DNA of 24,185 nt from a virus (taxonomy: Duplodnaviria > Heunggongvirae > Uroviricota > Caudoviricetes). The notes beneath the pieces were generated by a model that saw only the letters and a list, made by a program, of their open reading frames with translations, searched no databases and was not told where the DNA came from. A program made the position numbers and the translations under genes. Positions 1 through 24,185 of this stretch are shown here, piece by piece. Position 1 is the stretch's first letter, and each line of letters begins with the position of its first letter. The stretch lies in IMG/VR virus record IMGVR_UViG_3300042875_000419; one strand, 5' to 3'.

Positions 1-430
1 CTTCAACAGAAATTTGTAGAGATTCCGCAAACCATGTATAGTTGCTTTTGCCTGTCAATTGAATCAAACCCTTGCCAGCATAACGCCAGCCATCACCAGA
101 TTCTGGAGGTCCATTTCCCATACGATTAGCATACACTAGATTGGCAATAGCTTCTTGCTTGTTTGGTTTACTAGCATACTCACTGGCCATGGCGTCAGTT
201 GGAAAATACTTCGGAAAAATCTTACGTAGAGTTGGCGCACGATAATTTAGATTTTCTTTGAGCACCATGAAGTTACCGGACTCATGGGCACATTGTGCGA
301 CAAAAGCCGCAATACGTTGTGGTGTGTTGATATTGTAATCTGGAAATAACTGTGATAGCGCAGAATGCCAGTTATCAATATATGGATTCTTCGGAAGAAG
401 TTTTTTCAGTTGATCTTTTGTTAATTCCAT
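1..430 (-). CDS. Glycoside hydrolase family 19 (chitinase-like) endolysin, 3' end truncated by the window edge
   Basis: Not in the ORF track. Hand translation from the ATG at 430 gives MELTKDQLKKLLPKNPYIDNW...RIAAFVAQCAHESGNF...ENLNY...IANLVYANRMGNGPPESGDGWRYAGKGLIQLTGKSNY, with the GH19 motifs AQxxHES, ENLNY and GxGxIQLTGxxNY. The start overlaps the o-spanin stop (TAATG). Confidence 0.93.
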   Translation of the reverse strand, partial: MELTKDQLKKLLPKNPYIDNWHSALSQLFPDYNINTPQRIAAFVAQCAHESGNFMVLKENLNYRAPTLRKIFPKYFPTDAMASEYASKPNKQEAIANLVYANRMGNGPPESGDGWRYAGKGLIQLTGKSNYTWFAESLQISVE

Positions 431-693
431 TATTTTAATCCTTCGAAAATTTTCTTTTGTATTTGATACCATTCAATCCATGCATCATTTTTCACAGCAC
501 ATGTATAATATTCAGTATAGTTTGATGTAATGGTTTTCGAAACATCACTGAGTTTAGCATCATCATTCAACTTATTTAATTGTGGACATTTCACTAATAA
601 ATGCTGAGGTACTTCAGGAAACTTTGCAACAACGGGAACTGTAGTGGAACAACCAGTAAGCAGTGCAACAAATAGAATAGTTAAATATTTCAT
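430..693 (-). CDS. o-spanin (Rz1-like outer-membrane lipoprotein)
   Basis: Signal peptide with lipobox LLTG-C, a Pro-rich segment (KFPEVPQHLLVKCPQL), a C-terminal Cys/W helix; lies between a membrane protein and the endolysin. Confidence 0.85.
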   Translation of the reverse strand: MKYLTILFVALLTGCSTTVPVVAKFPEVPQHLLVKCPQLNKLNDDAKLSDVSKTITSNYTEYYTCAVKNDAWIEWYQIQKKIFEGLK

Positions 694-1142
694 TTTGGTG
701 CCTCTGACGCTTTGTTGTGTGCATATATGAATTCTTTTGGAATTTCACACTCACCGCCGGGTAAAAACTTTGTGTCGTATTTTACAATTTCTTTGTCAAC
801 GTATTGAATAATATTCTGGCCACGTTCTTTGACAATTTGAGTCTTTGTGACAAATTTTGTTTCTATCTTTACGTTTTCTTTGACTGATTCAACTTGAGCC
901 GCTTCAACTTTTACTTCGAGTTCTTTTACTCTGGCCAACCATGCTTCTTCATTTGAAATGGCACCGGACATGTATGTACCCAACACTATGAGTGCAATTG
1001 AAACTAACTGTATTGGAGTTTTATAGATGTAGATTGCTGGAAGTGGAATAAATTTTAACAAGTAGGTCACAGCAAGGCCAATAAGACCTATACCAAGTAT
1101 GGCATAAAAAAACCAGAAAGGTAACCACTTAAGTATCCACAT
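690..1142 (-). CDS. i-spanin (Rz-like inner-membrane protein)
   Basis: N-terminal hydrophobic helices, then a coiled coil (WLARVKELEVKVEAAQ) and a C-terminal C-x-IP-x-x-F motif; ATGA overlap with the lipoprotein gene. Confidence 0.78.
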   Translation of the reverse strand: MWILKWLPFWFFYAILGIGLIGLAVTYLLKFIPLPAIYIYKTPIQLVSIALIVLGTYMSGAISNEEAWLARVKELEVKVEAAQVESVKENVKIETKFVTKTQIVKERGQNIIQYVDKEIVKYDTKFLPGGECEIPKEFIYAHNKASEAPK

Positions 1143-1143
1143 T

Positions 1144-1332
1144 TTACATCTTTGGCGTCTTACGTGTAAATGTTGGTGCCATCACGACACGCCTTTTCTT
1201 TTTCAAATTCACACCAGGTTCTCCACCCTTTTCACCCGTGCCGGCAATGGCGCCCGTGGAGACTACATTTGATGGTCCAGTCGATCCACCAACGGCACCG
1301 TCCTCCAACATGAATTGTTTGAATGTTTTCAT
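1144..1332 (-). CDS. Small probable internal head protein with a capsid-targeting-like N-terminus
   Basis: Starts MKTFKQFMLE (compare T4 internal-protein CTS MKTYQEFIAE); Gly-rich middle and basic tail; ATGA coupling with the upstream gene. Confidence 0.65.
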   Translation of the reverse strand: MKTFKQFMLEDGAVGGSTGPSNVVSTGAIAGTGEKGGEPGVNLKKKRRVVMAPTFTRKTPKM

Positions 1333-1715
1333 ATCTTTCTTAGTATTTCAGCCACATTCATATCTACAAGTATATCGGAAGAAATTATATCTTTTCCGTT
1401 TATACCTTTGATTGACTCTGGCATATAATTTAGATAAATTAAAAATGTTTTTAGAACATCATAGTCTACTTCATCAATTCTAAAGAACAATATCCGTGTT
1501 GCTGGTTCTGCACCAAATACATTATAAAGTAAGATCAAATGATTTAATATTAAACGTTCTTTAAGGGACTTTGTAATTTTGTAACGCCTGAAAAGCCTTT
1601 TTAGATATTTCGTGCGTTTTAAATCTCCCTCAAATTCACTCATGACATAATGTGGTGAATTATATGCCTTCATGGCATACATCATAAAATTATCTTCGGT
1701 CAAATCATCAATCAT
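1329..1715 (-). CDS. Conserved T4-like phage hypothetical protein (DUF7207-like)
   Basis: LTEDNFMMYAMKAYNSP...EFEGDLKRTKYLKRL...ERLILNHLILLYNVFG resembles a family common in T4-like cyanophages and freshwater phages. Start moved to the ATG at 1715 (MIDDL) because the longer ORF runs through a terminator hairpin. Confidence 0.75.
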   Translation of the reverse strand: MIDDLTEDNFMMYAMKAYNSPHYVMSEFEGDLKRTKYLKRLFRRYKITKSLKERLILNHLILLYNVFGAEPATRILFFRIDEVDYDVLKTFLIYLNYMPESIKGINGKDIISSDILVDMNVAEILRKI

Positions 1716-1719
1716 AATG

Positions 1720-1746
1720 ATAAATGGGTGACTTACGCCACCCAAA
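1720..1746 (-). terminator. Probable intrinsic terminator or stabilising hairpin with GNRA tetraloop
   Basis: Minus strand reads UGGGUGGC-GUAA-GUCACCCA-UUUAU: an 8-bp stem with one G-U pair (valid only on the minus strand) and a short U tract, just after the stop at 1749. Confidence 0.7.
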
Positions 1747-1748
1747 TA

Positions 1749-2297
1749 TTAAATAATAACTGCGCCGTTGCCGGTCATACTTCCGGCTGCAACCAATGTT
1801 TCATATTGTGTACGATTAGCACGACCACCCATTGTTACAGTGAATGCGGCATTTCCAGAAGTAGGAACTGCTGTAGGTGTAGTGAGGTATAAACCGCCAG
1901 TGTTAATAGTGATATCTCGAATCGAACCATTGGTATTTACGGCTACTGTTGCAGTGGCTACAGTGGCACCTGTACCACCACCAGAGAACGTTACGGAACT
2001 GTTTGTTCCAAAAGCACCTGCGTTTGCGCTGATAGAAATAACAGGTCCCATACCGGCAGTTCTTTGAACCCAACCAGCATGTGCCATCTTTGTTGCGGCA
2101 GGTGTTACTTGTGTGTTCGATGCTTCTTGTGTATCGACACCGTAAACACCAACTGCCTCAGAAAATGCTTGTGCTACGTTAGCGTTAGCAAAAATTACGT
2201 TAGCATTTGCACGTGTTGGTGCTAAGTTTAAAGCGGTGCCTGCATAAATTGGTACGCCGGTGTTTGCATCGGTCATTGTCCAGAAAGCTGTTGACAT
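1749..2297 (-). CDS. Probable virion structural protein
   Basis: T/G/A/N-rich beta-type sequence with HAGWV...GGRANRTQYETLVA and an IxDITIxxGGxYxTxPT motif typical of T4-like structural proteins. Strong SD (AAGGAGA), late promoter upstream and hairpin downstream suggest high late expression. Confidence 0.65.
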   Translation of the reverse strand: MSTAFWTMTDANTGVPIYAGTALNLAPTRANANVIFANANVAQAFSEAVGVYGVDTQEASNTQVTPAATKMAHAGWVQRTAGMGPVISISANAGAFGTNSSVTFSGGGTGATVATATVAVNTNGSIRDITINTGGLYLTTPTAVPTSGNAAFTVTMGGRANRTQYETLVAAGSMTGNGAVII

Positions 2298-2329
2298 TTT
2301 TAATTTCTCCTTGAAAGAATTCTATTTAC

Positions 2330-2337
2330 TATTTATT
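2330..2337 (-). promoter_or_regulatory. T4-type late promoter (AATAAATA)
   Basis: 7/8 match to TATAAATA, overlapping the TAA stop of the upstream gene, about 33 nt before the ATG at 2297. Confidence 0.65.
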
Positions 2338-4360
2338 GTTTCTGTGAATTGGGTCTGGTCTTAAGAACAGGCTCGATTTCAACGGTGTCACGTGGCTTTC
2401 CTGTCATAGTAGTGCCACCCTGTAATGTAATTTTGGCTGTGGGTAATTTACCACCCTTATCAGTTTTTTCCCAATCATACATGCTTTCATTTTTACCCTT
2501 CTTTTTATAGATGGATTTAATGATACGTGCTGATTTCATGTTCTTTTTACGGTGTTCGGATTCCATTGCTTTTACTGAGTTTGTAGCTGACATTGGAGAA
2601 TCTTCGATGCCACCGATACCCTCTTGCACAACATCTTCTTTGACAGACTTCCAACCACCACCTTTTGACTTATACCATTTCGATGCCCAACCGTTTGCAT
2701 ATGCGGAAGGATAAACATCAAACTTGGAACGTGCCAGAGATTTTGCTCTCGACCAAAGTGAAGGATTTGTTGGCTTATTCTTTTCATCGATTTGCTCAAC
2801 TTCTTCGTTTTTAGGTACACAATCGGGTACCATTTTTCCACCCTTCATTTTCATTCCAACTTTTTTGTGAGTGTCCCAACATGCTTCATCAACTTCTTCT
2901 TCACTGAGTTTACCTTTACCGTAATTCGAAACATTGACGGGTTTACCGCCCTTGCCTGCTCTGTCTGCAACTGGATCATGTCTTCTCTTTGTTGCAACAG
3001 CGGCCGCACGTTCACTCTTACTGAGTTCAGAGCGTTTTTCTTTTGACATGCATTTTGGTTTTGGTTCACCTGGTTCTCTGGCGCACGGACCTGCTACCTC
3101 ACCTTTTGAATTGATTCTTTTCCAATCACCTTCTGGATCAGTCTTGCTGAACCACTTACGCAAGTCTTCACGTGTGATGTGACTATCAAGTTCTCCATTG
3201 TCGTTTTGATTTTTCAGTTCGTTGATTTTTTTAGCATCATTATCAAACTGTTTTCTAGTAGCTTTCATTATACCAGAAAAGCGTTTGTTACCTTTTGCAA
3301 CATCACCAGCTTTATCAGCGGCAGATGCTTGAGCACCAGCGGCTTTCTTGTAACGACCAAGAAGGTCGGAAGAAAGTTCCTCGATATGTTCAACTTCTTC
3401 TGAATGGTATTGTTTTTGAATCTGTTTACCATATGCGCTGATATCCAACTTCTTAGGAGTTTTATCGGCATACGTACCCAAACGTTTATCCGCATCGGCA
3501 CGATTGATACCCTTAGAACGCTTGTCGGCTGTTGCATGATATTCTTTACTGCTAATCTCACCCGCTTGGCGGGACACCGCATTTGCACCGAGTGATTTGT
3601 GTGCGGCAGTTTTGTAACTTTTGAGTGTAGTTGATTTCAATTCATCAATACGTTCAATTTCTTCTTTGATTGCAACAATTTTATTGTACATGTCCATAGA
3701 CAATGCACCTTCACCACGCATATTGATTAGATTCTCCACAACTTTGTGAAGATCCATATCGGTCTTTGCATCTTCACGTGCATACTCCAGAACACGAATT
3801 AGCAATGGAATGTCCATTGTTACGGTATCTTTTTCATCAACCGCTTCTTTAACTTGTTTCTTTTCTTCATTCCAATCATCACCACGTTCACCCATACCCG
3901 AGGTTTCTTTCATGTGACGCATCTTGAAAATTCTGAATTCTGAAGAACGTGCGTATGCTTTCTTTTGATTTCCATCCATGGTCAAAGGATTCAAACCCTT
4001 TGACTTAATGAAAGACATTAGAAGACCTGTACCAGCTTCATCTAGTTGTTCAGTTTCTTCTGTTTTTAGGTTCTGTTTTTCACGGTCAAAAGTATGACCA
4101 GTTTTGTAACGCTTGAATGCATTTGAACGTGCATATGAAGAACGCTGTGCGAAAGACATAAACTCTGGATTGAATCCAAGTGAACGGATGTACTTCATCA
4201 AAAGGCCGTCCTCATTTAGGGCTTCCTCTTTGACAGGTTGTGCATACTTTGCGGACCAAGGCTCCATTGGATCCTCATATGGTGAATCACCAAGTTTGCC
4301 CATAACAGACTCTTTCTTGGCCTTCACCATATCCTTGACTAATTTACCAGCTTTGCTCAT
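2333..4360 (-). CDS. Modular basic protein, probable protease-processed internal head protein
   Basis: 675 aa of small Lys/Arg-rich modules separated by about eight acidic EExEx(I/L/V)(D/E/N/Q)E linkers; internal repeats; LRKWF...GPC...PKC and PSAYANGW...KGGGW modules (DUF5872-like from memory). Confidence 0.6.
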   Translation of the reverse strand: MSKAGKLVKDMVKAKKESVMGKLGDSPYEDPMEPWSAKYAQPVKEEALNEDGLLMKYIRSLGFNPEFMSFAQRSSYARSNAFKRYKTGHTFDREKQNLKTEETEQLDEAGTGLLMSFIKSKGLNPLTMDGNQKKAYARSSEFRIFKMRHMKETSGMGERGDDWNEEKKQVKEAVDEKDTVTMDIPLLIRVLEYAREDAKTDMDLHKVVENLINMRGEGALSMDMYNKIVAIKEEIERIDELKSTTLKSYKTAAHKSLGANAVSRQAGEISSKEYHATADKRSKGINRADADKRLGTYADKTPKKLDISAYGKQIQKQYHSEEVEHIEELSSDLLGRYKKAAGAQASAADKAGDVAKGNKRFSGIMKATRKQFDNDAKKINELKNQNDNGELDSHITREDLRKWFSKTDPEGDWKRINSKGEVAGPCAREPGEPKPKCMSKEKRSELSKSERAAAVATKRRHDPVADRAGKGGKPVNVSNYGKGKLSEEEVDEACWDTHKKVGMKMKGGKMVPDCVPKNEEVEQIDEKNKPTNPSLWSRAKSLARSKFDVYPSAYANGWASKWYKSKGGGWKSVKEDVVQEGIGGIEDSPMSATNSVKAMESEHRKKNMKSARIIKSIYKKKGKNESMYDWEKTDKGGKLPTAKITLQGGTTMTGKPRDTVEIEPVLKTRPNSQKQ

Positions 4361-4363
4361 TGC

Positions 4364-5401
4364 TTAGTCCTTTTTAGCGGCCTTTGTCGCTGTTGCATAC
4401 ATCACAGACTTAGCATCTTTGCCATAACGCTCTTTGAAGCCTGCTAGAGATTTTTTCATACCCTTAACGATACGTTCTTTTTCAGCAGTCTCTCCTTTGG
4501 ACAGAGTGCGTTCGTCCATTTGCTCCACTTCTTCTTTGTTTAGACGAGCAACAGCACGATGCATTCCTTGATTTCTAACTTTCATCTTATGTTTAAATGG
4601 CGCTCTAGCTGCGGTCACTGCATCAGCGGCTGTCTTTAAACCTGCTTGTACTGCATCATGTTTACGTAAAGGATTTTTATTTCTACCTTTTAATGGGTCA
4701 AAACCTCCCGCACCAGAGTTGGTTTTTGCCATTGCTGTTCTTAAAGCAGAATGTACACCCGTGAAGTTTTGGTCATGCTGAAAGTTTTTAGAAAAATCTT
4801 TATTAGCAGCATCCGAGTAACGCTTAAGAGTGTTTTTGCTCAGTTCATCTAATTGTTCATATTCTTCAGTTTGCATAAAGTTTTCGATATCTTCCGCAGT
4901 AAATTCAAATTCATCAACTTGCTCAATTTCTTCCTTAACGTTACCTGCAACGTCTATCATCACTTTCTTTGGAGCAAATGGATTAGAAGTTTTACCTTTA
5001 ACACGGCCAGATAATGTGTCTGTCGTTACTTTATCAGGATCAATTTCTTCTTTTTTCACTGGTTCATCATCTTTAACAGGTTTCCTGCTATAAACAGTTC
5101 CTGTGGAGATTTTTTTAGAATCAAATCCAGCTTTTTCACCCGGTTTGGTAGGAATCTGACTCTTGTAATTTTTATAGTCGAAAGGATTGTTCGCTTCTTC
5201 TACACTTTCTTCTTTCATTGGCTTCTTTTCACCACGAAGAATTTTGAAGTCGTGAGCATCGATCTTATTATTTTTATTTTTATCAATCTTGTGTTGATTA
5301 CCCTTTAGTGCTTCCATCTTAGCCTTATAATCGGCTTCGTTGATACCTTTGATGAGGTCCGCAACAACATCGGTTTGGGTGAATACGTTTTTGTTGAACA
5401 T
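4364..5401 (-). CDS. Modular basic protein, probable protease-processed internal head protein
   Basis: Start moved to the ATG at 5401 (GGAG SD; removes the overlap with 5418..5711). Same linkers (EESVEE, EEIEQVDE, EEYEQLDE, EEVEQMDE), an EF-hand-like loop DKNKNNKIDAHDF and a C-terminal RYGKDAKSVMYATATK module. Confidence 0.6.
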   Translation of the reverse strand: MFNKNVFTQTDVVADLIKGINEADYKAKMEALKGNQHKIDKNKNNKIDAHDFKILRGEKKPMKEESVEEANNPFDYKNYKSQIPTKPGEKAGFDSKKISTGTVYSRKPVKDDEPVKKEEIDPDKVTTDTLSGRVKGKTSNPFAPKKVMIDVAGNVKEEIEQVDEFEFTAEDIENFMQTEEYEQLDELSKNTLKRYSDAANKDFSKNFQHDQNFTGVHSALRTAMAKTNSGAGGFDPLKGRNKNPLRKHDAVQAGLKTAADAVTAARAPFKHKMKVRNQGMHRAVARLNKEEVEQMDERTLSKGETAEKERIVKGMKKSLAGFKERYGKDAKSVMYATATKAAKKD

Positions 5402-5417
5402 TTGTGTCTCCGTTAAA

Positions 5418-5711
5418 TTAGCAGTTCCATTTGCGTAGTGATAGTGCTTTTCTGGTTGGTCTACCCTTTTCATCCTTCATAGGACCTGGCATTCCACCCA
5501 TTCTAGCACAGAATGATTTTCTTCTATTGGCAGCTTTGCTTCCGGGTTTTAATTTGGAAGGTGGCGTAGTTACAGCCATCGATAATTTCGAACCCGGATT
5601 CTCTCTACGATAAGAAGCAATACCCTTCTGGTTCAAACCACCTTCTGGGTTTTTACCTTCTTTGCGTTTCCATGCGGCAGATTCTTCTAGAAATTTTTTA
5701 AAACTTATCAT
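5418..5711 (-). CDS. Small basic protein (DUF6321-like) with a capsid-targeting-like N-terminus
   Basis: Starts MISFKKFLEE; family motifs AW.RKEGKNPEGGLN, RRKSFCARM and LRKWNC. Confidence 0.7.
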   Translation of the reverse strand: MISFKKFLEESAAWKRKEGKNPEGGLNQKGIASYRRENPGSKLSMAVTTPPSKLKPGSKAANRRKSFCARMGGMPGPMKDEKGRPTRKALSLRKWNC

Positions 5712-7621
5712 TTCTTTTTCTTCTTTGTTGGAGGATTAACGGGTATCTTATTCAGAGTATCCATTGGTTCTTTATTCGATGGACCATGATAGCCACCGGT
5801 GACTCCCATTTCTGTGCTAGGAGAATCAATCGATTCTTTTCTAAACTTATTGAAAGATTTGCGTGTCACCTCTGCGGTACTATCATATTTATGTTCAGTC
5901 TGTTCTCTATATGTCACTTGACCAAGACCAGCCATCGGATAAACTGTACCGGAACCACGTGTATCATACTCAGGAGTTACACCAGAAGTTTTGATTACTT
6001 TCCCGCTTTCGGCGTTTGAGGTTTTCTGCCTCTTGGATTTTTGTTTGTCGTTGTCTTGTTGGAAACGGGTTTCTCTTTCTGGACCTTTGGTGGTGATGGT
6101 TGGGCTACTGCTTTCGTAGGTTCTGAAGGTGTAGCTAGAGTTTGAGGTAATTCCTCCGTCTTTAATGTCGTCTGGCTTACCTTGTCTTCTGACAAGTTCG
6201 CAACTTGGACAGATGTTGTCGGCAAGTTTGTATCGTTTGTAAGAACCGCTTTTTTGGTCGGACCGTCCAGAGGATGTGGCTTTGTCTCCACAGGTGCAAC
6301 TTGGCTCTTCGGCAAGAACAGCTTTGCTATTTGTTTTAGTTTCTGAAACATATTTTTTGTATCCCTTTTCTAATGTAGGTTTTGTTATAAAGTTTTCGAA
6401 CATCTTATTGATGTTGTGTTTTTTGTGCCTTGTCATCCAAGATTCGGCTATCTCATTCTCAACGGGGGTATCAAAGAACCAGTTAGTCATTTCATATATG
6501 ATAGAAATGTCTTCTTCTTTCTCTGACGTTTCAATTTCATTCGCTTCATTCAGGTCAATAGAGTTGTCAAACTCCAAATACTTCCTGAATTCCTGATTGA
6601 ATTTCTCTGCAACAAGTTGTGTTACTTCCCATCTTTCTTGGCGAACAGATTCAGCCATCATTCTTTCATGGCCCTCGTTACGCTTTCTAGATGATTCATT
6701 TGAAGTGTTAACAAAAACCATCATAGTTTCGTAACCAAGTTCTTCGAGTTCTTCACGTATGGCAATAATATTATACTGTTCGTTTGTTGTGCCTGTAATA
6801 ATCAGAGGCTGGCGCTGACGGATTGCTTCACGGCGGGTGTCACGTGAAAACTCATATAGTTTATGTTTGTCGTTCAGAATTGATATTGCTGTCGTTGAAG
6901 TAATTTCAACTGCATTTTGTTCAGCAATAGCTTCACGTATAACAATATCTTTACCTGAACCTGGACCACCAGATATGAAAATGGCTTTGAACATTCCATG
7001 ATTCACACTTTCATGTATACCCATACCTTTGCGAACATCACGGAATAATTCTTTGGCGTGTTTCTCTTGCACGTGTGGTGGAATACCCTGACGGAAAGAA
7101 GCAAAATCACCACTGTTTGCATGTTCACGCATTTTCGATGCTGACATACCTTCTGCACCCTCGGCATCTGGGTCACGGTGACCGGCAGACTTTACCTCAA
7201 TCTTTTTGAAGTTGTATAGTTTACCGGGATCTTCACCATTGTATTGGTGAAGTTTCTTTTCATATTCTGGAATACGGTCTGAGCCTGCAACCATTACTAA
7301 ATGGTCATGCCCCATAGCATGTAGTCGTGCCGCATGTTGCAAGAACGTTGGCATTTCTTTGCTGGAAGATTCGATGTTAGCACCAGGAAAGAAACGTTTT
7401 GCGTGTAACAATTTACGTTTAACATCTAATGGATTCTTCTTAGCATCCACAGAATGTGAAATGATAACATGGTGGGGTGCATTATAATCGTGTGCAATTT
7501 CTTGAACACGGTTGACCAACTTTTCGTGACCAATAGTTGGTGGATTCATACGTCCAAAAGCCATAACAACAGGCTTGTTTGTTTGCATGTCTTCTTCTAT
7601 TTTTTGTAAAAACTTTTTCAT
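5708..7621 (-). CDS. HIGH-superfamily (cytidyltransferase-like) nucleotidyltransferase fused to a P-loop kinase-like domain and a low-complexity tail
   Basis: FGRMNPPTIGH (HxGH-type motif), KNPL, VAGSDR and MSASKMR (KMSKS-equivalent); second domain KAIFISGGPGSGKD...LGYETMMVFVNTS; N-terminus MKKFLQKIEE. Confidence 0.85.
   Translation of the reverse strand: MKKFLQKIEEDMQTNKPVVMAFGRMNPPTIGHEKLVNRVQEIAHDYNAPHHVIISHSVDAKKNPLDVKRKLLHAKRFFPGANIESSSKEMPTFLQHAARLHAMGHDHLVMVAGSDRIPEYEKKLHQYNGEDPGKLYNFKKIEVKSAGHRDPDAEGAEGMSASKMREHANSGDFASFRQGIPPHVQEKHAKELFRDVRKGMGIHESVNHGMFKAIFISGGPGSGKDIVIREAIAEQNAVEITSTTAISILNDKHKLYEFSRDTRREAIRQRQPLIITGTTNEQYNIIAIREELEELGYETMMVFVNTSNESSRKRNEGHERMMAESVRQERWEVTQLVAEKFNQEFRKYLEFDNSIDLNEANEIETSEKEEDISIIYEMTNWFFDTPVENEIAESWMTRHKKHNINKMFENFITKPTLEKGYKKYVSETKTNSKAVLAEEPSCTCGDKATSSGRSDQKSGSYKRYKLADNICPSCELVRRQGKPDDIKDGGITSNSSYTFRTYESSSPTITTKGPERETRFQQDNDKQKSKRQKTSNAESGKVIKTSGVTPEYDTRGSGTVYPMAGLGQVTYREQTEHKYDSTAEVTRKSFNKFRKESIDSPSTEMGVTGGYHGPSNKEPMDTLNKIPVNPPTKKKKK
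5995..6351 (-). CDS. Possible nested (+1 frame) small protein
   Basis: 118 open codons, SD-like AAGGGA about 10 nt upstream, amphipathic start MFQKLKQIAKLFLPK and a Pro/Lys-rich tail. Confidence 0.4.
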   Translation of the reverse strand: MFQKLKQIAKLFLPKSQVAPVETKPHPLDGPTKKAVLTNDTNLPTTSVQVANLSEDKVSQTTLKTEELPQTLATPSEPTKAVAQPSPPKVQKEKPVSNKTTTNKNPRGRKPQTPKAGK

Positions 7622-8814
7622 ATGTTTCTGATTCCTGCAAAGTTTCTGCGGGAAAATTCTGCACGATTAACAAATTTATCTGATTCTTTTCCGTGGTGGA
7701 AGACGTAACCTTCTGGATTTGCCGCTTCACCACCATGTTCATGTTGGAACTCCTGATGTTGATTCATCACATTAATGAGCACGTTTTTTGCTTTCTGCAA
7801 ATGCTGGTGCATTTTGAACAAATTATTGTAGTGTTTTCGGTTTCGGTCAACTTTACCCAACTCATCTTTCAGTTCAGATTGTTTACCGGTTCGGTTCTTT
7901 TCAACTTTCAGCTTGTCGATTTCTTTGTTTTTCTTAGTTTCTAGCCATTTAGAAAAGTTCTGATGGTTTGGCGACTCACCTGTACGAACAGTGTGGTTCA
8001 TATAAGTTTCTAAGTGGCCACCAACACCATGATGTGTTGATGTTCCTGCGTACATGTCATCACCATGTGTGTCATGTACAGCTTGTGCGCCTGCAATATG
8101 TTTATTGAATTCTGCTCTGTCTTTAGGACCAAAATGAACCTTGGATGTATCCATCCTAGGATCAACCGAGAATACATCGGAGTGTGGTTTGAAGTTTTCA
8201 TGGTCAACTTCATGTGAAGCACTCAAACTTCCGGAATCTTTACCTGAATATGAGAGGTGTGTGACGACACCAATTTTAGCCTTCTTAACAGCAGTTTCAT
8301 GTGTGCCATGTGCTGTATATGTTAATCCTGATGGGTTTGGGTGAAAAGATGTTCCACCACCTTTTGCGGATGTTTTATCTTCGTGTGAGAACATCATATC
8401 ACCCTGATATACACCCTTTTCTGGTGCAACTTTAGGTAAATGCTTTAGTGCATCTCCCAATTTCTTCACTAAACCGGGTGCGTGTCCGTGGTTCTTCTCG
8501 ATATCAGCAGGTGTGTAATTAATCTTTGGTGTTTTGTTGAATGCAGATTTTGATGCTACAAAAAACTTACCAGTCTCTGGGTGATGACCATACACAATAG
8601 CGGGAGAACCATCATATTTCGTTGTCAATTCTGAGGATTTTTTACCCTGCTGTATATGTGATGCGGCAGCCGTAAGTGAAGCAATAGCATGTTTAGCTCC
8701 CTTCTCTCCGTTCTGGAGTGGGCGGTCTTCCACGTGCGTGAGATGTTTAATCTGGCGGCTGGCCCCTTCTTCAGGGTCTTCTTGTTCTGTTAAAAATTTG
8801 GAAAAAGATAGCAT
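7618..8814 (-). CDS. DUF6267-like protein carrying covalent nucleotidyltransferase (RNA/DNA ligase-type) motifs
   Basis: HLTHVED; TTKYDGSPA (motif I KxDG); FFVASKS; YQGDMMF (motif III-like); PEGYV (motif IV); KFVNR (motif V-like). N-terminus MLSFSKFLTE; GAGGA SD. Confidence 0.7.
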   Translation of the reverse strand: MLSFSKFLTEQEDPEEGASRQIKHLTHVEDRPLQNGEKGAKHAIASLTAAASHIQQGKKSSELTTKYDGSPAIVYGHHPETGKFFVASKSAFNKTPKINYTPADIEKNHGHAPGLVKKLGDALKHLPKVAPEKGVYQGDMMFSHEDKTSAKGGGTSFHPNPSGLTYTAHGTHETAVKKAKIGVVTHLSYSGKDSGSLSASHEVDHENFKPHSDVFSVDPRMDTSKVHFGPKDRAEFNKHIAGAQAVHDTHGDDMYAGTSTHHGVGGHLETYMNHTVRTGESPNHQNFSKWLETKKNKEIDKLKVEKNRTGKQSELKDELGKVDRNRKHYNNLFKMHQHLQKAKNVLINVMNQHQEFQHEHGGEAANPEGYVFHHGKESDKFVNRAEFSRRNFAGIRNI

Positions 8815-8848
8815 TAAATCCTCGGTGTAGTACGCTGTGACTATGTAT

Positions 8849-8856
8849 TATTTAGT
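8849..8856 (-). promoter_or_regulatory. Probable late promoter (ACTAAATA)
   Basis: TAAATA core overlapping the upstream TAA stop, about 35 nt before the ATG at 8814. Confidence 0.5.
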
Positions 8857-9577
8857 AACCCCAAATCTTAATATCTACCCATTTATCCATATCTTCTCTA
8901 ATCAAGGAATGCTTTCCAATGTTAAATTTACCATCCGTAAAAGGGTGGTCAATATCAATACGTTCAACTGGTATAGAATTTCTTAGTAGTTGCTCATGTA
9001 GCATTTCGTGGCCACAAAGAGGAACACCGAGGCGCCTCAAATTTAAATATGTTGAAGCGTAAACATTCATTGTGTCTGGATCAGCAATGGCAAATTGGTC
9101 ATTCAATAATGGATTAGGTCCATCAGTGTCTTTCGATATATACACTTTGCCTTTTTCCAGAGAAGAAAAGTCTATGACTTTATTGAGTGCTAGGTCAAAC
9201 CTACTTCGTATAACAAAGTCATATTTTACATCATTTAAAACTTGATGGCGAATTCTCAGGTCGTTTGCTTTATAAATTGAATAAAACATTGACGTACAGA
9301 AATTAGCTGGATGTGAAGCATTCGGAACAAACATGTCGGAGTTTGTTGTTGCCGGTAATGGCATATCGTATGCCAGATATATTGGATCGTAGATGAAATT
9401 TATATCTTCATACATTTTCATCTGGATTATACCACCCTGTGGTTTCCATGTATGGCAGAAAACATCTACATTGTAAATATCTAAAAGATTTCTCTTAATG
9501 TAGTTTTTTGCTTGAAATAAACTTCTAGCTTGTCCCGACAGACACAGTGCTAGTTTCAGAGATGAATTTTTCGACAT
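8852..9577 (-). CDS. Putative glycosyltransferase (ALCLSGQxR / YDxVIRxRxDL family)
   Basis: LALCLSGQAR, VDVFCHTW, SMFYSI, YDFVIRSRFDL and NDQFAI. Start taken at MSKNSS (9577). Confidence 0.7.
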   Translation of the reverse strand: MSKNSSLKLALCLSGQARSLFQAKNYIKRNLLDIYNVDVFCHTWKPQGGIIQMKMYEDINFIYDPIYLAYDMPLPATTNSDMFVPNASHPANFCTSMFYSIYKANDLRIRHQVLNDVKYDFVIRSRFDLALNKVIDFSSLEKGKVYISKDTDGPNPLLNDQFAIADPDTMNVYASTYLNLRRLGVPLCGHEMLHEQLLRNSIPVERIDIDHPFTDGKFNIGKHSLIREDMDKWVDIKIWGY

Positions 9578-10004
9578 AATCAGTACAGACTCCAATAAGG
9601 TTTCGACCCTTTATATATTCCCAATAGGAAGGACACCTTTCAGGCATGACCGCAACTGATTTGCTTGTTAATTTTTTTCCGGGATATGTCCAAATAACAT
9701 CATTTGATGTTAGTGTGAAATCATCTTCTTGGTGCCAAAAATAAACATATTTAAACGGTCTAGTGATTAATTCATGAAGTGCATCTAAGTTTTTGCAATG
9801 TAACCAGAGGCCTTGTTTGCCGATGAATTCTTCTTTGACCATATATTGTGGCTCATCATGCCCCAGCCACCACTGGTCTTTTATCCACCAAACATCAATC
9901 TCACAGTCATATCCTTTTTCTAATGCCAATAGGATTTGACTCGGGTGATTTTCTTTTTGTTTATTCGGACCCTGAAAGAGTCCACGATGTGCAATCATTT
10001 TCAT
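9525..10004 (-). CDS. PLC-like / glycerophosphodiester phosphodiesterase-like TIM-barrel protein
   Basis: IAHRG, EN, CEIDVW, LGHDEP, WLHCKN, FWHQEDD and GVCTDY. Confidence 0.82.
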   Translation of the reverse strand: MKMIAHRGLFQGPNKQKENHPSQILLALEKGYDCEIDVWWIKDQWWLGHDEPQYMVKEEFIGKQGLWLHCKNLDALHELITRPFKYVYFWHQEDDFTLTSNDVIWTYPGKKLTSKSVAVMPERCPSYWEYIKGRNLIGVCTDYVEKFISETSTVSVGTS

Positions 10005-10714
10005 TGATATAGACTCTTATGTTTGTATTCACCAAGTGGTGTGTGCATAATTGTTTTGTTAATCATAAATTCTTCCCATGGTAATCCAAGCCTACGAATG
10101 AATTGTTCAGAGATAACATGTGGACACAAAAGACCGGTTTCATTATAAACTTGTGGTAAGAAATGCAACACTTTTGAAAATAGACACATTGAGAAGAAAT
10201 TACCAACTTGAATCATGTCAGATGTTCCCTGACCCATATGGTTTCTATAACCAAGTGTGTAGAATTTCTGTGGATTGAACTCCGGCAAAGGTTCATTGAA
10301 TGTTAAATCTGGACGCATACGAATGACTAAATCATATTGCTTACCAGTTTTAAACATATGGTCTTCAAGCATTAACATACCTGAGCCTAGTTTGTACAAC
10401 ATGGAAACAATGTTCTTGGGTACATGATAAAAGTTTTTATAAAACTCAGCACGTTTAGCAAAGTCTTCTTTGTGGTCTTCATAATCTTCAACAACAAAAT
10501 CGATGGGTTTGTATGTTTGAATGATTGCTTCATTATCAATCATTGGTGCATCATCAACAATACCAGCTTCGCTATGTGGGTCCCAATATGCTTCATCACC
10601 CCAAGTGTGTATGAAAACATCAGGATTATATCTGTCAACAATATGTTCTTTAAAATTGGGATAAACTTGTTCCCAACAACGCATGTGTCCTGTTAATACT
10701 ACTGCTACGTTCAT
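10001..10714 (-). CDS. Putative glycosyltransferase, paralogous to 8852..9577
   Basis: VAVVLTGHMR, PDVFIHTW, SMLYKL, YDLVIRMRPDL and SDMIQVG. Confidence 0.7.
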   Translation of the reverse strand: MNVAVVLTGHMRCWEQVYPNFKEHIVDRYNPDVFIHTWGDEAYWDPHSEAGIVDDAPMIDNEAIIQTYKPIDFVVEDYEDHKEDFAKRAEFYKNFYHVPKNIVSMLYKLGSGMLMLEDHMFKTGKQYDLVIRMRPDLTFNEPLPEFNPQKFYTLGYRNHMGQGTSDMIQVGNFFSMCLFSKVLHFLPQVYNETGLLCPHVISEQFIRRLGLPWEEFMINKTIMHTPLGEYKHKSLYQ

Positions 10715-11322
10715 GTTTTCCTCACAAAATATAAGTTTTCTTCATTTACTTGTGACGTAACTTTATCAATCACAAATCCATTTTGTTCCAAAAAGTCAAG
10801 TGCTTCTTGTTTCGTATGTTGACCTTTGTATAGTCTAAGTTTATCCTCCTGTGGAACTTCAACAACACCAGATTGCACCATCGATATTTTTTCACCGAGA
10901 CCTTTGAGTACGGCTAGGTCTGAACCTTGTGCATCAATGTGCAGGTGGTCAATCTGTGTAATTTCAGGTGCAAAGATTGTCAACCAAGTATCAAGACGAT
11001 ATACGGCCACCTTTTTGGATTCACGTACAACAAAGTCTGTGCGACCCGGCCATGTTTCGGATAAATTATCGGAAAAATCATTTAGTGAGGCTGAACCCGT
11101 GTCACCTTGTACCATATAAAAATCTGCTTCTCCGTCAAAATCGGAGATAGCATGTTCATAAACATGATAACGATCTTTCATACCTCTTGCTTCTGCGGCA
11201 ATTCGTAGAAGTCTTGCAAGTTCAGGCGTGGGTTCAAACGCATAACAAATAACATCTGGGTTATGTTGTGTTATGTTCAACGAATCTTGCCCATGGTGAG
11301 CACCAACATCAAATAAAATCAT
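10711..11322 (-). CDS. FkbM-family SAM-dependent methyltransferase
   Basis: LFDVGAHHG, YAFEP, AISD, RLD and IDHLHIDAQGSDLAVLKG. Confidence 0.9.
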   Translation of the reverse strand: MILFDVGAHHGQDSLNITQHNPDVICYAFEPTPELARLLRIAAEARGMKDRYHVYEHAISDFDGEADFYMVQGDTGSASLNDFSDNLSETWPGRTDFVVRESKKVAVYRLDTWLTIFAPEITQIDHLHIDAQGSDLAVLKGLGEKISMVQSGVVEVPQEDKLRLYKGQHTKQEALDFLEQNGFVIDKVTSQVNEENLYFVRKT

Positions 11323-11326
11323 TTTA

Positions 11327-12007
11327 TCAACCTTTCAATTTAAATAATTGTCCCAAGTTGTGATTACCTTCCGATACTGGACATTGAATTTTCAATATAG
11401 AATTCATTTTCTCGAAGCAGAAATCTTGAATTTTTTTGGTCCATAATGCATCAACACAATCGTGAAATAACCAAAACGTATTTTCATTTGTGTAAGGCAA
11501 GATGCAAGAAATGTCTTTAAATAATTGGTCTTCTGTGTGACCACCATCAATGAAAACAAAATCAATTGCTGTGTTGAAATTTCGTTCAATTATTGTTGGA
11601 ACATCATCTGGTGACCAGCCAACTTCAGCTATCAATTCATTTTGCAAATCAAATTTGTCACGAAGATACATTATATTTCTATAGCCATCCGAATCGTGAA
11701 CGACCTTTTTTGACTTGTATGTAAAGTGGTTGAAATATTCTTCCACATAAGCATCAATGGTGACCAATTTTCCACCGGTTTTCTTCATGGCCATTGCGGC
11801 AGATAAAGCACTAATTCCAAATCCAGTACAAAGATCAATACCATTCTTCAGATTGTTATCAACAATAATCGAATGTAGAAAGTCATATTCTTTCTGTGTA
11901 ATACTCCAGGGAAAATCGTGTGCTTTTTGCTTCAATGAACTTGGATAGCTACTAACAACCTCGAAAGGAAAGGGTGCATCTTTTAAATTTAATAGCTCTT
12001 TAAACAT
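11327..12007 (-). CDS. Class I SAM-dependent methyltransferase (Methyltransf_24-like)
   Basis: IDLCTGFGIS, LVTID, IDFVFIDGGH and LFHD. Confidence 0.85.
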   Translation of the reverse strand: MFKELLNLKDAPFPFEVVSSYPSSLKQKAHDFPWSITQKEYDFLHSIIVDNNLKNGIDLCTGFGISALSAAMAMKKTGGKLVTIDAYVEEYFNHFTYKSKKVVHDSDGYRNIMYLRDKFDLQNELIAEVGWSPDDVPTIIERNFNTAIDFVFIDGGHTEDQLFKDISCILPYTNENTFWLFHDCVDALWTKKIQDFCFEKMNSILKIQCPVSEGNHNLGQLFKLKG

Positions 12008-12008
12008 T

Positions 12009-13391
12009 TTATTCCTTATGATTGTCTAAGAAGTAATTAAGGTCTTCAGGTGTACCGATGCCCCACATCTTTTCGATATTCTTAACACGGACTTTTTTAC
12101 CATCACCAACAGCTTCATTGAACACTGGACATGTATAAAATTCACCATTAGTTCGAATGTTTTTATCAATCATTTGTTCAGCGTACTTAACGTAGTCAGA
12201 ACCGTGACGCCAGTAGTAAATACCAACAGTTGCTTCATCAGAAATTACTTTCTTCTCAGCAACTTCGGACACAAAACCATCTTCATTCAATTTTGCGTAT
12301 GACCATTTTGGATGTGTTGCTTTGAATGTGAGAATACCACCATCGATAGAATCGGCTGAGAATGCGTACATGCATTCGTTAGAGTTCCACTCAACGAATT
12401 GGTCTGAGTTTGCCATAACAAGAGGTGCATCATTGTCGATATATTCTTTCGCCAATAATGTGGTGCAAGCGGCACCTTCCGTGATACCATCGACTTGCAC
12501 AATCTTGCATCCAGGTGCAATCAGATTCAACAGATATTTTAGATTGTAGGTTTCGTAGTGTTCTCTCTGAACCAAGAAAATATAGTTTGCTTCGATGTTC
12601 AGGTTTTCAACCACGACTTGAATCATGGGTTTGCCACGAACTTCGATCAACGGTTTAGGAAAAGTGTAACCAGCCTGTGCAAAACGTGAGCCTGCGCCAG
12701 CCATTGGAATCAAAACGTTCAATTTCTTGTCTCTCCATGGTAGAGACTTTTTGCTTGTACCTTCAATTGTGTTCATAAGGTCATAAATCCTTTGCATCAT
12801 ATATTCAGAGTTAACTTCTTTCGCATTTTCGACCGCAAGGAGGTGTGCTCCAGAGTCCAATGCGCCTTGGCGTCCAATGTGACTATCTTCTACAATAATT
12901 GTATTTTTAGGAAGTGCATCCAGTGCAGTCATGCATTTCCAGTACATTTCCGGATATGGCTTCGTGCGAGATACATCCTCATTACTGACATAGTAGTCAA
13001 CTTCGTCCATTACACCAATACTTAGTAGAGATAATTTTACAGTTTCTCGTATAGAGTTTGATGCAACAGCAATTTTGTAACCACGTGCTTTAATCTTACG
13101 AAAGATAGTCTGCAACAAGTATTCTTTACAGAAGCCACGAACAAGATTAAATGTTGCATCTTGTTTATCTTTCCATACTTGGTCGTATACTGATATAGGT
13201 AGACCTTTTTGTGCGGTCAACATCTTGAGTTTTTTAGTCGTATTCAGACCATCGTATTTACTCAGATGTTCCTCACGTGTGATCACAAATCCTTCACCGA
13301 CTTTCCTTAGTGCATCGTTGAGGGCGTCATAATGAAGTTCACGTGAATCAATCAAAACTCCATCAAGGTCAAAAATAACTAATTTACTCAT
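12009..13391 (-). CDS. Bifunctional HAD phosphatase / sugar-phosphate nucleotidyltransferase
   Basis: N-terminal FDLDGVLID, VASNS, KPYPEMY and VEDSHIG (HAD motifs I-IV); C-terminal LIPMAGAGSRF...PKPLI, GAACT, NSDQ, VAEK and GTPEDL (NTP_transferase). Confidence 0.92.
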   Translation of the reverse strand: MSKLVIFDLDGVLIDSRELHYDALNDALRKVGEGFVITREEHLSKYDGLNTTKKLKMLTAQKGLPISVYDQVWKDKQDATFNLVRGFCKEYLLQTIFRKIKARGYKIAVASNSIRETVKLSLLSIGVMDEVDYYVSNEDVSRTKPYPEMYWKCMTALDALPKNTIIVEDSHIGRQGALDSGAHLLAVENAKEVNSEYMMQRIYDLMNTIEGTSKKSLPWRDKKLNVLIPMAGAGSRFAQAGYTFPKPLIEVRGKPMIQVVVENLNIEANYIFLVQREHYETYNLKYLLNLIAPGCKIVQVDGITEGAACTTLLAKEYIDNDAPLVMANSDQFVEWNSNECMYAFSADSIDGGILTFKATHPKWSYAKLNEDGFVSEVAEKKVISDEATVGIYYWRHGSDYVKYAEQMIDKNIRTNGEFYTCPVFNEAVGDGKKVRVKNIEKMWGIGTPEDLNYFLDNHKE

Positions 13392-14214
13392 GTTTATTAA
13401 ACTTTCTTAAAATGGAACGAACGTCTTCAATAGGTGCATCAAGCGGCATCTTATGAAGTTCATACATATCGGGATTTTTAAAATACGCCATTAGCAACAG
13501 ACCTTGGTCATCATCAACAAGACCAATGCTCATCAAATAGTCGAGTGCTTCTTTCATATCAACAGACAAAACTTGCCATTGTTCTTTTTGTGCAACGAAT
13601 ACACCGCCGATGATGAACACCACATTATTCTGTACAGCCTGAGAAACTTGTTGTTTTGCTTGTCTAGATTCTGGATCACGATAATTAAAATAATGCATCA
13701 AGCCTGGAGTGAAATCATATTCCCATGTTTTGTTTGTAGGAATATGTTCATCATCACGGCAATAACCAAAGTCAACCCATGCGGCAAACTCATTTGTGAT
13801 TAGACCACGTTCAAATGCATCCGAAACATAGAATGCTTTGAGTGATGTAACACCAACATAGTCTTTCGACCAATATTCTGGATTACGAACCTGATAGGGA
13901 TTAATTTTTTTGACAAACTCAGGTGATGTTTGAATTGCTTCAATCTTATCACGGAGTTCTTTGTGAATATTGAAGTAGTCATATTCAACTACTTTAATAT
14001 TTGGAGAAATTGCGGCTAAACGTGGCGCAATGTCAGGTGAAGTATATACAATGATTTCAGTATCAATCTCACACATACGTGTGAAGTGGTCAATGTATTT
14101 GTCAACTGAACGTTGAAGATAGTGTGGAAGTGGTCCACCATTTTTCTCTTTGCTTGTTGACCAATCACCTCGGCCGATATCATAGAATGCAGTAACGATG
14201 CTAATTTTGCTCAT
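13384..14214 (-). CDS. WlaTC/HtrL (YibB)-family putative glycosyltransferase
   Basis: SIVTAFYDIGRGDW, RSVDKY, NPEYW, AWVDFGY, IGG and DDDQ. Confidence 0.82.
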   Translation of the reverse strand: MSKISIVTAFYDIGRGDWSTSKEKNGGPLPHYLQRSVDKYIDHFTRMCEIDTEIIVYTSPDIAPRLAAISPNIKVVEYDYFNIHKELRDKIEAIQTSPEFVKKINPYQVRNPEYWSKDYVGVTSLKAFYVSDAFERGLITNEFAAWVDFGYCRDDEHIPTNKTWEYDFTPGLMHYFNYRDPESRQAKQQVSQAVQNNVVFIIGGVFVAQKEQWQVLSVDMKEALDYLMSIGLVDDDQGLLLMAYFKNPDMYELHKMPLDAPIEDVRSILRKFNKHE

Positions 14215-14226
14215 TTCAAAGTCCCA

Positions 14227-14234
14227 TATTTATT
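14227..14234 (-). promoter_or_regulatory. T4-type late promoter (AATAAATA)
   Basis: 7/8 match in the short intergenic gap upstream of the HtrL-like gene; very close to the ATG, so the leader would be short. Confidence 0.5.
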
Positions 14235-14246
14235 AAATTATGTAGT

Positions 14247-15131
14247 TTAAGTATTATACACGAAGTATTTAGGCGATGTGCCAGTATTGGTGTCCGAAGT
14301 AATAGAAAATTGGAATTTTTTCATATAATATTCCATCCATTCCGGAACACGATCATATTGATGTACGATAACGAAGTCTTTACCTTCTGCATTGTAAACA
14401 ACACCATCTTTCATGTATGGCCTTTCTTCTAAAAGAAACGGACCGAAATCATTAAGTTGGTCTGGTTTATTTGTAACGTGTGCGTTAATTGCCCATGCAT
14501 CACTCAATTTCATAAATACTGTTTCACTATCCCATGGCAAATATGAAAGCAACATGTTGTATGCGGCTTGATCCGCCACCCAATCTGGACGATTGCTCGA
14601 CATTTGATATAAAGCAAAACACAATGATTTAATGTGTAAGGATGTGCCTGCTAAAATACCAACATTATAGACTTCATTCTCGCACACATCTTTATAAAAA
14701 TATTCACCAAAATTCTTAATGATGTTATTTCGGTTCCAAGATTCATCTTTAATTTTAATAGCCTCAGATTGTGCAATAATTCCAAAATCTCTACTACCAA
14801 AAATCTTTTGCATGTATTCAGATGGATTCTTTTGAAAAATTACATCACGAACATCTGTAGTGATAACATATCGATAGTCAGAATTCTGTTTGAGATAATC
14901 ATAGATGTATAAGAACCTCAACATGTGAATCATCATCTTATGTTCATTCTTTACTCGAACAACTGTGACACCAGCATCCTGAATTTGCTTTATTGTAATT
15001 TCGTCTGAATCAACAGCAACTAAAACTACATCACCATCAAAGCCGGATTCCTTTATTGATAGAATCCAGGGCTTTAATATTTCATATTTGTAATTAGTGT
15101 ATACACCAATGATTAAGTCTTTTTCCGCCAT
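14247..15131 (-). CDS. Putative GT-A fold glycosyltransferase
   Basis: VITTDVRDVIFQKNP (DxxD), YNVGILAG, ADQAAYN and IVHQYDR. Confidence 0.75.
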   Translation of the reverse strand: MAEKDLIIGVYTNYKYEILKPWILSIKESGFDGDVVLVAVDSDEITIKQIQDAGVTVVRVKNEHKMMIHMLRFLYIYDYLKQNSDYRYVITTDVRDVIFQKNPSEYMQKIFGSRDFGIIAQSEAIKIKDESWNRNNIIKNFGEYFYKDVCENEVYNVGILAGTSLHIKSLCFALYQMSSNRPDWVADQAAYNMLLSYLPWDSETVFMKLSDAWAINAHVTNKPDQLNDFGPFLLEERPYMKDGVVYNAEGKDFVIVHQYDRVPEWMEYYMKKFQFSITSDTNTGTSPKYFVYNT

Positions 15132-15841
15132 GGGTATTCTCCATTCATTCTTTGTTTCATCGCTTCATTTCCTTTCATAAAGAAAACATCTTGTACCGAA
15201 TCTGCTCGACTGGCTACTCTGTAGTTTACAGTATACTCACCATTCGTGTCAAATTTTGGTAAATTTTGCATCATAAATGGAGATAAAATTCTATCAACTT
15301 CTGGTTGCTCCTGTGGGTGCCTTGCACGGCGATACCAGTAAGGAGAGAAATGAATTGCCGCCATCTTCGGAATCATAAAGCAATTCACATCAATAAAATT
15401 GTCATCCAATATAGATTCCCATTTACCAAGAGATTCACAATCATCGTTACATATGTATGTGCCTTCCTGAGATACAATTTTCCTCAGAGAATATGCCCAA
15501 TCGTTTCCTTGTTGAATAACGTCAACAAGCGATTCGATATGATTGTCTTCATACCAATTGTCCTGGTCAAGGAAACAAATATACTCACCGTTAGCAATAT
15601 AAGACATTGCACCATAAATTCGGTGTCCGTTATATTGACTGTGACCTGTATTGTAAGGCAATTGAATCAGTAGGGCCTGTGAGCCTTCTAACATACCTTG
15701 TGTAGCTTTAGAATATTGTGGACCATCGGCTACCACAATATGTTCTATATTCGAATAAGTCTGATTGTTTACAGATTTCAATACATTATATAATTGATGA
15801 CTACCTGTTGTTGGGGTAATCACCGTCACCAGTGGTTTCAT
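15113..15841 (-). CDS. Glycosyltransferase family 2
   Basis: PLVTVITPT, SVNNQTY, HIVVADG, ANGEYICFLDQDNW and TVNYR. Confidence 0.9.
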   Translation of the reverse strand: MKPLVTVITPTTGSHQLYNVLKSVNNQTYSNIEHIVVADGPQYSKATQGMLEGSQALLIQLPYNTGHSQYNGHRIYGAMSYIANGEYICFLDQDNWYEDNHIESLVDVIQQGNDWAYSLRKIVSQEGTYICNDDCESLGKWESILDDNFIDVNCFMIPKMAAIHFSPYWYRRARHPQEQPEVDRILSPFMMQNLPKFDTNGEYTVNYRVASRADSVQDVFFMKGNEAMKQRMNGEYPWRKKT

Positions 15842-15844
15842 AAT

Positions 15845-16126
15845 TTAACTCCTTGTTACTTTCAATATCTTTTGTATTTGTGCTTCAATTACAGGCCCAC
15901 GATTTGGCCACTTAATGATTGGTTGATCCGCAGTTTTGAGTAGTTTCATCAAAAAAGGAATAATAAGTTTTTCAGCTTCGGCTAGTCTAGCCTTATATTG
16001 TTCTACAGTATCTTGTTTTTGTGAAATGAGAGAATTATATTCTTCTTCATCGGTAGCGGTGAAGCCGAAATCAAAATCATCGTCATACTCACTGAGTATT
16101 TTTTGTGTGTCTTTGTCTAGTGGCAT
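15845..16126 (-). CDS. Conserved T4-like phage hypothetical protein
   Basis: DFDFGFT.DE N-terminus and IKWPNR motif; fills the gap between neighbours. Confidence 0.65.
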   Translation of the reverse strand: MPLDKDTQKILSEYDDDFDFGFTATDEEEYNSLISQKQDTVEQYKARLAEAEKLIIPFLMKLLKTADQPIIKWPNRGPVIEAQIQKILKVTRS

Positions 16127-16135
16127 ATTTCTATA

Positions 16136-16948
16136 TTATTTTAAATCTATTCGAAATGCAAGCCCTGTAATTCCGGACCTAGATTTTCCTCGAATATCAA
16201 ACTTTACTTTATTTTTTATTGAATCCACGTATCGACCATCTATTTCATAAAATCCCTTTGGACTTAATATACTATCCGCTACTGCTCCAGGATATTTTTT
16301 TAATGACAGTTCACCTGTCATAGATTCATATAATAATGCTGTAGTGAAATCTACATCATCATCAATAAACTTTAGTAATGATTCCATTAGCCGTGCCTTA
16401 TTATTTGCTAACCAGTATTCGTAGTTCTTATCTTTAATGATTTTACCTTCTTTAATAAATTCGGAAATTACCTTTGGAGAGGCCTCTTGTTTAATTCTAG
16501 GTAAATTACTTTCTGACAATAATCGGGTAGGCATTGTTCTCAATTCTGTTATAATTGATTCCAACACTTTACTTTTTGTTCGATTAGGAATATGCTTGGC
16601 TGCGGCTTCAAAAAGTTCAGCAGTAGATGCTCCCTGACCTGAGGCCAATTGAACTGGACCGGCCATCTTAATAGAAGTTGTGTGCAATTTATTACCTATC
16701 TTAAAAACAACATCAGTCTTTGGTTCAGGATTAGCTGAGATAGATCCAAGCGGACTTGTTCTGTCATCCGAGTGCCAAGCCTCAACAGTATTTCTTCCTG
16801 CAAAAGTCATAACATGAGATACACATTGGTCAGCCTGCTTTAAGATTTTGTCAGAATAATTTCTACTAAACTTGGTTATTTTGTTATTCCTAATTTGTAT
16901 CTTTTCTACAATACAAAATTCCAAATCTACACCTTCTGATGCGGCCAT
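16136..16948 (-). CDS. PD-(D/E)xK restriction-endonuclease-like protein
   Basis: EGVDLE helix, then PKTDV...TSIKMAGPVQLASG. True start MAASEG at 16948 (GAGGGAG SD; avoids overlap with gp41). Confidence 0.6.
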   Translation of the reverse strand: MAASEGVDLEFCIVEKIQIRNNKITKFSRNYSDKILKQADQCVSHVMTFAGRNTVEAWHSDDRTSPLGSISANPEPKTDVVFKIGNKLHTTSIKMAGPVQLASGQGASTAELFEAAAKHIPNRTKSKVLESIITELRTMPTRLLSESNLPRIKQEASPKVISEFIKEGKIIKDKNYEYWLANNKARLMESLLKFIDDDVDFTTALLYESMTGELSLKKYPGAVADSILSPKGFYEIDGRYVDSIKNKVKFDIRGKSRSGITGLAFRIDLK

Positions 16949-16970
16949 AATACACTCCCTCAAAAGGAAG

Positions 16971-16978
16971 TATTTATA
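16971..16978 (-). promoter_or_regulatory. T4 late promoter, perfect TATAAATA
   Basis: Exact consensus overlapping the helicase stop codon, 23 nt upstream of the ATG at 16948. Confidence 0.8.
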
Positions 16979-18371
16979 CTTTAAATCCTCCGAAATCTTT
17001 CTTCTTGAAGTTGCCATTCTGTTGAGGTTTTGCAACTGGATTGTGTCCAGCATCAGCTAGACCAGATTGTGCATCCTGTTCCACATCATACAGTTTCATC
17101 TTAGACCTGTCAACACCGAGAACGAATCTTTTGAATTTTGATGGATCAGAATATCTATTCTTCAACTGTTTCACCATAATCTGACCGAGTGCTTCAAGTT
17201 CTTCTGAAGAAATGAGAGCAAACATCAAGTCTGCGGTTGCTGGCAAACCAAAACTTTCACTTGTATCTTCGAGTCCGGGGTCGGATGAAGTAAAACCGGA
17301 CCGTGTTGTTTGTGTAGCAGATACAATTGGGACTCCGAATTCAACGGCAAGTCCTCGCAATTCTTCTGCAATGGATTTAACATAAGTGTAGGAGTTGATG
17401 TTTGCACCTGCCTTAATCCTAGATGAACAACAAATATTAAGATAATCAATGAAGATAATATCAGGTACAAAAGATTTTTTAAGGTTAAGTTCATTTAACA
17501 AGGTTCTAAAATGTGTTGCTGAAGCAGATGCTGTTGGATATTCTTTAATAATTAATTTACCTGTGGTCATCTCTTTGACACGCTTAACCTTTTTATCGTA
17601 CAGGTCTTTAGGAAGTTGAATCAAATCATCAATAGAAACGTTCAGTAAGTTTGCATCAATACGTTCTGCAATCTTTTCTTCTGCCATTTCCATTGTGATA
17701 TACAATACGTTCTTACCTTGTGACATAGCACCAGCGGCGACATGACACATAAAAAGAGATTTACCGACACCAGTGCCAGCCAAGGCGATATTAAGGGTTT
17801 TCTTAGGTAGACCACCCTTCGTGATTTTGTTGAAGTAGTCAAGGTCGAACGGAATTCGTTCTTCTGTTCTGTGGTAGAATTCATAACGACCATCGGAATC
17901 TTCCAAATAATCGTGACCAACCGAGTTATCGAAACTTACTGCAAGTGCATCGGATAGAATTTTAGGAATTACACCTTTGTCATTGGTCTTATCTTTACCA
18001 TCAAGTATGGAAATGGAATTTAAGACTGCATTATAAATGGCTTTTTCCTGGCAGAACTTTTCAGTTTTGTCGATGAGCCAACTGTTATCAGTTTTTTGTT
18101 CCGTCTTTGAAGATTGTTCAATTTCTTGTAGATAAGTTTCGCACTTCTCCACTTCTTCATTTGTGAGATTACGCCTCTCTTTGATGGCCAATGTAATCGC
18201 TTCAACTGATGGTGTACTATTGTAAGCATTTGTAAACGATAAGATTTCGTCATAAATTACCTTTTCACTTCTATCTGTGAAATATTCATCTTTGAGGAAG
18301 GGCAAAGCCTTCCGCAAATAGTCTTCATTTTGTATCAGGTTCCTCAGAATAGTCTGTTCCAACTTCATCAA
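16974..18371 (-). CDS. 41: Replicative DNA helicase (T4 gp41-like)
   Basis: LAGTGVGKSL (Walker A), YITMEMAEE, IIKEYPT, IDYLNIC, SATQTTR, SESFGLPATAD and KQLKNRY. Confidence 0.97.
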   Translation of the reverse strand: MMKLEQTILRNLIQNEDYLRKALPFLKDEYFTDRSEKVIYDEILSFTNAYNSTPSVEAITLAIKERRNLTNEEVEKCETYLQEIEQSSKTEQKTDNSWLIDKTEKFCQEKAIYNAVLNSISILDGKDKTNDKGVIPKILSDALAVSFDNSVGHDYLEDSDGRYEFYHRTEERIPFDLDYFNKITKGGLPKKTLNIALAGTGVGKSLFMCHVAAGAMSQGKNVLYITMEMAEEKIAERIDANLLNVSIDDLIQLPKDLYDKKVKRVKEMTTGKLIIKEYPTASASATHFRTLLNELNLKKSFVPDIIFIDYLNICCSSRIKAGANINSYTYVKSIAEELRGLAVEFGVPIVSATQTTRSGFTSSDPGLEDTSESFGLPATADLMFALISSEELEALGQIMVKQLKNRYSDPSKFKRFVLGVDRSKMKLYDVEQDAQSGLADAGHNPVAKPQQNGNFKKKDFGGFKV

Positions 18372-18657
18372 TAATTCCTTTATCTATATTCTGTGACATG
18401 ATACTAACCAAAATATCACCAATGTGATTCTTGAAATTCATGTCAGTTTCAAGTTCTTCTTTTTGTAACGGAGACTCTAATACATTATACATGAATTGAA
18501 GATAGATGGCACCATCTTTCTCCTCCTCAAATTTCACTTTACCATATTGATAAACGGTATCAATGTATTTTCCCGACAGCAGTTTGATGCCGACTGTAGT
18601 TTCTTCCGATTCGGGAATTACATAGTTAAAATCAACACCTTCTTTATACTGGTTCAT
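18325..18657 (-). CDS. gp40-like head vertex assembly chaperone (positional call)
   Basis: Small acidic ORF between uvsX and 41, the position of T4 gene 40; YQYGKVKF motif. Confidence 0.55.
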   Translation of the reverse strand: MNQYKEGVDFNYVIPESEETTVGIKLLSGKYIDTVYQYGKVKFEEEKDGAIYLQFMYNVLESPLQKEELETDMNFKNHIGDILVSIMSQNIDKGIIDEVGTDYSEEPDTK

Positions 18658-19699
18658 CTTCTACCTCAATTTCTTTTTGAATGATTTCTCCTGCCGCAAC
18701 ACGGTATTTGTTCTCAATGAACTGTTGGAAGGATTGTGTTTTTAGAATTGGTGCCCAAAAGTCTTTAGTGTCCGTATCTTTGATACGATACTTCTTTTCT
18801 TCTACTTCGCCGGTGGATACATCCACTTTGCTATACCACCCGTTTGAGGGTTTGATGACATGTCCGGATTCCAGCGCAATATCAAGTAAGCCTGACCAAC
18901 GGCTAATGCCACCGTCAAAAGATACAGACACAGGGATTTTAGATTTTTCTTTAACATATCTACTCTTTTCTACGTTAATAATAAAATTATAACCGACAAC
19001 CTCAGTGCCTTCTTTTTCTTGCTGACGACCAATGATAAAGATGTTATCGGCAGAATAGTAAGAACCTGTGCCACCACCAACAATATCCTTTGGATACAAA
19101 CCAAGTTCTTTGTATGTGTGATTCACAACAACCATCGGAATATCTTTGAGCGACAAGTGTGGAGTTACCATACGGAACAAAGACTTCACTTGTTTTGCAC
19201 GTGACATATCAGCAACAGATTTACCTTCAAGTGCATCGTCAACTTCTTTCTTTGATGCAAGATTACCAATTGAATCAATGATGATAATCAGTTTGTCTGT
19301 TCTCTCAAGATTGGTTAACTGTTGCATGATATCAAACTTCAATTGTTCAATGTCAGTAAGTGGTGTATGGAGAACACGATTGGTGTCAATACCAAAACTA
19401 TCAAAATAACTCTGCGGAGTACCAAATTCAGAATCATAAAAAAGAAGTGCGGCATCGGGGTATTTGTCCAAGTAAGATTTGGCCATCAATAGTGAGAATG
19501 CAGTCTTAAAGTGTTTTGATGGGCCGGCCCACATTGTAAGACCTGGTGTTAAACCACCATCCAATTTACCAGACAACGCAACGTTGACAATCGGTACGGA
19601 TGTGGAAATCATATCTTTGTCTAAAAAGAATTTTGATTTTGCCAGAATGGCTGAGTCTTTGATAGAACTGTTCTTTTTAATTTTGTCCAAAATGCTCAT
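18644..19699 (-). CDS. uvsX: RecA-like recombinase UvsX
   Basis: AGPSKHFKT, FYDSEFG, IDSIGNLASKKE, DMSRAK and VGGGTG. Start MSILDK at 19699 with AAGGAA SD. Confidence 0.97.
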   Translation of the reverse strand: MSILDKIKKNSSIKDSAILAKSKFFLDKDMISTSVPIVNVALSGKLDGGLTPGLTMWAGPSKHFKTAFSLLMAKSYLDKYPDAALLFYDSEFGTPQSYFDSFGIDTNRVLHTPLTDIEQLKFDIMQQLTNLERTDKLIIIIDSIGNLASKKEVDDALEGKSVADMSRAKQVKSLFRMVTPHLSLKDIPMVVVNHTYKELGLYPKDIVGGGTGSYYSADNIFIIGRQQEKEGTEVVGYNFIINVEKSRYVKEKSKIPVSVSFDGGISRWSGLLDIALESGHVIKPSNGWYSKVDVSTGEVEEKKYRIKDTDTKDFWAPILKTQSFQQFIENKYRVAAGEIIQKEIEVEDEPV

Positions 19700-19709
19700 A
19701 ATTTTTCCT

Positions 19710-22238
19710 TTAATCGAATAGTGAGTTTGTTCGTTCCGTTGTCCAGTCCATACAATCAAGAATGACTTTGATTGGCTCTAGAAATGTTTTGTCGAATTGC
19801 ATGTTGTAGTCGATGCAATCTTGAAGACCAAATTCGGGAGGTAATCTTCCTGGAAATGATACTACATTTTCTTTAAATATGTTTGGTGTTTTTAGATAAG
19901 TGAATTTAATCTTCTCACCTTCTTGAATCAACGGATACTTCTTAGATAGGCCTTTTTCTTCAAGGTACTTATTATATAGCAATGCACCTCTCACGTGGAT
20001 TGGTGTACCTTTTGAATATATGGTAGTCTTGTTTCCGTACTCTTTCAGACCATTGATGCCACGTGGAAAAGAAATATCTTCTACATTCAGCTTCTTGAAT
20101 TCAGTTCGGAAAGTATCGATGAATATGTGCATGTCAGCTTCGGTACCCTTCATCATAATCTGAAGTGCTTGTTTCATCTTCTCACGCACGGGTGTGGGAG
20201 TGGAAGACTTAATCATTTCAAGACCCATGACCTTCATGTCTGGTTCGGTATACTGAACACCTTCATTGTTATACACGTGCATGATGTAACGTTTCTTTGC
20301 AGTCCAGATACCTTTATTGGCCAACGCTTCACGTTTCATTTGCATCTTTTGTGCATATGCTTTAACATAATTAGCAAGTTCGTTATAAGAAGCGTCAATG
20401 TATGGCTCAATTTTAGCCTCACAAATTTTATCCATGAAGGATATCGTCCTGTCAATATCGACAGTTCTGTCCCCCATCGCAGATTTAACCAGAGGTCCAA
20501 GGTTGAGATAGATAGAGTCAGTATCCGATGCAATGACATAATCTTTATTCTCCGTTTTCATAATTTTATTTACATACAGATTCAGCTTTGCTTCAATCCA
20601 ACGAATAGAAAACTGGCCAGCAGTGGTGACACCCAAGGCCATACGTAAATCATAAAACCGAAAATATTGGGAACCCAAAGCACCATAAGCACTATTAAGG
20701 GATACTTTTTTTGCCAACTGTAGGTTGTTGTATCTGGCGATACGTTTCTCAATGTCATATTTCTTAGTATCATCTTTTTCAGCCTCATAGTCTTTCTTAG
20801 CTTGAATCATCATCTTTTTGAACTTCTTACGATCCTCATACATATCTTCCATCATTTTAGGTAAGAAGCCTTGTATATCGGTACGGAAGAATTGACCATT
20901 CGGAGTGATTGTTACATTTTCGAGAGCAGACAAGTCAATTTCTTTTTTCAGAAGTTTATCAACGGAAACACCTTGCGAGAGAATGTCACGCATTTCTTGT
21001 GTGTAATTTGCAGGCTCAATGAGAGTTTCAGGTGAGATATTGTATTGCATCATCAAATGCGGATACAATGAGTTCAGGTCAAACGATGCAACCCAATTGT
21101 GAAGACCAACTTGGGGTTCTTTAACATAAGCACCCTCAAACGCTTCACTCTTTTCTTTCACAATACGTGGAGGAACCACAATATTCTGATTCATCAAGTT
21201 GTTGTAAGTCAGAGCATCCCACATACGTGTCTGTGCAAAAACATCATCATAGTTGGTCTTCGTATCATAAGCCAGAGTAAGTGCAAGTTCAATCAACTTG
21301 AGTTTATCTTCTAGTTTTAAAATCAAGTCAACGTCTTTGATGTTGTATTCAATAAAGAGTTGGTAATTCAACCTATAAAGTTGGTGCAGGTTCTCATATT
21401 CTTCATATGAGATTTTACCTTCACCGAGTTCGAATTGTGCGATTGCATCCAAACGGTAAGATTCTTGTGACTTGCCGTTCGGTGAATACCATTTATACAG
21501 TTCAAGATAGTCAAGGTCACCAACACCAACAAGTTCATACACCGTCATTTTACGGTTCATAACAAATGCTTGGCGTTCAGAGATGATGTTCCACGGAGAC
21601 AACTTCTTAGCCTCATCTTCACCGAGAACCTTACGCATACGATTCACAAGATATGGTACGTCAAAGAACTTGGTGTTCCAGCCAGTCAGAGCATCAGGAC
21701 ATTTCTCTTGCCAGAGTTTAAGAAAAAACTTGAGCAAGTGATATTCGTCTTTGCACTTCATGTATCGTTCAGTACCCTTGACCTCATAATCACCACAGCC
21801 GAAAACGAACATATGCCCGCCGATAAAACGGAGGGCAATAGCAGTAACTGGTTCATTGGCCAGATATGGATCAGGGAAGCCGTTCTCTGAACCAACCTCA
21901 ATATCGACAATTGCAATAGAGACTTTATCAAAGTCCCAATCAATCATTTCTTTGTGCTGTTCACCTATGAATGCGTATTCAAAACGATTTTGACCATAGA
22001 TTGTTTTACCGGATACACCTTCGAACTGGCGTAGATAGTCACGTGCATCACGCATCGTTCCAAATTTATGTGGTTGAAGATACACACCATCTAGTGATGT
22101 GTAATTTGTAACTTTGCTCGACTTTTCATAGAGTGTTGGCTGGTATGGAATCTTTAGCTTTGTTCTTTTACCGTCAGTAACGCCACGATAAAGAATGTTG
22201 CTACCAACAGCTTGTACGTTTGTATAGAAAAGAGCCAT
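19710..22238 (-). CDS. 43: Family B DNA polymerase (T4 gp43-like), uninterrupted
   Basis: Exonuclease DIE, GWN..FFD and YNIKD; polymerase SFDLNSLYP, KVSLNSAYG, SDTDS and KKRY. Confidence 0.98.
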   Translation of the reverse strand: MALFYTNVQAVGSNILYRGVTDGKRTKLKIPYQPTLYEKSSKVTNYTSLDGVYLQPHKFGTMRDARDYLRQFEGVSGKTIYGQNRFEYAFIGEQHKEMIDWDFDKVSIAIVDIEVGSENGFPDPYLANEPVTAIALRFIGGHMFVFGCGDYEVKGTERYMKCKDEYHLLKFFLKLWQEKCPDALTGWNTKFFDVPYLVNRMRKVLGEDEAKKLSPWNIISERQAFVMNRKMTVYELVGVGDLDYLELYKWYSPNGKSQESYRLDAIAQFELGEGKISYEEYENLHQLYRLNYQLFIEYNIKDVDLILKLEDKLKLIELALTLAYDTKTNYDDVFAQTRMWDALTYNNLMNQNIVVPPRIVKEKSEAFEGAYVKEPQVGLHNWVASFDLNSLYPHLMMQYNISPETLIEPANYTQEMRDILSQGVSVDKLLKKEIDLSALENVTITPNGQFFRTDIQGFLPKMMEDMYEDRKKFKKMMIQAKKDYEAEKDDTKKYDIEKRIARYNNLQLAKKVSLNSAYGALGSQYFRFYDLRMALGVTTAGQFSIRWIEAKLNLYVNKIMKTENKDYVIASDTDSIYLNLGPLVKSAMGDRTVDIDRTISFMDKICEAKIEPYIDASYNELANYVKAYAQKMQMKREALANKGIWTAKKRYIMHVYNNEGVQYTEPDMKVMGLEMIKSSTPTPVREKMKQALQIMMKGTEADMHIFIDTFRTEFKKLNVEDISFPRGINGLKEYGNKTTIYSKGTPIHVRGALLYNKYLEEKGLSKKYPLIQEGEKIKFTYLKTPNIFKENVVSFPGRLPPEFGLQDCIDYNMQFDKTFLEPIKVILDCMDWTTERTNSLFD

Positions 22239-22552
22239 TAACCGGTGATGATTTGAGTTGGTGGAGTGATGATACCAGAGCCAAACATCTGATTGTAGTT
22301 GTCCGAAATGTCTGATGCTGGTGTGTAATTATACACTACATGTAGCGGTTCTACAAGAATAATTTCACCTTGTTTTTGTTGAGAGAAAGCTGGGAAAGGA
22401 ACAAAACCCATCTGAGGTGAAGCACCGGCAACTTTTGGTGGCACCATACGCAACTGTACTGGATTTTTAAGTTGCAATTGCCCTTGTTGATTTACAGAAA
22501 CATCAGCGATAATTTCCTCACCTGTTACCAATTTAATACCTTGAATATTCAT
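22238..22552 (-). CDS. Small Sm-like domain protein
   Basis: IKLVTGEEIIA...LKNP and Y.QMFGSGIITP, a family common in T4-like phages; GAGGT SD; TAATG coupling to gp43. Confidence 0.7.
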   Translation of the reverse strand: MNIQGIKLVTGEEIIADVSVNQQGQLQLKNPVQLRMVPPKVAGASPQMGFVPFPAFSQQKQGEIILVEPLHVVYNYTPASDISDNYNQMFGSGIITPPTQIITG

Positions 22553-22554
22553 AA

Positions 22555-23142
22555 TTATACCTCTGTGTTGAAAAAGAATGTCTGGAATAAACGTCCATTA
22601 TACACTGAATCACCAAACCCTGGCAACATACTTCTGTGGTAATATTCACCTCGATACATTACCAATCTATTGAAGATGTTGGACACTTGAACGATTGGTT
22701 CCCATTTGTCCATGTTAGTTATTTCTTCCGTATTGTTGTTGTATTCCGTTGATGGTATTGTCGGATCATACATTGAAATCTTAGACTCTTTATTCCGGTA
22801 GATTGCAGTTCCGGCTTCAAGTGGTGCATCAGGTGTTAGGTATAAAACAGCCGCCCAATTCGTAGGATCATGGTGTATCCATGTTTTATCATTAGCAGTT
22901 GTGTACTGGAATGCTGTATTGTATTGTTCTGGCCACCAAGTGATTTTCTTACGTAAAATATCTTCAAACATCGTTTTGGCGTTAGTGTTATGCTCTCCCC
23001 GCATAATATCTGTTCTAATACCTGGATAATTACCGAAAATTGTGAAAGGTAAAGATAGTGCGTAATCTCTGACTCCTTTAGCATTAGAATAGAAGTTATC
23101 AAAAATCATAAGGTTCGGTATCATAAAAGAGTCTTTATTCAT
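22555..23142 (-). CDS. 2OG-Fe(II) oxygenase superfamily protein (DUF6445-like)
   Basis: DNFY, NYPGIRT, WIHHD (HxD), AAVLYL, GT, FNRLVMY, YHRS (distal His) and RLFQTFF. The start may be 23124. Confidence 0.85.
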   Translation of the reverse strand: MNKDSFMIPNLMIFDNFYSNAKGVRDYALSLPFTIFGNYPGIRTDIMRGEHNTNAKTMFEDILRKKITWWPEQYNTAFQYTTANDKTWIHHDPTNWAAVLYLTPDAPLEAGTAIYRNKESKISMYDPTIPSTEYNNNTEEITNMDKWEPIVQVSNIFNRLVMYRGEYYHRSMLPGFGDSVYNGRLFQTFFFNTEV

Positions 23143-23147
23143 AAATA
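23140..23147 (+). promoter_or_regulatory. Probable late promoter (CATAAATA) for the plus-strand genes
   Basis: 7/8 match to TATAAATA, about 60 nt upstream of the ATG at 23209 (GAGGT SD). Confidence 0.55.
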
Positions 23148-23163
23148 TAAGAAGTTATTAGAT

Positions 23164-23192
23164 ATTTTATCATATTTCGTTTAAGAAAACAA
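23164..23192 (-). promoter_or_regulatory. Sigma70-type promoter for the replication block
   Basis: Minus strand TTGTTT-17 nt-TAAAAT with an extended -10 TG (TGATAAAAT). Confidence 0.55.
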
Positions 23193-23208
23193 CAGAATTG
23201 AGGTACAA

Positions 23209-23739
23209 ATGAAAAAATTTGTGTTGATTGTTTTATCATTTATGTATCTTGGCACCGTAAATGCACAGACCATAATCACTGATTCCACTACTAAAAGTAC
23301 GATAGACTCCACAACGACTCTAAAATCTCCACCTTCATCGGCTATTATTCCAGCTATGAACAACTCAAACACTGATTTATGTACAGTTGGTGTAGCAGGA
23401 GCAGTTCAAACACAGATTCTGGGTATTTCAGCAGGATCCACTATACGTGATATGAATTGTGAAAGACTTAAGCTATCCAAAACATTATATGACATGGGTA
23501 TGAAGATTGCGGCTGTATCCACTTTATGTCAAGATAAAAGAGTATTTGATGCTATGATGATGGCAGGTACTCCTTGTCCATATGATGGTCTGATTGGAGC
23601 AGAAGCTAAAGCACTTTGGAAAACAAATGCGGATAAACAACCCGGAACAGAAAATAAATCAGGAGAAATGAGTAATGAAACTAAGACATTGTTTGGTATT
23701 GGTGGCGTCCTTAGTTTATTGCTCCTACTCTTACTCTGA
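23209..23739 (+). CDS. Hypothetical exported/membrane protein with Cys pattern
   Basis: Signal peptide (MKKFVLIVLSFMYLGTVNA-Q), SPPSSA, four Cys (DLC, NCERLKLS, LCQD, GTPCP) and a hydrophobic C-terminal tail. Confidence 0.8.
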   Translation: MKKFVLIVLSFMYLGTVNAQTIITDSTTKSTIDSTTTLKSPPSSAIIPAMNNSNTDLCTVGVAGAVQTQILGISAGSTIRDMNCERLKLSKTLYDMGMKIAAVSTLCQDKRVFDAMMMAGTPCPYDGLIGAEAKALWKTNADKQPGTENKSGEMSNETKTLFGIGGVLSLLLLLLL

Positions 23740-24185
23740 AAAAGTAAACGATATAAGTTCAAATGCGGCTATTAATGCCTTAAATTGGACTATGACGAAT
23801 ATTATACCACAGTACACCGGTTTAACAATCAATGCGGTTTCATATGAATACACTGTTGTAAAAAAACAAAATGACAATATGATAGTGAATGTACAAAACA
23901 AAGACACACGTAGTGATTCATATATTTTCAGAAGCAGGGATGATTGGTCCGGACTGAGAGGAAATAGTATAACAAAGTTAGTTCCGGTTGTCAATATACC
24001 TGGTACATATTGGGGACCAGGCGAGATAAGCGTGGAGGGTAATGGTGAGGTTAAAAATGCATCAGTAAAATATAAATATATGTATGATACTTGTGCAAAT
24101 ACTAAAACTGATCCAAGGTGTCCTGGATATGTACCTCCTGTAGCCAAAGAAGTTATTGATCCAACGGATGATGATTTGATAAAGA
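23675..24185 (+). CDS. Hypothetical exported protein, truncated by the window edge
   Basis: Not in the ORF track. AGGAG SD at 23661, ATG at 23675, open to the end: MKLRHCLVLVASLVYCSYSYSEKVND...DTCANTKTDPRCPGY. Confidence 0.78.
   Translation, partial: MKLRHCLVLVASLVYCSYSYSEKVNDISSNAAINALNWTMTNIIPQYTGLTINAVSYEYTVVKKQNDNMIVNVQNKDTRSDSYIFRSRDDWSGLRGNSITKLVPVVNIPGTYWGPGEISVEGNGEVKNASVKYKYMYDTCANTKTDPRCPGYVPPVAKEVIDPTDDDLIK

Follow-up and report, generated by a model that had tools for sequence, protein, structure and literature searches.

Capsid-targeting-type leaders in a late gene block of a T4-like phage point to candidate internal head cargo

A 24,185-nucleotide stretch of a Caudoviricetes virus record (IMGVR_UViG_3300042875_000419; hereafter the window) carries, between positions 1,144 and 8,814, a run of minus-strand genes of which several begin with a similar string of about ten residues. 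Does this string address their products to the phage head? Our preferred reading, with a probability of about 0.7, is that the block is an internal-head-cargo operon that is expressed late in a T4-like aquatic phage and processed by the prohead protease. Its features are as follows.

8849..8854, minus strand: late-promoter core TAAATA (T4 gp55 type), upstream of the DUF6267 gene
8828..8843, minus strand: 5' hairpin after the promoter and ahead of the ribosome-binding site; 8-nt loop conserved, stem exchangeable
7618..8814, minus strand: 398-aa DUF6267 protein, strict leader (Pfam PF19782, E 1e-91)
7010..7621, minus strand: 637-aa protein, part 1, HxGH-class (CTP_transf_like, NMNAT-like) nucleotidyltransferase, partial leader
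6422..7009, minus strand: 637-aa protein, part 2, likely degenerate P-loop kinase-like domain that begins behind an IHE site, residue 204
5834..5860, minus strand: internal leader-like string KSFNKFRKE, residues 588-596 of the 637-aa protein, near its C terminus
5418..5711, minus strand: 97-aa basic DUF6321 module, net charge +17, strict leader (Pfam PF19846, E 1e-24)
4364..5401, minus strand: 345-aa modular basic protein without leader, EE(V/I)EQxDE linkers, start at 5401 with a GGAG ribosome site
2333..4360, minus strand: 675-aa modular basic protein without leader, net charge +26, (I/L/V)xE linkers
2323..2335, minus strand: second late-promoter core, two TAAATA (2335, 2328), ahead of the 182-aa gene
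1749..2297, minus strand: 182-aa Ala/Thr/Gly-rich protein without leader, no family match
1725..1744, minus strand: terminator-like hairpin, 8 bp, -15.7 kcal/mol
1329..1715, minus strand: DUF7207 protein (PF23837) without leader
1144..1332, minus strand: 62-aa peptide with strict leader, also the last module of polyproteins in relatives

The four leaders named in the initial annotation, the internal KSFNKFRKE and the TAAATA core were all found where it had placed them, on the minus strand. MLSFSKFLTE opens the 398-aa DUF6267 protein at 8814 (leader 8814-8785), MKKFLQKIEE the 637-aa protein at 7621 (7621-7592), MISFKKFLEE the 97-aa DUF6321 protein at 5711 (5711-5682) and MKTFKQFMLE the 62-aa peptide at 1332 (1332-1303). 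The T4 tag that it had named for comparison, MKTYQEFIAE, is given in the T4 record for both IPII and IPIII. This capsid targeting sequence was described by Mullaney and Black (1996) and is reviewed in PMC9026906 and PMC3012670; in the available portions of the former, residues 4 and 7 are needed for targeting and residues 8 and 10 for processing. Aromatic residues at 4 and 7 are present in the 398-, 97- and 62-aa proteins, and F4 and F7 are kept in 110/120 close DUF6267 homologues. An L/I-x-E processing site ends at residue 10 in the 398-aa (LTE), 637-aa (IEE) and 97-aa (LEE) proteins, with a near fit in the 62-aa protein (MLE, Met at position 8). Three of the four leaders thus share the T4 register (F4/F7/L8/E10), but the one at 7621 fits only in part: its position 7 is Lys and not aromatic, and none of 120 homologues of the 637-aa nucleotidyltransferase has the strict leader, with the F4-L8-E10 pattern found in 69/120. 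Its cyanophage orthologues S-CREM2 gp154 and S-SCSM1 gp91, unlike the 637-aa protein, have strict leaders. No such leader was found on the DUF7207 protein or on the 675-aa and 345-aa ORFs, the two largest in the range to start without one.

Strict matches stand at 3 of the window's 27 gene starts, whereas positions inside proteins match at a rate of 0.0018 (P about 2e-5). As the pattern was shaped on the window itself, relatives are the fairer test. When N termini were scanned across two near-complete related genomes, G002 and G004 (245 and 266 ORFs from a crude gene caller), each had four strict starts where 0.19 and 0.14 were expected, and every one lay inside the block with none elsewhere in the genome. 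Across 80 loci, all 166 leader ORFs are on the operon strand. The leaders are confirmed as real and not a product of chance. Their loss from homologues had been named beforehand as evidence against a tag, and this was observed in part: 0/120 marine DUF6267 homologues near HTVC008M carry the full leader, and the common N termini listed for them still open with a short (L/I/V)xE string of the Alt type, often MELLNE, which resembles the MELITE of T4 Alt. Many distant homologues lack the leader.

The proposed association with late promoters was borne out, in that 73/77 related loci have TAAATA no more than 60 nt ahead of the DUF6267 gene, compared with 3% of random windows. The 5' hairpin is likewise present in 73/77 loci, where its stems (4-6 bp) come in two sequences unrelated to each other; G002 and G004 have a single site apiece. 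The cluster had been placed behind a single TAAATA core. The core at 8854-8849 is there, but the 62-aa gene follows the second TAAATA pair and the terminator-like hairpin, so that a single promoter does not clearly account for all of the range. We note that the 182-aa protein occupies the same position as the virion-marked S-SCSM1 gp95, a placement by position and not by homology.

The initial annotation had overlooked that the 675-, 345- and 637-aa proteins are modular, with modules shuffled between relatives and starting after gp21-type (I/L/V)xE sites. In the 675-aa protein such linkers separate about ten predicted modules of 34-95 aa. A site precedes the module in 19/19 contexts of DUF6321 (standalone or internal), 27/27 of the kinase, 17/17 of RTLSK and 8/8 of PTNP, and in 161/248 contexts of all 19 modules together, against a background of 9.6%; for the last module of the 345-aa protein the count is 17/17, and the low-scoring modules (3/21, 7/29, 1/18) have badly set boundaries. 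An unsupervised test gave 127/328 sites against 25% background, from points that are not independent. Most modules are small, basic and without family, and module content changes quickly between close relatives.

Part 1 of the 637-aa protein matches PHROG 3041/395 cytidyltransferase (E 2e-65) and PF01467 in the Atlas (score 0.95), with a TIGR00125 match below cut-off (E 7e-4). Its NPPTxGH motif, the (T/H)xGH of the PF01467 family, is kept in 117/120 homologues, and the enzyme occurs in 560 phage records. The NMNAT label, and with it a putative NMN/NaMN specificity, comes from annotation in PMC9602691. The kinase-like domain matches Pfam AAA_33 below cut-off (E 3e-5) and is likely degenerate, judging from its residues: Walker A reads GKD in 120/120 homologues with its Thr absent, two positions that hold Asp in the HTVC008M kinase and T4 PseT carry other residues in the alignment, and neither the GK[T/S] nor the catalytic Asp of an active P-loop kinase (PseT/zeta-toxin type) was found. 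Among the enzymes proposed, the nucleotidyltransferase is the only one whose family is confirmed and whose motif is intact; the kinase residues are lost and DUF6267 is ligase-like by motifs only. KSFNKFRKE is present as reported and its pattern is kept in 79/120 homologues, but the Arg two residues before its Glu is at odds with the T4 L/I-x-E cleavage motif; the pattern did not turn up at the start of a gene of its own.

DUF6267 is present in 461 phage records, and the 398-aa protein contains 8.5% His. Its ligase-superfamily-like motifs (KYDG 66, SK 88, QGD 137, EGYV 368, K380) fall in invariant columns. What we take to be ligase motifs I (KxDG, the anchor), III, IV (EG[YF]V) and V occur in order in 138, 144, 135 and 135 of 150 diverse representatives. 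The order, with motif Ia, is that of ATP-dependent RNA ligases (T4 Rnl1, Rnl2), which DUF6267 also resembles in leaving no C-terminal room for an OB domain; a long insert separating motif III from motif IV sets it apart. Profile comparisons with T4 Rnl1, Rnl2, gp30 and the PDB gave no significant match, and an Atlas lead to PF09414 scored only 0.77; the ligase-like assignment is a putative one, made from the motifs. Among the 138 representatives with the anchor, the domain is N-terminal in 118, 50 with the strict leader and 52 with the cut site only, and internal in 20 fusions, where a site lies just upstream in 19/20 against 23% background.

Virion evidence comes from cyanophage homologues. 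Among 195 non-structural ORFs scored against the published S-CREM2 virion proteome, 4/5 with strict leaders were detected (gp6, gp14 kinase, gp136 and gp154 cytidylyltransferase), as compared with 24/190 others (Fisher p=0.0016). The S-CREM2 virion table holds these leader proteins and lacks the phage's replication and nucleotide enzymes. Detected homologues of window proteins are S-CREM2 gp154 (E 9e-23), gp137 (E 2e-14) and gp160 (E 2e-12, matching residues 400-576 of the 675-aa protein), and S-SCSM1 gp91 (E 2e-35), which places the nucleotidyltransferase family in virions of two cyanophages. Virion nucleotidyltransferases are already in print. Undetected were the leaderless homologues: fENko-Kae01 nucleotidyltransferase, both DUF7207 proteins (S-CREM2 gp159, S-SCSM1 gp96), and the short DUF6267 proteins S-CREM2 gp87 and S-SCSM1 gp257, the only DUF6267 type that these two phages carry; neither of the two proteomes thus lists a DUF6267 protein. 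S-SCSM1 gp30 has a strict leader and is not virion-marked, leaving one of two strict leaders marked in that phage. The S-SCSM2R NMNAT gene, matched by name, is not among its named non-structural virion proteins. Several virion-marked cluster proteins were also seen without a strict leader.

For the protease and scaffold, a gp21 homologue was found in G004 (E 8e-24) and gp22 in both G002 and G004. Because block proteins start with, or are joined by, the T4 head-loading tag, they are likely to be particle-borne and might be injected. The F4/F7 amphipathic leader, or a helix of like function at either terminus, would bind the gp22 scaffold, and gp21 would cut after Glu10 and at the linkers between modules. 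These cuts would separate the nucleotidyltransferase from the kinase-like domain, and the 675- and 345-aa polyproteins would yield basic modules of 35-110 aa. Leader register, restriction of the motif to the late block and virion-detected homologues support the packaging and cleavage put forward in the initial annotation, against which stand the homologues without leader; we consider packaging and processing highly probable. Products would then remain with the DNA, and ejection of at least some along with it is somewhat likely. The pre-made toolkit for counter-defence or host takeover proposed in the initial annotation would be a further step; a counter-defence role is possible, although we lean against it. 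As committed guesses, the nucleotidyltransferase would act at entry as an NMNAT-type adenylyltransferase that sustains NAD+, DUF6267 would join RNA ends as an ATP-dependent ligase, and the basic modules would bind DNA or inhibit host nucleases. In the full picture, aquatic T4-like phages would use the prohead protease to process polyproteins, the injected modules and enzymes forming a shuffled set linked through cut sites under one address tag; a hitherto unrecognised RNA ligase delivered by the virion and an NAD+-restoring enzyme would act before phage gene expression. This picture is rather doubtful as a whole; if true, each phage's injected kit would be predictable from sequence.

Packaged and cut proteins could instead serve head assembly or DNA charge balance and do nothing in the host, with the enzymes riding along or acting in the head. 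The small, basic, family-less modules and the degenerate look of the kinase-like domain would suit this, as would three features of T4: gp21 cuts core proteins into many fragments (compare those of gp67/gp68), internal-protein lysines contact DNA phosphates (PMC3012670), and gp23 carries an F..FL.E string at its own cut site. We nevertheless think it unlikely, as catalytic motifs are kept (nucleotidyltransferase, 117/120; DUF6267, 135-144/150), modules turn over fast between close relatives as in the T4 ip loci (PMC12373910), and the net charge of the block is basic, as opposed to the long acidic tail of T4 gp67.

Should the leader be no more than a site for late protease activation or cutting, on proteins acting late in the cytoplasm, the virion signal would come down to abundant contaminants. 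Excerpts of both cyanophage papers do raise co-purification of enzymes (PMC10665884, PMC9602691), many homologues keep (L/I/V)xE without F4/F7, and gp30 of S-SCSM1 went undetected. T4 gp21, however, acts inside the prohead, the targeting positions F4 and F7 are those that close DUF6267 homologues retain, and contamination accords poorly with the composition of the S-CREM2 virion table; we hold this reading to be improbable. Shared N termini might even be a by-product of amphipathic helices or translational coupling, unrelated to the head. MKxFK-type starts are common in AT-rich genes, and 3/4 leader genes overlap the preceding stop codon, but the motif keeps to one block of two near-complete genomes rich in other overlapping starts, and these sites are seen again where internal modules join. 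Together with the S-CREM2 virion link, these observations largely refute that very remote explanation.

Internal head cargo, as we read the block, has known counterparts. T4 IPI-III likewise combine a ten-residue leader (aromatic 4 and 7, aliphatic 8, Glu10) with basic, variable cargo, in a T4-like phage with a gp21 homologue, and GmrSD targets are described for them (PMC12373910). Unlike IPI-III, with which we compare by leader alone, the block carries enzyme-like domains of 200-400 aa and multi-module polyproteins. T4 Alt is the enzyme precedent: this ADP-ribosyltransferase travels in the head, is cut by gp21 at ITE-6 and LTE-619, and is ejected (PMC5694885). Its family differs, and neither G002 nor G004 has an Alt match; as a tagged, gp21-processed head enzyme is already known, the surprise is limited. 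Polyvalent proteins (Iyer et al. 2017, PMC5512222) also string unrelated modules on one virion-delivered chain for proteolytic release; in the available portions of that paper they embed peptidase domains, whereas the modules of this block are for the most part very small and would be cut in trans by the prohead protease. The processed head proteins of phiKZ and SPN3US likewise depend on glutamyl-specific prohead proteases.

The cyanophage virion cytidylyltransferase/NMNAT (T4-GC 190) belongs to the family of the block nucleotidyltransferase (35-40% identity), and S-SCSM1 carries this gene block downstream of the helicase gene, with the enzyme virion-detected. Here, unlike in S-CREM2 and S-SCSM1, a cut site joins the enzyme to a likely degenerate kinase. 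Neither a targeting signal nor a processing model is offered in the available portions of PMC10665884 and PMC9602691, where contamination is left as a possibility; whether virion nucleotidyltransferases and kinases are cargo or contaminant is a question to which the leader offers a sequence-level answer. It also gives a likely location for a conserved block of genes, including DUF6267 and the nucleotidyltransferase, and makes the cut modules, not whole ORFs, the units to study, which matters for anti-defence protein screens. A P-loop kinase adjoins DUF6267, inviting comparison with the T4 PseT-Rnl1 tRNA repair pair, although in this lineage it is likely degenerate, and the HTVC008M block adds an HAD phosphatase.

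The window, a piece of a T4-like myophage, encodes a B-family polymerase, UvsX, the gp41 helicase and spanins, and carries a block of glycosyltransferase genes. Its late block (1144-8814, minus strand) is found downstream of the helicase gene, an arrangement shared by HTVC008M, S-CRM01, S-PM2, S-SCSM1 and DLP6. We compared 80 close loci (L001-L080), two of them within genome records rated 99-100% complete (G002 and G004). There are 461 phage records that contain DUF6267 and 560 that contain the nucleotidyltransferase domain; the record closest to the window, G001, lacks the nucleotidyltransferase gene. The features are as follows:

16978-16971: full TATAAATA late promoter preceding the 249-aa ORF
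16885-16136, minus strand: leaderless 249-aa ORF (PHROG 22045) with PD-(D/E)xK-like residues, directly after the helicase gene
8852-15841, minus strand: block of about nine genes (glycosyltransferase, methyltransferase, HAD/NTP-transferase and HtrL-like) with a likely role in sugar modification of the surface or DNA
8843-8828, minus strand: hairpin located after the late promoter and ahead of the ribosome-binding site
7618-8814, minus strand: 398-aa DUF6267 protein
start at 7621, minus strand: 637-aa protein
start at 5711, minus strand: 97-aa DUF6321 protein
4364-5401, minus strand: 345-aa ORF; residues 38-50 resemble an EF-hand loop, D-x-N-x-N-x-x-I-D (Pfam EF-hand_7, E 5e-4), and this loop is repeated within relatives' polyproteins
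start at 1332, minus strand: 62-aa protein

The initial annotation had proposed that four products of the block begin with a T4-like capsid-targeting leader and that a similar string, KSFNKFRKE, lies near the end of the 637-aa protein. All five strings are where it had placed them, and the T4 sequence that it gave, MKTYQEFIAE, appears in IPII and IPIII of the T4 record. In the available part of a review covering the work of L. Black (PMC9026906), residues 4 and 7 of the T4 leader are assigned to targeting and residues 8 and 10 to processing, with L/I-x-E as the motif of the prohead protease gp21. The leaders of the 398-, 97- and 62-aa proteins agree with this register, but the 637-aa protein has Lys7; none of its 120 homologues has the strict leader (F4/F7/L8/E10), and 69 have F4-L8-E10. 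Of 120 homologues, 79 retain the internal string, which has Arg at the cut-motif position that needs Leu or Ile. Scanning all N-termini of the two near-complete genomes with a simple gene caller bore out the association of leader and block: the strict pattern stood at four starts each in G002 and G004 (0.19 and 0.14 expected), all within the block.

We rejected a reading of the tail behind KSFNKFRKE as a once separate gene that became fused, as the 166 leader ORFs include no leader-led homologue of it. S-SCSM1 gp93 (locus L109), a virion-marked protein of 69 aa, has a leader-like string at its C terminus, a possible parallel to the internal string in the window. An origin of the leader as a copy of a scaffold repeat was unsupported; the scaffold protein gp22 has one such string in G002, two in G004 and none in T4. 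A few relatives (L011, L026 at 1423-2760, and L022) have an extra 445-aa strict-leader gene inserted between promoter and DUF6267, with PD-(D/E)xK-like residues by eye and no match in Pfam.

To relate leaders to virion content, we scored all 219 ORFs of S-CREM2 against its published virion table (PMC10665884). Five ORFs have the strict leader and four of these were virion-detected (annotated SAM hydrolase, kinase, gp136 and cytidylyltransferase; Fisher p = 0.012 for all ORFs and 0.0016 without 24 structural ORFs). Near-variant leaders were found in three further detected proteins, gp12, gp13 and gp15, and each of gp6, gp12, gp13, gp14 and gp15 (locus L101), including the annotated SAM hydrolase, kinase and 'Cas9', has a leader or near variant. 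The S-CREM2 authors, in the accessible text of PMC10665884, were unable to separate these virion enzymes from contaminants. For S-SCSM1 we took virion marks from the record notes, which gave a list of 48 marked proteins against 45 in the available part of the paper (PMC9602691). Seven of nine genes in gp89-97 are marked; of two annotated strict-leader ORFs, gp91 (NMNAT) is marked and gp30 is unmarked. Virion-detected homologues of window proteins are gp154 and gp91 (nucleotidyltransferase), gp137 (DUF6321) and gp160 (modules of the 675-aa protein). Leaderless homologues, namely the short DUF6267 proteins and the DUF7207 proteins of S-CREM2 and S-SCSM1 and the fENko-Kae01 nucleotidyltransferase, were undetected, although such controls are few and non-detection is weak evidence. 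The accessible portion of the S-SCSM2R paper does not include the NMNAT of that phage among the virion proteins that it names, and the S-CREM1 virion proteome, as far as its source was available, comprises only 14 proteins. Profiles gave no support to homology between the 62-aa protein and S-SCSM1 gp97 or between the 182-aa protein and gp95 (both virion-marked), so these are positional counterparts only.

The 675- and 345-aa ORFs are leaderless strings of basic modules whose EE(V/I)EQxDE-type linkers end in the gp21 motif, a point that the initial annotation had missed. Modules are shuffled among relatives. In the window, DUF6321 and the 62-aa peptide are separate, leader-bearing proteins, but in relatives they end longer chains. 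Modules internal to the 675-aa protein are leader-led genes in three loci (L071, L077 and L078), and the kinase of HTVC008M is a separate gene that starts after its own ILKE. Counting distinct contexts, a cut site lies at the start of DUF6321 in 19/19, of the kinase in 27/27 and of two other modules in 17/17 and 8/8. Across all 19 modules it does so in 161/248 (background, 9.6%), a count that is partly circular because module boundaries were derived from the window, and that is low where a boundary is badly placed. An unsupervised breakpoint test, whose points are not independent, placed a site in 127/328 against 25%, and in 6/39 against 23% for upstream control genes. The cleanest test used 150 DUF6267 proteins representing clusters at 50% identity; 12 of them lacked the anchor motif and were dropped. 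Where DUF6267 is N-terminal (n = 118), 50 have a strict leader, another 52 have just a cut site and the remaining 16 have neither; inside fusions, a cut site lies at most 22 residues upstream in 19 of 20, compared with 23% by chance. The DUF6267 protein of DLP6 begins with a strict leader.

We consider it probable (roughly 0.8) that the block products are packaged and processed. They would likely be made late in infection, attach to the scaffold by way of the leader or a comparable helix, undergo gp21 cleavage at Glu10 and at the linkers, and then remain with the DNA and be ejected in part; gp21 is encoded in G004 and gp22 in both G002 and G004. Contamination is left open as a source of virion detection by both the S-CREM2 (PMC10665884) and S-SCSM1 (PMC9602691) papers in their accessible text. 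The main rival grants the proteins a place inside the head and gives them a structural or charge-balancing role there. We lean towards ejection with less assurance, and a counter-defence role is a tentative suggestion. At a guess, the basic modules might bind DNA or inhibit nucleases by analogy with Ip1-3 (PMC12373910, available in part), the nucleotidyltransferase might give NAD+ support and DUF6267 might join RNA ends. An enzyme trimmed by gp21 and ejected is already known in T4 Alt (PMC5694885, accessible part), and virion-associated nucleotidyltransferases of cyanophages are already in print. Judged by title and available text, no paper listed in literature searches that left out most subscription journals connects the leader or a polyprotein model with the late block, or the leader with enzymes of aquatic T4-like phages, and none was listed on DUF6267, DUF6321 or DUF7207. 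The window adds the polyprotein evidence, negative controls, a kinase-like domain that is likely degenerate, and a conserved 5' hairpin.

An HxGH nucleotidyltransferase makes up residues 11-204 of the 637-aa protein. Its NMNAT label is annotation, not assay, in the available text of PMC9602691. Searches of NCBIfam, PADLOC and Rfam gave a weak TIGR00125 match only. Residues 205-400 are P-loop kinase-like; Walker A is GKD in 120/120 homologues, and other residues stand where the HTVC008M kinase and T4 PseT have Asp, so this domain is unlikely to be a normal kinase. In 135-144 of 150 representatives, DUF6267 retains KxDG, QGD, EG[YF]V and a closing Lys/Arg motif in the order seen in ligases; we take these to be the ligase motifs, and their arrangement may indicate a ligase-like protein. 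Atlas gave a weak RNA-ligase lead. Comparisons by hhalign and hmmsearch with single T4 Rnl1, Rnl2, gp30 and PseT sequences yielded nothing significant, sequence and profile searches of the PDB with DUF6267 and the 637-aa protein nothing meaningful, and BLAST of G002 and G004 no match to T4 Rnl1, Rnl2, gp30, PseT or Alt. The His content of freshwater-type DUF6267 proteins (window copy, 7618-8814) averages 8.2%; in the marine clade near HTVC008M it is 1.3%. In S-PM2 record AJ630128 (L113:7998-9777) DUF6267 is in two pieces; LN828717, from the same phage, matches in one piece, which suggests a sequencing error.

The TAAATA late-promoter core is present as first annotated; in 73 of 77 loci such a core stands ahead of the DUF6267 gene, compared with 3% of random windows. 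The initial annotation set the cluster behind this core. A second pair of promoter cores and a hairpin resembling a terminator precede the 62-aa gene, and the range is therefore probably more than one transcript. Sigma-70 promoter counts showed no excess over chance. The 5' hairpin (8843-8828) was also found in 73 of 77 loci, had no match in Rfam and may be a translational operator. Its 8-nt loop, CA[ACU]AG[CU]GU, is kept and its stem of 4-6 bp is wholly exchanged between two groups of loci. Each near-complete genome has one copy (G002, 117066; G004, 139763), and in G002 hairpin and promoter stand ahead of an inserted gene.
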